Part shown: positions 1 through 64,000 of the stretch, in pieces | Layout: each line of letters starts with the position of its first letter | Position numbering within the stretch: position 1 is the first letter of the stretch | Source of the DNA: Escherichia coli | GTDB taxonomy: Bacteria; Pseudomonadota; Gammaproteobacteria; Enterobacterales; Enterobacteriaceae | Assembly (NCBI RefSeq): GCF_024700885.2 | Contig: NZ_CP117016.1 | Direction: 5' to 3' (one strand) | Length of the DNA stretch: 64,000 nucleotides | Notes under the pieces: generated by a model | Databases searched by the model: none | What the model was told of the DNA's origin: nothing | Seen by the model: the letters and a program-made list of their open reading frames with translations, nothing else | Translations under genes and position numbers: made by a program

Positions 1-30216: not shown

Positions 30217-30861
30217 TTATCTTTTTGAAGTCAGGACATTTACCAGTTCACTTAAAACTCTCTTTTGTTCTTCATCCTGAAGATATTGAATCCGGAATTT
30301 AATCTCTTCTGCAACCCGTCTTGTATTGGACTCATTAAGTATTTTTGTTATTCGCTGTCTCTGATGTTCAGGCTGGCCTTCCATATTTCGTAAAACCAGA
30401 TGAAATAATATATCATAAAGTGCGCAATGCCATGAATAACCATCATTGGTTAAAATAAGCTCCCAAACCCGCTCCTGCTCAGCAATAAGCTGCAGAACAA
30501 AGGATTCAACCTGTTCTGATTGTCCGGGGACAACCCGGTATAGCGGCGCAATCACAGCAAAAAACAGTTCATTTAGCCAGGATTCCGCTTCCTTCTCGCT
30601 CCTGAAAGATGGACAGTTCTGTATTCTTCGTTCGTATTCACGGGTAACCTGCTCCGGAATATCCTCCGGCGGTGTCAACCACTTATTCCTGAGCAATATA
30701 CTGGTTGACGGATGGCAGCAGGCTATTTCAGCAATAATTTCACGTAATGCCTCCGGGCTGAACTTCTTCAGCTGATTGTAGTGCTCCCGGGTAAAACCAT
30801 GATCATCGCATAAAAGTTGCCATGTCATTGATATACTGTTTGCCATTCCTTTCTTCATCAT
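30217..30861 (-). CDS. Hypothetical protein (214 aa), last gene of the ibrA-ibrB-perC-like operon
   Basis: Intact ORF 20 nt downstream of the perC-like gene; no motif recognised. Confidence 0.45.
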   Translation of the reverse strand: MMKKGMANSISMTWQLLCDDHGFTREHYNQLKKFSPEALREIIAEIACCHPSTSILLRNKWLTPPEDIPEQVTREYERRIQNCPSFRSEKEAESWLNELFFAVIAPLYRVVPGQSEQVESFVLQLIAEQERVWELILTNDGYSWHCALYDILFHLVLRNMEGQPEHQRQRITKILNESNTRRVAEEIKFRIQYLQDEEQKRVLSELVNVLTSKR

Positions 30862-30881
30862 TAATACCTGTTACATGAATA

Positions 30882-31190
30882 TCAACAGACCGGTGTACCT
30901 TTTCTGAATACCTCCCCGGACGGACTGGCAATCCCCATTCTCCTCAGCGTGGCATCTGCAGCTTTCGCCACTTCGCTGATATCCAGCTTTTCAGGTAGCG
31001 GCGGGGACGATATCTGCGCCAGGCAATAATTCCTGCGCAACAACAACCACTCCCGTTGTGCTTCTGTACATTCAACATTTCCCATAACAAAAAGCCAGCG
31101 GGCAGAAGCTCTGCGCCAGCAACCAGCAGCCTCCAGTTTTTGCGCAACCATGTCTTCCACGACTTCCGGGGGACTCTTTTTCCTGCTCAA
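30882..31190 (-). CDS. PerC-family transcriptional activator-like protein
   Basis: 102 aa; AQKLEAAGCWRRASARWLFVM...REWLLLRRNYCLAQIS resembles the PerC-family core (LEAKGLWRRAA.RWL) as I recall it. Confidence 0.5.
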   Translation of the reverse strand: MSRKKSPPEVVEDMVAQKLEAAGCWRRASARWLFVMGNVECTEAQREWLLLRRNYCLAQISSPPLPEKLDISEVAKAADATLRRMGIASPSGEVFRKGTPVC

Positions 31191-31229
31191 AACATCAACT
31201 CACTGAAATAATATACATACCTGACGGTC

Positions 31230-31874
31230 TCAGCGAACCGTCCATGCCGGGCTGAAGTCCTCTTCCTGAAACAATTCCGTCAGCCCGCTAATCTGTTTCA
31301 GTCTCAGTACTTCATCCTGGTCCATACCCAGCTCAGTGCCAATGCGTTCATCCATCCAGCCCAGGCGTGAAAGATCCCTGACAATATCGGACATAGAGGT
31401 TATCTGGTGTTTACCCCTGGCCCGGTTATGTCGAATGGTCGCTGCAATACGTGAAGCCTGTCCCTTTCTTTCCGGATTAATACAGGTCACTGGCAACCAG
31501 CCCTTCAGACGTTCTCCCGTACCTGCTTCCCTGCCCAGTAACTGACGATGAAAACCATCCACGACCAGATAATGCTCTTTCTCTTCCGAGACAACCACAG
31601 GCTGCGTGAACCCATCCTGCTCCAGTGAATGTTTCAGCAGTTTCTTCTCACCCGGCGCCATGACATTGGGGTTATAATCGTTAGCCACCACCTCATCCGC
31701 TTTCACCCACAGCACACAGTCCACAGGCTCCTGTGCAAAAGGACTGACCTCATGAAGCACCCTGCGCAGGTGATTAAGGGCCTGTATGGCCTCTTCTTCT
31801 GGTCGTTCCTGGCTGAAGTACTGACGAATCATGTCACTCAGTACCTCCACTTCAGGTGTCACAGAATCCCCCAT
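31230..31874 (-). CDS. ibrB: ParB-like nuclease domain protein, IbrB-like
   Basis: 214 aa; ParB/Srx-type motif (NDYNPNVM...LEQDGFTQPVVV...YLVVDGFHR); overlaps the upstream PAPS-reductase-like gene. Confidence 0.65.
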   Translation of the reverse strand: MGDSVTPEVEVLSDMIRQYFSQERPEEEAIQALNHLRRVLHEVSPFAQEPVDCVLWVKADEVVANDYNPNVMAPGEKKLLKHSLEQDGFTQPVVVSEEKEHYLVVDGFHRQLLGREAGTGERLKGWLPVTCINPERKGQASRIAATIRHNRARGKHQITSMSDIVRDLSRLGWMDERIGTELGMDQDEVLRLKQISGLTELFQEEDFSPAWTVR

Positions 31875-33091
31875 TCATTCCTCCTTTCCTTCATACGCTG
31901 CAGGTAACGTTCATAGTGCCGGGGTTTGTTCGGACTGAAGGAGAGAGTCCGGCACCAGAAATCATTCTTTATGAGTGTTTTACAGATACGTCGCCAGGAC
32001 GGAATATCCCGGCTCCCCAGATCATTCTCCTGTTCGTTCGGGATGTCATCCGGGAAGCCCCGCGTCTGATACCAGCGCAGGTAGACAGCAATTTTATTAC
32101 GGTAATGTTCTGCCGTTCTTTCCGGCATCACATCCAGCAGGAACATCGCATAGCTGCGCCAGGTATGATGGGCCGGTTTTGATATACGTTTACGCAGGGC
32201 AAAATAGGCACCGCTTTCATTGGCATAAAGCGCCCCGCTGGCAGCGCCTGACACCCGCTCACACATCCTGGCCCAGGTTTCCGGCTCCAGAACATGGTAA
32301 AGCCACAGTCCCTTACGTTGTTCAGGACCAAAAGGTTCACAGACACGCATGTTGCGTAACGGTACGCCGGCACGGTACATCAGGTCATACAGGGGATTGT
32401 AGATGGCACGGGTTCTGGTGTGATATATCCAGATATCACGAGTTTTCCAGTCATACAGCGGATACATGGTGTAGTAAAACCCTTCAGGCGATGCCGTGGT
32501 CCAGGGCTTATCATCGGCGTATCTCAGTTTGCGCTGGGATACCAGTCCCATGAACCGGTTAAGGGACTCATCCGCACGGACACCGGTCAGTACTGCCACA
32601 CCACATTTATTGTCTGCAAACCAGGAAGAAAATGCCGGAACAAATTCTTCAAACGTCATGGCATACCGGTAAAAGGGAAAATACGCCATATCTGTAATGG
32701 CCCCCTCCGGTGGCTGGCGAACCCACTTCACACCAGACTCCCAGCATATCCACTCCGGCTGAAACTGAGAAACACCGTTTACCGTGGTCAGGGGAAGTGC
32801 CACCCAGTAAAAGGTTTCCGTCACATCATGGTACATTTCCCGCATCTTCTGAATATGTTCAATGGTGCACTGGTACTGAGCCTCCCAGTCAATGAACAGT
32901 ACAGAGAAACGACGTTTTTTCCTGCGGGCCACATCAGCCAAAAGATGGAAAAGCACGGTGGAATCTTTACCACCGGAAAAAGAGAGACAAACTGATGGAA
33001 ATGTTTCAAAAATCCACTCAATACGAGCAATTGCTGCACGCAGAACATTAGTACAAAGCCAAATTTTGTCTGTCATTAAATGATCACGCAT
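31859..33091 (-). CDS. ibrA: PAPS-reductase-like (PP-loop ATP pyrophosphatase) protein, IbrA-like
   Basis: 410 aa; PP-loop motif CLSFSGGKDSTVL near the N-terminus; paired with the ParB-like gene as in ibrAB. Confidence 0.65.
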   Translation of the reverse strand: MRDHLMTDKIWLCTNVLRAAIARIEWIFETFPSVCLSFSGGKDSTVLFHLLADVARRKKRRFSVLFIDWEAQYQCTIEHIQKMREMYHDVTETFYWVALPLTTVNGVSQFQPEWICWESGVKWVRQPPEGAITDMAYFPFYRYAMTFEEFVPAFSSWFADNKCGVAVLTGVRADESLNRFMGLVSQRKLRYADDKPWTTASPEGFYYTMYPLYDWKTRDIWIYHTRTRAIYNPLYDLMYRAGVPLRNMRVCEPFGPEQRKGLWLYHVLEPETWARMCERVSGAASGALYANESGAYFALRKRISKPAHHTWRSYAMFLLDVMPERTAEHYRNKIAVYLRWYQTRGFPDDIPNEQENDLGSRDIPSWRRICKTLIKNDFWCRTLSFSPNKPRHYERYLQRMKERRNEWGIL

Positions 33092-33131
33092 TACTGAACA
33101 ATATTATCTGCATCCCTTGATATAAAACAAT

Positions 33132-33962
33132 TCATAATTTTTGTATCGAGTTGGCCAACCTTTTTTCATTACCAAATCGAGTTGTGTAATATCTCTCTTC
33201 GATACCATACAGCAAAAGTTTAAGCTCTTCGTCACAAGAAATTTCGAAACAGCCAGTGCCATCATCAAACTTTAATTTTTCAGAGCAATAATCATTTATA
33301 TAAGTTAGCATATTCCCCCTGTCACTTACATCCATTTGGTTTAACGTATCCATCGCTAACGCTATTCTTTTTCTGTTTGGTTTTGAAACATTACATGCTT
33401 TATATTCACCAGAGAGAGCAATAAACGACTCCCCCAGAAACTGTTCAACATCCTGTTCTGTTGCCTCTTTATAAAGAGTATCGATACCATTAAACATGGA
33501 AGAAATGGCTGACAAGGATTTAAATATAAGCGTGTCCTTTGCAGCAAGATATACTGCATCCGGGGTCTGGTTAACAACCAGACGATTCTTCCCGCTCTCT
33601 ATCTTTGCTCTATCACCAAGTTCGATCATTTTTTTCTTGAGATATAATGATGGTGTTACCTTCTGAAAATAAAAGTCACCACTTTGAAATGAAAAAATAA
33701 ATGCTATCTTTGAAAAATATTTTTTAGGCAATTCATCATAATTTTTTGAATCAAACTCATCTTTCAAAAAGGATGGGCAGTATTCCCGTTTACTAAATTC
33801 ACTGAGACTAAACCAGGAATCTTCATCAAGATTATGATCCGGTGCATACGGAACCAATGAACACACTGACAGATCAACCCTTTCAAAAAGGGTATGATCT
33901 GAGACAATCTTAAAATATGGTTTTTTCCTGAGACCTTTTGCTTTAACAAATACATTATCCAT
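33132..33962 (-). CDS. Hypothetical soluble protein (276 aa), second gene of the AT-rich two-gene cassette
   Basis: Translationally coupled to the upstream membrane-protein gene; strongly AT-rich codon usage; no catalytic motif recognised. Confidence 0.5.
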   Translation of the reverse strand: MDNVFVKAKGLRKKPYFKIVSDHTLFERVDLSVCSLVPYAPDHNLDEDSWFSLSEFSKREYCPSFLKDEFDSKNYDELPKKYFSKIAFIFSFQSGDFYFQKVTPSLYLKKKMIELGDRAKIESGKNRLVVNQTPDAVYLAAKDTLIFKSLSAISSMFNGIDTLYKEATEQDVEQFLGESFIALSGEYKACNVSKPNRKRIALAMDTLNQMDVSDRGNMLTYINDYCSEKLKFDDGTGCFEISCDEELKLLLYGIEERYYTTRFGNEKRLANSIQKL

Positions 33963-33964
33963 TC

Positions 33965-34525
33965 TTATTTCCTTTCGATAAAGGTATAGTTATTAATCCT
34001 GAAAGCCATGGGCACTACAATATCTTGCGGTACTTTATACCTATAAGGACTGATAAGAAAAATCGACGCTCCTGTTTTTGTCTTAATATTATAAAACTCA
34101 TACCTGAAAACAAGAAACAAAGGATTGAAATATAAGGCCTGAGATAAAAATGTAAAAATAAACAGCACTCCATAAACAAAGAACAACGCCCCCCAGTTAT
34201 TTATACTCAGGGCAACAAAAAAGTACCCCAGATAACTCGGTAAAAAAGAGTTATTCGCATGCTCAACTGAAATCACCTCACCTTTTTTAAACTCATCTTT
34301 TCCCAGCGCAGCACTAAGCACAAGACTGACTTTAGTCAAAACAACAGGTATTAAAAAATAAAAAAGATACGACCCTACCTGAGGAATACCACTTAACCAC
34401 TGTAAACTCTGTTCATGCTGAAAAAAGTAAAACAACGTATATTTCCTTTGCACCAAAAATATAATTATCAACAAAGAAGTGGCATTGAATGTAAGCAGCA
34501 ATCTAAAAAGGATGTTAATTATCAT
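33965..34525 (-). CDS. Small polytopic membrane protein (186 aa, about 4 TM helices), first gene of the AT-rich cassette
   Basis: Hydrophobic segments INILFRLLLTFNATSLLIIIFLV, VGSYLFYFLIPVVLTKVSLVLSAAL, YLGYFFVALSINNWGALFFVYGVLFIFTFL. Confidence 0.5.
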   Translation of the reverse strand: MIINILFRLLLTFNATSLLIIIFLVQRKYTLFYFFQHEQSLQWLSGIPQVGSYLFYFLIPVVLTKVSLVLSAALGKDEFKKGEVISVEHANNSFLPSYLGYFFVALSINNWGALFFVYGVLFIFTFLSQALYFNPLFLVFRYEFYNIKTKTGASIFLISPYRYKVPQDIVVPMAFRINNYTFIERK

Positions 34526-34739
34526 GATATCTGGTTCCTGGACATCTAAAAATCATGCGTCATATCACACAATTTGCATTATGAATAACCATAACAATAT
34601 AACTCAGTTATTGCTACCCAAGCCCAGTATTTAAATAACTATACTATCAATGCGTAAGACCACATTAATGCTCCGCTGAAGAAGAGAAGCACTATACTCT
34701 GCAGTGCCTTTAGAAAATTATTCTCCAAAAGATGGAATA

Positions 34740-36107
34740 TCACTTCATGTCCCCTTGCGTCAAAACCCAGTAACGACTCACCAGCTCGACAAGACCATTT
34801 TCCACCTTTTTTTGCTGCTGTTCACTGCTATTCTGGTTACGAACTTCATCATAGCGACGTAACTGCTCTTCTGCCGGGATATGCCGGTTAAAAGCCTGCA
34901 TGATGCCAAACACCTCCGTTTTCAGTTCACTGACCGTCATGTATTTTCCCCGCTGCTCATCCAGACGGTTCAGGCGCTCAGCCAGCTGCTGTAAGCGGGT
35001 CATGCCTTCGTTCCAGCCCGCCATCGCCTCTTCCGGGAGCGCACGACTCCTTACACTCTTCTGCCAGTTATCCACCATTTCCTGAACACGGGGATTGTCG
35101 GGAAAAAGTACCCTCAGTTGCTGCAGCAGCTGCGCACTGCGTTGCAGGTTGTATGCCGGGGGTAGTTCTGCCAGTCGTGTTATCTGCTGACCGGAAAGGG
35201 TTATCCACTCTGACGCATGATTTAGCAGTGAAGGTGTTCTGCTGAGCTGTGTCATCTGGCCTGCTGAAAGCACATCCGGTGGTGGTGTCAGCAACGCCCT
35301 GAGTTGCTGCTCCGCCGGTGATGGCTGTGTCAGAAACTGCCATCCCGGAATGGCCACGCTGACCGCCAGCAATGCCGCACAGACACCAGTTACAAACGGT
35401 TTCAGAAACGTGGGCGGGGATTTCTGAAGGGAATGTGTGTTTTCTTTTCCGCTCTCTGCTTTTGTTTCAGAAACAACATACACCAGACGGGAGTGCGGCA
35501 GGGTCTGATGTTCCTGTACGTCCGGAGCATCAGACCGGAGTGCCTGCGCCGGAAGGGTTACCGGAGACGATACTTCACCCTGCACAGGCTGGTTCTCCAG
35601 GCGGGTGATATATCCCTTCACCATGGCTTCCGGTAAAGCCACTTTACTGCTCTGTTTAAGTTCGTGCCGGGCCAGTGTGTCACTCAGTGCCTTCAGGAAT
35701 GTTTCGGTCTGATACAGCAGGGGCAGGTTGTCACGGTCGTCCGGAGGCATGGCCCGAAGCGTTTTTTGCAGATGGTTGAACAGACCGGTAATAATTTCCA
35801 GCCGGGCGTGGGTATTCAGCGGCCACATCACTGACCAGTGATGCCGGGTCAGCGCCACAATCAGAGCCAGCCCTTCATTCAGACCACTTAACCCTGTTGT
35901 ATGCATCCGGGCGATGGTGTACCAGGATGCCGTCTGTAATTCCACGCCATTGTGTTCATACAGACGCAGGCAGAGTGTTTCCACGTAACGCCAGTCCACA
36001 TCCGGGCGTGCCGGGTGAGTCAGTTTGCTGATTTCATCGCGCAGGGCAGCATAATCCGGTAATGACCGGGGGTCACCACCGGTTTTCAGTTTCACTTCAG
36101 AAGTCAT
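34740..36107 (-). CDS. ImpA-N-domain membrane protein, VasL-like T6SS accessory protein
   Basis: 455 aa; ImpA-N-like N-terminus (DPRSLPDYAALRDEISKL...NGVELQTASWY...GLNEGLALIVAL) and a central TM helix (VTGVCAALLAVSVAIPGW). Confidence 0.6.
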   Translation of the reverse strand: MTSEVKLKTGGDPRSLPDYAALRDEISKLTHPARPDVDWRYVETLCLRLYEHNGVELQTASWYTIARMHTTGLSGLNEGLALIVALTRHHWSVMWPLNTHARLEIITGLFNHLQKTLRAMPPDDRDNLPLLYQTETFLKALSDTLARHELKQSSKVALPEAMVKGYITRLENQPVQGEVSSPVTLPAQALRSDAPDVQEHQTLPHSRLVYVVSETKAESGKENTHSLQKSPPTFLKPFVTGVCAALLAVSVAIPGWQFLTQPSPAEQQLRALLTPPPDVLSAGQMTQLSRTPSLLNHASEWITLSGQQITRLAELPPAYNLQRSAQLLQQLRVLFPDNPRVQEMVDNWQKSVRSRALPEEAMAGWNEGMTRLQQLAERLNRLDEQRGKYMTVSELKTEVFGIMQAFNRHIPAEEQLRRYDEVRNQNSSEQQQKKVENGLVELVSRYWVLTQGDMK

Positions 36108-36161
36108 CGGCAGATTCGGTGTTGCTGTATTAAATCATGATTAACAGTGACGAAAAGAACA

Positions 36162-36467
36162 TCAGTGTGATACCGGTACCCGGGAAAGGTATTCCACCGC
36201 GCGGATAATTGCCGGTGTCACATCCCACCGCCGTTTCAGAACCGGCAACAGCTCATTAAGGTTTCTGATATAACGCTCAGTGAACAGCCGTTGTCCGTCC
36301 CTGGTTAAATGAAAACCTGACTGATTACAGGTAATGGTGATATGACAGGTATCGTTGCCAATATATACGGCTTCCTGGGGTCTGAATCTGACATTCCAGT
36401 ACCAGGAATACGGGGAATGATTAAGATGAAAAAGACGCATCTGAATGTCACTGAATAATGGATTCAT
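36162..36467 (-). CDS. Small conserved hypothetical protein (about 101 aa)
   Basis: Probable start at MNPLFSDIQ (internal to the track ORF 36162-36572); a frameshifted paralogue lies at 4450-4748, in both cases near a vasL-like gene. Confidence 0.5.
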   Translation of the reverse strand: MNPLFSDIQMRLFHLNHSPYSWYWNVRFRPQEAVYIGNDTCHITITCNQSGFHLTRDGQRLFTERYIRNLNELLPVLKRRWDVTPAIIRAVEYLSRVPVSH

Positions 36468-36531
36468 CATAAATAAAATACACCTGATAATAAAATATAG
36501 TGGAAAACCAGAATAAAGAAATGGTCCGGTA

Positions 36532-38319
<1,788 letters not shown>

Positions 38320-38512
38320 AAACGCACCTTAATCTGTGAACAAAAAAATAATCACCACCGACATCCACGGATGTTATATCGTGGGTATCGCTTTATTCAG
38401 AAATAAAAAACAGAATCATTAACATGACCAGAATACTGTGAACCATGCTGCAGGGTATCTGCAGATATCCCTTCTGTTATATCCGGCCGGGGTAAAATCA
38501 GAACACTGACTG

Positions 38513-39757
38513 TCAGGCAGCTTCATTTTCCGCGTATTCCAGACTCTGCAGGTACTGCAGCGCCGCCGGGTCAGCCACATATTCCACCTGCCCGTGGTGA
38601 CGCTCCACTTCATTAATGATTTTCTCAAGCTTCACGCGGAAAAATTCTTTACGCAGGTTAATCCTGTTAATGCGGTATTTTTCCAGACTGTCATGAAGTG
38701 TTTTTTCCAGCGCAGGCGCATCATCACAGGAAATCATGGCGTGAACATCAAAATCAAACGGAACAGAAGCACCACTTAACTCTTTGACCCTGTCCATGGG
38801 TTCCAGCCGTCGGGTCATGCCAATTTTAAAGACATCCTCACCAAACGAACCAATATTCGAAATGATATAAACATGCCCCTGTTTCGTAAGCTGAGCCATG
38901 GATTTAGCACGTTCATACTGCGCATGCGCTTCCTGAATTTTCTGTTCCAGCTCCAGGCGTTGTTTCTCTAACTCCTCCCTGTGAGCCCCTTCTGCTGCGC
39001 GCAGCGCCTCCTCAATCAGTTTCTGCTGCTCAGCAAGACGCCGTTCTTCCTCTTCCGCTTCCCGCTGGCGCCGTTCAGGTTCATCCTGACGCTCTTTTTC
39101 TTCACGCATCTGACGCTTAAGCTCTGCCTGATATTCCTTCTCTTCCTGCGCTTTTTCCAGCAATGCCACTTTGTCCAGAAACTGTTGCCTGATACTCTCC
39201 CGGTCAGAATTATCTTCCAGGTTAAGAAAGGCTATTTTCTCACTGACAGCAGCGTAAGCCTCTCTTTCCTTACGAAGCTGGTCATATTTGCTTTGCCAGT
39301 TATTAATCGTTACACCAGCCAGCAGAGTCTTCGCCTTAAATTTCCAGGCGGAATCAACAATCCGTTGCATTGCACGGCTGGCCTTCTGTCTGGCGGTATG
39401 AAATTCCTCACGACGTCTGGCCAGTTGCTCCTTTTCCTGTCGTATTCCCCGGGCTATCGCGGCATTGACAGTTTCATTAAAACCCCGCTCTCTCTGAACC
39501 AGCTCTGAAACGGCCTGCTCAAAGGCTGCTGTTTTCTTTCTGAGTCTCCGGTAAATAAAAAAACGAAGTAAAATTGCAAATACAGTAAGCAAACCAAAAA
39601 ACAAACCAATAATACCTGCCGGATTCGATACTGCATCAATAAAGCGCTCATTAAGATTTATCAGCGCCCTGACCGCCACATAAATCCCCCAGAGAATAAC
39701 GCAAACTAAAATCAGGACAAATCCCGCTGCATTATCATCTTTTTTTCCTCCTGCCAT
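38513..39757 (-). CDS. Membrane-anchored coiled-coil protein with C-terminal T5orf172/MUG113-type GIY-YIG domain
   Basis: 414 aa; two N-terminal TM helices, about 200 aa of charged heptad-rich coiled coil, then GHVYIISNIGSFGEDVFKIGMTRRLEPMDRVKEL...EFFRV, typical of T5orf172 domains. Confidence 0.7.
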   Translation of the reverse strand: MAGGKKDDNAAGFVLILVCVILWGIYVAVRALINLNERFIDAVSNPAGIIGLFFGLLTVFAILLRFFIYRRLRKKTAAFEQAVSELVQRERGFNETVNAAIARGIRQEKEQLARRREEFHTARQKASRAMQRIVDSAWKFKAKTLLAGVTINNWQSKYDQLRKEREAYAAVSEKIAFLNLEDNSDRESIRQQFLDKVALLEKAQEEKEYQAELKRQMREEKERQDEPERRQREAEEEERRLAEQQKLIEEALRAAEGAHREELEKQRLELEQKIQEAHAQYERAKSMAQLTKQGHVYIISNIGSFGEDVFKIGMTRRLEPMDRVKELSGASVPFDFDVHAMISCDDAPALEKTLHDSLEKYRINRINLRKEFFRVKLEKIINEVERHHGQVEYVADPAALQYLQSLEYAENEAA

Positions 39758-39912
39758 GACTTTCCTTTATTTTCCTTCTCAGTAACTGAATATCTTTGAT
39801 TAACGCCCTCCGGAAATATTTATACCCGGAAGGTTGTCCGGCTTTATGATGCCAGCCACTACAGGATTAACTGCAGGCTGAGCACAGATTCCTCTGCTAT
39901 TTCAGTGTCAGA

Positions 39913-40326
39913 TTAATACTGATTACCGGAACAAATGGGCAGATGCGTAAATCCGGGTTTGCTGGCCATATAAAGCGGCGCACAGGTAGGGTTGCGGGGT
40001 TCAGTGACCGGCACAGCCTCATTTTTCTCAGCCACCGACGGTTGTGACACCTTCCGGACAGCCGCTGATTTTTCCTTCTGAACCGGCTTCGTGGTGACCG
40101 GTGATTTCACCTGACGTTTGCCGGGTGCCACGCCATAACCAGAACAAAGGCGCTTCGACTGACTCAGACTTCCGTCATTGCAGACAAAACGTCCGTCTGA
40201 CGTACAGTGTGAAATACCACCTTTAGCACCCGAGCAGGGTTTTCTTCCCCGCGCAGCATCTGCCTGAACCGAAAATAAAAGCCCCACGAACAGAAAAAAG
40301 ATAATTTTCTTCATTTTAAAACTCAT
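39913..40326 (-). CDS. Small secreted Cys-containing protein (137 aa)
   Basis: Signal peptide MKKIIFFLFVGLLFSVQADA; several Cys in the mature part; no family recognised. Confidence 0.45.
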   Translation of the reverse strand: MSFKMKKIIFFLFVGLLFSVQADAARGRKPCSGAKGGISHCTSDGRFVCNDGSLSQSKRLCSGYGVAPGKRQVKSPVTTKPVQKEKSAAVRKVSQPSVAEKNEAVPVTEPRNPTCAPLYMASKPGFTHLPICSGNQY

Positions 40327-40470
40327 ACATTGTTATTGCTGATATGCCCGAGTTATCAGGATGATGAAACATTCAGCCAGCGTTGTCATAAGCCAGAATA
40401 ATGTCACATTCACACCTGACATATATCCATCGCTGTTTATTTATTTCTGTTCTGCCCTCCCTGCTCCGGC

Positions 40471-40905
40471 TCACGTCTGCACGTAGCGCTGCTGTTTCAG
40501 ATGGCGCAACAACACCCTGCCCTCCGGTATAAATGTTGTTCCGTAACGAACCAGCCCGGCATCTTTAAGTTCTGCATCAATGACATAATGCAACTCACCA
40601 GGCTGAGTCTGTTCCTGCATCGTCACGTCGACGCGCTTAATACGTGGCTCATACTTCAGCAGAACGTCTGAAAGCACGCGCATCAGTTGATGCGCCGTCC
40701 CCGGCATTCCCTGCAGAATGGTTGTTATATCCGGCAGACCATAATCCGGAAGATGCTTAAGGCTTCCGGCACGGGTATTCAGAATACGCTGCATGTTATC
40801 GAGCACCGAAAGAATAACCTGCTCTTCCTCACCGACCTGGTTTAACTCCAGCCCGCCAGTGAAATTGCCATAGAGAATTTCATAAAGGGAAGGACGCGGC
40901 ATCAC
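40471..40905 (-). CDS. tssE: T6SS baseplate subunit TssE (gp25-like)
   Basis: 144 aa; gp25/GPW-like; terminal gene of the second T6SS locus. Confidence 0.8.
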   Translation of the reverse strand: MMPRPSLYEILYGNFTGGLELNQVGEEEQVILSVLDNMQRILNTRAGSLKHLPDYGLPDITTILQGMPGTAHQLMRVLSDVLLKYEPRIKRVDVTMQEQTQPGELHYVIDAELKDAGLVRYGTTFIPEGRVLLRHLKQQRYVQT

Positions 40906-41441
40906 TATTTATCCTTCACCGGTAACAGGGTCAGGGTGTTACCGGATACTTCAATAAGACGGGGCGTGTCCGGCTCAAGCTCATCCCGGCCCAGCACCAC
41001 CCGCCAGGTATTTTTCTTCTGGTCAGGCTCCAGAAACATTGCTGCCACACCGGTAAATTTCGCCGCATCATCCAGAGGCATATCCACGGCTACTGAACCA
41101 CCTGGCTGCAGCCATACATCTTTCTGTGCAATGATATCGCCTGCCAGAATTTCATTGTCCCCTGTAAAAAGCGCCTGATAATCCGCACTGTCAAAACTCC
41201 GGTTGTCTTTAAGCTGATAAATCCGCACCACAACCGACAGGGGAATACCGGCAGCACTGGTGTTAATGGCCTCCCTGGCACGAATATCCAGGTGAAGTGT
41301 TTTTATCTGTCGGTAAAACAGGGATTTCGTGGCAGATACCGTACCGTCTGCCACTCTTTGCGTCAGACCGCATCCTGATAACGACAGGGAAAACAACGCA
41401 ATAATCAGACCGTAACCAGCCTTACCAGCGATAATCGCCAT
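40905..41441 (-). CDS. tssJ: T6SS outer-membrane lipoprotein TssJ
   Basis: 178 aa; signal peptide and lipobox (LSLSGC). Confidence 0.75.
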   Translation of the reverse strand: MAIIAGKAGYGLIIALFSLSLSGCGLTQRVADGTVSATKSLFYRQIKTLHLDIRAREAINTSAAGIPLSVVVRIYQLKDNRSFDSADYQALFTGDNEILAGDIIAQKDVWLQPGGSVAVDMPLDDAAKFTGVAAMFLEPDQKKNTWRVVLGRDELEPDTPRLIEVSGNTLTLLPVKDK

Positions 41442-42522
41442 TTTCCTGAGTCTCCTTACGTTGATAATGTTCCTGAACCCGCTGATAACGCCCCAGACTG
41501 ATGGTCATGACGCGTGCCGCTGAAGTCGCTATCTTTGCCTGTGTTCTCATTACTGCCGTGCGCCCCAGTTGCGGACTACCGGCTGCCGGTCGGCAACTGA
41601 GCCGGGCATCCGGTAACAGTGAACGCTCAACACAAAGTTGCAGACGTACATCCAGACGGCTTCCCAGATAAACATGCAACAACGCCAACAAATCAGAATA
41701 CAGATGCCCGCCTGGTAACCAGCCCTGTACCTCGCTGCCCGTCTGTGTTGAAAGCTGTAATAACACCTGTCCGTTCACATCCGTGGCATGATCGCCCATC
41801 ACCGGGCGACTCTTCAGACTGACCGGTTGATGAACACGCATGGTCAGCGGTGTTTTCAGCGGGATCCGTCGTCGGTCATGATGCCAGACACGGGCCTGTG
41901 TTCCGGGAGCCAGCAGCGTTACCAGTGATGTCAGCCCTTCAGCTGTTCTTCCGGGTAACAACATCAGGGGCAATAACGCCAGAAAACGCGATACCGGCGT
42001 GGCAATATTCTGTGCACATCCGGGGATCCCCAGTCTGGCCAGACCGAGCAGATACTGGGATGTTTTATCCTGTCCTCCCGCCTCAAAGGTGGCCGGGTAC
42101 GAATATTTACGCCAGATACGGTAATACTGGGTGATCAGACGATGACTGAATATATCGAGAAAATCCGCTGCGGCCTCATGGCCTTCCCGCTGCTGTGCAA
42201 TATCACTGATATAGTGTGCCGGCAACGGAGACGTGACCCCGTAAAGTCCCATAAACGTCACATGTACAATGGGTGGCAGATGGGATTCTTCAGGAATTAC
42301 AGCGTCTTTTATTTCACTCGCAGGAAACCCCATTCCCGGGTATGGACAAAAGCGAACCGCTTCCTGACGGGCCTGCCAGCCACTGCCAATGGGAGGCTGG
42401 TCTGGCTGGCTTTGTTCCAGCAACTGACAGAAGCGGTAAAAATTAATATACGGAAGCTGTTTCCGGTAACGGGTAATTAACCGGGCAGGCGCGGATTGTG
42501 ATTTTCTTTCCACCGGATGCAT
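41422..42522 (-). CDS. tssG: T6SS baseplate subunit TssG
   Basis: 366 aa; position between tssF and tssJ. Confidence 0.8.
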   Translation of the reverse strand: MHPVERKSQSAPARLITRYRKQLPYINFYRFCQLLEQSQPDQPPIGSGWQARQEAVRFCPYPGMGFPASEIKDAVIPEESHLPPIVHVTFMGLYGVTSPLPAHYISDIAQQREGHEAAADFLDIFSHRLITQYYRIWRKYSYPATFEAGGQDKTSQYLLGLARLGIPGCAQNIATPVSRFLALLPLMLLPGRTAEGLTSLVTLLAPGTQARVWHHDRRRIPLKTPLTMRVHQPVSLKSRPVMGDHATDVNGQVLLQLSTQTGSEVQGWLPGGHLYSDLLALLHVYLGSRLDVRLQLCVERSLLPDARLSCRPAAGSPQLGRTAVMRTQAKIATSAARVMTISLGRYQRVQEHYQRKETQENGDYRW

Positions 42523-44240
42523 TTTCCTTCAGGCTGAACAATCAGTGTGAGCTGATTGAACTGATTCATATCGGCGTACAGGGCCAGGAAACGGTTGAGC
42601 ATTTCGCCAAACAGGTGAATATCTCCCTCTCCGGCAAACCCGTTGCCATCAAGAGTTACCTCCACATCAAGCCCCCGGAGCAGAAAACCCTTTTCAAAAC
42701 GCTGAATACGATGATGCTGTACAGCCAGAATGGCATCAAGCCGACGGTGATTAAGTTCATCGTCCCGCCAGTTATAAAGCGCCAGCGTGCCACGCAGCAC
42801 TTCCGCACTGCTCAGCATGTTAAGAAATCCTGTCCCCAGATGACTCATCACCCGCCAGTGAAAACGATCTTCTGTCGGCGGATAAACCGGTAGCGTGGGT
42901 TTACAAAGATTACGTACACTGACCGGGGCCTGCAGTACCTGTTCACACCGATCAAGCAGCGTACTCTGCAACGCACGACGGGGAAGCTGACCATTGGTAC
43001 CTGTAATACGTAATGAAAGCGTTTCCCGCTCCGGCATCCGATCCGCCTCCCACCGCTGACCGCCAAGGATAAGCCATGTGTCATACATCCCCGTGACACC
43101 CCGCTTCACCCGGGTATGATAATAACGTTCGGGTGCATCATGGCGCAGCATTCCCCCACGGTGACGGAAGCTGGTAAAAGGCACGTACTCTGCACTGCCG
43201 GTCCGCCCGGAGCCCGTCACCGCATCCACTGAATATATCTCCGTATACCCATCCTGCAGACGCTTCGGGCGCAGCAGGTATTCGCTCTCCAGCCCATTGA
43301 TGATGAGTGGATCGGCTTCAAGCGTAAAAAGGTTAATCACCGGCACACAATGCAGACACAGGGCATCGTCTGTCACAGGTAAATCTGCTGGCCAGGGCTG
43401 ACTCAGCACCACCTCAAGATCGAATCCGGAAATACCTGCCGGCAGAGAAACATTCTCCAGTCCGTTCAGATGAACAAACATAAACTTTTCCCGAAAGGTG
43501 AAATATTCCAGCAATAACTGATACCCACTGAAAGCACTGTCACCTTTCGGCCACAGCCGATCTTCTTCTGCAAAACCACCGGGTGAAAACCATCCGTCAA
43601 TGCGGATCCGCTCATCATTTCCCGGCAGCCTCAGATACAGCGCAGCCAGACGCTTTGTCATCATCAGATGAAGGGTGCTGCTGACCGGGGCTTCTGCTGC
43701 CAGATACAGGCTCAGACGATGCAAATCGACCTGAGACCAGTCAGCCAGTTCACTGCAGGCAAAACCTATTTTCAACACTGAACGCCCGTCCGGCTCCGTC
43801 GTCATAACAACCTTCTCCACTGCCAGTGGATTCAGTGGTATGGCCCGGGTGGTACGGTAACGACAGACTGTATTTCCGGGGCCAACAGGGCGGGAAGTCA
43901 CTTCCAGTCCGGCTGGTACGGTTTCAGCCATTTTCATGACGGATAACCGGGGAGTCAGTGCCACCACCGACAGGGACGGGATAGTACGCAGATAATGAGG
44001 CCAGAGCATACTGACCAGACTTTCAGTAAGCTCCGGCAAATCATCGTCGATTTTCTGGCGCAGTCGTCCCATGGAAAAGGCGAAACCTTCAAACAGGCGT
44101 TCCACGCAGGGATCAGGCGTACCCGCTTTATCGAGATCCAGCATCGCCGCCCGATCGGGATGAGCCTGTGCAAACGCCTTTCCGGCTTCACGCAGATAAC
44201 GCATTTCAGCGTCAAAATAACGCAGGGTTAAATCGTCCAT
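42477..44240 (-). CDS. tssF: T6SS baseplate subunit TssF
   Basis: 587 aa; N-terminus LRYFDAEMRYLREAGKAFAQAHPDRAAML...PDPCVERLFEGFAF. Confidence 0.85.
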   Translation of the reverse strand: MDDLTLRYFDAEMRYLREAGKAFAQAHPDRAAMLDLDKAGTPDPCVERLFEGFAFSMGRLRQKIDDDLPELTESLVSMLWPHYLRTIPSLSVVALTPRLSVMKMAETVPAGLEVTSRPVGPGNTVCRYRTTRAIPLNPLAVEKVVMTTEPDGRSVLKIGFACSELADWSQVDLHRLSLYLAAEAPVSSTLHLMMTKRLAALYLRLPGNDERIRIDGWFSPGGFAEEDRLWPKGDSAFSGYQLLLEYFTFREKFMFVHLNGLENVSLPAGISGFDLEVVLSQPWPADLPVTDDALCLHCVPVINLFTLEADPLIINGLESEYLLRPKRLQDGYTEIYSVDAVTGSGRTGSAEYVPFTSFRHRGGMLRHDAPERYYHTRVKRGVTGMYDTWLILGGQRWEADRMPERETLSLRITGTNGQLPRRALQSTLLDRCEQVLQAPVSVRNLCKPTLPVYPPTEDRFHWRVMSHLGTGFLNMLSSAEVLRGTLALYNWRDDELNHRRLDAILAVQHHRIQRFEKGFLLRGLDVEVTLDGNGFAGEGDIHLFGEMLNRFLALYADMNQFNQLTLIVQPEGKCIRWKENHNPRLPG

Positions 44241-44247
44241 TATCTTC

Positions 44248-44940
44248 TCAGAATAAAGCTAACTGTTCCGGAGACTCGCGCTCTGACTTCAGCCATGCCT
44301 CAAACAATCGCCCGAACTGAACGGCAAGCCGGATTTCATTAATCAGATTACATGTGAATATAACTGTCAGAAATATCATGATAAAATAAACGAGAGAAAA
44401 TAACATAAATAAAACTGTATTACTCCCCGACAGAAATGGCATGGTTGTAAGTATCCCTCCCGTAAACTGAACACATAAAGAAAACACCGAAAACACTGCT
44501 ATCATCCAGTAACTTTTATGCACACGACGAGTATTAACAGTAAATTTGCCATCTAAAAATATACCGACAAAAGAATATTTAAGAAAACAATGCAGTCTGT
44601 TATCCACTGAGCTGATATTTCTGTCGGATATAAAACAAATCAGCTTATTACAACACCACGTCGGGAGATATATCCCCATCTGTTCATAACAGTATTTTAT
44701 TCTTACCAGTGTATTTTTCGTTGCTGGTTCTTTTGTCAGTTTGTCAATACGGGCAAGAATGGACTCCTTTTCAGATACAGGAATTTTTTCAAATCTGTAT
44801 TTCCTGATATTCGGCGCATAGCCATAATGCTGCACAAACCATTTGACAAGAGGAATAATAATGCCCGACAGAAGCGGTAACACCAGATTTTTGACTATAT
44901 CCTGAAATGTTTTGTCCTGAAGATAATGCATGACAGACAT
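44248..44940 (-). CDS. AT-rich membrane protein of unknown function inserted between tssA and tssF
   Basis: About 230 aa from MSVMHYLQDK; C-terminal TM helices (YWMIAVFSVFSLCVQF..., VLFMLFSLVYFIMIFLTVIF); start overlaps the tssA stop and the stop lies 7 nt before the tssF start; composition is much more AT-rich than its neighbours. Confidence 0.45.
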   Translation of the reverse strand: MSVMHYLQDKTFQDIVKNLVLPLLSGIIIPLVKWFVQHYGYAPNIRKYRFEKIPVSEKESILARIDKLTKEPATKNTLVRIKYCYEQMGIYLPTWCCNKLICFISDRNISSVDNRLHCFLKYSFVGIFLDGKFTVNTRRVHKSYWMIAVFSVFSLCVQFTGGILTTMPFLSGSNTVLFMLFSLVYFIMIFLTVIFTCNLINEIRLAVQFGRLFEAWLKSERESPEQLALF

Positions 44941-44941
44941 C

Positions 44942-46540
44942 TCATGAACTTCCCGAATTGCACAACACAGCAGCTCTGGCAGCATCAATGGCGATGAGCC
45001 CGGCAAGAAGATGTTCCATATCAGGCTGCAGACGCACCCTGTCACTTTCAGTTTTTGCGGACTTCATACGCAACAGTTTCAGGCGGCGGGCTTTTACCTC
45101 AAATACCAGTTCAGGTTCCCATTGTGACAGGGTCAGCCGGGTTGCACGTTCATCCAGCTCCGCAAGCAGGTGCAGGGCAAGGTCATTTTTTCCTGTCTGT
45201 TCGGCAACACGGGCCATCAACAGGCGCAGTAGCCAGTTGCTGCGGTCAGACTGAATACCGGGACGTGCCTGTAACCAGCTTAAAGCGGCTTCTGTTCCTT
45301 CATTATCCGCAATCTGCAGGGCTTCCGGCTCAAGAGATAAAATGTCGTTATCTCCGGGAGCTGCCGTTATCGTTACAGAAGGTTCTTCCGCCCAGCGTTC
45401 ACCACACTCCATCACCTGCTGCTGTATCCAGCTCAGCGTCACGTCATCGGCAAACGGCATGCCGTCGTTAAAAGCCAGTGTCTCAAGCCCCGGCAGGCGC
45501 AGAAGCAATCCTTTCAGGTCATACTGAATAATGGCAGCATAATTTTCTTTTCCGGTCTGCAACAGCGCCTGATGAATATACCACTGCAGGTCCAGCCACA
45601 GATGACTGGCTCCCCGGGCAAACATATCGTCACACTGTTCAAGCAGTGACAACCAGTTCTGCTGCAGATACAACCGTTTCAGTGACGCACGCCGGTCCGG
45701 CCCCGGTGGGGCAATACGGGTCCGTCCATCAGCAGATAACGGCGGTAACTGATGCAGCGTGTCATGCCGGACGCTTTTCATCAGTCGATGAGCCGCCAGC
45801 CAGCCCTCAGGCTGGTCACGCAGATATTTTGCCAGAACACGGGCCTGTGACAGCAGTTCCTGTCCGGAGGTGATGGCAGATAATGCCATGACGCTGCCGG
45901 ATGTTACCGTCGGTGCCGGCGCGGCAGCCTCCTGAGGCACCACTGCATCAACACCACCGGCCTTCATCAGGCGATTTTCAAGTGCCTGATATAACCCGTT
46001 CAGCACCGGGGCGGAAGCCTCATCCGTAAAGGTCTGTTCTGCCAGCCACAGCGCCCCGGCAATGCGCAGGGTATCCGCCTTCACCACCTCCGGATACAGA
46101 GACAGACTGTCCAGTATGCGGGCGCTGCATAACCACTCCAGCGCCGCCTTCCTGGCCCGTGACCGTTGTGGATGCAGGTGCTCTCCAAAACGCTGCAACA
46201 AACCGGTCAGCAGCTCCAGACCGTCGGCCAGACCTTTTTCACCATCCTGCCGCAGACGGGCCCAGATATACCAGGTCGCCACCCGGATATCTTTGGTTCT
46301 GGTGGTCAGTAATTTTTCTGCAAGCTGGCTGACAATTCCGGCATCGGCTCCGGAGAGTTTATTGACCTCTTCACGCATCTGCTGAAAATCATCATCGTAC
46401 CCCGCATCATCACCTGCGGGATTATCTGGCGTCACGGGAGCAAGCCATTTATCCCACAGCGCAATACGCACCTGAGCCGGTTCAGCCACATCCCGGGGTG
46501 TCGTCTGGCATGCGCTGAGGAGCGAATGAATGGAAGCCAT
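44942..46540 (-). CDS. tssA: T6SS protein TssA (ImpA N-terminal domain)
   Basis: 532 aa; ImpA-N motif PDNPAGDDAGYDDDFQQMREEV...KDIRVATWYIWARL. Confidence 0.8.
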   Translation of the reverse strand: MASIHSLLSACQTTPRDVAEPAQVRIALWDKWLAPVTPDNPAGDDAGYDDDFQQMREEVNKLSGADAGIVSQLAEKLLTTRTKDIRVATWYIWARLRQDGEKGLADGLELLTGLLQRFGEHLHPQRSRARKAALEWLCSARILDSLSLYPEVVKADTLRIAGALWLAEQTFTDEASAPVLNGLYQALENRLMKAGGVDAVVPQEAAAPAPTVTSGSVMALSAITSGQELLSQARVLAKYLRDQPEGWLAAHRLMKSVRHDTLHQLPPLSADGRTRIAPPGPDRRASLKRLYLQQNWLSLLEQCDDMFARGASHLWLDLQWYIHQALLQTGKENYAAIIQYDLKGLLLRLPGLETLAFNDGMPFADDVTLSWIQQQVMECGERWAEEPSVTITAAPGDNDILSLEPEALQIADNEGTEAALSWLQARPGIQSDRSNWLLRLLMARVAEQTGKNDLALHLLAELDERATRLTLSQWEPELVFEVKARRLKLLRMKSAKTESDRVRLQPDMEHLLAGLIAIDAARAAVLCNSGSS

Positions 46541-49500
46541 CAGTCAGTCTCCTCCACGGTATCCCCGGCATCTTCGTCATTGCCTGTAAACGCTGACGTG
46601 CCGGAGAGTTCGAAAACCGTTTCCGGCAGAACAAAATTGCGGAGTTTCAGCAATACAAGCGGCCCTTCCCCCGCTTCAGTTCGCAGTGTGTAATTCAGCA
46701 TACGACCGTCCTGCGCCTGCCAGCTCAGGCTCCAGCCACTGGCAACGCCCGGTGCGGCTTTCCGTCGGGCCATCTCAAGCAGACGTATCAGCCCCCAGCT
46801 TCCCGGCAGGTCTGCATACTGACGGGTACCGGCCTGAGTGCTTACCCAGCTTAAACTGGCGCCAGGTGCTTCCGTATCAGCCGGCCAGGTAAATCGCTTC
46901 CATACCGGCATCTGATTAACATAAATCAGTTTCTGATTATCGGTTATCAGCGTCGTCTGCATCACACCGGCAGCAGTTCCCGGGCGCAGCTCAAAATGCA
47001 GCCCCGCGTTACCTGTGGTGAACGCCACATCCGCTATTTCACTCAGGGTATTGATGGCTTTCAGAAACGCAGGGTTGAATGTCAGTCCCCGGGTATTAAT
47101 GGTATCAGGTACCCAGCGACTGCCTTCCCTGTGCAACACACCACTCAGGTTATTCTGCAGGAAACGGGCAATACGTCCCGTGTCCGTATTCAGGTATTTT
47201 GCCAGCAGGGGAAGCGAAGCATCGCTGCTGACATTTTTAAACGGATAACGCCCGGAAAATGCATTATTCCAGCCATCCACCACCGCAGTACGCCACCGGG
47301 CATTCAGACTTTCTGCCGCGGGCGTAAGAACCTGCTGCCACGCCTGCTCCATCGGGCGAACAAAGACCGTCTGTCCGAAGCCATACCACTCCTGTCCGAG
47401 TCCGGCAGCGGTCAGGCTGCCGTAATCCCGGGTATCGGTTAAATCAACCGATTTCCCCTGCAATACTGTCTGTGCCAGCAACTGCATCATGGCCTGCGGG
47501 TCAGAAGAGCCGGCAATCTGTTGCAGACGCAGACGAACCTGTGTCACCCGGGTCAGATATGTCTGCAGATTCAGCATATCCGCACTGTTGTTCTGATTAT
47601 CCATCAGTGCAAGCACCGGCCCGAAAGTCGTCGCCAGAGGACCGTGAAGCCGGCTTTCCGGTACTGCCACTGGCTGTTTTTCCTGTGAAAGCAGGTTTCT
47701 GGCAGATTTAACCAGTGAATCAGTAACCGCTTCCCGGGGCTGGCCAGTACACCCCTGAACCGCCAGCGTATTCATCAGAGCAACCAGGGGGGACTGGCGC
47801 ACATCAGCCATAAGCGTCAGTTGCTCTGTCACATCAGACAGCGTCTGAGCTTTACGCAAGTGCAGACTGTTCAGAAAATTCAGCCAGGCATTACCAAAAT
47901 CAGCAAAATAGCGCGTTGTCAGGCGCTGTCTGAGTGCTTCCGGCGATACCGGTGACGGTGCCTTCTGCCTGCCATCCGTCAGTACCCAGTCCATTTCTTC
48001 ACGACGCTCATTAATCACGGTGTCTATCGACGGCAATACGGCCTCTTCCCAGGCCTGGCGGGTAAACATACCGGGAACCACTTCATCCGTAAAAAAGAGG
48101 CGGGAGACATCAGTATCACCGGTCATATCCGTCAGACGCATATCCGCAAACTGATGTGCCACCCGTGCCAGCATTTTCTGATACAGCATGGCATCGCTGT
48201 TCTGTGTTCCCAGATGGCGAAGCAGCAGAGTTCTGCTCTGGCTGACCAGCTCTTCATCAGCCGTCAGCTTCCACTGAGGATGAGTAATAATCCCGGAGGC
48301 ATAATACGCCAGCAACGTCGGGCCATTAGCCTGCCAGAAAACGGCACTCACACCGTCACGCTGTGGCCATTCCCGCATGAGCGTACGACTGAACCAGGCG
48401 GGCTCCATATGTTGCGGTTGCGCCAGCATCAGATACAGTCTGAGCTGGTCATATGCGGGTTTTGCCATTTTCCCCCGCTGCGGGCTGTCCGGAGGAAGAC
48501 GAATAAATGTCCTGAGCTGCTGCTCAAGATGAGCAGCAGCGGCATCACGCAGTAAAAGATGTGCATTTTGTGCATAAAGGGGCATTACGACCGCGAGCAG
48601 GTCTGCATTCTGATTCATACCGGCCCGCAGGTACCATGGCGCCCCGTGCTCCTCCCGGTACTGAAGGCGGGCCAGGGATTTCTGCAGATTCAGCAACGCC
48701 TGCAGACGTTCTGCAGGAGACAGTTGCTGGTTCTGAGCCGGACGAATCTGTTCCTGTACTTCAGCAACCAGACTCCGGTTTGCCAGAAAGGAAACCACCA
48801 TTCCTGTTCCCTGAGCCATCATCAGTATGGCCGCCATAACGGCCAGACTTCTGCGCCAGTTATGACCTGTGCGGGAAGGCTGTAGCCGGACAGGTAATTG
48901 CTGCACTGTCTCCGGCAACGCCTCCCAGCGGTTATCCATTCGCCAGCGATGTCTGACACTTCGTTCACCGCCGACAGTTGCCGGACTGAAAACAATACCC
49001 GCCAGCAACAACTGACGGTATGGACGGAGTAATACGGATAATGGCTCCACCACAGCATCAATATTTCGTCTGAATCGCTCTGCCAGCGACAACAAAAAAT
49101 AATACCGAGGGGCACAGCATATCTGCTGTATCCCCTGAGCAACAAGCCCGGGGAGCATGGCCTGTAGTTGTGCTTTCAGTTTGTCAGAACTACATTCTGC
49201 TGGCAGAAGGCATCCCACGGGCTGAGTAATACGCCCTCGCTCATCCGGACTCTCCTGCAGTGACCAGACATACAGCGGCAGACGCCAGCCAAGGCGCTCA
49301 CAACATGAACTGACCGCACGGGAAACCCTGTCCAGGGCATCTTCTGTCAGTGGTGCGGATAATGTTTCACTCAGTCCGGAAGTTACCCAGACAATGCCAT
49401 CAGCAGGCCGGTAACGCAGACGGCGTAACGCAGCCAGCCAGTCTGCGTTTTCCGGCTGCGAGGGGTCTCCTCCCCAGAGAAGCAATGTCCCCTGCTCTTC

Positions 49501-49929
49501 CTGCCAGAACTGTTCTGTCAGGCCCGGGGTCAACAACTCAACCTCAGAGGCGGTACCTGTTATCAACAGAATGCGTATCTTACGTCCCCAGAATCTGCCA
49601 TACTGGCGCCGCAGAGTATGACGAATATCCTGAACAGTAACATAGCGCGGTGGCGTCTGAGCCAATCGCTCTTCATCGTCAGGTAACCTTTGCTCCTTAC
49701 GGGCCCTGCGTCGATATGTCAGTTCCTGAACATATTTTTTCATCACAGGCAGGTAACAGACAAAGAGCACCCCCAGACTCAGCAATATCAGCAGTAGTAT
49801 TTGATCCCGGCGTGTTTCTGCCCCCAGATATGCTCCATATCGGGTTATCAGCCACCAGAGCGCAGCCACACCAATAAATACAATCCCCGGTCGCCCAAAG
49901 CGACCAGACAGACAGGCCAGTTTATTCAT
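46540..49929 (-). CDS. tssM: T6SS membrane-complex subunit TssM (IcmF-like)
   Basis: 1129 aa; N-terminal TM helices; IcmF-like size and context. Confidence 0.85.
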   Translation of the reverse strand: MNKLACLSGRFGRPGIVFIGVAALWWLITRYGAYLGAETRRDQILLLILLSLGVLFVCYLPVMKKYVQELTYRRRARKEQRLPDDEERLAQTPPRYVTVQDIRHTLRRQYGRFWGRKIRILLITGTASEVELLTPGLTEQFWQEEQGTLLLWGGDPSQPENADWLAALRRLRYRPADGIVWVTSGLSETLSAPLTEDALDRVSRAVSSCCERLGWRLPLYVWSLQESPDERGRITQPVGCLLPAECSSDKLKAQLQAMLPGLVAQGIQQICCAPRYYFLLSLAERFRRNIDAVVEPLSVLLRPYRQLLLAGIVFSPATVGGERSVRHRWRMDNRWEALPETVQQLPVRLQPSRTGHNWRRSLAVMAAILMMAQGTGMVVSFLANRSLVAEVQEQIRPAQNQQLSPAERLQALLNLQKSLARLQYREEHGAPWYLRAGMNQNADLLAVVMPLYAQNAHLLLRDAAAAHLEQQLRTFIRLPPDSPQRGKMAKPAYDQLRLYLMLAQPQHMEPAWFSRTLMREWPQRDGVSAVFWQANGPTLLAYYASGIITHPQWKLTADEELVSQSRTLLLRHLGTQNSDAMLYQKMLARVAHQFADMRLTDMTGDTDVSRLFFTDEVVPGMFTRQAWEEAVLPSIDTVINERREEMDWVLTDGRQKAPSPVSPEALRQRLTTRYFADFGNAWLNFLNSLHLRKAQTLSDVTEQLTLMADVRQSPLVALMNTLAVQGCTGQPREAVTDSLVKSARNLLSQEKQPVAVPESRLHGPLATTFGPVLALMDNQNNSADMLNLQTYLTRVTQVRLRLQQIAGSSDPQAMMQLLAQTVLQGKSVDLTDTRDYGSLTAAGLGQEWYGFGQTVFVRPMEQAWQQVLTPAAESLNARWRTAVVDGWNNAFSGRYPFKNVSSDASLPLLAKYLNTDTGRIARFLQNNLSGVLHREGSRWVPDTINTRGLTFNPAFLKAINTLSEIADVAFTTGNAGLHFELRPGTAAGVMQTTLITDNQKLIYVNQMPVWKRFTWPADTEAPGASLSWVSTQAGTRQYADLPGSWGLIRLLEMARRKAAPGVASGWSLSWQAQDGRMLNYTLRTEAGEGPLVLLKLRNFVLPETVFELSGTSAFTGNDEDAGDTVEETD

Positions 49930-51070
49930 TCTGGTTTCCTGATGTAACAGTACTGATAAAATGTTCTTCTCCGGATGAGAATAAAGTCAGGAGAGAATCA
50001 TTACCAAGACAGACCAGATCGGCTGCCAGAGCAGTAAGCAGCCACGGAGCAGCAGGTCCCGGGATACCGCACCATTTTTCCAGTAACATACGTCCGGACG
50101 GTTCCCATCCGGCACCATACTGGTTTCCAATAGTCATCAGCGGTGCAGCAATCTTTTCCCAGTGATAACAGTCTCCCAGTACACGAGCGGTACGACAGGC
50201 TGCTGTCTGGGTTTCAAGGAAAAGTGTGAATTCATCATTAAACTTGTTGATATCCAGCGACATCGGGCGTAGCAGACGGGCTGAATGCGACAGATTATAT
50301 TTTTGCGCAACATCATCGCTGGTCAACAAAAGTGCAGCCAGTCCGTCAGAGTATGTATTTCCCCCATTAAGCTGTATTACCAGTATCAAATCCACAGTCA
50401 GCACTGGTTGTTTCAGACGCTCATCAACCCACCCCATGGAAAAGTCAGGAGTAACCTCGATATTGTCAGGAACGACGCGTTGGGGAAATAACGCTTCCCA
50501 TGCAGAAACAAAAGCAGATCTGATTTCAGAATCAGGCTGATCGGTTATCAGCGTCACATTTACAGGGAGAGCGGCAGGTAACTGACAAAATTTATCCGTT
50601 ATCTCCCTAAGCAAGACACGTAAAGAGGCTTCAACCTTATGCCCACTGTCAGAAAGATAATCTATTTTCTTTACAAGGCCGTACTGCAGAGGCAATTCAT
50701 CACAAAGAGTAGCTACCGTTATTTTATCAGGCAAATAAACACAACTGGCAGTAATAACAAGATACCTTTCGGCCCAGGATTCCCACTGTTTCTGAGCATA
50801 CTCCCCCTCTTTTTTAAGAAACAAATGTTCATCCATCTGGTTGCTCCACTGCCAGTGTCGCAGGCAAAACAGGAAAAACCAGCACCCCGGAGGAGTCAAT
50901 GCAAGCCACCAGATACTGAAATTATTTAATGCTTTCACATATTCTGATGCCCGGATAATAAACAACAGAGCACCAACAACAGCCATAAATGCCCCTGTCA
51001 TAAACCACAACATCATTGATGGTTTATGAGGTAATTCTGTTGATAATGATTTTGTTCTGCTCCATCCCAT
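49922..51070 (-). CDS. Hypothetical membrane protein (382 aa), T6SS-linked
   Basis: Two N-terminal TM helices followed by a soluble domain; translationally coupled between PAAR and tssM. Confidence 0.45.
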   Translation of the reverse strand: MGWSRTKSLSTELPHKPSMMLWFMTGAFMAVVGALLFIIRASEYVKALNNFSIWWLALTPPGCWFFLFCLRHWQWSNQMDEHLFLKKEGEYAQKQWESWAERYLVITASCVYLPDKITVATLCDELPLQYGLVKKIDYLSDSGHKVEASLRVLLREITDKFCQLPAALPVNVTLITDQPDSEIRSAFVSAWEALFPQRVVPDNIEVTPDFSMGWVDERLKQPVLTVDLILVIQLNGGNTYSDGLAALLLTSDDVAQKYNLSHSARLLRPMSLDINKFNDEFTLFLETQTAACRTARVLGDCYHWEKIAAPLMTIGNQYGAGWEPSGRMLLEKWCGIPGPAAPWLLTALAADLVCLGNDSLLTLFSSGEEHFISTVTSGNQNE

Positions 51071-51073
51071 GTT

Positions 51074-51340
51074 TTATCCTATTGCACATTCCGGTGCACT
51101 GGATATAACCTTACACCCACACAGACATTTACATCCATCAATCACAACAGCTCTTCCATCAGATATCCATTCAGGAGAGCCCTCCACAATAGGATTGGTA
51201 CCATGTCCGGAAACAGGGCAACTAACCATATCTCCAACAAGAGCTACTTTTTTACCATCGACAATCATGGTTGAAGATGCAGAAATAACTTTACCACCAT
51301 GTGTGGTATTATCACCAAGCAATACAAAACCTTTAGACAT
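51074..51340 (-). CDS. PAAR-like spike-tip protein
   Basis: 88 aa; GDMVSCPVSGHG...IDGCKCLCGCKV pattern of PAAR-like Cys/His proteins. Confidence 0.7.
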   Translation of the reverse strand: MSKGFVLLGDNTTHGGKVISASSTMIVDGKKVALVGDMVSCPVSGHGTNPIVEGSPEWISDGRAVVIDGCKCLCGCKVISSAPECAIG

Positions 51341-51371
51341 AATACTCTCAAAAATAAATTTTCACTTTGAG

Positions 51372-52049
51372 TCACCAGTTGCCGTAGGGATAAATTTTCC
51401 CTTTGATAAAATCTGGTGTATCACCGTAATAAACATATCCATCTGGATGTTTAGTAACCCCCTTACACATCTTCATTTTATCACCCGATACTGTAGTAAT
51501 TTTAGCATCCAACTGAGGTACCACCGGATTACCGCGATCTCCCAGCCAGACTCTTACCTTCCCTTCAGGAGCCAGACCAATAATCATCGTTGAACGATAA
51601 TAGGTTTCGTTCCAGCGGTTGTCTGCGTAAGGCGTAACCATCTGCTCCCAGGTCCCTTTTTTAAAAAAAATCAGAGTTTCATAACTCTTTTTATCAATTA
51701 TTGAATCCCAGCAAAAACGCAACATCAGGGGTAATGCTTTCCCCTTGTTATAATACGACTCAGTCGCGCCCAGATGGTCATTCCAGCGCCCTACACTGAC
51801 CTGACTCGGCTCGGTATTATCAAGATACTGATAAGTCGTCTTATAACCTTCCCCGTCCACCATCAACGCCTGGGTGGCCAGCGCAGGCAGAGCCTTTGGA
51901 TAAATAAAGAGAAATTTCCATTCATCATAGGGTAATTTTTTATAACCCCATTCAGTCTTATCCAAATCAGCATACCGTGAGCTAACCGAATTACACCCAG
52001 TTAACAATGCCAATAATGGTGCGATAAAAATGATTTTATCTCTGGTCAT
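51372..52049 (-). CDS. tli1: Lipoprotein, candidate Tli1-type immunity protein for the adjacent phospholipase
   Basis: 225 aa; signal peptide with lipobox (LLTGC); immediately downstream of the DUF2235 effector gene. Confidence 0.55.
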   Translation of the reverse strand: MTRDKIIFIAPLLALLTGCNSVSSRYADLDKTEWGYKKLPYDEWKFLFIYPKALPALATQALMVDGEGYKTTYQYLDNTEPSQVSVGRWNDHLGATESYYNKGKALPLMLRFCWDSIIDKKSYETLIFFKKGTWEQMVTPYADNRWNETYYRSTMIIGLAPEGKVRVWLGDRGNPVVPQLDAKITTVSGDKMKMCKGVTKHPDGYVYYGDTPDFIKGKIYPYGNW

Positions 52050-52068
52050 GTATTGTCATCCTGTAGCG

Positions 52069-53751
52069 TTAAACACCAGACATCATAACTTTAGTATTTT
52101 TTACTGCGTTATCATTCAATCGCTGCTGATCATCCATGTACCATACAGAACGAATCCAGCGATCATTTGGTTTATTCGGAAAAACGAACGCCTTATTACC
52201 TTTAGGACCAAAGCGATGGATAAAAATCTCTCCCGTTGTAGGATCCACCCATAAATTACCATCAGACTCAATATTCCAGTTAGCGGAACAATGGGTGTAT
52301 TTTCCGATAATATACAACTCTTCCTCAGTAAAAGCCTGAGGCTCTTGCCCCAAACGTACCGCTTTTCCCTGAGCAATGGCTTTGTCAGCAAGAAATATTA
52401 GTTCAGATGGAAGTTGTAACTCAGTATTTGTTTGTCGAATTGGTTCAAACAATACCCCTGCTTCCTGAGCAGCATCCAGCATCACACGCAGGCAAACATT
52501 AGCCCAGTCATTAGGTACTGCCATACGCTCAAAAAATACTGCGGCTCCCACCTGCTTTTGTATCACACCAGCCCGACGTTGATTGCTGTTGTTCACACCT
52601 ATGGAACGAATTTTGGTGGTTAGTTTTCCATGAGGCAAAATATGTTTTAAGGCTGGCAGAGTCATCAACATTTTTCTGACTTGCTCTGCTTTACGGTATA
52701 CTCGCGTATCCATTTCTCTGGTATCGTCACTGACAATTTCAAATTCCGGGCAACTCAGAAACAGACTTTCATTTTCCTGCAGAGGTGAACCTACCGGATT
52801 GTAACCACCTCCAATATCTGAATGCGCCCCCGGTAAAGCCAGTTCGGGCCACATACCTTTAATACTGTTCAGGCTGAAATTATATCGGTATTCATTCATT
52901 GCAGTAATCTGGAAAACTTTCTTCGCGACTGAAGGACGCAACTCCAGCTTTACTCCCGGGTTGCTACGTCCATTAATATCGAAGAAATTACTGATTCCAC
53001 CAATAGCTGCGACAGTATCAAAAAGCCCCAGAAAACGTACTTCACCAGAAGGTTTACCATCATAAAAATCGCCTCTGAGCCCTTTAGCAATAGCTCTGGC
53101 TATAGCAGGATCCTGTTCCATAACCCGATTGGCAAAGTGCCTTGCCGCCGCTGCTCCCCGGCTAAAACCAAAAACATCAAACTGGATTTTTGCGATACAA
53201 AAATCAGGACTTAAATTGAACCCCATAAATTCTGATAACGCCTGGGTGATTCGTTCCATTGCCTCGTCGGTTTTCGTCACCACACCTTCAAATATATCCA
53301 GAATACTGGTGCCTAATCCCATGCCTATGACTGAATCTGCTTCACCAGCCGCAGTCCCTATCCCGGAAATGTAAGTCTTAATTTGAGCTGACGTCTGGTC
53401 TTTTTTAAGTACCTGATCTGGATGATAGAGTATATTAAGCCAGTGAATATTGGAATAATATCCACGATAACTGCCATTCGAGATACTGTTCTTGTTAATT
53501 TCTTTAAGAAAGTCCTCACAGCTTTGTGCATCTTTTTGATTTACCCCCTGTCTGGCTGCACTACACTCATTAAATTTCATCAGGCGAGATGCTGTATTCT
53601 CCCGATTGTTTCCGGTACCATCGAAAAATATGCCAATAGTTAAAGTCACACCCCGCGCCGGTTTTTTCTTTGCAACAACAACTTTCCAGTCATTATGAAT
53701 ACTGGTTTTATGGGTGGCATCTGTTACGTCATATCCCTGATATTTTGTCAT
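52069..53751 (-). CDS. tle1: Tle1-family T6SS phospholipase effector (DUF2235)
   Basis: 560 aa; DUF2235 signature IGIFFDGTGNN and lipase GxSxG motif (GFSRG); start overlaps the vgrG stop. Confidence 0.75.
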   Translation of the reverse strand: MTKYQGYDVTDATHKTSIHNDWKVVVAKKKPARGVTLTIGIFFDGTGNNRENTASRLMKFNECSAARQGVNQKDAQSCEDFLKEINKNSISNGSYRGYYSNIHWLNILYHPDQVLKKDQTSAQIKTYISGIGTAAGEADSVIGMGLGTSILDIFEGVVTKTDEAMERITQALSEFMGFNLSPDFCIAKIQFDVFGFSRGAAAARHFANRVMEQDPAIARAIAKGLRGDFYDGKPSGEVRFLGLFDTVAAIGGISNFFDINGRSNPGVKLELRPSVAKKVFQITAMNEYRYNFSLNSIKGMWPELALPGAHSDIGGGYNPVGSPLQENESLFLSCPEFEIVSDDTREMDTRVYRKAEQVRKMLMTLPALKHILPHGKLTTKIRSIGVNNSNQRRAGVIQKQVGAAVFFERMAVPNDWANVCLRVMLDAAQEAGVLFEPIRQTNTELQLPSELIFLADKAIAQGKAVRLGQEPQAFTEEELYIIGKYTHCSANWNIESDGNLWVDPTTGEIFIHRFGPKGNKAFVFPNKPNDRWIRSVWYMDDQQRLNDNAVKNTKVMMSGV

Positions 53752-56273
53752 TCTGTTTCTCCATGAATTTTTACCTTCCCAAACTCAACTTTTACTACTG
53801 ACGGAATGGAGGTGTTGACTGGCGCTGTTTTACCATTTTCATCGGTGATCCCCTGTAGAATATCACCTTCAGCCGTTGTTAATCGATAAGGCGTCGAAGG
53901 TTGCGGCACTCCCGCTTCATCGGTAAGAATAAAACCGCCCCCAAACCCTCGCGGCATTTCAACAGACGCAATATCAAGACTTGTTGGTCCCATCTTCTGC
54001 ATATTCGTGCTTTTTAACAGAATCTGTCCCGGGCATCCCAGCTCAATATTTCCACCGCTTAGTTTGATATAAGCTCCACCACATGCCAGTATCAGTTCCT
54101 GATTAGCAGAAACAGTCACTTTGCCCTCAGAACTTTGAATATCAAGATTCTGTTGGGAACTCATTGACAAATCGTCACTTTGAGCCTGAATATTTACCCG
54201 CCCTTTTGCTGCTAACAGTTGCATCCCCTGGTTTCTGCTCAACAGGCTAACAGCACCTTCTGCTACAACTGTAAATGACTGCCCGGCAGTAATATCAGTG
54301 TTATCTCCCGACATTATGCCCACGCTTTCACTACCTGAAGCAATTCGTAACGCCCGCGCACTAACCATGCCAATCCCATCAGGAGCATGCAACAGCATTC
54401 CCGGCGCAGTGAGATCTGTTAGTGATGCATTCAACCGTTGCTGACAACTTATATCTCCCTGAGTAGCATTTGCAGCAGTTGCGGCCTTCGCCATACTTCG
54501 GGCCAGAGATAATGCCTGCTCCAATTGGCGGATAGCTTCATCCATATCCAGCATCTTTCCTTGTGCCTGAGGCTGCATATCTGCACTGATAAATATTCCT
54601 TTTCCTCCCCGGATACTTATCCAGTCATCAGTCCTCAGCTCAGCGCCTTCTCCCCTGAGTTCCCGGGAGGCATCAACGTTATGGCCAAGATTAAGTTGTG
54701 TCTTACCGCCATACTCGGTACTGAGCTTGATATGCTCCTCACCGCGTTTGTCCTCCATCCGCAACTTGTTATTTGCCGGCGTACGGATAACATTGCGCGT
54801 ACCGTTCTTATCGGTAACGTGATCAACATGACGTGAATCATGCAGGGCATGCGCTATATAGGGACGATCCGGATCACCTTCCTCAAAAGCAATGGCCACT
54901 TCCGTTCCCTGAATCAGCGGAAAATGAAAACCATAAGCATCACCACTGTAGGGTTTGGCCAGACGTACCGGCATACTTTCCTGTCCCGGATTTTTATCAT
55001 CACGGTCAGCATCAAATTTCACCCGGTACATGCCTGAAGCATCCTGCCAGGCGTAGATATCCCCTTCTTTTGCACTGGTCACACGGGCCGTCATGGTCCC
55101 GGTGATTTTCGGACGAGTAAGTAACGGTGGTCGCCAGCAGACAATCTCGCTGTAAGGAACAGCACTCAGCATCACCTGTAGCGCAGATTTCCGGCTACCG
55201 GTGAACAGAAGCTGCGTGAGCAGAACCGGCTCCTGTAACGGTGCAGGCAACACTGGTGGAGTACTGTCAGTAATAGTCAGCACCTGTGCCGGTAACAGAC
55301 TGGCATCGGTGCTTTTACCTGTGATACGTGTTTGCTCAGCCAGAAAACGCTCGTGATCGAGCCGGGCCCAGAAGTTAGCCGTCTCCGGCGCAGGGTCAAT
55401 TTTATCGCCCCTTTCTGTATGGCGTGGCCGGTAATGATAAACCTCGCCATAACTGGTGTCGTAACCTTCTCCACGGGTCATGTCCGCCGGTACGGACATC
55501 AGTATGTTCTGGGCCTCGCGGTGGTTATAGTCGTTCGTGATAACACGGCTTTCCACCACCCGGTGCTCCACATTCAATGCCCATACTGAGTCTGTGCCAC
55601 TGTCACTCATACCGGACGGGCTGTTAACGGGCAGTGTTTTATCAAATATCAACGCCGCCTGGACGTCACCGAAGTGGATCACCTCTGTCTGCGCATCCGG
55701 GTGCAACGTAAAGAAGTAAAAAATGCCCACTTCTGCCAGCAGGCGCTGGATAAATCTCAGATCGCTTTCCTGATACTGGTTAATCTGTTCGCGCTTCGGA
55801 TATGTCCTTTTGAGGCTGAACTCATACTCCCAGCCTTTCAGCCCGTGTTCCGTCAGGATTTGCTCCACCACCTCAGGCACTGATTTATTAACGAAAAAAC
55901 GGTGTGTACGGAACTGTTTATCCAGCAGGGAAATGAAAGGTTTAAGTGTGATCCGGTATTGTGCCTGGTCCTCAGAGCCAGAAATACGTCTGAAATCAGT
56001 AATAACACCGTGCACTTTTTTCTGTTCAGTCAGGCTTTCCAGTAATCCGGTTCCCATTATCAGGGTTGCGGATTTACGCAGGAACCAGGCAGCATCAGGA
56101 TACCTGTCCGTACTGGTAAAAATGATGTCATACCGGTAAATCTTACTTATGCCTTCAGTTCCGCTGAAATCTTCAACATCCAGCGATGACGGGCAGGAAG
56201 GTATATCCAGTCTGTAGCGGTTCAGGGTTCCCACCCCGGATAAAACATTTTGCAGGGAGTCAGTGAGATTCAT
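53748..56273 (-). CDS. vgrG: T6SS spike protein VgrG with C-terminal extension
   Basis: 841 aa; conserved YQESDLRFIQRLLAEVGIFYFF and an extended C-terminus of the kind used for effector docking. Confidence 0.9.
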   Translation of the reverse strand: MNLTDSLQNVLSGVGTLNRYRLDIPSCPSSLDVEDFSGTEGISKIYRYDIIFTSTDRYPDAAWFLRKSATLIMGTGLLESLTEQKKVHGVITDFRRISGSEDQAQYRITLKPFISLLDKQFRTHRFFVNKSVPEVVEQILTEHGLKGWEYEFSLKRTYPKREQINQYQESDLRFIQRLLAEVGIFYFFTLHPDAQTEVIHFGDVQAALIFDKTLPVNSPSGMSDSGTDSVWALNVEHRVVESRVITNDYNHREAQNILMSVPADMTRGEGYDTSYGEVYHYRPRHTERGDKIDPAPETANFWARLDHERFLAEQTRITGKSTDASLLPAQVLTITDSTPPVLPAPLQEPVLLTQLLFTGSRKSALQVMLSAVPYSEIVCWRPPLLTRPKITGTMTARVTSAKEGDIYAWQDASGMYRVKFDADRDDKNPGQESMPVRLAKPYSGDAYGFHFPLIQGTEVAIAFEEGDPDRPYIAHALHDSRHVDHVTDKNGTRNVIRTPANNKLRMEDKRGEEHIKLSTEYGGKTQLNLGHNVDASRELRGEGAELRTDDWISIRGGKGIFISADMQPQAQGKMLDMDEAIRQLEQALSLARSMAKAATAANATQGDISCQQRLNASLTDLTAPGMLLHAPDGIGMVSARALRIASGSESVGIMSGDNTDITAGQSFTVVAEGAVSLLSRNQGMQLLAAKGRVNIQAQSDDLSMSSQQNLDIQSSEGKVTVSANQELILACGGAYIKLSGGNIELGCPGQILLKSTNMQKMGPTSLDIASVEMPRGFGGGFILTDEAGVPQPSTPYRLTTAEGDILQGITDENGKTAPVNTSIPSVVKVEFGKVKIHGETE

Positions 56274-56802
56274 GATTTATCACTCCACGAACAGCTCTGA
56301 AAGGGTATTTGCAGGGACCATGACGTTCGCTCTGGTCAGTCTGAACATTACTGCTTTTCAGCTCACCGTATGGCCTCACGACCTCCATGTCATTAAGCGG
56401 GATATCGAAAATACACCCGTCGGCAATCTCTATGCCGGCAACCATGATGCGCGGTGTGTCCTTATCGCACTCAGAGTGCAGAACAGACCTGACAATGAAC
56501 TGGCCTTTATCAGGAAAAAGACAGAATGAAGGCGGAATGCACAGCTGGCCGTTCACGATACGAAGCGAGGGTTCAGATGTAATTTGCCGCTCCCTGAATC
56601 GGGTTCCCCGTGGAGCGATGGAAACGCTGACTGGCTGGTAGTCCTCTGGCTCCGGGACACTGAAACACACATTGTCGCCTCTTGTGCTGACCGTTACTGT
56701 TTCATCAAACCGATAATAATCCCCGCGTCCGGGGCATCCTGTCAGTAACGTCAGACAGAGCAGTAAAGCAGAACGATAACGAAAGGCTCTTATTTTTACC
56801 AT
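56260..56802 (-). CDS. Lipoprotein of unknown function (180 aa)
   Basis: Signal peptide with lipobox (LTLLTGC); several Cys; between the HExxH protein gene and vgrG. Confidence 0.45.
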   Translation of the reverse strand: MVKIRAFRYRSALLLCLTLLTGCPGRGDYYRFDETVTVSTRGDNVCFSVPEPEDYQPVSVSIAPRGTRFRERQITSEPSLRIVNGQLCIPPSFCLFPDKGQFIVRSVLHSECDKDTPRIMVAGIEIADGCIFDIPLNDMEVVRPYGELKSSNVQTDQSERHGPCKYPFRAVRGVINHESH

Positions 56803-57371
56803 GGGAACCCCCGCAACGTGCTGGTATACAGGCTGCGAATAACATACTCAGACATATTTCCGTCCAGTGTGATATCACCGTCCCTTCTCATATCACACCA
56901 TGTCCCGTATCCTTCAGCCTGCAAAGTAAAATGATCAGCAATAATTTGTGCCTGCTGCTCCATGGGATATTCGCTTAACAGACGCCCGTCCAGAACATAA
57001 CGGTAATTCACCGCCCAACTGAACATCCCCCGACCGATGACATTCATTCCCTTTTCACGCTGCCAGACATGCGCCATTTCATGAATAAACATATGCTGAT
57101 AAAAGGGAACGCTGAGTGAATAATCATCCCGATAGTGCTCACGGAAATAAATCTTACCATCGGGGGGCATGGCAGTTTGCTTATTCTGAAGACCAAAAGG
57201 CAGAAAACTGTCATGGTGGATCCAGACCTTTTCATAAGGGATTGTCAACCTGAATACCAGCCTCGCCAGCGCAATCTCTCCCGGCGTCAGTAACCGCAAT
57301 GAGCCTTCTTCCCTTTGATTTTTACCTGCGCCAGCGTCCTGATTTCTGCCATAGCCTGTCATAACGCGCAT
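56796..57371 (-). CDS. HExxH-motif protein (putative zinc metallopeptidase-like), 191 aa
   Basis: HEMAHVWQ motif; located between clpV and the lipoprotein gene. Confidence 0.45.
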   Translation of the reverse strand: MRVMTGYGRNQDAGAGKNQREEGSLRLLTPGEIALARLVFRLTIPYEKVWIHHDSFLPFGLQNKQTAMPPDGKIYFREHYRDDYSLSVPFYQHMFIHEMAHVWQREKGMNVIGRGMFSWAVNYRYVLDGRLLSEYPMEQQAQIIADHFTLQAEGYGTWCDMRRDGDITLDGNMSEYVIRSLYTSTLRGFPW

Positions 57372-60025
57372 TCCTGCCGCAGCTCAATCACCATACCGTC
57401 TTCGTCACTCCATGCCAGAGCCAGCGCCTGCGGTTTCTGCTTCGCGGCCATATGGCTCAGCAACTGCCGGCTCAGTACCGGCAGCAGTTGCTGGTTCAGC
57501 AGACTCTCCACATTCCGGGCGCCCGTATCCGGCAGCAGGCAGGCGGATGTCAGGGCATCGTACACACGTTCATCAACCGATGTGCTCAGCCCATAATGGC
57601 AGTGCAGGCGTTCGCAGACCTGTGCAAGCTTCATCTCCACAATGGTGCGCATAGCAGACGGTGTCAGCGGACGGTAAATCACGGTCTGGAAACGGGCAAG
57701 CAGTGCTGGCTGGAAGTGGTCGCGCAGCAGTGGACGGATAAGCTCATGCAGCTCCGATTCCGTTGTCTCCGGCTTTTCGCTCAGTTGCTGCATCAGAAGG
57801 TCACTGCCCAGATTGGAGGTCATCAGAATGACCGTATTACGGAAGTCAATTTCACGCCCCTCACCGTCGCGCATAAAGCCCCGGTCAAACACCTGGTAGA
57901 ACAGATTCAGCACATCCCGGTGGGCCTTTTCCACTTCATCCAGCAGCACCACGCTGTAAGGGCGCTTACGTACAGCTTCCGTCAGAATACCCCCCTGACC
58001 GTATCCCACGTACCCGGGCGGTGAACCCTTAAGCTGGGAAACCGTATGGGGCTCCTGATATTCCGACAGATTGATGGTAATCAGTGATTTTTCGCCGCCG
58101 TACATCACATCTGCCAGCGCCAGTGCCGTTTCGGTTTTTCCCACACCACTGGGGCCGACCAGCAGGAACACCTCCTGGGGGCCGTTACCAGATGTCAGAC
58201 CCGTTTTCGCCGCACGCAGACGCTGTGCAATGGATTCCAGTGCCACGTCCTGTCCGACCACCCGTCTGCCGATATCCTTTTCCAGATGCAGCAGTTCCGT
58301 CTGTTCATCCTTCATCAGTGAGGATAACGGCACTCCGGTCCAGTCCGCGACCACACCGGCAACGGTGCGTACGTCAACATCCACACTGAGCAGGGGCTGA
58401 TTCTGCTGAATGTCGTGCAGTGCCTGCTGCAGGTGATGTGTCTCACTCTGGCGGGAAATATCGCTGCGGCTTTCAAGTAACTCACCGGTGAGTTCGCACT
58501 CACGGGCGTACTGCTGCTCCAGGTCATCACGTGCTGTCATCAGCACGTTCTCTTCCTGCTCAATGGCAGACAGGCGTTCGCCGTGATTCTGATGACCAAC
58601 GGCAATATCTTCCAGCAGTGCCTGTTTTTCCATACCGAGGGAAGCGAGCTGTGAACGGATTCGGGTCAGCTGTTCCGGCACCGTGTCGAGGCTCATCCGC
58701 ACACGGGCAGCAGCAGTATCAAGCAGGTCAACGGCCTTGTCCGGTAACTGACGTTCTGTCAGATAACGGCGCGAGAGTGTGACGGCAGCACGTACTGCCT
58801 CATCGGTGATATGCACGTTATGATGTTCCGCATAACGGGATTTCAGGGAGCGCAGCATCAGACAGGCCGTCTCATCATCCGGCTCGTCCACTTTGACCAT
58901 CTGAAAACGCCGCTCCAGAGCCGCGTCACGTTCCAGGTATTGTTTGTACTCAGACCAGGTGGTGGCAGCAATGGTGCGCAGTTCGCCTCGCGCCAGCGCA
59001 GGCTTCAGCAGGTTGGCCGCATCCGCGCCACCGGCCTGATTACCGGCACCGATAAGGGTATGGGCTTCATCTATAAACAGCAGTACAGGAGCCGGTGACA
59101 GCTGCACGGCATCAATCACGTTTTTCAGACGCTGTTCAAATTCACCTTTCACGCCGGCACCGGCCTGCAGCAGGCCGAGGTCAAGGGTGCGCAGGGTGAC
59201 GGGTCTGAGAGATTCTGGTACGTTACCTTCCACAATACGCAGGGCGAGCCCTTCCACCAGAGCCGTTTTCCCCACACCGGGGTCCCCCACCAGAATCGGG
59301 TTATTCTTGCGACGGCGGGAGAGAATATCCACCATCTGACGGATTTCCGTATCGCGTCCCGATACCGGGTCAATTTTCCCCTCTCTCGCGCTGGCCGTGA
59401 TGTCCCGGGTGAATTTATCCAGCGCACCCTGTAACACCGGCGGCAGGTCACCTGACGGTATACCTGCCGTATCCGCACCGACAGGGCGCCCGATAAAGGT
59501 CACACTGTCTCCCTGAGGCAGCACAGGCTCTGCATCCTGTAACGTCTCCGGACACTCATCAGACTGCGCATCCAGCAGCGGGGACAGACGCTGCAACTGG
59601 CTCTGACTCAGTGTCAGCAGAGGCCACAGCCCGTCACAGCGAACCAGGTGCGGATTTTCCGTCAGGGCACCCAGCAGATGCACGCTGCGGATATGTTCTT
59701 CTCCCTGTAATGAGGCCACCATCCAGGCCTGTTTCAGCAGAGCATTCAGGGACTGCGCAAGCTGCGGGCGACTGCGTACGCTACGGGGCTGGTTATCCAG
59801 CCAGCCGAGCAGCGACTGCCATATCGCGTCCATATCCCAGTCATAACGCCTGCCCAGCACGGTAAGGTCTCCTTCCCCCTGCTCCAGCAGTTTCAGTAAC
59901 CAGTGCTCCGGGGTGATTTCCGCATGGGCCCGGGTCTGGCAAAGGGAGGCTGCGCCTTCCAGTGCACGGGCACAGTAATGATTAAGACGACGTAACAGGG
60001 CTGCCGAATTTTCCATGTTATTCAC
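57359..60025 (-). CDS. clpV: T6SS AAA+ ATPase ClpV (TssH)
   Basis: 888 aa; Walker A motifs GDPGVGKTA and GPSGVGKTE; Clp-N-like N-terminus. Confidence 0.9.
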
Positions 60026-60140
60026 TCACTGTCAGGAGACCGTCAGGCACGCTACCGCCCTTCGCCGTAACCCAGGCGCATCAGGTCTGTGTTCAGGATT
60101 GAGAATTCTTTCTTCAGCACCCGCCAACAGATGCTGAAGA

Positions 60141-60177
60141 AAAAATAAAAATGACGGACAGGATGCCCTGTCCGTCC
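60141..60177 (-). terminator. Rho-independent terminator downstream of hcp
   Basis: On the minus strand GACGGACAG-GGCATC-CTGTCCGTC forms a perfect 9-bp stem followed by ATTTTTATTTTTT, starting 8 nt after the hcp stop. Confidence 0.6.
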
Positions 60178-60184
60178 GGCAGAA

Positions 60185-60676
60185 TTACGCGGTGGTACGC
60201 TCACTCCATGCGTCGGAATGAATGATGTTGCCGTCCTTGTAAGTCCAGGTGATTTTCTCGTAGCGCAGTTCCACCTGCTCAAGGTGGTTATGCTTCTCGT
60301 AAGCGGGATTCTTGATGTCGTGCATGACCGGGTTAACCTTCACCACCTTCACGTTCTCAAGCTTCGTATTGAAATACTCCACCTCCTGACCGGCATCATT
60401 GATTTTGTACCACTTAAACTCAGCAGACTTCAGGGTCTGCCCGGTGGTCACGGCCTTGTAAAGGTACGGGCTGGAAGAATCAATTTCCTTGGTAAACAGA
60501 AACGGCGTGTGAATACGGGTACCGGTCAGCTTACCGGTATTGTTATCCGTCGGGATGTAGAGGCAGTGCTCCTGAGCCACCACCTCAATGCTGCCCTCAC
60601 GGTCCTGAACATCCACGGACCCTTTGATATCTGCACCGCCATCATCTTTCAGCCACAGATAAACTGGAATTGCCAT
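60185..60676 (-). CDS. hcp: Hcp (TssD) tube protein
   Basis: 163 aa; canonical Hcp N-terminus MAIPVYLWLKDDGG and size. Confidence 0.9.
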   Translation of the reverse strand: MAIPVYLWLKDDGGADIKGSVDVQDREGSIEVVAQEHCLYIPTDNNTGKLTGTRIHTPFLFTKEIDSSSPYLYKAVTTGQTLKSAEFKWYKINDAGQEVEYFNTKLENVKVVKVNPVMHDIKNPAYEKHNHLEQVELRYEKITWTYKDGNIIHSDAWSERTTA

Positions 60677-60681
60677 AAAAA

Positions 60682-62412
60682 TTACTCCGTTATGTTTTCT
60701 GATGCGCCCTCTTCCGGCGCAGGGGAAACGTCCGGCAGACGACAGGCATCGGCCTGCGGTACCAGACTGATTTCAACACGGCGGTTACGCGCACGGCCTT
60801 CCGCCGTGTCATTCGGGGCCACAGGGCGGCTTTCACCGTATCCCTGTACGGCAAAACAGCTTTGGGGAATATCGCCGGTATCCCGCATCCAGTCGCGAAC
60901 GGCCTCTGCACGCTTCAGGGACAAGGCCTGGTTGCGCAGCGGGTCACCGGTATTATCCGTGTGACCACTGACCACAATCAGCCAGCCTGCTTTTGCCTTA
61001 ATATCCACCAGGGCATTCACCAGCCATTTTGTGGCGCCCGGCTTCAGCGTCCATTTACCGGCATCAAACAGTGCCAGGCTGTTAAGGCGAACCGTTTTCG
61101 GCGTCTGAGTAACTTTCTGTATCACCGGACGGGGAGGCCGTGGTGCAACCCACTCACCAGTCGCACGCTCAACCGGCGGTATCAGCCACATTCCCTGATA
61201 CAATCCCAGTCCGTAACGCTGTGGCACACCACGTTGCTGCCAGTCGTTCAGTAACTGGCTGTCAGCCTGAAGACGTTGCAGTGCTGTTGTTTTCGATTCA
61301 GATGAATATCCGCGCATCCGGTGCCAGGCCGTCAGGTGTTCCCCCACGCTGCGAACCAGCCGCTGGTTATTCATAAAAGACGCCAGCATAGCCAGCAGAA
61401 GAAAAACACCGACAATCGCCCCCGTCTGGCGACAAAGTCTGTGCCAGTGACTGAGTCCACGATGACGGGGAATACCGGACAGCAGAATATCCGGCAACGG
61501 CAATACCTGTGATGACACGCCGGCAGGCGGTGGCAATGCAGTGAGGGACGTCAGTTGTTGTTGCCAGAGATTACCGGGGCGGGCCGCAACCGACGTCAGA
61601 CAGAATCCAACGGCAACCGGCCGGAAATAAAAGTGCTCCTGCCGGCAAATAGCTGTCAGGGCATCAGTAACCCGGTTGTACCAGGACAACATGGCATTCA
61701 GCCATAACAGTTCACTGACGCACCGGAGCCTGGACGCTGCATCACACGCCTGCAGCCATTCCTCTGCCGGAATTGCTCCGGCTTCCGTCAGGCGTATATG
61801 CATTCCCGGCAGGTCCGGTGTCAGTGTAAACCAGTGTGTAGAGTGCTTATTTAAGGATGTGTTTTGTGGTGACGGCTCTGAAACCATCAATGTAACCAGC
61901 ACCGGTGGCGTGGTATTCAGCCACTGCCGGCACTGCATGACTGCACGCTGCCAGTTCCGCAACCACGACAGGAAAGCTTCATCTGAGGTATGCTGCTCCG
62001 GTAAAAGTCCCAGCATGACCACGACCTGGCCACACAGGGCCGGACGGCTGTACGACAACCGTTCTGCCAGTATTCTCATCTGCTCCGGCGTATCCACACG
62101 AAGATACCATCCCGATGCTGTTTCCCGGTATGCCTGACCGGGTTCGAACCACGCATCTGAGTTTCCGGCAACAAGCAGCACATGTCCCTGAAAATACTCA
62201 GGCGGCAGACCGTCATCGCCGGCCTTCTCCGGGATATCACGACGGGAAGACAGACAACGCCACTGGTACCACAGCACAAGCCCCGCCGCCACAACTGAAA
62301 CCAGGGTCAGTATTATCTGGTTTACTGCAGACAGCGGCAGGAATCCCGAAATCAGCCACAGTGTCAGGAACAGACTCAGTATTGTCAGCCAGAGACGGGA
62401 ACGTACGTGCAT
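60682..62412 (-). CDS. tagL: TagL-like inner-membrane protein with C-terminal OmpA-family peptidoglycan-binding domain
   Basis: Probable start at MHVRSRLWL; N-terminal TM helices; C-terminal OmpA-like motif (VSGHTDNTGDPLRNQALSLKRAEAV...RRVEI); directly downstream of tssL. Confidence 0.7.
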   Translation of the reverse strand: MHVRSRLWLTILSLFLTLWLISGFLPLSAVNQIILTLVSVVAAGLVLWYQWRCLSSRRDIPEKAGDDGLPPEYFQGHVLLVAGNSDAWFEPGQAYRETASGWYLRVDTPEQMRILAERLSYSRPALCGQVVVMLGLLPEQHTSDEAFLSWLRNWQRAVMQCRQWLNTTPPVLVTLMVSEPSPQNTSLNKHSTHWFTLTPDLPGMHIRLTEAGAIPAEEWLQACDAASRLRCVSELLWLNAMLSWYNRVTDALTAICRQEHFYFRPVAVGFCLTSVAARPGNLWQQQLTSLTALPPPAGVSSQVLPLPDILLSGIPRHRGLSHWHRLCRQTGAIVGVFLLLAMLASFMNNQRLVRSVGEHLTAWHRMRGYSSESKTTALQRLQADSQLLNDWQQRGVPQRYGLGLYQGMWLIPPVERATGEWVAPRPPRPVIQKVTQTPKTVRLNSLALFDAGKWTLKPGATKWLVNALVDIKAKAGWLIVVSGHTDNTGDPLRNQALSLKRAEAVRDWMRDTGDIPQSCFAVQGYGESRPVAPNDTAEGRARNRRVEISLVPQADACRLPDVSPAPEEGASENITE

Positions 62413-62414
62413 GG

Positions 62415-63068
62415 TTATCCCTGCCCGGTAAGCCGTGCCACCTGGTCTGCAAGCACAGAAGAAAGCACACACCAGAGACCAGCCAGCGTCACAATACCCG
62501 CCCCCCATGACAACCAGTACATCGTTCTGCCAGCACGGTAACCCGGTGCACGCACCACCACCGGCGCATCCTGTGCGAAAGTAAATGCAGGAACACGCGC
62601 TGTCAGTGCGCGTATTACATCTTCGCGACGCTCATCATCCTGCGACCGGTACTGACCGGTAAAACCGAGCTGAAGCGTACGGCAGAGGCATGTCAGTACC
62701 GCCACATCCGGCGCTGGTAATTTCAGTTGTTCACGAATACGCTCCCAGAGCTCTTCACCGGCATTGAGCGTACCAAAAAAATGAGCCTGCAGCGGGTCCT
62801 GCTGCCAGGTGCGCCAGCCATCGTCTGTTTTTTCGCGGTTCAGTACACTCTCGTCCAGCAGGGCGCAGAAGGCATACAACATGATGTCACTGCTTTTCTG
62901 ACTGAATCCTGCTTCGGCCAGCTCTTCACGCGCCTGTTTCACCAGCTGACAGGCACGGCGATACAGGGCCTTACCATCCTCAACCGGTTGCCCGCTGCGC
63001 AGCTGGCTGACCATCAGCCAGCCGGGATAAAAAATCTGTTCAGCCCGGGAGATAACAGGTTTATTCAT
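62415..63068 (-). CDS. tssL: T6SS membrane-complex subunit TssL (DotU-like)
   Basis: Probable start at MNKPVIS (internal to the track ORF); DotU-like core and C-terminal TM helix (WLSWGAGIVTLAGLWCVLSSVL). Confidence 0.75.
   Translation of the reverse strand: MNKPVISRAEQIFYPGWLMVSQLRSGQPVEDGKALYRRACQLVKQAREELAEAGFSQKSSDIMLYAFCALLDESVLNREKTDDGWRTWQQDPLQAHFFGTLNAGEELWERIREQLKLPAPDVAVLTCLCRTLQLGFTGQYRSQDDERREDVIRALTARVPAFTFAQDAPVVVRAPGYRAGRTMYWLSWGAGIVTLAGLWCVLSSVLADQVARLTGQG

Positions 63069-64000: not shown

Follow-up and report, generated by a model that had tools for sequence, protein, structure and literature searches.

Among the closest described systems are IbrA and IbrB of E. coli ECOR-9, reportedly the subject of work by Sandt, Hopper & Hill in 2002 (J Bacteriol 184:3640), and the family received its name in that year. 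In the summary of that work given in PMC7649339 (Sandt et al., 2002), the two proteins jointly activate prophage eib genes in trans, on genetic evidence from one strain. The K-12 protein YbdM has been called 'completely uncharacterized' (PMC8764527), and a search of the literature on IbrA/IbrB, DUF3440 and YbdN/YbdM turned up no study of mechanism and no report of a structure, a DNA target or a biochemical activity. For the pair described here we lean, if only modestly, towards the reading that ibrAB is a mobile unit of phage origin, paralogous to ybdNM (a silent core operon in K-12), and that it takes effect through DNA-directed, ATP-dependent chemistry.

The pair lies within a 64,000-nt stretch of E. 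coli DNA (hereafter the window), on the minus strand, between positions 30217 and 33091. The initial annotation placed four co-oriented, tightly spaced genes in this interval, and the ORF list and the sequence bear this out: from ibrA through ibrB and a perC-family gene to a gene for a 214-aa protein, the gaps are -16, 39 (78 if the RefSeq start of perC is used) and 20 nt, and the lengths and HMM scores of the four ORFs far exceed what chance would produce. A fifth co-oriented ORF (29828..30151, 107 aa; hereafter orf107) follows 65 nt past the 214-aa gene. Over its 3.1 kb the region shows 100% identity with E. coli MLI114 and 99.9% with the EAEC strains 55989 and 042, in all of which the same genes are annotated, and its location corresponds to an EAEC island bearing two T6SS clusters. 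The locus itself is already known and ordinary, as thousands of E. coli genomes carry annotations of its genes.

As judged by sequence comparison, the region carries, intact, an accessory block of approximately 3.3 kb that is conserved in E. coli genomic islands. Of 5426 complete E. coli genomes, 2136 (39%) have the IbrA/IbrB pair and 970, or about a fifth, have the four-gene region. In CFT073 ibrB carries a frameshift, and many strains have lost ibrAB by deletion; such frequent decay suggests that selection on the block is weak in these islands. We read the block as two separable modules standing side by side, ibrAB and perC-spnT-like-orf107. The former is found without perC in a group of roughly 1000 genomes, on a plasmid and in a lambdoid nin region, while many strains carry the latter without ibrAB, and GC content steps down from 0.50-0.54 to 0.41-0.43 between them. 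The proposal of a single operon is therefore sound as to the shared orientation and close spacing of the genes, but not as to their unity, given that two separable modules are juxtaposed.

The first gene, ibrA (31859..33091, minus strand), encodes a 410-aa PP-loop ATP-pyrophosphatase-like protein with the PAPS-reductase/FAD-synthase/CysD fold and a C-terminal helical DUF3440, which constitutes an extra 170 aa. Pfam recovers a split PAPS_reduct domain (4.8e-7 and 6.6e-7) and DUF3440 (1.3e-24), and the protein matches phrog_2302 in PHROGs (2e-82). It is 90% identical to a protein of phage PhiR5_2 annotated as IbrA, whose gene neighbors encode IbrB and antirepressors, and 58% identical to YbdN of K-12. 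Residues 39-44 form the SGGKDS PP-loop, which is invariant among 64 homologs together with D68/E70, R172/E175/S176 and D214, in an alignment that spans phages of Streptococcus, Lactobacillus, Mycobacterium and Flavobacterium hosts (four phyla); these catalytic motifs stay invariant in virulent phages too. Alignments of 9 and of 64 sequences contain no invariant cysteine: C251 is replaced by alanine or serine in phage homologs, and C380 is the only near-invariant cysteine. An invariant SGGKDS motif without a conserved cysteine argues that IbrA is an enzyme, yet neither a PAPS reductase nor DndC-like. From these features we infer a PP-loop ATP pyrophosphatase or adenylyl-transferase that is competent for catalysis. 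Its nearest structural relatives, FAD synthase and CysD, are both AMP transferases whose acceptors are phosphate or sulfate.

The RefSeq product name, 'phosphoadenosine phosphosulfate reductase', would instead make IbrA a metabolic PAPS/APS reductase and an auxiliary of sulfur assimilation, a proposition to which we give almost no credence. Scores against the NCBIfam CysH models NF002537 (35.1 bits against a curated cut-off of 154), TIGR02057 (33.6 against 254.2) and TIGR00434 (29.2 against 165.1) are far too low, the C-terminal catalytic cysteine is not conserved, the canonical SGGKDS PP-loop is kept with DUF3440 added, and IbrA is obligately paired with a ParB-like, predicted DNA-binding protein. 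We therefore regard the name as a misnomer. An assignment as DndC was likewise rejected, as IbrA scores 15 bits with TIGR03183, whose cut-off is 290.4, and the cysteine cluster for an Fe-S center is absent.

The start codon of ibrB (31230..31874, minus strand; 214 aa) is an ATG that lies 16 nt ahead of the ibrA stop and is preceded by an AGGAGG box, so that the reported overlap of a PAPS-reductase-like PP-loop gene with a ParB-like gene holds at 16 nt, with both family matches recovered. IbrB matches phrog_2159, 'ParB-like', at 9e-85. Single-sequence searches are weak (Pfam ParB_N, 0.014; PDB, 0.029), and significant ParB/Noc matches come from family profiles only, which align with ParB 4umk (4e-9) and with Noc 7ol9 across both the nucleotide-binding N-domain and the HTH. 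The invariant motifs are YNPN, DGFHR (G107, R110) and RHNRARG (N150, G154), of which G107 and R110 align with the GERR box of ParB, and N150 with the asparagine of the Noc ENLQR motif. A ParB/Noc-type N-domain followed by an HTH suggests that IbrB binds DNA. The product is named 'IbrB-like domain-containing protein' in RefSeq and is 56% identical to YbdM of K-12; together with the phage and YbdN identities given above, this corroborates the assignment of the pair as IbrA/IbrB that the initial annotation had made.

If the ParB likeness were taken at face value, the pair might serve DNA segregation or packaging, as a ParB-type partition protein or a terminase accessory. Consistent with the latter, the pair stands immediately ahead of the large terminase gene in mycobacteriophage Gadjet, and between terminase and portal in FCL-2. 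A partition ParB is not indicated, however, as there is no ParA-like ORF nearby and the C-terminus of IbrB extends only ~25 residues past the HTH and holds no dimerization domain. A search of positions 29700-33300 for parS-like sites yielded no inverted or direct repeats that were convincing. In other phages the pair sits among early or replication genes or past the lysis module; a large terminase was detected in at least 2 of 80 viral loci, a lower bound because the probes were two single sequences; and chromosomal and island copies require neither function. We consider this explanation very improbable.

Phage relatives of the pair speak more directly to its activity. An IbrA/IbrB-type pair was found in 224 phage records, the majority of them from phages of Flavobacterium, Mycobacterium and Streptococcus, and in 63 of 78 viral contigs IbrB is encoded no more than two genes from IbrA. 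An SNF2-like helicase (30% identity, 3e-40) lies directly upstream of the pair in Streptococcus, Lactobacillus and Flavobacterium phages and accompanies it in 17 of the 78 contigs. Phage IbrB may also be fused to a 143-aa domain, X143 (13 loci), or to an EctC/cysteine-dioxygenase-like cupin; the X143 family has no match in Pfam, PHROGs or PDB and does not occur in the window. None of the three companions is present in the E. coli versions of the pair.

These companions, along with the strict conservation of IbrA catalytic motifs in lytic phages and the kinship of IbrA with AMP transferases, would suit a primary role in covalent DNA modification, in which IbrB provides the DNA targeting, and IbrA adenylates a position in a base or in the backbone for subsequent substitution. 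Authors working on mycobacteriophages have proposed a DndC-like role (PMC8092301). The modification could serve anti-restriction in phages and have an epigenetic function in E. coli islands, with eib activation as a by-product. The literature search found no modified base tied to these genes, however, no cognate restriction partner is conserved beside ibrAB, the helicase, X143 and cupin are missing from E. coli, and the lack of a conserved cysteine or Fe-S motif excludes the Dnd/Ssp-type chemistry on which the analogy was built. We accordingly rate DNA modification as a serious but minority explanation. The earlier suggestion that the pairing is typical of DNA-modification modules thus survives in part: a function beyond regulation is plausible, as the motifs are invariant in virulent phages, but the Dnd-like, sulfur-based version fails for want of conserved cysteines and with scores far below the model cut-offs.

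Returning to the reading that we favor, of a phage-derived unit with DNA-directed chemistry, IbrA would be translationally coupled to IbrB, and the two, acting on DNA, would turn on poorly expressed, horizontally acquired genes in trans. We infer that activation would require ATP-dependent chemistry of IbrA at sites chosen by IbrB, which would be neither sulfur insertion of the Dnd type nor PAPS reduction. The perC-family activator, the SpnT-N-like helical protein and orf107 may add further trans-acting, regulator-type genes. The helicase, cupin and 143-aa companions in virulent phages are easier to reconcile with a machine that modifies DNA than with a transcription factor, so that gene activation might be a side effect in E. 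coli. More broadly, and tentatively, IbrA/IbrB and YbdN/YbdM might represent a widespread ATP-dependent DNA-acting machine, in which a ParB-type nucleotide switch recruits a cysteine-free PP-loop adenylyl-transferase, leading to a new DNA mark or to remodeling of nucleoid-bound DNA. If so, such activity would account for the co-activation of prophage genes and, perhaps, for ybdNM being silenced in K-12.

The second module opens with the perC-family activator gene (30882..31190, minus strand), which encodes 102 aa from a TTG start, or 89 aa from the ATG at 31151 adopted in RefSeq. Its product matches Pfam PF06069 (PerC) at 6e-36 over the full length of the model (positions 2-89 of 90), in agreement with the PerC-like small activator first proposed, and PHROGs (phrog_994 and phrog_10396, 'transcriptional activator') and RefSeq concur. 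The next gene (30217..30861, minus strand) encodes an all-alpha helical-repeat protein of 214 aa, for which a family had been wanting and which indeed has no match in NCBIfam, PADLOC or PHROGs. Between residues ~23 and 176 it is similar to the first ~150 residues of DUF6880/'SpnT' proteins of 459-464 aa (E 6e-9 to 3e-6), a distant relationship centered on the N-terminal ~140 residues of SpnT. As the C-terminal two thirds of a full SpnT/DUF6880 protein (~460 aa) are missing, that assignment was rejected, and the UniProt name 'SpnT protein' is a misnomer that overstates the relationship. The family is confined to Enterobacteriaceae. The fifth conserved gene of the block, orf107, reads on the minus strand from a GTG start and ends in a basic, low-complexity tail. 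It has no family match in NCBIfam, PADLOC or PHROGs; it is annotated directly past the 214-aa gene in 55989, CFT073, WCHEC025970 and MLI114, and was present in all ten contexts of the perC-spnT-like module examined (10/10).

Upstream of ibrA, and outside the unit, lies an AT-rich cassette (33132..34525, minus strand) for which the correct label is Kiwa. It comprises kwaA (33965-34525, minus strand), encoding a 186-aa membrane protein (PADLOC KwaA, 3e-10) that one RefSeq record names 'KwaA family protein', and, 2 nt away, kwaB (33132-33962, minus strand), encoding a DUF4868-type protein of 276 aa (PADLOC KwaB, 2.4e-12). The GC content of Kiwa is 0.34-0.35, versus 0.50-0.53 for ibrAB. The cassette does directly adjoin ibrA, as first noted, but it is an independent defence system that occupies this position in 26 of 5426 genomes. 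The junction between conserved block and variable slot (33049..33131) consists of the 40-bp kwaB-ibrA spacer and the initial ~14 codons of ibrA, which only Kiwa-carrying loci have: homology among five aligned ibrA loci begins ~45 nt inside the gene, and in Kiwa-free genomes query coverage ends at position 2950, which is window position 33049. With Kiwa in only 26 genomes and the boundary of the slot ~14 codons inside ibrA, the link between the two is positional, and Kiwa plus ibrAB as one system was rejected (26 genomes versus 970-2136).

Co-transcription of Kiwa and ibrAB is geometrically possible, judging from the arrangement of the genes. A promoter and terminator scan of the window returned match counts no higher than in shuffled sequence, and at that level no ibrA promoter was found in the window and no promoter- or terminator-like site in the kwaB-ibrA spacer. 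Insertion of Kiwa swapped out the native upstream region of ibrA together with its first ~14 codons, so that expression of ibrA in this strain is probably weak or due to read-through from Kiwa.

Such surroundings raise the question of whether ibrAB alone, or all five genes together, constitute a defence system in their own right, against phages or plasmids. Besides Kiwa, a NERD+UvrD candidate lies nearby; in other strains the same slot holds an Old-like nuclease or a Mokosh-like helicase, and a complete Shango system lies downstream; and one lambdoid prophage carries ibrAB as a moron on the opposite strand. However, the conserved flanks of cargo hotspots are usually island backbone rather than cargo, and the block is often decayed where neighboring defence genes persist. 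No model in PADLOC-DB v2 matches IbrB, and IbrA has only weak, partial PP-loop matches to BrxP and DndC. The pair is frequent in virulent phages, sometimes beside structural or packaging genes, and K-12 has a paralogue of it among its silent core genes. A defence role is therefore improbable, and we retain the view of ibrAB as a mobile unit acting through DNA-directed chemistry. The locus by itself changes nothing; its value is as a pointer to the IbrA/IbrB-type family, with a silent ybdNM paralogue in every K-12. An invariant PP-loop without sulfur chemistry, and a helicase, cupin and unknown domain in phages, make the family tractable as a source of a new DNA modification or of an enzyme-assisted ParB-type regulator.

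Set against known systems, the pair resembles DndB/DndC and the BrxP of BREX type 4 in placing a ParB/Srx-superfamily protein with a DGxHR box beside a PAPS-reductase-like PP-loop ATPase, and IbrA has weak HMM matches to BrxP (2.4e-7) and DndC. Unlike in Dnd, however, IbrB fails the DndB models and IbrA is without the conserved cysteine cluster; no dndA/D/E or sspABC genes occur among ORFs or annotations within ±20 kb. With ParB-family CTP-dependent DNA clamps that act as transcription regulators, such as Noc, IbrB shares an N-domain with a GxxR box and the asparagine of ENLQR, followed by an HTH, but it is much shorter than Noc, KorB or VirB and lacks their C-terminal dimerization domain. The Shigella anti-silencer VirB activates horizontally acquired genes, as IbrA/IbrB of ECOR-9 do on genetic evidence; none of Noc, KorB and VirB is known to have an enzyme partner, such as IbrB has in IbrA. 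The perC product, like EPEC PerC and the Pch proteins of EHEC prophages, is small, spans PF06069 in full and is encoded on a mobile element, but the linked genes here are ibrAB instead of perA/perB. The 214-aa protein is similar to SpnT (DUF6880) of the Serratia marcescens quorum-sensing transposon TnTIR in its all-alpha helical repeat and its mobile setting (E about 1e-8), although it has 214 rather than about 460 residues. The pair is likewise close to IbrA/IbrB of ECOR-9 and YbdN/YbdM of K-12, which share the two-domain architectures (PAPS_reduct with DUF3440; ParB_N with HTH) and the overlapping gene pair. The comparison with ECOR-9 is drawn through the 90%-identical phage pair annotated as IbrA/IbrB and through the 58/56% identities to YbdN/YbdM; relative to the ECOR-9 pair, the genes here are followed by perC, the SpnT-N-like gene and orf107, and preceded by Kiwa.

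The initial annotation described four co-oriented genes on the minus strand, and ORF calling returns these at identical coordinates: ibrA (31859-33091, 410 aa), ibrB (31230-31874, 214 aa), a perC-type gene (30882-31190, 102 aa from a TTG; 89 aa in RefSeq, from an ATG at 31151) and a gene for a second 214-aa protein, here termed SpnT-N-like (30217-30861). A fifth co-oriented ORF, orf107 (29828-30151, minus strand, 107 aa), follows 65 nt after the SpnT-N-like gene, and is annotated with its four neighbours in all complete copies inspected; the unit thus extends a little beyond the initial description. The ibrB ATG is preceded by AGGAGG and lies 16 nt ahead of the ibrA stop, a classic arrangement for translational coupling; ibrB and perC are 39 (or 78) nt apart, and perC and the SpnT-N-like gene 20 nt. 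RefSeq names the products 'phosphoadenosine phosphosulfate reductase', 'IbrB-like domain-containing protein', 'PerC family transcriptional regulator', and hypothetical proteins.

Assignment of the first two genes to IbrA/IbrB holds, as the pair is 90% identical to one in Escherichia phage PhiR5_2 that bears the IbrA/IbrB annotation and comes after two antirepressor genes, and 58% and 56% identical to K-12 YbdN and YbdM, respectively; the 'IbrB-like' RefSeq name agrees. The proposal of a PAPS-reductase-like gene overlapping a ParB-like gene is likewise borne out. IbrA carries a split PAPS_reduct domain, a PP-loop (ATP_bind_3) and DUF3440 (1.3e-24), matches phrog_2302 (2e-82), and is modeled by AlphaFold at a pLDDT of 84.9 with 64 homologues as input; IbrB, which shares the 16-nt overlap, matches the 'ParB-like' phrog_2159 (9e-85). 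In alignments of 9 and 64 IbrA homologues, including those from phages of Streptococcus, Lactobacillus, Mycobacterium and Flavobacterium, SGGKDS, D68, E70, R172, E175, S176 and D214 are among the invariant residues. None of the cysteines is invariant, with C251 variable and C380 alone near-invariant. Because the PP-loop and other residues are invariant and the cysteines are not, IbrA is best read as an enzyme without CysH or DndC chemistry, and from these residues would almost certainly be an active ATP pyrophosphatase or adenylyl-transferase. Two candidate identities were rejected, each for want of an invariant cysteine and for its NCBIfam score: a CysH-type reductase (35 bits; cut-off 154) and a DndC-type Fe-S sulfur transferase (15 bits; cut-off 290). 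The suggested likeness to DNA-modification modules thus survives in the invariant PP-loop but not in DndC-type sulfur chemistry. That IbrA is a metabolic PAPS reductase, as its RefSeq name implies, is given much lower weight.

The family profile of IbrB matches ParB (4umk, 4e-9) and Noc over the N-domain and HTH region. IbrB retains the motifs YNPN, DGFHR and RHNRARG, with G107/R110 aligned to the GERR box of ParB/Noc and N150 to the ENLQR box, which fits with nucleotide binding. The protein ends just past the HTH, without a dimerisation domain; a partition or packaging function for the pair, to which the ParB match might point, carries far less weight. In the best-supported reading, IbrB would act as a DNA-binding protein of ParB type, IbrA would supply ATP-dependent chemistry, and together they would switch on horizontally acquired genes in trans, with perC and the SpnT-N-like gene contributing additional regulator-type functions.

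Activation of eib reportedly requires both overlapping ibr genes, according to Sandt et al. in 2002. A study of STEC cites the finding of Sandt et al. that ibr genes raise expression of prophage eib genes, and describes 2.4- to 7.6-fold induction upon epithelial adherence of three genes with consecutive locus tags, ibrB, perC and the hypothetical gene that follows (PMC7649339); this joint induction fits with that stretch of the block being co-transcribed. The K-12 core-genome paralogue of the pair, ybdM-ybdN (comparison locus L107:4748-6570), is repressed by CitR/YbdO and H-NS, and deletion of citR/ybdO derepresses ybdNM, with flagellar and cysteine regulons rising simultaneously (PMC9068703). 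A 2022 paper described YbdM as 'completely uncharacterized' (PMC8764527), and our search of the literature on IbrA/IbrB and YbdN/YbdM found no biochemical study.

The third protein, previously suggested to be a small PerC-like activator, matches PerC over its full length (PF06069, 6e-36). The SpnT-N-like protein had been called unknown, in keeping with the lack of any match in NCBIfam, PADLOC or PHROGs; its family has 38 representatives among 1.84 billion proteins, and all named relatives looked up belong to Enterobacterales. The sole distant similarity is to 460-aa DUF6880 proteins (NCBI name 'SpnT protein'), over their N-terminal ~140 residues, and the model is an all-alpha solenoid whose structural neighbours are only generic HEAT/ARM proteins.

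The block comprises two separable halves, ibrAB and perC/SpnT-N-like/orf107. DNA resembling ibrAB is carried by 2136 of 5426 complete E. coli genomes, with as many as four copies in a single genome and 75 copies on plasmids, and 970 of these 5426 genomes contain the four-gene region. Roughly 1000 genomes form a group in which ibrAB lies beside a TonB-dependent receptor gene without the rest of the block; further lone pairs are found on a plasmid and, inserted on the opposite strand, within a lambdoid prophage's nin region. In E. coli KS-NP019, pseudogene fragments of a YadA-like (Eib-type trimeric) autotransporter directly follow a lone ibrAB (L009:9487-10012), which echoes the functional link between ibr and eib. 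Conversely, many strains retain the perC half with ibrAB deleted or truncated, and the ibrB of CFT073 is frameshifted. GC content falls from 0.50-0.54 in ibrA, ibrB and perC, to 0.41-0.43 in the last two genes.

The 3.1-kb region is 100% identical to that of E. coli MLI114, and 99.9% to those of EAEC 55989 and 042, in all of which it is set among IS remnants with a type VI secretion cluster on either side, both clusters belonging to one EAEC chromosomal island. The CFT073 copy of the block adjoins a tRNA-Phe gene and an integrase. Directly after orf107 come IS3-family transposase genes and integrase-core fragments (27679-29797), which stand between the block and an aai-type T6SS cluster. Upstream, an uninterrupted 455-aa ORF (34740-36107, minus strand) has ImpA_N/TssA-like and VasL domains (TIGR03362, 1e-22), and RefSeq breaks its 100%-identical MLI114 counterpart into three pieces annotated as pseudogenes, namely an ImpA N-terminus, a ShlB/FhaC fragment and VasL. 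The choice lies between an orphan, chimeric T6SS gene and an artefact of annotation.

The AT-rich cassette upstream of ibrA is a Kiwa system (33132-34525, minus strand; GC 0.34-0.35) of kwaA (186 aa; PADLOC KwaA, 3e-10) and kwaB (276 aa; KwaB, 2.4e-12), whose genes most RefSeq records call 'hypothetical' or even 'ATP F0F1 synthase synthase'. Of 5426 complete E. coli genomes, only 26 have Kiwa at this position, and it is incidental to the ibrAB block. Since homology among five aligned ibrA loci starts only about 45 nt inside the gene, and query coverage in genomes without Kiwa ends at 33049, we place the cargo boundary ~14 codons into ibrA. A site scan of the 40-bp kwaB-ibrA spacer detected no promoter- or terminator-like site, and read-through from Kiwa into ibrA is possible. 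In other strains, the same slot holds an Old-like nuclease (1e-47) or a Mokosh-like helicase (5.5e-44), and E. coli WCHEC025970, with the same five-gene block, carries a complete Shango directly downstream of orf107 (L010:2728-8552; SngA 7e-100, SngB 9e-187, SngC 3.5e-278), so that, across strains, defence cargo occurs on either side of the block. Farther upstream of the block lies a NERD+UvrD helicase gene (36532-38319, minus strand, 595 aa; PADLOC candidate C3a187, 1e-139), preceded in identical genomes by a GIY-YIG/T5orf172 nuclease gene (near 38.5-39.8 kb); these two may form a candidate defence system. Such surroundings might suggest that ibrAB is itself a defence system, a reading of much lower weight; the block thus forms the conserved flank in a defence-rich cargo region.

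Among 78 viral contigs carrying full-length IbrA, IbrB lies within two genes of it in 63, and a SNF2-like helicase adjoins the pair in 17. This helicase (~390-400 aa, phrog_62) is directly upstream of IbrA/IbrB in Streptococcus, Lactobacillus and Flavobacterium phages (L006:3824-4993, L007:3854-5023, L013:3240-4451), and is homologous between those of Streptococcus and Flavobacterium (30% identity across phyla, 3e-40). In FCL-2, the trio lies between terminase and portal. A phage-associated 143-aa domain family, X143, is a separate neighbour in 29 of the 78 contigs and is fused to the IbrB C-terminus in 13 more; it has no Pfam, PHROG or PDB match, its motifs are WEC...GMY and LTN...NR.AWLGQAA, and its members include those of IMG/VR contigs (L047-L062) and mycobacteriophage Gaia gp106 (L012:6555-6953). 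Other viral contigs have an EctC/cysteine-dioxygenase-like cupin, either inserted or fused. Helicase, X143 and cupin are all absent from the window, the other E. coli loci and ybdNM. Of two possible routes to gene activation, a clamp mechanism and a covalent DNA mark, these phage accessory genes favour the second, which we consider rather unlikely.

This locus had been sequenced, annotated and named before. VirB and KorB provide precedents for a clamp mechanism and, by analogy, IbrB and IbrA might activate horizontally acquired genes in a similar manner.

Follow-up and report, generated by a model that had tools for sequence, protein, structure and literature searches.

Putative Kiwa homologs of a very divergent lineage in an AT-rich two-gene cassette of Escherichia coli

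Two AT-rich genes on the minus strand

The stretch of Escherichia coli DNA analyzed here, 64,000 nucleotides long and referred to as the window, matches strain MLI114 at 100% identity and EAEC 042 at 99.9%. The 042-type island has two T6SS clusters, and between them lies a small cassette of two genes, the features of which are the following:

33965-34525, minus strand: kwaA-like gene (WP_000586175.1), ORF of 186 aa
33132-33962, minus strand: kwaB-like gene (WP_000370895.1), ORF of 276 aa
33963-33975, minus strand: gene junction as read from the sequence, with an AAGGA Shine-Dalgarno (33970-33974), the TAA stop codon (33965-33967) and a 2-nt spacer (33963-33964), followed by the kwaB ATG
33050-34781, no strand assigned: AT-rich acquired segment of 1,732 bp, 80% coding, in a variable slot between ibrA and a VasL-like ORF, delimited by homology break and GC profile
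34526-34739, minus strand: upstream intergenic region as read from the sequence, GC 0.35

On the minus strand the junction reads ...GAAAGGAAA TAA GA ATG..., and the AAGGA Shine-Dalgarno is placed 7 nt upstream of the kwaB-like ATG, within the last codons of the kwaA-like gene, a layout that is consistent with translational coupling of the two genes. The first-pass annotation had described two translationally coupled genes at these coordinates, and the 2-nt spacer and the embedded Shine-Dalgarno agree with this. Using the base composition of the segment itself, the chance of finding a stop-free run is 4.6e-7 per frame position for 186 codons and 4.0e-10 for 276 codons, with ~3,500 positions available, and both ORFs are conserved over their full length in 79 other species. 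It had likewise been claimed that the pair is far more AT-rich than its flanks, and the base composition agrees: the GC content is 0.339 for the kwaA-like and 0.351 for the kwaB-like gene, versus 0.501 for ibrA, 0.545 for the VasL-like ORF and 0.461 for the whole window, and the entire 1.73-kb segment has 34-35% GC between flanks of 50-55%.

The putative promoter of the cassette is presumably located in the intergenic region 34526-34739. A scan for promoters and terminators around the cassette gave counts that were not above the shuffled expectation; single sites found in the same scan, again at shuffled-level counts, are promoter-like at 34763-34736 and terminator-like at 34709-34687.

A swappable cargo slot in a small defense islet

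The complete cassette is present in 25-26 of the 5,426 complete E. coli genomes. Strain 21AR0303 has kept both flanks, and its homology to the window stops at 33049 and restarts at 34782. Because the flanks are shared with this strain while another gene fills the slot, the AT-rich 1,732-bp segment is swappable, horizontally acquired cargo, and the earlier suggestion of a separately acquired unit thus holds, given this homology break and the small share of genomes that carry the cassette. The slot in 21AR0303 (L088, 6933-7577) contains one gene for a 214-aa hypothetical protein, WP_024181942.1, which has no PADLOC match and may be another unrecognized cargo gene of the variable slot. Homology to relatives in other Enterobacterales, at 68-69% DNA identity, is limited to 33131-34540, which corresponds to the two genes.

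The neighbors of the cassette are genes for a NERD-UvrD helicase and a GIY-YIG nuclease, VasL/ImpA gene fragments, and the ibrA-ibrB-PerC block. The NERD+UvrD helicase (36532-38319, minus strand, 595 aa) has a 1e-139 match to candidate system C3a187 in PADLOC and is named '3'-5' exonuclease' in RefSeq; a 136-aa ORF (36162-36572, minus strand) overlaps the 3' end of its gene, and the GIY-YIG nuclease lies further along. Together, the Kiwa-like pair, the NERD-UvrD helicase and the GIY-YIG nuclease make the region between the T6SS clusters a small defense islet with a swappable cargo slot. At 34740-36107 (minus strand) the window has an intact 455-aa ORF with a TssA/ImpA-like N-terminus (TIGR03362, 1e-22), which PGAP divides into three pseudogene fragments (ImpA_N, POTRA/ShlB and VasL) and which may be a chimeric remnant.

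On the other side, ibrB and ibrA occupy 31230-33091 (minus strand) and PerC ~30882-31190; IbrA is PAPS-reductase-like, with weak matches to the BrxP and DndC PAPS-reductase models, and IbrB is ParB-like. The ibrA-ibrB-PerC block is mobile, matching 2,309 E. coli records in differing contexts, and its homology always ends at 33049, inside the 5' end of ibrA. The cassette lies only 40 nt upstream of ibrA and on the same strand, and this arrangement, together with its position between two T6SS clusters, could be taken to mean that the pair is cargo tied to its neighbors, either as a T6SS effector-immunity or accessory pair or as part of an ibrAB-PerC regulatory block; the name 'ATP F0F1 synthase synthase' carried by many relatives might even point to a housekeeping protein. 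We give these readings hardly any credence, as the neighborhood survey described below largely refutes them. On the same survey a functional link of the pair to ibrAB or to the T6SS was rejected, and the adjacency of ibrAB is incidental, since elsewhere in E. coli the ibrAB-PerC block has unrelated content upstream.

Predicted folds and profile matches of the two proteins

The AF2 model of the KwaA-like protein (pLDDT 81.6) predicts helices at residues 2-26, 49-73, 95-107 and 111-127, which are hydrophobic in Kyte-Doolittle windows too, and strands at 75-77 and 84-89, in ICL1, and at 143-149, 154-159, 174-176 and 181-183, in the C-terminus. The charge distribution fits this model, with a K/R-rich loop and tail for which a cytoplasmic location is predicted. 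The KwaB-like protein is soluble, with a maximum KD(19) of 1.0 and a GRAVY of -0.42. The AF2 helices and the hydropathy thus agree with the previous description of a small membrane protein with four TM helices and a soluble partner of 276 aa. Across the KwaA-like alignment A2 (35 sequences), HANNSFLPSYLGYFFVALS at the entry of TM3 and SQALYFNPLFL at the exit of TM4 are invariant. In the KwaB-like family twelve basic positions are conserved, including N196-R197-K198-R199, and such conservation would be compatible with DNA binding.

Kiwa consists of the membrane sensor KwaA and the DNA-binding KwaB, and in its canonical form it protects without abortive infection (PMC11785009). Six PADLOC KwaA models match the KwaA-like protein, at best with 3e-10 over residues 5-165, and four PADLOC KwaB (DUF4868) models match the KwaB-like protein, at best with 2.4e-12, aligning residues 36-273 to positions 46-288 of 292 in the model. 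The structural comparisons point in the same direction. When the KwaA-like model was searched against the PDB with Foldseek, the top five matches were KwaA chains (9mrx_A, E 5e-4, TM 0.61/0.59), the next match having an E-value of 1.4, at 15-21% identity to solved KwaA. The KwaB-like protein is predicted to adopt the two-domain fold of KwaB, in which an N-terminal alpha/beta domain precedes a C-terminal DUF4868 domain; its own N-terminal domain is beta-rich and its C-terminal domain helical, and this fold matches solved KwaB only, with 9-11% identity.

The sequence comparisons gave a more restricted result. Searches of NCBIfam and of a Pfam-A set that does not include PF28043 returned nothing for either protein, and no sequence bridge to the solved Kiwa chains in the PDB was obtained by phmmer with both proteins or by the family profiles A1 and A2. 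The divergent members P0355 and P0374 as queries also left the solved Kiwa chains unreached, and a homolog search from P0355 recovered four proteins only. For the KwaB-like protein, Pfam PF16162 (KwaB, former DUF4868) gave no match at E<=10. When 122 KwaB-like members were scanned singly, PF16162 matched seven at E<=1e-3, the best at 9.7e-7, and the number rose to 12 at E<=0.1; no other family recurred among them. Since matches were obtained with the PADLOC KwaB models as well as by fold, the PF16162 miss is read as a sensitivity limit of one HMM. For the KwaA-like protein, Pfam PF28043 (KwaA) matches weakly in close relatives and strongly in the partner of a 30%-identical member; many members carry PF28043, and one recent PGAP record names WP_000586175.1 'KwaA family protein'.

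On diverse members of the lineage the PADLOC Kiwa models score 35-71 bits, never reaching seed level, with seven diverse KwaB-like members at 45-71 bits on the KwaB models; the lineage lies outside the seed sets of the PADLOC models and within the detection range of these models. The KwaB-like family itself is large, comprising 1,531 clusters when grouped at 90% identity and 486 representatives when grouped at 50%, with lengths of 270-285 aa and no Pfam domain on record. The RefSeq name 'hypothetical' for the soluble protein follows from the failure of Pfam DUF4868 to detect the sequence. Many members (P0009, P0016, P0019 and others) are named 'ATP F0F1 synthase synthase' by NCBI; neither Pfam nor the fold search showed any resemblance of the family to ATP synthase, and the name looks like a propagated misannotation.

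All the tests that were run, apart from the PF16162 HMM of Pfam, thus place the cassette in the Kiwa family. Judging by their modeled folds, both proteins appear to be Kiwa homologs whose sequence similarity to the characterized system has almost gone, and we regard the cassette as a probable, very divergent variant of the known Kiwa system, with its function assigned by homology. The first-pass annotation had named a Kiwa-like pair of membrane and soluble proteins as one possibility, and this is the right family according to the PADLOC matches to KwaA and KwaB and to folds that match only the solved KwaA and KwaB. On the profile side, the PADLOC models for KwaA and KwaB (DUF4868) match and the Pfam DUF4868 model does not. 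Its view that the system may be undescribed has to be abandoned, because the family of the pair has already been described and its mechanism studied.

An abortive-infection or toxin pair had also been suggested, and a small polytopic membrane protein with a soluble partner is a layout that fits such a pair, the membrane protein being a lethal pore under the control of its partner. A central pore runs through the KwaA tetramer, which has been likened to a channel (PMC11785009), and this lineage hardly varies in TM3 and at the exit of TM4. We nevertheless consider it very improbable that the pair acts in this manner: both folds match Kiwa specifically, Pfam, NCBIfam and PADLOC gave no match to a toxin or antitoxin family, and Kiwa has been reported to protect without abortive infection (PMC11785009).

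The two genes are paired across phyla

Scanning the KwaA-like alignment against species-representative genomes yielded 80 loci, which span Gamma- and Betaproteobacteria, Desulfobacterota, Bacteroidota, Fibrobacterota, Kiritimatiellales and Ignavibacteria. In 79 of these a kwaB-like gene is located directly downstream of the kwaA-like gene on the same strand, the exception being a contig that ends too early, and most of the 79 junctions measure -4 to +5 nt. The arrangement that characterizes Kiwa, kwaA followed by kwaB, adjacent and co-directional in one operon, is also that of the cassette. KwaB divergence tracks KwaA divergence (rho 0.83), which would be compatible with a physical interaction between the two proteins. 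The pair was also found on an Apilactobacillus plasmid, in none of 50,697 phage records and in 2 of 2.9 million viral contigs.

The first-pass annotation had named consistently non-defense surroundings as grounds for giving up a defense role. In the survey of their neighborhoods the homologs occur in defense contexts (type I, IIG and IV R-M, BREX, DRT and integrase islands). Integrases recur near the pair in 17 loci.

Recurrent attachment to restriction-modification operons

In 40 of the 80 loci, clustering of the neighboring genes revealed type I R-M genes immediately upstream of the pair and co-directional with it, with PADLOC matches to MTase_I (8e-290), Specificity_I and REase_I, and a co-directional type I R-M operon adjoins the pair in 37 of the 61 loci that have at least 5 kb of upstream flank. 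The gene orders are hsdR-M-S-kwaA-B (17 + 2 loci), hsdM-S-R-kwaA-B (13 loci) and hsdM-S-kwaA-B-hsdR (2 loci), and in L054, L073 and Neisseria gonorrhoeae the pair lies inside the R-M operon. The junctions are of the operon type, with frequent overlaps of 4 nt: from hsdS to kwaA, 22 of 24 loci have a gap of -8 to +3 nt, and from hsdR to kwaA, 6 of 13 have one of -4 to +2 nt. The gonococcal locus (L090, 2871-10502) has the order hsdR-hsdS-kwaA-kwaB-hsdM, with the kwaA-like gene overlapping hsdS by 8 nt; L090 is a 2.17-Mb N. gonorrhoeae chromosome that is mislabeled as a plasmid in PLSDB. NgoAV was considered as the identity of this gonococcal R-M locus and dropped, as its published layout differs.

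The R-M operons to which the pair is attached are not all related. Between the two main gene orders HsdM is 26% and HsdR 22% identical, versus 76% and 71% within each order, whereas the attached pairs are nearly as similar between orders as within them (KwaA 69% versus 73%, KwaB 61% versus 63%). Pair divergence correlates with R-M divergence at a rho of 0.14-0.25 (KwaB-HsdM 0.14, KwaB-HsdR 0.23), compared to 0.83-0.84 (KwaB-KwaA 0.83). With R-M families that are 22-26% identical, pairs that are 61-69% identical and divergences that are uncoupled, the same module has become attached to unrelated type I operons on two occasions or more. Where type I R-M is missing, the pair is flanked by genes for, among others, type IIG and type IV-like enzymes and BrxL, and by a type II REase-like gene whose overlap with kwaA is 4 nt. 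About 40% of the loci have no adjacent R-M genes and yet retain an intact and conserved pair; the window is among them, and neither an R-M gene next to the pair nor an hsdR remnant was found in it.

These observations raise the question of whether the pair is an accessory module that works only with a type I (or other) R-M enzyme, in which case the E. coli copy would be an orphan that has no activity or that works in trans with an R-M system of the chromosome. Such a module could hold DNA at its entry site for restriction, soak up DNA-mimic anti-restriction proteins, or serve as a PrrC-like backup when R-M is inhibited. The frequency of adjoining type I operons, the tight junctions, the insertion of the pair into some operons and its docking onto unrelated type I families on at least two occasions all speak for this explanation, as do the type IIG, type II-like and type IV-like enzymes or BrxL at loci without type I R-M and the binding of canonical KwaB by the DNA mimic Gam, which is described in the Kiwa preprint (PMC11785009). 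However, the pair is intact and conserved in the ~40% of loci that have no R-M neighbor, canonical Kiwa works alone (PMC11785009), and defense genes cluster for reasons besides functional dependence; the adjacency counts are those of this lineage alone. We therefore judge dependence on an R-M enzyme to be distinctly unlikely. A tentative variant, which we also rate as rather unlikely, is that the lineage forms a distinct R-M-coupled branch of Kiwa, a module repeatedly recruited onto unrelated restriction operons through cooperation with restriction, of which the E. coli cassette would be a detached copy. Cooperation could then consist in pinning DNA at the point of entry, or in drawing DNA mimics such as Ocr and ArdA off the R-M enzyme, much as Gam and KwaB interact in canonical Kiwa.

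A stand-alone Kiwa system as the preferred reading

On the basis of the gene anatomy, the family similarity, the folds, the strict cross-phylum pairing, the co-divergence and the defense-island context, we favor the view, with a probability of about three in four, that the cassette is a stand-alone, horizontally acquired Kiwa defense system of a deeply divergent lineage that acts like canonical Kiwa. For the cassette we infer every functional step, including oligomerization, trigger, DNA binding and the anti-phage phenotype. Canonical Kiwa is triggered by membrane disturbance, binds DNA nonspecifically, and blocks replication and late transcription (PMC11785009). By analogy, the KwaA-like protein would assemble in the inner membrane with its four helices in the bilayer, and its ICL1 and C-terminus would together form a six-stranded cytoplasmic beta-barrel. 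The KwaB-like protein would dock on this barrel, with KwaA tetramers carrying KwaB dimers. Membrane disturbance caused by phage attachment, DNA ejection or plasmid conjugation would be sensed by KwaA, upon which KwaB would bind the incoming DNA in a sequence-nonspecific manner, so that replication and late transcription are blocked and the pair would defend its host without killing the cell. It should be noted that, since the lineage is frequently fused to R-M operons, activity of the cassette possibly depends on a partner that is absent here.

The closest known system is thus Kiwa of E. coli O55:H7 RM12579 and ECOR strains (9mrx, 9mrg, 9mrr, 9mtn, 9nyu and 9o0i; PMC11785009), with which the cassette shares its gene order and operon, the PADLOC matches of KwaA and KwaB, and both predicted folds. 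The lineage differs from it by its extreme divergence (~10% identity to solved KwaB and 15-21% to solved KwaA), by a KwaB-like protein that is ~40 aa shorter (276 versus 315 aa), by the unusual conservation of its KwaA, by its near absence from phages and satellites, and by its habitual fusion to R-M operons, a type I link that is mentioned neither in the Kiwa preprint (PMC11785009) nor in the literature covered by a partial search.

Two other systems are comparable in part. PrrC is an anticodon nuclease that is embedded in the type Ic R-M locus EcoprrI and co-expressed with it. Like PrrC, the lineage in most other species is a non-R-M module encoded within a type I R-M operon or at its end, but the proteins and their chemistry are unrelated and the copy in the window has no adjacent R-M genes. 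Zorya (ZorAB) is a membrane-anchored sensor of phage entry with a MotAB-like motor and nuclease/helicase effectors. The likeness to Kiwa is one of concept, in that an inner-membrane complex detects invasion and recruits a cytoplasmic activity acting on DNA, and no sequence or fold relationship to Zorya was found.

If the assignment to Kiwa is correct, the EAEC 042-type pathogenicity island gains a recognizable anti-phage system in place of two 'hypothetical proteins', which is relevant for predicting the phage susceptibility of enteroaggregative strains. The lineage would also extend Kiwa to proteins that are missed by the standard Pfam models and are often misnamed 'ATP F0F1 synthase synthase'. 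That it has repeatedly become translationally coupled to type I R-M systems of two unrelated families offers a testable lead on cooperation between a membrane sensor and restriction; for the copy in the window, which has no adjacent R-M system, the gain is mostly one of annotation.

Other gene arrays around the pair

In six loci (L011, at 11410-13266, L015, L020, L023, L030 and L065), all with hsdRMS upstream, the gene for a defense RT (PADLOC RT_UG5-nitrilase, 5e-174) is directly downstream of the pair and co-directional. R-M, the Kiwa-like pair and the DRT are thus a recurrent array.

Two Marinobacter loci (L003, 4436-7346, and L061, 7035-9936) have three co-directional genes directly upstream of the pair, encoding an adenylosuccinate synthetase-like protein, a DUF7002 protein and a protein of ~190 aa. 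The trio has no PADLOC match and could be another defense module. In L003 the kwaA-like gene is absent from the source annotation, which leaves a gap at 7346-8001.

In Vibrio cholerae (L093) the gene order is hsdM-S-R-kwaA-kwaB-RhuM, on an island beside trmE that has mobI, a DUF927 protein and an integrase, and which looks like a putative SXT-mobilizable genomic island. Finally, L099 (3698-4891) and the Pectobacterium locus L008 are nearly identical islands, in which HsdM, HsdR, KwaA and KwaB are 96-99% identical, versus 34.5% for HsdS; the specificity subunit has thus been swapped within an otherwise conserved hsdMSR-kwaAB operon.

Follow-up and report, generated by a model that had tools for sequence, protein, structure and literature searches.

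SNIPE (PD-lambda-1) is encoded by the prophage PhiR26_1 of E. coli ECOR26 (Vassallo et al. 2022, PMC9519451; Saxton et al. 2025, 10.1101/2025.11.03.685801). The protein was reported to be localised to the membrane and to cleave phage DNA during injection (Saxton et al. 2025, bioRxiv 10.1101/2025.11.03.685801); the E414A substitution abolished defence, deletion of its TM segment made it toxic, and its DUF4041 domain, which binds DNA, was needed for defence. In the same study, the N-terminal 'adapter' was found to vary among SNIPE homologues, with two TMs in 7% of them (Saxton et al. 2025, 10.1101/2025.11.03.685801). SNIPE is active as a single gene. In EAEC, a preprint from the Cascales laboratory labels EC042_4547 an accessory gene of the sci1 T6SS cluster that is reached by RfaH/ops-dependent read-through: reporter fusions reporting on co-transcription depended on ops1, ops2 and RfaH, and mutation of ops2 led to less sheath assembly (10.1101/2025.02.08.637259).

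Here, we analysed a window of 64,000 nt of the E. coli contig NZ_CP117016.1, in which an ATG-initiated ORF of 414 aa occupies 38513..39757 on the minus strand. This ORF corresponds to EC042_4547 (WP_000897032.1) of the EAEC 042 sci1 T6SS cluster; its DNA identity to the E. coli 042 gene, annotated there as 'GIY-YIG nuclease family protein', is 100%. Because its dN/dS is 0.06-0.09 against orthologues at a dS of 1.5-3.3, the sequence comparison confirms a genuine gene under selection. The NCBIfam search returned no family match for the protein, and in the literature searched we found no experiment on EC042_4547. The gene and its predicted parts are as follows.

38513..39757, minus strand: SNIPE-like, membrane-anchored GIY-YIG nuclease gene, 414 aa (ORF, Pfam T5orf172/MUG113, PADLOC, dN/dS)
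39659..39724, minus strand: predicted TM helix 1, aa 12-33 (Kyte-Doolittle, AF2 helix 10-43, kept in 14 orthologues)
39551..39622, minus strand: predicted TM helix 2, aa 46-69, followed by basic RRLRKK (Kyte-Doolittle, AF2)
39158..39385, minus strand: candidate divergent DUF4041-equivalent helical module, aa ~125-200 (PADLOC, alignment, hhalign, AF2)
38888..39157, minus strand: charged helical hairpin linker, aa 201-290, 52% charged, with EEKE/RQRE tracts (composition, AF2, BLASTP)
38588..38887, minus strand: GIY-YIG (T5orf172) nuclease domain, aa 291-390 (Pfam, BLASTP register, invariance)

Two PADLOC profiles of PD-Lambda-1 matched the protein significantly, each over part of the profile: PDLC03976 at 5e-88 (aa 201-412; profile positions 264-476 of 491) and PDLC03977 at 5e-82 (aa 125-412; positions 189-475 of 496). 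BLASTP against the authentic PD-lambda-1 gene product recovered from phage PhiR26_1, our reference SNIPE, gave 53% identity over aa 211-406 (E=5e-61). Foldseek searches further yielded near-full-length AFDB alignments to many proteins named 'DUF4041 domain-containing' (E~1e-22). The initial annotation's suggestion of a membrane-tethered nuclease fits PD-lambda-1/SNIPE, which experiments have shown to be such an enzyme, and its query as to whether such an architecture has been characterised can be answered in the affirmative from the 2022 study and the 2025 preprint, two-TM homologues included.

The C-terminal GIY-YIG/T5orf172 domain proposed from the letters alone was recovered by Pfam as T5orf172 (aa 294-386, E=1e-16) and as MUG113 (aa 310-386, E=1e-18). 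Its candidate catalytic residues are Y297, R316/R317, E351 and N364/N367, all of which are invariant in two family alignments (44 and 32 sequences) and in 14 orthologues; in the BLASTP register, E351 aligns with the catalytic E414 of SNIPE, and the C-terminal T5orf172 domain with a catalytic Glu that marks SNIPE/PD-lambda-1 is therefore present. The domain shows a mean pairwise identity of 94% among orthologues, and the second tyrosine of 'YIG' is Phe (F310) in most of them, which is also the family consensus. A sequence-profile search of the PDB with EC042_4547 produced chance coiled-coil matches only (E>=0.19), and a PDB Foldseek search gave nothing at E<=0.001; since long helices dominate the latter search, the GIY-YIG fold is assigned from the Pfam hits and the homology with SNIPE.

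The two TM helices of the initial annotation are also borne out: with a 19-residue Kyte-Doolittle window and a TM threshold of 1.6, the hydrophobic segments at aa 12-33 and 46-69 reach maxima of 2.73 and 2.45, respectively. They are separated by a loop of 12 aa, and in the AF2 model the helix that starts at aa 46 runs unbroken to aa 147. Basic residues flank the hairpin on both sides, with KK (RRK/KK in orthologues) at the N-terminal end and RRLRKK past the second helix; we infer from these flanks that both ends lie in the cytoplasm, the arrangement that such flanks imply for a hairpin anchor. By predicted topology, EC042_4547 thus carries the N-terminal membrane anchor that is characteristic of SNIPE/PD-lambda-1.

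Between anchor and nuclease, aa 70-292 are predicted to be all-helical (AF2 mean pLDDT 81.6), with 32-52% charged residues. The earlier description of this region as about 200 aa of charged coiled coil holds as regards charge and helicity, but not as regards a featureless rod: residues ~125-200 are the best-predicted portion of the AF2 model (pLDDT 91-95), are 89% identical among orthologues and fall in register with SNIPE DUF4041 residues 198-252 in a multiple alignment, in which N153 corresponds to the invariant N218 of SNIPE. The alignment to PDLC03977 begins at aa 125, and the order helix-loop-helix-turn-helix is the same in the two AF2 models. The remainder, aa 201-290, belongs to the stretch that BLASTP aligns with SNIPE 274-470 at 53% identity, and AF2 places helices at 186-254 and 258-292. 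A search for DUF4041 itself, which the initial annotation had recommended, came out negative, as Pfam PF13250 did not match EC042_4547 even at E<=10; the same model scores SNIPE at 1.2e-19 and 21 of 44 relatives at <=1e-3, and P0133, a comparator presumed to be DUF4041-positive, proved to be DUF4041-negative. hhalign of the isolated middle region gave E=3.9e-4 with a probability of only 36%, and SNIPE sub-domain 129-184 is missing. This weaker body of evidence suggests that the middle module is a divergent equivalent of DUF4041. Screens for DUF4041 by Pfam overlook the EC042_4547 clade.

Like SNIPE, EC042_4547 starts with a membrane anchor and a long helix, continues with a middle helical module that contains the invariant Asn and with a charged helical hairpin, and ends in a T5orf172 domain with its catalytic Glu. 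The two proteins differ in length (414 aa versus 500 aa) and in anchor, which is a two-TM hairpin in EC042_4547 and a single TM with a periplasmic N-terminus in SNIPE; moreover, Pfam DUF4041 recognises the middle domain of SNIPE but not that of EC042_4547. Because the N-terminal ~115 aa of EC042_4547 are unrelated to those of SNIPE, the target specificity of SNIPE is not transferable to it. The setting differs as well, EC042_4547 being a chromosomal gene with a fixed place within a T6SS operon whereas SNIPE resides in a lambdoid prophage. The closest relatives of EC042_4547 outside T6SS clusters are prophage genes: phiP27 L22 (NP_543074.1; 63% identity) and the Mu-like prophage protein P0121 (65%), together with PHROG 8430/1847, of which phrog_8430 matches the full-length protein at 1.6e-129. 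The 63-65% identity extends from aa ~91-117 of EC042_4547 to the C-terminus, and these relatives share its Pfam-negative divergent middle module and nuclease; their anchors differ, phiP27 L22 having one TM and P0121 an unrelated two-TM hairpin, and they are found in phage genomes rather than in T6SS clusters.

Kiwa and Zorya are membrane-located anti-phage systems that work at the inner membrane, where phage DNA comes in or close by (10.1101/2025.11.03.685801). The likeness to EC042_4547 is a functional analogy only, as their proteins are unrelated to it and form multi-component systems, and Kiwa is said to bind DNA and so block replication, not to be a GIY-YIG nuclease. PADLOC also detects a Kiwa pair in the same window, two genes further on and 2-3 kb from the nuclease gene.

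We consider EC042_4547 to be most likely, with fair confidence, a SNIPE-type (PD-lambda-1) GIY-YIG nuclease that is tethered to the inner membrane, acts at the stage of DNA entry and is co-expressed with the T6SS. The predicted two-helix hairpin would sit in the inner membrane with its 12-residue loop in the periplasm, and the long helix, divergent DUF4041-like module, charged helical hairpin and nuclease would follow on the cytoplasmic side. By homology to SNIPE, the membrane may hold the enzyme inactive and away from the chromosome, the N-terminal anchor may determine where it sits, and the middle module may touch DNA, the phage injection apparatus or both. From the behaviour of SNIPE, we infer that EC042_4547 cuts incoming phage DNA while it crosses the inner membrane. 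This clade is set apart by its fixation in the tssE-tagA slot of an enterobacterial T6SS operon, and it would therefore be expressed together with the T6SS.

The neighbourhood of the gene bears on whether it serves defence or the secretion machine. The features concerned are listed below in transcriptional order.

40471..40905, minus strand: tssE, last sci1 core gene and upstream anchor of the slot (RefSeq E. coli 042 annotation, synteny)
36471..40487, minus strand: 4.0-kb cassette of the YdcA, nuclease and helicase genes, between tssE and EC042_4549/tagA (TUM13754 comparison)
39913..40326, minus strand: YdcA-family lipoprotein gene, first in the 4-kb cassette (NCBIfam PRK10040, Pfam, tblastn)
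38320..38512, minus strand: nuclease-helicase gap, 193 nt (sequence)
36532..38319, minus strand: NERD + UvrD-type helicase gene (EC042_4548), a facultative neighbour (PADLOC, Pfam on orthologues)
38250..38257, minus strand: GGTAGCTT, the sole match to the ops core (GGTAGNNT) near the 4547/4548 junction (pattern search)
34740..36107, minus strand: tagA (ImpA_N + VasL; EC042_4550), downstream anchor of the slot (NCBIfam TssA-N, Pfam orthologues, synteny)

The reading of EC042_4547 as an accessory (Tag-type) component of the T6SS, that is, a SNIPE-derived membrane protein co-opted by the secretion machine, which might dock at the membrane complex or the TagA sheath-capture site or might destroy DNA entering through envelope breaches made by the T6SS or by an attack, draws on a conserved position in T6SS clusters across taxa. 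In 13 of the 15 species-level genomes, the nuclease gene comes straight after tssE, or after tssE and the YdcA gene, with tagA on its other side, and the order tssE, nuclease gene, tagA also holds in E. coli, Citrobacter koseri and a Serratia strain. Where the initial annotation implied a variable defence island, the gene therefore occupies a fixed slot in most genera, although the E. coli cassette is nonetheless polymorphic. Each of the 14 full-length orthologues has a length of exactly 414 aa, and their TM hairpin and periplasmic loop are conserved, in contrast to the hypervariable N-termini of SNIPE homologues generally. Between E. coli and Serratia/Citrobacter, the nuclease is 78% identical, on a par with TssF (80%) and above TssE, TssG, TssJ, TssA, TssM and TagA. 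Such tight, long-lasting fixation between tssE and tagA, with conservation on the level of TssF, is atypical of defence genes and would be compatible with a role related to the T6SS. EC042_4547 resembles tag genes such as tagA in its location within the cluster, its co-transcription and its position across genera; it differs from them in belonging by sequence to a defence-nuclease family and in being missing from some otherwise intact clusters.

The cassette, whose breakpoints were set against the empty-site strain TUM13754, is a presence/absence polymorphism in E. coli: 138 genomes carry the nuclease gene, and in 37 the junction from tssE through EC042_4549 to tagA is empty of the cassette and otherwise intact. 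Because of these 37 genomes, the nuclease gene, and by this comparison the cassette, is dispensable for the integrity of the T6SS cluster. No flanking direct repeats were obvious by eye in the junction sequences. The YdcA-family gene matches PRK10040 models at E=3.6e-25, under the curated cut-off, with Pfam YdcA found on the Citrobacter orthologue, and tblastn places it upstream of the nuclease gene in most, though not all, orthologous loci. In Enterobacter sp. kpr-6, the YdcA-nuclease-helicase cassette lies outside any T6SS, and many E. coli have lost the T6SS core and kept the nuclease gene. These observations speak against an accessory component, as does the retention of every catalytic residue, because of which EC042_4547 is unlikely to be merely structural.

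The accessory label and the lowered sheath assembly upon ops2 mutation in the EAEC preprint (10.1101/2025.02.08.637259) count in favour of a T6SS component; the phenotype is more simply explained by lower expression of tagA. We had expected ops2 in the 193-nt gap, but the gap contains no GGTAGNNT, and the only nearby match is inside the helicase ORF, 62 nt within its longest form. In its context, GAGGGTAGCTTC, 8 of 12 positions equal GGCGGTAGCGTG, and this motif is likely the ops2 RfaH site of the preprint; the ops core occurs 12 times in the window versus 20 expected by chance, that is, in no excess. A promoter and terminator scan of 34.5-41 kb returned matches no more numerous than in shuffled sequences, and the gap itself holds a single weak promoter-like match (38442..38415), fewer than in shuffles and no evidence of a promoter. 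No T6SS phenotype of EC042_4547 was found in the literature searched, and we regard a role as a T6SS component as unlikely. It is quite unlikely, too, that a SNIPE-type clade has been domesticated as an integral, co-regulated T6SS module whose hairpin docks at the T6SS membrane/TagA apparatus or at breach sites. If this were true, firing or hit cells would destroy DNA entering from phages, DNA-carrying tailocin-like particles or T4SS, and contact-dependent antibacterial warfare would be linked to entry-stage nucleic-acid immunity.

Another possibility is an obligate two-gene defence system, in which the NERD-UvrD helicase unwinds DNA or translocates along it and the membrane nuclease cuts. The helicase gene sits next to the nuclease gene, in the same orientation, in E. 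coli, C. koseri, several Serratia, an Enterobacteriaceae MAG and Enterobacter sp. kpr-6; they travel jointly in the 4-kb cassette, and the helicase matches PADLOC C3a187 'NERD+UvrD' over its full length (1e-139) as well as GajB-type defence helicases. The initial annotation had estimated their separation at about 190 nt, in agreement with the 193 nt found, and had considered the helicase a possible partner, which most orthologous loci fail to support: of the 15 species-level genomes, only 3 have the helicase downstream of the nuclease gene and about 11 lack it there, and where it is absent tagA begins ~45-95 nt after the nuclease gene. No helicase homologue was detected near ~40 more distant SNIPE-like loci. 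SNIPE works alone, the helicase is less conserved than the nuclease (65% versus 78% identity), and ~500 E. coli genomes have retained the helicase but lack the nuclease gene, although in decayed islands. On this synteny, we rejected an obligate partnership, to which we assign a low probability. EC042_4547 most likely acts as a single-gene unit, for which the dispensability of the helicase in synteny speaks indirectly; the helicase would be an optional neighbour that probably works independently in nucleic-acid defence or repair.

Nuclease effectors are common in T6SS clusters, and the gene is located in one, but delivery of EC042_4547 as a T6SS nuclease toxin with a neighbouring immunity gene is extremely improbable and was rejected, as Pfam finds no PAAR, VgrG, Hcp, Rhs or MIX/FIX-type domain, what follows downstream is the helicase gene or tagA rather than a small conserved immunity gene, the protein spans the membrane as a hairpin and its nuclease is predicted to be cytoplasmic, its homology to SNIPE, which is active in the producing cell, continues past the nuclease domain (through the linker in BLASTP and to aa 125 in PADLOC), and prophage-borne relatives occur outside any T6SS.

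SNIPE established a new principle, in which self and non-self are told apart by membrane location at the point of phage DNA entry. In the literature searched, we found no paper that links T5orf172, SNIPE or DUF4041 to T6SS clusters, and the conservation of a SNIPE-type gene in a T6SS cluster across many enterobacterial genera, as seen in our comparisons, is apparently unreported. The homology, domain layout, conservation and synteny of EC042_4547 define a distinct SNIPE clade, whose anchor is a hairpin and whose middle domain is minimal and Pfam-negative; it is stable in the T6SS operon of at least 10 enterobacterial genera, and selection on it matches in strength that on the core genes of the T6SS. 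If the protein is simply anti-phage, a conserved hairpin can serve as the N-terminal 'adapter', T6SS operons would be long-term carriers of entry-stage immunity, and the EAEC 'accessory gene' EC042_4547 would gain a function; if the T6SS linkage is functional, T6SS activity would be tied to defence at DNA entry.

The minus-strand ORF at 38513..39757 begins with ATG and encodes 414 aa, as the initial annotation had it; the gene is clearly functional, because its dN/dS is 0.06-0.09 against orthologues at synonymous divergences of 1.5-3.3. The two TM helices proposed for the protein are borne out by hydropathy, which gives strong hydrophobic segments at aa 12-33 and 46-69 (Kyte-Doolittle 19-residue maxima of 2.73 and 2.45) separated by a 12-residue loop and carrying basic flanks on both predicted cytoplasmic sides (an N-terminal KK, RRKK in orthologues, and RRLRKK after TM2). 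In an AlphaFold2 model computed from a 44-sequence alignment (mean pLDDT 81.6), helices at aa 10-43, 46-147, 154-174, 186-254 and 258-292 precede an alpha/beta domain. The charged coiled coil of about 200 aa is predicted as an all-helical stretch, but within it lies a conserved module at approximately aa 125-200, where the model is most confident (pLDDT 91-95) and orthologues are on average 89% identical. Pfam recognized the expected C-terminal T5orf172/GIY-YIG domain through T5orf172 (aa 294-386, 1e-16) and MUG113 (aa 310-386, 1e-18), and the proposed check for DUF4041 in Pfam returned no match.

Whether this architecture had been characterized can be answered in the affirmative, since the protein belongs with the PD-lambda-1/SNIPE family. 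PD-lambda-1, discovered through functional selection in ECOR26, was renamed SNIPE in a 2025 preprint (10.1101/2025.11.03.685801). SNIPE sits constitutively in the inner membrane and cuts phage DNA during injection, with ManYZ and the tape-measure protein as partners; defence depends on nuclease residue E414 and the DUF4041 domain, removal of the TM makes the protein toxic and nucleoid-bound, and homologues have hypervariable N-terminal regions, with one TM in 59% and two in 7% (10.1101/2025.11.03.685801). Both PADLOC PD-Lambda-1 models match our protein (5e-88 over aa 201-412 and 5e-82 over aa 125-412), as does PHROG 8430 at full length. Against the authentic SNIPE reference, a 500-aa product annotated 'PD-lambda-1' in phage PhiR26_1 (L010:1984-3486), BLASTP aligned aa 211-406 at 53% identity (E=5e-61), with E414 opposite E351 of the nuclease protein; E351, Y297, R316/R317 and N364/N367 do not vary in either family alignment or among the 14 orthologues. 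Foldseek searches of AFDB50 yielded near-full-length matches at ~1e-22 to numerous 'DUF4041 domain-containing' proteins, and PDB searches were uninformative. The nearest relatives outside the T6SS-linked clade are prophage genes, namely phiP27 L22, with one TM and 63% identity across aa 117-413, and a gene for a Mu-like prophage protein (65% identity; an unrelated two-TM hairpin).

The N-terminus of SNIPE is unrelated to the first ~115 aa of the nuclease protein, and its anchor is one TM that leaves the N-terminus in the periplasm, whereas the anchor here is a predicted hairpin. Pfam DUF4041 scores 1.2e-19 on SNIPE (aa 198-252) and is positive for 21 of 44 relatives, the nuclease protein and its close relatives being negative. 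In the multiple alignment, aa ~133-188 lie in register with SNIPE DUF4041 and a single Asn is invariant (N153, equivalent to N218 in SNIPE); hhalign of the isolated middle region gave E=3.9e-4 at a probability of only 36%. The AF2 models of both proteins share the order helix, Asn loop, helix, turn, long helix, helix, nuclease, although an additional sub-domain of SNIPE (aa 129-184; loop, helix and small strands) has no counterpart in the nuclease protein. These comparisons are suggestive, although not conclusive, of the middle domain being a divergent, minimal DUF4041 equivalent.

Over the surrounding region, identity to E. coli 042, 55989 and related strains is 100%. The E. coli 042 copy of the nuclease gene (EC042_RS24285, WP_000897032.1, 'GIY-YIG nuclease family protein') lies where the sci1 T6SS cluster ends, near the aai/sci2 cluster. 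The minus-strand order is tssM, tssA, membrane protein, tssF, tssG, tssJ, tssE, YdcA, nuclease gene, helicase, EC042_4549, tagA, the Kiwa pair and IbrA/IbrB-like genes, with the following features:

40471..40905, minus strand: tssE
36471..40487, minus strand: variable cassette of 4.0 kb (YdcA, nuclease, helicase)
39913..40326, minus strand: YdcA-family lipoprotein gene
36532..38319, minus strand: NERD+UvrD helicase gene, full-length match to PADLOC C3a187 ('NERD+UvrD'), 1e-139
38250..38257, minus strand: ops-core motif GGTAGNNT / GGTAGCTT, the only correct-strand copy near the EC042_4547/4548 (nuclease/helicase) junction
36162..36572, minus strand: EC042_4549, small ORF, 101 aa in RefSeq, 136 aa from a GTG start
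34740..36107, minus strand: tagA, intact 455-aa ORF
33965..34525, minus strand: KwaA (Kiwa), 186 aa
33132..33962, minus strand: KwaB (Kiwa), 276 aa
30882..33091, minus strand, after Kiwa: genes for an IbrA-like PAPS-reductase (410 aa), an IbrB-like ParB-domain protein (214 aa) and a PerC-family regulator

EC042_4549, for which PADLOC, NCBIfam and PHROGs gave no family match, shares 41 nt with the 3' end of the helicase gene; it is apparently absent from Citrobacter and Serratia, where helicase and tagA overlap by 14 nt. RefSeq/PGAP splits tagA of E. coli 042 and other strains into three partial pseudogene pieces (ImpA_N, POTRA, VasL), which is probably an annotation artefact. The position after tagA looks like a defence hot spot because its contents differ: the Kiwa pair directly follows tagA in the window, as it does in one Serratia strain (proteins 69% and 58% identical), Kiwa plus Hachiman occupy the slot in Citrobacter koseri, and an 893-aa AAA protein does so in E. 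coli TUM13754. Two systems expected to act at the membrane at the entry stage flank tagA in the window. The PAPS-reductase protein has weak BrxP and DndC matches in PADLOC, and the trio to which its gene belongs survives in E. coli strains without the T6SS core.

A survey of one genome per species, with loci annotated by tblastn and ORF inspection, found close orthologues (70-81% identity) in 15 species-level genomes: Enterobacter sp. kpr-6; Serratia inhibens, S. nevei and S. marcescens MSU97; two Pluralibacter; Huaxiibacter, Tenebrionibacter, Kosakonia and Lelliottia; Salmonella enterica subsp. arizonae; Citrobacter braakii; Rosenbergiella (a remnant only); and two Enterobacteriaceae. In 13 of the 15, the gene is next to tssE on its upstream side (with or without YdcA between them), next to tagA on its downstream side, or both. 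The 14 full-length orthologues share a length of exactly 414 aa and give a gap-free alignment, at 73-78% identity in the TM hairpin and periplasmic loop and 94% in the nuclease domain. When E. coli is compared with Citrobacter or Serratia, the nuclease protein is 78% identical, against 80% for TssF, 72-75% for TssE, 71% for TssG, 65% for the helicase, 59-62% for TssA, 56-58% for TssJ and 42% for TagA. The main rival reading, a genuine T6SS-related role, would fit this fixed synteny, the conservation at core-gene level and an N-terminus conserved against the usual variability of the SNIPE family; we nevertheless consider it unlikely, given the clusters with an empty site, the copies found away from T6SS clusters and the catalytic residues that the protein has kept.

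EC042_4547 and 4548 have been described by the Cascales lab as 'accessory genes' of sci1, with an RfaH ops2 element placed between them and a reporter downstream of EC042_4548 dependent on ops1, ops2 and rfaH (10.1101/2025.02.08.637259); transcription of the nuclease gene is therefore part of that of the T6SS operon. The ops-core motif in the window, likely the ops2 site of that preprint, falls not in the gap but within the helicase gene, 62 nt past the ATG of its longest ORF (38319) and 20 nt past the start given by RefSeq (38277), so that either EC042 has a different annotated helicase start or ops2 is part of the coding sequence. T6SS association of the family is absent from the SNIPE paper and the rest of the searchable literature, and as far as that literature shows the linkage is unreported. 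Two side observations concern these clusters. In Enterobacteriaceae bacterium 89 (L017:2491-9366), seven tandem paralogous lipoprotein genes (~322-326 aa) directly precede YdcA and the nuclease gene and may form a T6SS immunity-gene array. For TssF, TssG, TssJ and TssM, identity to E. coli is only 44-61% in four loci (L013, L016, L018, L020) and 57-81% in three others (L015, L019, L021), whereas TssE (74-78%) and the nuclease (74-79%) are equally similar in both sets, a hint of recombination between two T6SS lineages at the tssE-nuclease-tagA end.

Among 5426 complete E. coli genomes, 138 carry the nuclease gene. The cassette is a clean presence/absence polymorphism between the tssE 3' end and the EC042_4549 start: in 37 genomes the site is empty, tssE being joined to EC042_4549, which directly follows it, and tagA via an unrelated 84-nt linker, and inspection of the junction sequences revealed no obvious flanking direct repeats. 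The adjacent tssE-tssF block occurs in only 65 genomes at megablast level, and strain FDAARGOS_403 keeps the nuclease-helicase pair beside a truncated tssC; copies of the gene thus outlive the T6SS core in E. coli. ECONIH6 (L008) and approximately 500 other E. coli genomes have decayed islands from which the nuclease gene and the sci1 core are gone, while helicase and tagA remnants and IbrAB are retained; IS or integrase remnants mark the break. Enterobacter sp. kpr-6 has the same three-gene cassette among ORFs without a detectable T6SS gene. T6SS linkage of the gene is not absolute. A full-length copy, 96.9% identical, lies on a 171-kb Citrobacter sp. TSA-1 plasmid (NZ_CP053574.1, 33285-34526), and for this reason the island or T6SS segment may also travel on plasmids.

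The gap to the helicase measured 193 nt to the next ORF, close to the ~190 nt originally noted, and the helicase had been raised as a possible partner; it lies 3' of the nuclease gene in only three of the 15 genomes (Enterobacter sp. kpr-6, an Enterobacteriaceae MAG and S. nevei), and exact-protein look-up adds E. coli, C. koseri and a Serratia strain. Nine of the remaining genomes have the tagA start ~45-95 nt past the nuclease gene; exceptions to this short spacing are Lelliottia (two other ORFs between), Enterobacter sp. kpr-6 and C. braakii, whose copy is truncated and outside any T6SS. Around ~40 more distant SNIPE-like loci (35-58% identity), tblastn detected no helicase homologue or T6SS gene within 10 kb. 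The helicase is not an obligate partner, and an obligate nuclease-helicase pair, disfavoured by synteny and architecture, is more doubtful still than a T6SS role; the same evidence makes a T6SS effector highly improbable.

Our analysis favours action by the SNIPE mechanism as the best-supported reading, and a probable one. The protein would be tethered to the inner membrane and normally restrained, its GIY-YIG nuclease would cut incoming phage DNA at the entry site, the gene would act alone as a single-gene unit, and the clade-specific hairpin would set the location of the protein. Evidently, a prophage-type gene was captured in the slot between tssE and tagA and was thereafter inherited and co-expressed with the T6SS cluster. 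The protein is thus a variant within the SNIPE family, distinguished by its predicted hairpin anchor, by a middle domain that is minimal and Pfam-negative, and by T6SS-operon residence. The SNIPE-type architecture itself was already known; what is new, as far as the searchable literature shows, is the conserved residence in the T6SS operon, and EAEC sci1 is a well-developed system that allows this linkage to be tested directly.

Follow-up and report, generated by a model that had tools for sequence, protein, structure and literature searches.

A fast-evolving, AT-rich gene between tssA and tssF of the Escherichia coli sci-1 T6SS operon encodes a predicted inner-membrane protein of a small Enterobacterales family

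The sci-1 T6SS of enteroaggregative E. coli (EAEC) is the reference system for T6SS membrane-complex, baseplate and TssA biology, yet its core operon holds a coupled gene that no family database covers (hereafter gene X). Is this gene a late arrival in the operon, and does its product serve the machine, protect against it or have nothing to do with it? The window analysed here is a stretch of 64,000 nucleotides of E. coli DNA, and the locus within it is the sci-1 T6SS, encoded on the minus strand in the pheU-island region of EAEC 042 (NC_017626.1). Gene X corresponds to RefSeq entry EC042_RS24255 / WP_000115357.1, with the product 'hypothetical protein'. In published papers TssA is EC042_4540 and TssF is EC042_4542 (PMC4604203); because these tags flank gene X, its old locus tag is presumably EC042_4541, a tag of which we found no mention in the literature searched. 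An earlier note on this DNA had placed the gene at 44248-44940, with a product of about 230 aa, and the open reading frame, the translation and the annotation all bear this out. The same note took the gene for a horizontally acquired insert that could be an orphan immunity protein, a regulator of assembly or an unrelated passenger.

Table 1. Positions in the window of gene X, its parts, its junctions and other genes of the locus.
Feature	Position	Strand	Description
Gene X	ATG 44940 to stop TGA 44250-44248	minus	230 codons; predicted inner-membrane protein of 230 aa
TM1 (N-terminal hydrophobic helix), codons 15-36	44833..44898	minus	Hydropathy; AF2 helix 10-38
Basic cytoplasmic domain (predicted), codons 46-136	44533..44805	minus	Four helices and a beta-hairpin; alignments, AF2 pLDDT > 90, column entropy
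TM2, periplasmic loop of ~9-10 residues, TM3 (predicted), codons 143-200	44341..44514	minus	Hydropathy, AF2, positive-inside counts
C-terminal cytoplasmic helix (predicted), codons 201-230	44251..44340	minus	Family-wide F-x3-F-x2-WL motif
Hypervariable middle module, codons 96-205	44326..44655	minus	DNA identity down to 43-47%; flanks 98-100%
Segment absent from deletion allele	44366..44933	minus	568 nt, out of frame; 24/65 sci-1 loci
tssA stop / X start junction	44938..44944	minus	TGA-G-ATG, 1-nt spacer; tssA stop 44944-44942, X ATG 44940; Shine-Dalgarno-like GGGAAG upstream
X stop / tssF start junction	44238..44250	minus	TGA, 7 nt, ATG; tssF ATG 44240
tssA (EC042_4540), upstream neighbour of gene X	44942..46540	minus	TIGR03362, E 1.9e-108; annotation
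tssF (EC042_4542), downstream neighbour of gene X	42477..44240	minus	TIGR03359, E 1e-165
h382, second unannotated AT-rich membrane protein (GC3 0.41)	49922..51070	minus	Two N-terminal TM helices
TagA (ImpA_N/VasL), separate from X	34740-36107		

Gene X is closely joined to both neighbours (Table 1). The 7 nt noted earlier between its stop and the tssF start proved exact; its start had been described as overlapping the tssA stop, and the sequence instead has a single nucleotide between the two. Strong Shine-Dalgarno sequences precede the X start in orthologous loci, and that of tssF in 042 is weak. A scan of the gene for internal promoters and terminators stayed at background level (4 found versus 2.4 +/- 1.7 expected). 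The gene had also been called AT-rich relative to the core genes, and this holds by every measure: its overall GC is 0.374 and its GC3 0.385, versus 0.51-0.56 and 0.52-0.57 for tssM, tssA, tssF, tssG, tssJ and tssE, and in 300-nt windows the GC is 0.33-0.40 across the gene versus 0.51-0.61 in its flanks. The first 450 nt of tssM, where TM helices are encoded, have a GC of 0.516, and since the GC3 of X is low relative to the core genes as well, the gap in composition is not just an amino-acid effect. The GC3 of X lies near that of cargo genes of the cluster (Tle1 0.364, Tli1 0.434). Because the frame is kept in the alleles and in distant homologues, dN/dS is below 1 and Shine-Dalgarno sequences precede the start, gene X is a genuine coding gene.

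Hydropathy analysis of the X protein indicated three hydrophobic helices (~15-36, ~143-166 and ~176-200). The earlier note had recognised C-terminal TM helices, and two are indeed found there (143-166 and 176-200), but it had missed the third, N-terminal helix (15-36). An AlphaFold (AF2) model built on an alignment of 32 family members reached a pLDDT of 85.6 and a pTM of 0.74; these distant members were needed, as an earlier model from only 6 close sequences (pLDDT 53) was unusable. In the model an N-terminal helix is followed by a four-helix-plus-hairpin domain (~50-136) and a long helical hairpin (137-171 and 175-222), the end of whose second helix extends past the membrane. Throughout the family the N-terminus is short and acidic, and the 107 aa that separate TM1 from TM2 have an excess of basic residues (17 K/R versus 11 D/E). 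From this charge distribution (positive-inside rule) and the model we infer three TM helices in an N-out/C-in topology, which would put a domain of ~105 aa and the C-terminal helix on the cytoplasmic side of the membrane, with hardly any periplasmic exposure. By column entropy and alignments, codons 46-136 are the best-conserved part of X, and the cytoplasmic domain carries the family motifs RxxRF-x-K, (I/L)KxLYExIG and FL(K/R), whereas TM2, the loop and TM3 are the least conserved part. The conserved positions F50, I65, Y85, E86, G89, F119, L120 and F209 all fall in predicted cytoplasmic parts.

The earlier note saw no recognisable motif in the protein, and profile searches agree. Pfam, NCBIfam, PADLOC and PHROGs yielded no match to X, only noise, and the same was true for up to 32 family members; a PDB sequence search returned only transmembrane-composition matches. 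No NCBIfam or Pfam family, T6SS core-component models included, matched X at E up to 1, as against 1e-108 and 1e-165 for the neighbouring TssA and TssF. A word-indexed search with X recovered E. coli alleles only and would by itself have pointed wrongly to an ORFan, but an exhaustive HMMER profile search over 1.84 billion representatives brought up a distant family of 27 related proteins (~25 clusters; 200-273 aa; 18-37% identical to X), and alignments showed that the family motifs are kept at 18-35% identity. Judging by source names and structure-database matches, all homologues found so far come from Enterobacterales, with members in Salmonella, Cedecea, Enterobacter, Klebsiella, Raoultella, Citrobacter, Kluyvera, Hafnia, Serratia, Pantoea, Tatumella and Photorhabdus. 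X therefore belongs to a small, unnamed family that is confined to this order and undescribed in family databases. Among 50,697 phage records no member was found, and plasmids yielded none except for a single deletion remnant, carried by a large Citrobacter replicon. Both TssA and the extra C-terminal TM helices of the 477-aa post-PAAR protein of the Nissle type were rejected as homologues (hhalign probability < 1%), and sciA of Salmonella SPI-6 found no support as an equivalent of X in the exhaustive search or the literature search.

Comparison across genera bears directly on the age of the gene in its slot. The order tssM-tssA-X-tssF-tssG-tssJ-tssE is found in E. coli 042, Salmonella Concord, Cedecea neteri and an Enterobacter sp., while in Serratia fonticola, Enterobacteriaceae LUAb1 and a metagenome contig X directly follows tssM in the order PAAR-h380-tssM-X-tssF-tssG-tssJ; the conserved gene block is PAAR-h382-tssM-(tssA)-X-tssF. 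At least seven lineages have X in the slot before tssF with tight coupling, and in the other genera its stop codon either overlaps the tssF ATG or directly adjoins it (an ATGGATGA overlap in loci L007, from Salmonella Concord, and L023; TAAATG in L012, from Cedecea). In a rough NJ tree of the family, T6SS-embedded members occur in both deep clades. The TssF proteins of X-bearing loci are either 77-81% or 50-53% identical to that of 042, and the TssF of the X-less, Nissle-type E. coli T6SS-1 lies in between at 67%; the simplest reading is that X is an old resident of the slot that was later lost in some lineages. The GC deficit accompanies it in every T6SS context, where it amounts to 15-20 points (0.37-0.45 versus 0.55-0.64 in the neighbours), and a core-chromosome copy in S. 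marcescens keeps the low GC, less strongly. The compositional anomaly is thus not specific to one genome, orthologues in the slot sharing it, and low GC is a trait of the X family. The inference of a recent horizontal insert therefore fails, given that homologues with the same deficit stand in the slot even where TssF is only 50-53% identical; low GC inside an operon is, taken alone, no evidence of recent transfer.

A presence/absence survey across sci-1-type loci, as the earlier note had proposed, was carried out over 5,426 complete E. coli genomes. The sci-1 locus type occurs in 65 of these, 41 with full-length X and 24 with a deletion allele, so that either the gene or its remnant is present in 65/65. 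What remains of X in the deletion allele is a 9-codon ORF and, ahead of tssF, the last ~118 nt; in two strains that carry this allele in unrelated backgrounds every core T6SS gene is annotated as intact. A further ~1,360 E. coli genomes have more distant T6SS-1 loci. In the Nissle-type T6SS-1 tssA abuts tssF without any X, and in the G5 type the slot is occupied by a PAAR-domain (toxin) protein and a 140-aa protein, which makes the tssA-tssF junction a variable slot. The earlier note would have taken universal homologues with a described structural role as refuting its reading; homologues at this position are common but not universal, and no structural role is described for them, so that only half of this outcome is seen. 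Being absent from the Nissle and G5 types and deleted in 24/65 sci-1 loci, X is not present in essentially all functional T6SS loci; it can be lost, and it is dispensable as far as keeping the cluster intact is concerned. Together, the natural deletion and the absence from sister T6SS-1 lineages suggest that any role would be subtle.

The evolutionary rate of X sets it apart within the operon. Across loci, X identity follows TssF identity (Spearman 0.82), although this evidence for co-divergence is coarse because X distances are near saturation within the tssA-X-tssF clade. Between 042 and STEC719 TssF is ~100% identical and X 65%; the corresponding values are 94% and 40% between Salmonella Concord and Cedecea, and 77% and 59% between S. 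fonticola (L020) and LUAb1 (L022). Nei-Gojobori estimates gave dN/dS values within E. coli of 0.38-0.68 for X versus 0.08-0.24 for tssA and 0.02-0.11 for tssF, so X is constrained, but weakly; for the allele classes of X dN/dS is 0.4-0.85. Sliding DNA identity between E. coli allele classes located the divergence mainly in the middle module (Table 1). Here dS between classes reaches 0.67-0.74 over codons 96-205 and is 0.35-0.41 over the whole gene, versus 0.02-0.07 in the flanks, and the allele classes are thus old and set in a young flanking frame. The TM1 segment is a variable module too, whose A and B alleles reassort among E. coli strains; it occurs with the module of codons 96-205 in all four combinations, a sign of recombination. 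No E. coli allele differs in the last 25 codons. The hypervariability is specific to X, since h382, the block's second unannotated membrane protein, whose end overlaps the tssM start, barely varies: it is 98% identical in strains where X is 65% identical, and we accordingly rejected it as a co-varying partner of X within E. coli. By these measures X is the fastest-evolving and most polymorphic gene of the operon.

Members of the family are also found as stand-alone copies outside T6SS loci, where they retain the family motifs. One stand-alone cluster, with at least 90% identity, is common to Salmonella, K. pneumoniae, Citrobacter, K. aerogenes and Kluyvera (five genera in our count), and its Salmonella copy adjoins an Mrr-like nuclease and a Dpd system. 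In K. oxytoca and K. grimontii the copy has SymE on one side and type I R-M genes on the other, and the copies of S. marcescens and Raoultella are monocistronic in housekeeping neighbourhoods; no neighbour common to the stand-alone copies was found. The island copies are nested in the tssA-X-tssF clade of the rough NJ tree, which suggests that they escaped from T6SS loci.

The shortlist of orphan immunity, assembly regulator or passenger remains right, and these roles can now be weighed together with others. Least credible of all is that X is a recent, horizontally acquired passenger without a role in the locus, as it was first read: the deviant composition, the narrow distribution in the word-indexed search (E. 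coli only) and the absence from the Nissle-type T6SS-1 would fit, but orthologues hold the same slot with the same GC deficit in other genera, every E. coli locus of the type has the gene or its remnant, purifying selection is detectable and the family motifs persist at 18-35% identity. It is also very unlikely that the gene acts mainly as DNA or RNA, by nucleating H-NS or by serving as a spacer for translational coupling that tunes tssF-G-J-E, with the protein secondary. The low GC kept in every T6SS context could be explained in this way, as could the weak Shine-Dalgarno sequence of tssF in 042 and the ~118 nt before it, which the deletion allele always retains and which are 100% conserved among alleles. 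Frame, protein motifs and dN/dS < 1 are, however, kept family-wide, including in the monocistronic stand-alone copies, the C-terminal motif is kept at the protein level in copies that have no tssF behind them, and the promoter and terminator scan was at background. An autonomous conflict-system membrane protein (an abortive-infection, superinfection-exclusion or SLATT-like 2TM effector) that is co-expressed with the T6SS by accident seems unlikely to us rather than implausible. SLATT proteins, reportedly SMODS and SLOG-associating 2TM effectors of nucleotide-signalling conflict systems, share with X a helical 2TM hairpin that has cytoplasmic helices on both sides, and Foldseek matched the X model to a protein annotated as SLATT (J2LL14, E 1.1e-4, TM-score ~0.6) and to a second, weaker one, a fold similarity that may go no further than a generic helical hairpin. 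The stand-alone copies that adjoin SymE and type I R-M genes (Klebsiella) or the Mrr-like nuclease and Dpd (Salmonella) point the same way, as do the hypervariability, AT-richness and horizontal mobility of X and the defence-type genes gathered in the tssE-tagA region of X-bearing clusters. Against this, SLATT profiles did not match at E up to 0.1 in 32 members (Pfam) or at E up to 10 in 10 divergent members (NCBIfam, PADLOC), nor did any defence HMM in up to 32 members. No SMODS, SLOG or reverse-transcriptase partner occurs in the contexts examined, the family is missing from the phage records and nearly so from plasmids, and a passenger would not be expected to hold one coupled slot across loci where TssF is just 50% identical.

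Inner-membrane immunity proteins exist for pore-forming effectors such as VasX, and it is possible, though on balance rather doubtful, that X is an immunity-like inner-membrane protector of the producer, of its kin and, as a stand-alone orphan, of non-producers against membrane-directed T6SS activity, with the TM hairpin setting specificity. Like T6SS immunity and orphan-immunity genes, X has an AT-rich, cargo-like composition (GC3 close to those of Tle1 and Tli1), old and recombining hypervariable alleles whose variation is focused in TM2-loop-TM3, and a record of loss; the tssA-tssF slot behaves as a cargo slot, holding a toxin-immunity pair (the PAAR toxin with its small companion) in one E. 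coli T6SS-1 type and nothing in another, and single-gene, orphan-like copies in variable islands have spread between genera. Effectors in X-bearing loci are often membrane-targeting (Tle1, lipase, VasX_N). Within E. coli, the B-type middle module is confined to six genomes (6/6) in which a 'lipase family protein' cassette replaces Tle1/Tli1, the A type never occurring with this cassette, and the seventh lipase-cassette genome carries the deletion allele; with all copies 99.7-100% identical and of a single haplotype, this association may reflect nothing more than linkage. Unlike immunity genes, X adjoins no toxin gene in any of the ~14 contexts examined, its neighbours in T6SS loci always being tssA or tssM and tssF rather than a cognate effector, and it is kept while effector cassettes differ between loci. 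Across genera an association fails for the FGE-type cassette, which is accompanied by a 042-like X in STEC005 and by a 36%-identical X in Salmonella Concord. This lack of correspondence between X and the variable effector cassettes of different genera argues against cognate immunity. Moreover, its best-conserved parts are predicted to be cytoplasmic, with only ~15 residues in the periplasm, where Tle-type lipases act, and in Tli1 the effector Tle1 already possesses an immunity protein within the sci-1 cluster. A more specific proposal, which we regard as quite unlikely, is that X is a polymorphic, T6SS-co-expressed membrane determinant whose TM-hairpin alleles are matched to the effector cassette (A type to Tle1, B type to the lipase), providing a second layer of self-protection or kin discrimination beside the periplasmic Tli lipoproteins that non-producers could acquire alone as an orphan. 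If true, the best-studied T6SS operon of E. coli would harbour a class of T6SS protection gene that has so far gone unrecognised. A parallel is IdsE of Proteus mirabilis, encoded in the T6SS-linked ids operon, a self-recognition membrane partner that works with the co-varying, T6SS-delivered IdsD. By description IdsE and X are alike in being inner-membrane proteins encoded with T6SS genes and in varying in a membrane segment while the rest is conserved; unlike IdsE, X co-varies only with the lipase effector cassette, possibly through linkage.

We tentatively rank first, while regarding it as far from assured, the reading that X is a non-essential, T6SS-associated accessory ('Tag-like') inner-membrane protein. 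Its translational coupling would produce X alongside TssA/TssM and TssF, and its conserved cytoplasmic face would dock onto the cytoplasmic domain of TssM, onto TssA or onto the baseplate; X would thereby modulate where or how efficiently the T6SS assembles while staying outside the core structure. The membrane hairpin would need only to stay in the bilayer and hence would be free to drift and recombine. In support, TssA, the TssM N-domain and the baseplate are cytoplasmic, like the conserved parts of X, and the correlation with TssF identity, the T6SS members in both deep clades, the confident structural model, the same slot in at least seven lineages, the gene or its remnant in all 65 sci-1 loci and the independence of X from the effector cassettes across genera are consistent with this role. 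Other observations sit less well with it: 24/65 loci have X inactivated with the core genes intact, sister T6SS-1 lineages do without it, its hypervariability is atypical of a machine component (65% identity where TssF is ~100%), its codon composition resembles that of cargo genes, and the stand-alone copies in defence-type islands and core genomes point to a function that does not need T6SS linkage.

X is a non-core gene conserved in the T6SS clusters of several species and genera, as is expected of a T6SS-associated gene (Tag) under the definition of Shalom et al. 2007 that PMC7614798 follows. Like TagL and TagA of EAEC sci-1 and TagV of Serratia marcescens (PMC7614798), it is embedded among and co-transcribed with core T6SS genes, located in the envelope by prediction, lineage-restricted, kept in position across genera and missing from other functional T6SS lineages. 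It has no sequence or fold relationship to them, lacking the OmpA-type domain of TagL, the ImpA_N/VasL of TagA and the SH3b fold of TagV, and it differs further in being more variable within the species and in having stand-alone copies outside T6SS loci. TagV offers a precedent, having been an unnamed ORF in a core T6SS operon that was later shown to be an accessory factor (PMC7614798); as an outer-membrane SH3b lipoprotein, it was rejected as a relative of X. That its family is tied to one clade of T6SS loci, that it can be lost and that no other gene of the operon is as polymorphic make this 'hypothetical protein' a candidate that can be tested, either as an assembly modulator or as a new kind of protection determinant, and knock-outs of tssA or tssF in sci-1 should account for the coupled gene between them.

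The 382-aa protein h382, encoded between PAAR and tssM, appears to be a second conserved but uncharacterised component of the T6SS clade that carries X, the AT-rich inner-membrane protein gene between tssA and tssF. It occupies the same position in all X-bearing loci, with an identity of 37–39% between genera and 98% within E. coli, and Nissle-type E. coli loci, which are without X, encode a 477-aa protein weakly related to it. The h382 gene is AT-rich (GC3 0.41); its product has two TM helices near the N-terminus, and neither Pfam nor NCBIfam gave a match.

The tssA-tssF junction of the G5-type locus, another E. coli T6SS-1 type that does not carry X, holds genes for a roughly 470-aa PAAR-domain protein and a 140-aa hypothetical protein, together probably an effector-immunity pair; the PAAR-domain protein gene is frameshifted in strain G5 itself. 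Its presence there marks the junction as a cargo slot. On a short metagenome contig (L011, 1–1483), about 100 codons of tssA are all that separates the end of tssM from an X-family member, which may represent a locus with a truncated tssA or an assembly artefact.

Gene content also varies after vgrG and at the tssE-tagA end of the cluster. Sci-1 loci that are otherwise 97–99% identical differ in the effector cassette that follows vgrG: 042 and others have Tle1 with one or two copies of Tli1, 7 genomes have a 636-aa lipase together with a 253-aa protein, and STEC005 has a 742-aa protein with two FGE-family proteins, a cassette similar to the Salmonella Concord locus. The defence-type genes in and just beyond the tssE-tagA stretch likewise vary by locus: the stretch holds a GIY-YIG nuclease and a 3'-5' exonuclease in 042, a NERD/UvrD helicase in Cedecea and a KAP NTPase with QatB/QueC in the metagenome locus L023, and a type II Zorya lies just past it in STEC719. 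TUM13754 has no defence-type genes in this stretch or just past it. This end of the X-bearing T6SS cluster looks like a defence-gene hotspot.

Two further ORFs lie near this end. Judged by its continuous reading frame and domains, the tagA ORF is an intact TagA, and its RefSeq/PGAP annotation as three 'incomplete' pseudogene fragments, found in 042 and every other E. coli examined, is probably an artefact; GC drifts along the gene from about 0.55 to about 0.39. The N-terminus of the 137-aa ORF resembles a signal peptide, and its cysteine-rich region matches PRK10040 'hypothetical protein' models with scores below their cut-offs; 042 and STEC719 carry this ORF, but TUM13754 does not.

Upstream in the window we also observed a second AT-rich cluster, presumably the sci-2/aai T6SS of the 042 pheU island.

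Coordinates of the features discussed (L004, E. coli G5, NZ_CP195935.1; L012, Cedecea; L023, metagenome contig; L033, STEC719; L034, STEC005)
Feature	Coordinates	Strand	Description
Second cluster	about 7000-25400	-	large ORFs, uniformly AT-rich, GC 0.34-0.44
TagA ORF	34740-36107	-	continuous, 455 aa; ImpA_N residues 8-109, VasL residues 306-449
tssE-tagA stretch and just beyond	window 36532-39757; L012 11780-13606; L023 11074-14723; L033 43183-46001	- (window)	
137-aa ORF	39913-40326	-	just downstream of tssE
h382	49922-51070	-	directly after PAAR; end overlaps tssM start
Effector cassette after vgrG	window 51372-53751; L033 22344-24999; L034 5845-9945		
G5-type tssA-tssF junction	L004 4609-6441

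Follow-up and report, generated by a model that had tools for sequence, protein, structure and literature searches.

A VgrG1-Tle1-Tli1-PAAR module of the Escherichia coli Sci-1 cluster and a possible PAAR-linked accessory membrane protein

The window analyzed here is a stretch of 64,000 nucleotides (nts) of Escherichia coli DNA (GCF_024700885.2, NZ_CP117016.1). The five ORFs that run from vgrG1 to gene X lie on the minus strand where the original prediction had placed them. The features discussed below are as follows.

56796..57371, minus strand: gene for a 191-aa VgrG2b-like zinc metallopeptidase (EC042_4531) with HEMAH; candidate second antibacterial effector
56260..56802, minus strand: gene for a 180-aa lipoprotein (EC042_4532), overlapping both neighboring genes; candidate immunity protein for the metallopeptidase
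53748-56273, minus strand: vgrG1, 841 aa; T6SS spike protein, with a transthyretin-like (TTR) extension at the C terminus after the gp27/gp5 core and DUF2345
52069-53751, minus strand: tle1 (EC042_4534), 560 aa; phospholipase A1 cargo effector Tle1-EAEC, DUF2235
51372-52049, minus strand: tli1, 225 aa, single copy; outer-membrane lipoprotein and predicted immunity protein, identical to EC042_4536, which in strain 042 is the copy nearer to PAAR
51074-51340, minus strand: paar (EC042_4537), 88 aa; class 1 PAAR tip protein
49922-51070, minus strand: gene X (EC042_4538 by numbering); predicted 382-aa inner-membrane protein, "KPHS_23130 family T6SS system protein" in RefSeq
50589..50738, no strand: end of the variable vgrG-cargo-PAAR island on its right-hand side, lying within gene X at about codons 112 to 161
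46540-49929, minus strand: tssM, membrane-complex core subunit, identified from its ORF and junction sequence; "ImcF-related family protein" in RefSeq

Between the window and E. coli MLI114 the DNA identity is 100%, and with EAEC 042 it is 99.6%; all five genes are annotated in both strains. The order of the genes and their junctions match those of the EAEC Sci-1 VgrG1-Tle1-Tli1-PAAR module, EC042_4533-4537 (PDB 6SJL, 6SK0, and 6SKI). The module ORFs are real genes and not chance ORFs. We have high confidence that the region is the spike-and-cargo section of an enteroaggregative-type E. coli Sci-1 (T6SS-1) gene cluster. MLI114 is the only genome that was identical to the window; its tssK has an insertion of 1 nt immediately past the window end, and given this insertion the T6SS machine of that strain may be inactive.

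VgrG1 matches the Pfam models Phage_GPD, Phage_base_V, T6SS_Vgr, and DUF2345, all above the curated cutoffs, and also TIGR01646 (324 bits); the gp27/gp5 core and DUF2345 are followed by the cargo-docking C-terminal extension that characterizes the family. All of its residues (841/841) are identical to PDB 6SJL_A, where 6SJL is the EAEC VgrG1-Tle1 complex as solved by cryo-EM, and its accession (WP_001054503.1) is common to MLI114 and EAEC 042. The original prediction described an 841-aa VgrG with a C-terminal extension that is translationally coupled to a DUF2235 gene, and the stop and start codons of the two genes do overlap, in ATGA.

The DUF2235 protein is Tle1. It matches Pfam PF09994 (T6SS_Tle1-like_cat, 60.2 bits against a cutoff of 27), has the same accession as in strain 042 (WP_000170556.1), and, in the comparison with characterized Tle1 that had been proposed as a check, proved identical to PDB 6SJL_D at 560/560 residues. 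The FDGTGN and GxSxG lipase motifs attributed to it were found at residues 43 to 48 and 195 to 199 (GFSRG, with Ser197), along with FDTV (Asp245) and GAHSDIGGG (His310). All three triad motifs align to the solved Tle1 9J3F; with 4O5P, the Ser and Asp stretch aligns and the His motif aligns in a second, weak stretch. The prediction depended on the presence of a catalytic triad and, because the Ser197/Asp245/His310 motifs are intact and align to two solved Tle1 proteins, it survives on this point. Phospholipase A1 activity and T6SS-dependent killing have been reported for the identical protein, Tle1-EAEC, as summarized in PMC6730261.

The gene after tle1, which starts 19 nts downstream, was proposed to encode a lipoprotein immunity candidate. 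The product belongs to DUF2931 (Pfam PF11153, 87.8 bits against a cutoff of 22.2), has a lipobox (LLTG|C, Cys19), and is named Tli1-EAEC by RefSeq in both MLI114 and EAEC 042, all as expected of this family. However, the sequence differs from that of the copy which was tested experimentally and protects prey, EC042_4535 (PMC7245790). From this tle1-proximal copy the window Tli1 has 13 differences, at residues 201 to 219 (13 of the last 25 residues), whereas from the PAAR-proximal copy, EC042_4536, it has none. According to a preprint, the second tli1 copy is truncated in a laboratory strain. Neutralization of Tle1 by Tli1 is 1:1, as reported in PMC6730261 and PMC10715212. The single copy in the window is EC042_4536 and not the tested EC042_4535; its domain makes it a member of the family, from which we infer that this variant probably confers immunity.

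The next protein had been labeled PAAR-like. A PAAR protein is indeed present, but it is the bona fide PAAR of the system, EC042_4537, an essential zinc-binding protein required both to position the baseplate and to assemble the sheath (PMC10715212). It matches PAAR_motif (PF05488) with 84.1 bits against a cutoff of 27, has the same accession as in 042 (WP_000033410.1), and holds the four residues reported in that paper as zinc ligands (H14, C41, H46, and C74).

It is nearly certain that these four genes form, as the original prediction had it, a VgrG-docked Tle1/Tli1 module, the prototype of its kind, with the corresponding mechanism; VgrG and Tle1 are the proteins of 6SJL chains A and D, and RefSeq names tle1 and tli1 "-EAEC." Docking of Tle1 on the VgrG TTR domain is described in PMC6730261 and PMC10715212. 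The literature on the same proteins has established how they work. VgrG1 forms a trimeric spike with up to three Tle1 molecules docked along its sides. The N-terminal strand of Tle1 completes the C-terminal transthyretin-like domain of VgrG, and the docked Tle1 is kept inactive. Sheath contraction then delivers Tle1 to the periplasm of a rival, where it degrades membrane phospholipid, while Tli1 in the outer membrane binds Tle1 1:1 and so shields the producer and its kin. Because our finding reidentifies a textbook T6SS effector module, it adds nothing new on Tle1, Tli1, VgrG, or PAAR.

Just upstream of vgrG is a candidate effector-immunity pair, a metallopeptidase and a lipoprotein. With phmmer, the 191-aa protein matched PDB 6H56, the effector domain of Pseudomonas aeruginosa VgrG2b (E = 7.9e-20), and its HEMAH aligns to HEMTH of 6H56, so that HExxH is conserved. 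The 180-aa lipoprotein matches NCBIfam NF045617, "putative T6SS immunity periplasmic lipoprotein" (82.9 bits against a cutoff of 43), and Pfam DUF7480, and has the lipobox LLTGC. An HExxH metallopeptidase with an immunity lipoprotein next to it is the VgrG2b-type arrangement, and a 189-aa homologue in Salmonella arizonae, SARI_02727, is an antibacterial T6SS effector (PMC12992299). The two genes are therefore a candidate second pair of the VgrG2b type. This candidate pair and the single EC042_4536-type Tli1 are small points on the arsenal of the strain.

The remaining gene of the five, X, starts 3 nts from the PAAR gene, and its stop overlaps the tssM start by 8 nts. Its accession, WP_001403985.1, is named "KPHS_23130 family," a name that carries no function, in a single recent genome of RefSeq, while other genomes list it as "hypothetical protein." A literature search on EC042_4538, KPHS_23130, and sciR returned nothing on the function of the 382-aa protein; the only paper to mention the KPHS_23130 locus tag is a Klebsiella clinical genomics study, and a preprint on the STEC T6SS1 has no discussion of the 382-aa gene.

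The AF2 model of X is confident (pLDDT, 87.8). It has an N-terminal transmembrane (TM) hairpin (residues about 19 to 42 and 53 to 71), then a helical stalk that reaches about residue 100, and at residues 103 to 377 a thiolase/ketosynthase-fold domain. As the hydrophobicity of the second TM segment is only moderate, the cytoplasmic location of this domain is something that we infer, from the hairpin in the AF2 model and from the positive-inside rule. The best solved structural match, with the same fold, is the T6SS adaptor Tla3 (PA0259, PDB 8YZ3). Sequence comparisons detected no such relationship: neither the DUF2875 model in Pfam nor the Tla3 sequence, in a search of PDB sequences with the family profile, was matched. 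Searches of PDB sequences with X and with a profile of 33 members returned only noise. There was no Pfam match for 33 members at E values up to 10, nor for 10 distant members at E values up to 0.1, and no match to X in NCBIfam release 20.

Given this fold, X could be an active condensing enzyme, a ketosynthase or a thiolase, with a part in making or modifying a lipid, but this is the least probable of the readings considered, and we rejected an active ketosynthase on the grounds that catalytic Cys and His are not conserved and Pfam gives no match. Thiolases and beta-ketoacyl synthases share the fold of X but have a conserved active-site Cys with His/His or His/Asn, whereas no Cys or His is invariant among 80 homologues of X; the invariant residues include D177, S241, D242, D252, R268, Q288, and D300. 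The position expected for the active-site Cys, after strand 170-176, is occupied by the invariant Asp177, as read from secondary structure and not from a residue-level superposition. Sequence identity to ketosynthases and thiolases is 7 to 12%, and no ketoacyl-synthase or thiolase Pfam model matches X even at E = 10. In the model, then, the domain is a catalytically dead thiolase/ketosynthase fold.

The original prediction grouped the 382-aa protein with the Tle1/Tli1 module. The genomic context does not bear this out, and X is instead conserved as a partner of PAAR and tssM, irrespective of the effector. Homologues were placed in 79 genomes: in 76 of the 79, X comes directly after PAAR, and in 75 of 77 it comes directly before tssM; three loci have X without PAAR upstream. 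The gene neighborhoods indicate that X is not part of the Tle1 cargo and is not cargo-specific. It is thus very improbable that X is a Tle1-specific helper, be it a chaperone or adaptor that loads Tle1 or an extra immunity factor, even though X lies in the same codirectional, tightly packed string of genes as tle1 and tli1 and a lipase adaptor is the solved structure closest to it. Only 7 of the 79 genomes carry Tle1, and a Tle1-specific adaptor was rejected; elsewhere the cargoes beside X include Lipase_3, Pyocin_S, and LysM proteins as well as unknown ones, and one cluster lacks both vgrG and cargo in the interval from clpV to PAAR yet keeps PAAR-X-tssM. Also counting against X as a Tle1-specific helper is that in published work, including PMC10715212, EAEC Tle1 binds VgrG directly and requires no adaptor. 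VgrG, Tle1, and PAAR sufficed to reconstitute their complex (PMC10715212), and therefore X is not needed for complex formation in vitro.

It is also quite unlikely that X is a PAAR-dependent cargo effector, a membrane-inserting toxin carried on the spike tip. Genes directly after PAAR are often effectors, and X has that position; its hydrophobic helices resemble some membrane-targeting toxins, and in one locus (L011) an orphan vgrG island ends with it. But no candidate immunity gene is present, the gene next to X being tssM, here and in nearly all of the genomes counted above. The synteny and length of X are conserved from Enterobacterales to Pseudomonas, unlike those of fast-turnover effectors, and we rejected an effector. 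The inactive thiolase fold likewise speaks against a toxin. TM-bearing effectors normally need an Eag-type chaperone, and no gene for one was seen in the loci whose neighboring genes were inspected, in a nonsystematic look.

The right-hand boundary of the variable island was set by comparing the window with an E. coli cluster whose effector is a Lipase_3 protein. DNA identity between the two is 97.6% in the part that runs from 50589 down to tssM and tssA; over PAAR and the 5' third of X it is about 70%, and over the cargo there is no similarity. Across 50589..50738, the GC content drops from about 0.55 to between 0.41 and 0.47. PAAR and the N-terminal third of X thus diverge together between the two E. 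coli cluster variants, whereas the rest of X is about 99% identical despite their unrelated cargoes, which again argues against an effector.

The inheritance of this conserved C-terminal part with tssM and tssA, and not with the variable island, favors another reading: X may be a membrane-complex accessory that acts together with TssM and TssL, perhaps to assemble or stabilize the complex, its place beside PAAR being an accident of operon order. This is possible, if doubtful. X overlaps tssM translationally, precedes it in almost every genome, and is membrane anchored like TssM and TssL. Against this, PAAR-X pairs persist without an adjacent tssM in three loci (L011, L039, and L044). In addition, a hidden Markov model (HMM) built from the 80 homologues was run, in search of paralogues or DUF2875 relatives, on the window and the loci collected for comparison, for ORFs of 120 aa or more. 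The sole find was an X-like ORF, truncated, that follows a second PAAR in the Hafnia locus L059. X also lacks sequence similarity to TssM; BLASTP gave nothing significant, and a duplicated TssM N terminus was rejected for this reason. This reading overlaps the one that we prefer, and sequence alone cannot separate the two.

Our preferred reading, which is tentative, is that X is a PAAR-linked accessory or adaptor protein; the three loci with X but no PAAR upstream, and the reconstitution of the complex without X, count against it. In its specific form, put forward with slightly more reserve, X would represent an unstudied class of T6SS accessory: an inner-membrane-tethered, dead thiolase-fold partner of PAAR, similar to Tla3, that loads or positions the PAAR-capped spike at the TssM complex, is conserved in this T6SS subtype from Enterobacterales to Pseudomonas, and has an N-terminal third that covaries with the exchangeable island. 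X would be anchored in the inner membrane with its noncatalytic Tla3-like domain facing the cytoplasm; it is coinherited with PAAR and encoded immediately before tssM; and its most likely task would be to handle the spike with its PAAR tip on the cytoplasmic side of the membrane complex. The gene lies in one of the best-dissected T6SS clusters without mention in the literature searched, is conserved beside PAAR in nearly every related cluster, and combines the fold of a known adaptor with a membrane anchor. In the positioning of the PAAR-tipped spike against the membrane complex, a membrane protein linked to PAAR could plausibly be a missing piece.

VgrG, Tle1, PAAR, and the 382-aa protein do not differ in sequence between the window and EAEC 042 (identical RefSeq accessions). 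The window has one tli1 copy and 042 has two, a difference of 821 bp, and the TssM accession in MLI114 differs from that in EAEC 042. The metallopeptidase and lipoprotein resemble the validated pair SARI_02727/SARI_02726 of S. arizonae in having a metallopeptidase followed by a small lipoprotein, with effectors of 191 and 189 aa; in contrast to P. aeruginosa VgrG2b, the E. coli metallopeptidase is free-standing and not fused to a VgrG. P. aeruginosa Tle1 (PA3290, PDB 4O5P) shares with EAEC Tle1 the DUF2235 catalytic core and the aligned GxSxG, FDTV, and PGxHSDxGGGY motifs, and both are periplasm-acting phospholipases neutralized by an outer-membrane lipoprotein (Tli1a in P. aeruginosa). However, the similarity between them is only local (E = 1.9e-7). 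P. aeruginosa Tle1 requires a DUF4123 adaptor (Tla1) and has DUF3304 immunity proteins, whereas EAEC Tle1 binds the VgrG TTR domain directly and its immunity protein is a DUF2931 protein. Finally, Tla3, the DUF2875 lipase adaptor of P. aeruginosa, resembles X in fold, with no relationship at the level of sequence. Tla3 is soluble, is specific for Tle3, and binds the TTR domain of VgrG2b; X, in contrast, has a predicted N-terminal TM hairpin, is effector independent, and is fixed between PAAR and tssM.

The five open reading frames that the original prediction described, from vgrG to the gene preceding tssM, were all found on the minus strand with exactly the predicted coordinates. They are listed here with tssM and the two genes upstream of vgrG; every Pfam match reported was above the curated threshold.

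Features of the vgrG-to-tssM section and its upstream neighbors
56796-57371, minus strand: candidate VgrG2b-like HExxH metallopeptidase, 191 aa (PDB 6H56, E 7.9e-20), directly upstream of vgrG with its lipoprotein
56260-56802, minus strand: lipoprotein, 180 aa (NCBIfam "putative T6SS immunity periplasmic lipoprotein," 82.9 bits versus a cutoff of 43)
53748-56273, minus strand: VgrG, 841 aa (Pfam Phage_GPD, Phage_base_V, T6SS_Vgr, DUF2345)
52069-53751, minus strand: DUF2235 protein (Tle1), 560 aa (Pfam T6SS_Tle1-like_cat)
51372-52049, minus strand: lipoprotein (Tli1), 225 aa (Pfam DUF2931)
51074-51340, minus strand: PAAR protein, 88 aa (Pfam PAAR_motif)
49922-51070, minus strand: 382-aa protein, here called X, followed by tssM
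46540-49929, minus strand: tssM, directly after gene X

The vgrG stop codon and the tle1 start codon share the junction sequence ATGA, gaps of 19 nt and 31 nt flank the lipoprotein gene, PAAR and gene X are 3 nt apart, and gene X overlaps tssM by 8 nt. The motifs predicted for the DUF2235 protein were confirmed at residues 43 to 48 (FDGTGN) and 195 to 199 (GFSRG). Loss of the catalytic triad in this protein would have refuted the claim of a VgrG-docked Tle1/Tli1 module, but the triad is intact: the motifs with Ser197 (GFSRG), Asp245 (FDTV), and His310 (GAHSDIGGG) align with those of two further Tle1-family structures, 9J3F and 4O5P (the latter from P. aeruginosa). The claim is supported by the full-length identity of VgrG and Tle1 to chains A and D, respectively, of PDB 6SJL, the cryo-EM structure of VgrG1-Tle1 from enteroaggregative E. 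coli (EAEC). RefSeq calls tle1 "T6SS effector phospholipase Tle1-EAEC" and tli1 [quoted passage not shown] The DNA of the region is 100% identical to that of E. coli MLI114 (zero mismatches between it and the window across the 26 kb compared) and 99.6% identical to that of EAEC 042; MLI114 and 042 share protein accessions for VgrG, Tle1, PAAR, and X. Among 5,426 complete E. coli genomes, 73 contain a match to the region. The section is not a new module but the known prototype of the Tle1/Tli1 type. What remains of interest is the PAAR-linked X, the single Tli1 (of the type encoded by EC042_4536 in strain 042), and the candidate metallopeptidase/lipoprotein pair.

According to work on EAEC (PMC10715212), Tle1 is delivered by the Sci-1 T6SS, its N-terminal β-strand completes the transthyretin-like domain at the VgrG C terminus, and its phospholipase A1 activity is inhibited on VgrG binding. 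The same paper describes a needle capped by PAAR (EC042_4537, 88 aa), with zinc ligands H14, C41, H46, and C74, and reports that killing, baseplate positioning, and sheath assembly all need this protein. All four ligands were found in the window translation. Tli1 is reported to be an outer membrane lipoprotein that blocks Tle1 through 1:1 binding of nanomolar affinity (PMC6730261).

A single scan of species-representative genomes gave 79 loci from Enterobacterales and Pseudomonas at which we examined the gene context of X. The gene immediately before X encodes PAAR at 76 of the 79, usually with a 3-nt gap, and the gene immediately after it is tssM at 75 of the 77 loci where the sequence extends far enough to tell. 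Various cargoes occupy the interval from vgrG to PAAR (class-3 lipases, S-type pyocin domains, a LysM protein, and proteins without a family), and one cluster reads clpV-PAAR-X-tssM, with neither vgrG nor cargo between clpV and PAAR. PAAR-X pairs also occur without an adjoining tssM at three loci (L011, L039, and L044). The first of these, L011, is an orphan vgrG island that ends in a PAAR-X pair (6744-8419), in which the X homologue is 472 aa long and has additional hydrophobic segments at its C terminus; the VgrG of the island has an HExxH C terminus. Hafnia alvei (L059, 4092-4846) has, after a second PAAR, a truncated X-like ORF of 167 aa. From these counts and exceptions we conclude that X is not part of the Tle1/Tli1 cargo. 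Tle1 is present at only 7 of the 79 loci, and that X is a Tle1-specific helper seems very improbable. PAAR is the most constant partner of X, and we regard it as very improbable that X is itself a PAAR-borne effector.

Four loci have tandem arrays upstream of the PAAR/X position: three ORFs of about 256 to 258 aa (L013, 2463-5003), three of 346 to 375 aa (L063, 2503-5858), three of 169 aa (L016, 3967-5488), and four Tli1-like copies, of which one is broken (L046, 2071-5027). These look like expanded immunity-gene arrays; at L013 and L063 the PAAR gene itself is absent.

Comparison with an E. coli cluster carrying a Lipase_3 effector located a boundary within gene X. The DNA is 97.6% identical from 50589 downward (the 3′ two-thirds of X, tssM, and tssA) versus about 70% in PAAR together with the 5′ third of X, and between the Tle1-type and Lipase_3-type clusters no DNA similarity was detectable in the cargo. 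The two X proteins are 35 to 75% identical over residues 1 to 140, 15% over 141 to 160, and 95 to 100% from 181, and the PAAR proteins differ at 25 of 88 positions. At the same place, in a profile of 50000 to 54500, GC content falls from about 0.55 in the conserved core to 0.41 to 0.47 in the island. Therefore, the exchangeable vgrG-cargo-PAAR island has its right-hand limit inside gene X, at 50589-50738. In X, the predicted membrane hairpin and stalk, along with the beginning of the domain, travel with PAAR and VgrG, which fits a functional matching to the spike. The edge could also be simply a recombination junction.

Because PAAR is EC042_4537, X is EC042_4538 by gene numbering. We found no mention of it in the literature searched. 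One recent RefSeq annotation names it "KPHS_23130 family T6SS system protein," and others call the identical protein hypothetical. X had no match in Pfam, NCBIfam, or PDB sequences. Homologues of 377 to 391 aa are common in Enterobacterales, but when 1.84 billion cluster representatives were searched exhaustively with a profile, only 218 had E values up to 0.001; the family is small and compact. An AlphaFold2 model built from 33 homologues was confident (pLDDT 87.8, pTM 0.79). It predicts N-terminal helices at residues 19 to 42 and from 53 onward, the second prolonged into a stalk that reaches residue 100, and beyond it an alpha/beta domain at 103 to 377. Trp and Phe are abundant in the second hydrophobic segment, which is only moderately hydrophobic (Kyte-Doolittle value of about 1.26, calculated by hand). 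Because positive charges precede the first hydrophobic helix and the model forms a hairpin, the topology suggested is N-in, C-in, with the domain in the cytoplasm. Across 80 aligned homologues, the invariant residues are M1, W3, P14, W22, P60, W96, W99, R102, D177, Q233, S241, D242, L244, D252, L267, R268, P269, M270, Q288, and D300. No Cys or His is invariant among these homologues, and therefore the catalytic residues of condensing enzymes are absent, which makes an active ketosynthase scarcely credible.

We tentatively favor a role for X as a membrane-tethered, nonenzymatic accessory or adaptor of thiolase fold that would handle the PAAR-tipped spike where the TssJLM complex faces the cytoplasm. 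Two observations count against this reading: VgrG, Tle1, and PAAR alone form a complex when co-produced in E. coli BL21 (PMC10715212), and X resembles the T6SS adaptor Tla3 at the level of the fold only. A slightly less probable alternative, which sequence alone cannot separate from the adaptor reading, is that X is an accessory associated with TssM or TssL.

The original prediction did not list the pair upstream of vgrG (56260-57371, minus strand), in which the 191-aa protein is followed by the 180-aa lipoprotein. The HEMAH of the former aligns with HEMTH in the VgrG2b effector domain from P. aeruginosa, a metallopeptidase (6H56), and a 189-aa homologue in Salmonella arizonae was validated with its neighbor as an effector-immunity pair in 2026 (PMC12992299). 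Together, the 6H56 match, the immunity-family lipoprotein, and the Salmonella pair indicate that the cluster probably carries a second toxin, a candidate metallopeptidase.

Elsewhere in the cluster, the interval separating hcp from clpV contains a consensus RfaH ops element, GGCGGTAGCGTG (60048-60059, minus strand), which matches "ops1" of the EAEC sci1 cluster (bioRxiv 10.1101/2025.02.08.637259). A second match, GGCGGTAGTTTG, is far away (6738-6749, minus strand); about 0.08 matches were expected by chance. A small ORF between tssA and tssF (44248-45045, minus strand), annotated in MLI114 as a 230-aa hypothetical protein, matched nothing in Pfam or NCBIfam; its positional counterpart in a Pantoea cluster (L009) has a YidX_N hit. 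Compared with EAEC 042, the tssK gene of MLI114 (L001, 25144-26482) contains one inserted nucleotide, at gene position 338, and its annotation marks it as frameshifted. By extrapolation, the site is at about 64066, just past the window end. If the insertion is real and the window is from the MLI114 strain, the whole T6SS may be inactive.

The window and MLI114 differ from EAEC 042 in the number of tli1 genes. EAEC 042 has two in tandem (L002, 4451-5949), as do most related genomes, whereas the window and MLI114 have one, in a region shorter by 821 bp. Between the two 042 copies, residues 1 to 200 are the same and 13 of the last 25 residues differ, all within 201 to 219; a 2025 preprint describes the second copy as truncated in the laboratory strain. 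The window Tli1 (51372-52049, minus strand) is identical to the PAAR-proximal copy, EC042_4536. We infer immunity for this type; the copy with which prey protection was demonstrated is EC042_4535 (PMC7245790). Unequal crossover between the tli1 repeats would yield exactly the single-copy arrangement that sets the window and MLI114 apart from EAEC 042.

Follow-up and report, generated by a model that had tools for sequence, protein, structure and literature searches.

The window analysed here, a 64,000-nt stretch of an Escherichia coli genome (contig NZ_CP117016.1, assembly GCF_024700885.2), carries the Sci-1 T6SS of enteroaggregative E. coli (EAEC), a locus 99.9% identical to that of strains 042 and 55989. 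Two minus-strand genes, which the earlier note had reported as a pair of reading frames at 56260-57371, are indeed present between clpV (tssH; 57359..60025, minus strand) and the spike gene vgrG (53748..56273, minus strand). The first (56796..57362, minus strand) encodes a stand-alone gluzincin metallopeptidase of the VgrG2b-C-ter-like (Tpe) type, our candidate effector, and the second (56260..56802, minus strand) encodes a 180-aa lipoprotein, our candidate immunity protein. As described before, both overlap their neighbours as well as each other: the clpV stop codon overlaps the effector start in an ATGA of 4 nt, the effector and lipoprotein genes share 7 nt, and the 3' end of the lipoprotein gene overlaps the vgrG start by 14 nt. 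The four genes from clpV to vgrG are therefore probably co-transcribed and translationally coupled. A further overlap of 4 nt joins vgrG to tle1 (52069..53751, minus strand), which together with the single-copy tli1 (51372..52049, minus strand) forms the characterised effector/immunity pair of the Sci-1 cluster. By position, the two genes correspond to the old locus tags EC042_4531/4532, which surface in the searchable literature only once, where EC042_4531 marks the place of a reporter insertion.

The length of the effector turns on which start codon is taken. The ATG at 57362, which lies in the overlap with the clpV stop, has AGGA about 9 nt upstream and yields 188 aa, is the one chosen in RefSeq and in most homologues (176-189 aa). 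The ATG at 57371, which directly abuts AGGA, would yield the 191 aa originally given and extend the overlap with clpV to 13 nt. We use the 188-aa numbering throughout.

The N-terminus of the effector holds no signal peptide, and its first ~20 residues are hydrophilic and modelled with low confidence. The single HEMAHVWQ motif was confirmed; it comprises H94-E95-M-A-H98 (codons 57069..57083, minus strand). When all PDB chains were searched with phmmer, the sole match to the effector was 6H56, the effector domain of VgrG2b (residues 25-156 against 98-235, E 7.9e-20, 74 bits). In this alignment HEMAH pairs with the HEMTH of VgrG2b and PMEQQ with NIEQQ, and H94, E95, H98 and E135 correspond to H935, E936, H939 and E983, the last of these being the third zinc ligand of VgrG2b (Wood et al., PMC6899460). 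E135 (codon 56958..56960, minus strand) is on this alignment, and on its conservation, the predicted third zinc ligand of the EAEC protein. The predicted fold is thermolysin-like and matches 6H56 as well. We then aligned by phmmer the best 150 of the 1,090 representatives that make up the family in a library of 1.84-billion proteins, and found H94 kept in 140/143, E95 in 138/143, H98 in 140/144 and E135 in 127/128 relatives. With these residues kept in 96-99% of distant relatives, a chance occurrence of HExxH was rejected. This conservation runs counter to one of the two outcomes by which the earlier note would have been refuted, a lack of conserved HExxH residues among homologues.

No Pfam or NCBIfam model matched the effector. 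PF13699 (eCIS_core, formerly DUF4157) has a similar HExxHxxQ-type motif, and DUF4157 is the classification of many orthologues according to Wood et al. (PMC6899460); against the EAEC effector, this model returned nothing even at E <= 10. A per-member Pfam scan of 69 family members gave marginal eCIS_core matches in 23 at E <= 0.1 and a match in one at E <= 0.001; the other matches, to DUF6782, were marginal too. We rejected DUF4157 as a label for the effector, and the Enterobacterales subfamily to which it belongs is effectively uncovered by any Pfam or NCBIfam model. Public databases list the protein as 'hypothetical protein' or, wrongly, as 'type IV secretion protein Rhs'. It can with confidence be named a VgrG2b-C-ter/Tpe-type metallopeptidase effector, a family described in 2019 (Wood et al., PMC6899460).

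The lipoprotein that follows has, as first reported, 180 aa, with a signal peptide and the lipobox L20-T-G-C23 (codons 56734..56745, minus strand), read from the sequence and from its invariance in homologues. L20, G22, C23 and P24 are invariant across 24 lipoprotein homologues, as are the two cysteines C46 and C88. The protein scores 82.9 bits (E 1.8e-23) against NCBIfam NF045617, which has a cutoff of 43 and is named by NCBI 'putative T6SS immunity periplasmic lipoprotein', and it also matches Pfam DUF7480 (PF24295; E 1.1e-10). The one part of the earlier note that fails is its statement that neither protein could be matched to a family it was able to name. Sorting to the outer membrane is expected, because C23 is followed by P-G, without Asp at +2, and the orthologue SARI_02726 of Salmonella enterica subsp. 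arizonae fractionates with the outer membrane (PMC6899460). Wood et al. likewise describe immunity lipoproteins in which the lipobox is followed by Gly and cysteines are conserved in part (PMC6899460). A beta-sandwich is predicted (AF2 pLDDT 70.8), with a low-confidence C-terminal tail (residues ~145-180). The sequence found no match in the PDB, and the fold search yielded nothing beyond generic Ig/FNIII-like beta-sandwiches (E > 0.006), so that no specific fold is assigned. Lipoproteins with a similar 'V-V/T-V...CF' motif are also encoded by the ORFs after two VgrG-metallopeptidase fusions; by hhalign, the likeness of the EAEC lipoprotein to those downstream of VgrG-fused toxins was not significant (probability 6%, E 0.006).

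The pair is rare and its presence variable. About 89 E. coli genomes have a clpV of this type, but the pair was found in only 34, and in 0.6% of complete E. coli genomes; in STEC719 the slot between clpV and vgrG holds a different, unrelated gene. Elsewhere the two genes travel as an orphan module, adjoining a prophage integrase away from any T6SS genes. Because the same T6SS backbone may either hold or lack the pair, the pair is cargo and no structural component of the machinery. These observations bear directly on the second option offered by the earlier note, an accessory pair, in which the metallopeptidase would, for example, be a TagX/MltE-type peptidase remodelling the producer's own envelope with the lipoprotein as its partner. 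Such a role would suit two genes lying in overlapping reading frames among core genes, whose position and adjacency are kept in the T6SS clusters of Yersinia and Salmonella arizonae, and to which no EAEC killing phenotype has been assigned. The effector, however, has neither a signal peptide nor a membrane anchor with which to enter its own periplasm. Moreover, the domain sits at the C-terminus of seven proteins of at least 700 aa among the best 150 representatives, and the loci of two of these, when read, proved to encode VgrGs; the distal C-terminus of a spike is the position of delivered cargo. Deletion and competition experiments on the orthologue also fit an effector/immunity pair (PMC12992299). 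We consider an accessory or structural role highly improbable and, given the variable presence and the orphan occurrence, rejected it.

What stands of that proposal is the effector/immunity pair: homology to VgrG2b, membership of NF045617 and the S. arizonae orthologues all point to a T6SS effector/immunity module of the VgrG2b-C-ter/PA0261 ('Tpe/Tpi') kind, a reading to which we give a probability of roughly 85%. The 188-aa zinc metallopeptidase, which has no signal peptide, would be made in the cytoplasm and delivered by the Sci-1 T6SS, as cargo, to the periplasm of adjacent Gram-negative cells. H94, H98 and E135 would hold the zinc of its gluzincin site and E95 would act as the catalytic base. 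By analogy with VgrG2b, it may cleave an envelope target, probably a protein tied to septal cell-wall remodelling, and this cleavage would lead to midcell blebbing and lysis. The 180-aa lipoprotein would be exported by Sec, lipidated at C23 and probably held in the outer membrane on its periplasmic side, where a C46-C88 disulfide would probably stabilise it and where it would bind and block toxin arriving from sister cells.

Much of this outline draws on experiments with homologues. The C-terminal domain of VgrG2b is toxic in the periplasm only, its toxicity is abolished by E936A, H935A and H939A, it showed no peptidoglycan hydrolase activity, and PA0261 protects against it (PMC6899460). SARI_02727 is toxic once directed to the periplasm, and SARI_02726 restores growth in part and is protective in competition assays; a study of 2026 thereby established the two as an effector and its immunity protein with the periplasm as site of action (Front Microbiol, PMC12992299), and their complex is modelled by AF3 with an ipTM of 0.87 (PMC12992299). 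By analogy, the EAEC effector may be expected to be toxic in the periplasm by virtue of its HExxH motif, and the lipoprotein to sit in the outer membrane and neutralise it. The activity of the EAEC copy, its substrate and its carrier, VgrG or Hcp, we infer.

The same homology could suggest that the effector mainly targets eukaryotic host cells and that the lipoprotein has some other role. VgrG2b was first described in this way, as promoting bacterial uptake via the microtubule network, and is described as a trans-kingdom effector (PMC4453011); the EAEC locus is moreover part of a pathogenicity island, in an enteric pathogen, and adjoins the aai/Sci-2 cluster. A tightly coupled, fast-evolving periplasmic lipoprotein is nevertheless the signature of an antibacterial toxin that acts in the periplasm. 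Identity to S. arizonae is 43% for the lipoprotein against 63% for the effector (the latter taken from the arizonae protein of the same 90%-identity cluster, as representative of SARI_02727), and identity to Yersinia wautersii is 58% against 79%; the lipoprotein thus evolves faster than the effector. The nearest tested orthologue is, in addition, antibacterial (PMC12992299), and the family is common in environmental Enterobacterales such as Erwinia, Pantoea, Serratia and Buttiauxella. A mainly host-directed function is in our view very unlikely, whereas an additional host-directed role of the antibacterial effector could exist.

If the pair is an effector/immunity module, its part in Sci-1 killing has to be set beside that of Tle1, to which the killing of E. 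coli K-12 by Sci-1 has been credited (review statement in PMC6730261; PMC10715212). Because the field credits Tle1 with this killing, the EAEC metallopeptidase may be weak, condition-dependent or prey-specific. The published credit to Tle1, together with the rarity of the pair in E. coli, would also agree with an inactive remnant, that is, an effector that is undelivered or inactive in EAEC and retained merely by its embedding in the operon. Both reading frames, however, are intact, the catalytic residues and the lipobox are all preserved, the 34 E. coli copies are 97-100% identical along their full length, with no truncations among the matches listed, and the immunity gene has been kept alongside the effector. 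An inactive remnant therefore appears quite unlikely to us.

A functional effector/immunity module in turn raises the matter of delivery. Tle1 is known to be carried by the VgrG of the cluster, which would also be a candidate carrier of the metallopeptidase. The interaction between Tle1 and VgrG has been summarised, with the TTR site of VgrG described as occupied by Tle1 (PMC10715212), and no adaptor gene for the metallopeptidase is evident. We tentatively propose, at somewhat less than even odds, that Sci-1, usually seen as a Tle1-only system, carries a second, overlooked active antibacterial effector that is loaded away from the Tle1-occupied TTR site, for instance inside the Hcp lumen, the protein being of 22 kDa, or on a different surface of VgrG by way of its disordered N-terminal tail.

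Sci-1 of EAEC ranks among the principal model T6SSs, and experiments on it have been read as though Tle1 were the sole toxin; its PAAR has been called 'uncoupled from toxin loading'. Killing, loading and immunity experiments should be interpreted with a second effector/immunity pair of the core operon in mind, and the current database annotations of the effector can be replaced. We know of no protease substrate for any member of the VgrG2b/Tpe family. If Sci-1 does carry a second active effector, it could reveal the substrate and the loading mode of this family, because structural and genetic tools for Sci-1 are detailed. Any tractable member would be useful, since midcell blebbing resembles the action of beta-lactams.

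The EAEC pair is best seen as another member of the already described VgrG2b/SARI_02727-26 family and not as a new kind of system, and its known relatives differ in how the toxin is packaged and how the immunity protein is anchored. In P. aeruginosa VgrG2b the domain is covalently fused to VgrG through a TTR-like linker, as a specialised effector, whereas in EAEC the effector is cargo in its own right, made from a gene upstream of vgrG; unlike the EAEC lipoprotein, PA0261 is, by description, a soluble periplasmic protein (PMC6899460). Tpe1 of Acinetobacter baylyi (Tpe1/Tpi1, ACIAD0053/ACIAD0054) is described as a stand-alone cargo metallopeptidase of the VgrG2b family that acts in the periplasm and has its immunity gene downstream, but Tpi1 is described as an inner-membrane protein with a transmembrane helix and is no lipoprotein (PMC6899460). 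Tpe1 and VgrG2b are also unequal in their capacity to intoxicate E. coli (Wood et al., PMC6899460). The closest counterpart is SARI_02727/26 in SPI-20 of S. arizonae, which is known from experiments where the E. coli pair is known from sequence. The EAEC lipoprotein is 26 residues longer than its S. arizonae counterpart and has a low-confidence C-terminal tail with an extra cysteine, and the cargo downstream of vgrG differs, being Tle1/Tli1 in EAEC and a 741-aa protein with an FGE-sulfatase-domain protein in S. arizonae. In both species, however, the effector is a stand-alone protein of 188-189 aa with HExxH and Glu at equivalent positions, the DUF7480/NF045617 lipoprotein lies directly downstream, with an overlap and the same C-P-G lipobox context, and the synteny is identical, running tssK-tssL-OmpA-hcp-clpV-effector-immunity-vgrG...PAAR.

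Both genes of the proposed pair lie, as the earlier note had read from the sequence, between clpV/tssH (57359..60025) and vgrG (53748..56273); all four are on the minus strand. In its longest form (56796..57371) the putative effector is 191 aa long and contains one HExxH motif (HEMAHVWQ), and the neighbouring gene (56260..56802) encodes a 180-aa lipoprotein with a signal peptide and a lipobox, L20-T-G-C23. The overlaps with their neighbours are also real, reading frames sharing 4-14 nt: 7 nt between the effector stop and the lipoprotein start, 14 nt between the lipoprotein 3' end and the vgrG start, and 4 nt between the vgrG stop and the start of tle1, which is followed by a single tli1 and a PAAR gene. 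We consider the ATG at 57362 (188 aa, the numbering used here) a more likely effector start than the upstream ATG, because its ATGA overlaps the clpV stop with AGGA ~9 nt upstream, and because it is used by RefSeq and suits homologue lengths of 176-189 aa. The cluster is the E. coli Sci-1 type VI secretion system (T6SS), and this region shares 99.9% identity with enteroaggregative (EAEC) strains 042 and 55989; two further genomes match it at 100%.

To what family does the effector belong? It matched no Pfam or NCBIfam model, and a phmmer search of all PDB chains returned only the effector domain of P. aeruginosa VgrG2b (6H56, E 7.9e-20), with HEMAH aligned to HEMTH and PMEQQ to NIEQQ. According to the depositors of 6H56, the catalytic triad is H935/E936/H939 and a third zinc ligand is provided by E983, making the domain a thermolysin-like gluzincin (PMC6899460); the aligned effector residues are H94, E95, H98 and E135. 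When 1.84 billion representative proteins were searched exhaustively, 1,090 relatives came up at E <= 0.001. The HExxH residues are clearly conserved, against the refuting condition set out in the earlier note: when the best 150 of these relatives are aligned, H94 is present in 140/143, E95 in 138/143, H98 in 140/144 and E135 in 127/128. The extended motifs read F-[IM]-H-E-M-x-H-V-W-Q and [YF]-x-[MIL]-E-Q-Q. A confident AlphaFold2 model from 69 diverse sequences (pLDDT 88.9, pTM 0.85; poorly defined only in the first ~20 residues) likewise has 6H56 as its sole significant Foldseek match in the PDB (probability 1.00, TM 0.62-0.65), in agreement with the metallopeptidase fold that the motif had suggested. 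Wood et al. state that many orthologues are filed under DUF4157 (PMC6899460); we rejected this family (now eCIS_core) for the effector, which fails that Pfam model. In databases the ~180-aa homologues are mostly called 'type IV secretion protein Rhs', a legacy name that is wrong twice over, the proteins being neither type IV nor Rhs, and the 042 copy, in a subfamily that no Pfam or NCBIfam model detects, is a 'hypothetical protein' in RefSeq.

The lipoprotein scores 82.9 bits against NCBIfam NF045617 ('putative T6SS immunity periplasmic lipoprotein'; curated cutoff 43) and also matches Pfam DUF7480. Across 24 homologues, with identity down to 41%, the lipobox residues L20, G22, C23 and P24 are invariant, as are C46 and C88. 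This pattern fits the immunity family described by Wood et al., in which cysteines are partly conserved, a disulfide is suspected, and the members from Enterobacteriaceae are lipoproteins that carry Gly two residues past the Cys (PMC6899460). The AF2 model of the lipoprotein, of moderate confidence (pLDDT 70.8), is rich in beta structure and resembles only generic Ig/FNIII-like sandwiches, a predicted fold better suited to binding than to catalysis. A profile comparison with the immunity proteins of VgrG-fused versions was not statistically significant. No signal peptide was found in the effector sequence and the lipoprotein has one, the standard layout for toxins acting in the target-cell periplasm.

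Alternatively, the pair might be structural T6SS components. Its distribution speaks against this: 34 of 5,426 complete E. coli genomes carry it, whereas the clpV type of the window occurs in ~89, and strain STEC719, on the same backbone, has an unrelated gene in the slot between clpV and vgrG and another lipase behind vgrG. Across E. coli genomes the pair is variable cargo. The order clpV-effector-DUF7480-vgrG recurs in Yersinia wautersii and S. enterica subsp. arizonae, and in an Erwiniaceae bacterium (JAODIL010000069.1, locus L004 6001..6962) an orphan pair directly follows the integrase of a P2-like prophage, with T6SS genes absent from the 12.5-kb stretch read, which suggests that the module travels with mobile elements or occupies an integration hotspot. 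Identity to Y. wautersii is 79% for the effector and 58% for the lipoprotein, and to S. arizonae 63% and 43%; the lipoprotein evolves faster, a pattern typical of immunity proteins. The catalytic domain is also found C-terminally in true VgrG spikes, with a small lipoprotein ORF behind each one, and among the best 150 of the 1,090 relatives it follows other N-terminal extensions as well, the modularity expected of delivered toxins. Base composition falls along the operon (clpV 58% GC, effector 48%, lipoprotein 50%, vgrG 50%, tle1/tli1 43%; window mean 46%), and these steps over 51074..60025 would fit a cargo region of mosaic origin.

The neighbouring cargo varies too. The window has one tli1 (51372..52049, between tle1 and the PAAR gene) whereas 042 (locus L001 6452..7950) and BEC1-S17 (L009 11952..13450) each have two in tandem, the latter despite 100% identity to the window across the pair region; this looks like copy-number variation of the Tle1 immunity gene. 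In STEC719 (NZ_CP041411.1, L005 8091..8995), whose Sci-1 backbone is near-identical, the slot holds a 213/226-aa hypothetical protein and then an unannotated, very hydrophobic 83-aa ORF, perhaps a different effector with its own immunity protein, and a 'lipase family protein' replaces Tle1; the slot and the post-vgrG position both behave as cargo swap sites. Y. wautersii (L002 9627..12567) and S. arizonae (L008 10891..13976) have, where EAEC has Tle1/Tli1, a 741-787-aa protein that matches no Pfam family, followed by an FGE-sulfatase-domain protein, perhaps a further uncharacterised cargo pair. A 382-aa hypothetical protein without annotated function (49922..51070, minus strand), hydrophobic in its N-terminal part, is encoded between the PAAR gene and tssM, whose reading frame it overlaps, and is conserved in 042, BEC1-S17 and STEC719 even with differing adjacent cargo.

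Taken together, the pair probably (at about 85%) consists of a zinc-metallopeptidase effector that the T6SS delivers and that acts in the periplasm, and an outer-membrane lipoprotein that confers immunity to it. The earlier note's effector/immunity proposal is supported by the 6H56 homology, the NF045617 match, the variable cargo distribution and experiments on homologues. The VgrG2b C-terminal domain is acutely toxic in the periplasm and harmless in the cytoplasm, loses toxicity in E936A, H935A and H939A, and is countered by PA0261; intoxicated cells form midcell blebs and then lyse (PMC6899460). Peptidoglycan hydrolase and generic protease activity were not detected, and pull-downs were enriched for MltC, PBP5, PBP6a and lipoproteins (PMC6899460). 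By analogy, the EAEC effector copy would be active. Gene position suggests VgrG as its carrier and size (22 kDa) suggests Hcp; the TTR site of VgrG is described as taken up by Tle1 (PMC10715212). EAEC papers and a review credit Sci-1 antibacterial activity to Tle1 (PMC10715212, PMC6730261), and in the laboratory this effector may therefore act weakly or only on certain prey. Within the literature that could be searched, the EAEC genes are mentioned only as a landmark for a reporter insertion. The practical interest lies in an effector that databases mis-annotate or leave unannotated, in a premier model T6SS where experiments usually assume one toxin.

The closest tested counterparts are SARI_02727 and SARI_02726 of S. 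arizonae, syntenic orthologues of the window pair (effector 63%, lipoprotein 43% identical, the effector value having been obtained with an arizonae protein that shares a 90%-identity cluster with SARI_02727). Fused to a PelB signal, stand-alone SARI_02727 poisons E. coli, SARI_02726 partially rescues growth, and the double deletion loses to the parent, but not to the effector mutant, in competition (PMC12992299). The S. arizonae locus differs in an extra 69-aa ORF without a Pfam match between the immunity lipoprotein and vgrG (L008 8046..8255), whereas the window lipoprotein overlaps vgrG directly. The effector family was described in 2019, with the cargo form and its lipoprotein partner stated for many Enterobacteriaceae (PMC6899460), and the orthologue was validated in 2026 (PMC12992299); the window pair therefore adds a member, not a kind, and as a previously uncharacterised member of a known effector/immunity family it is no surprise to a specialist.
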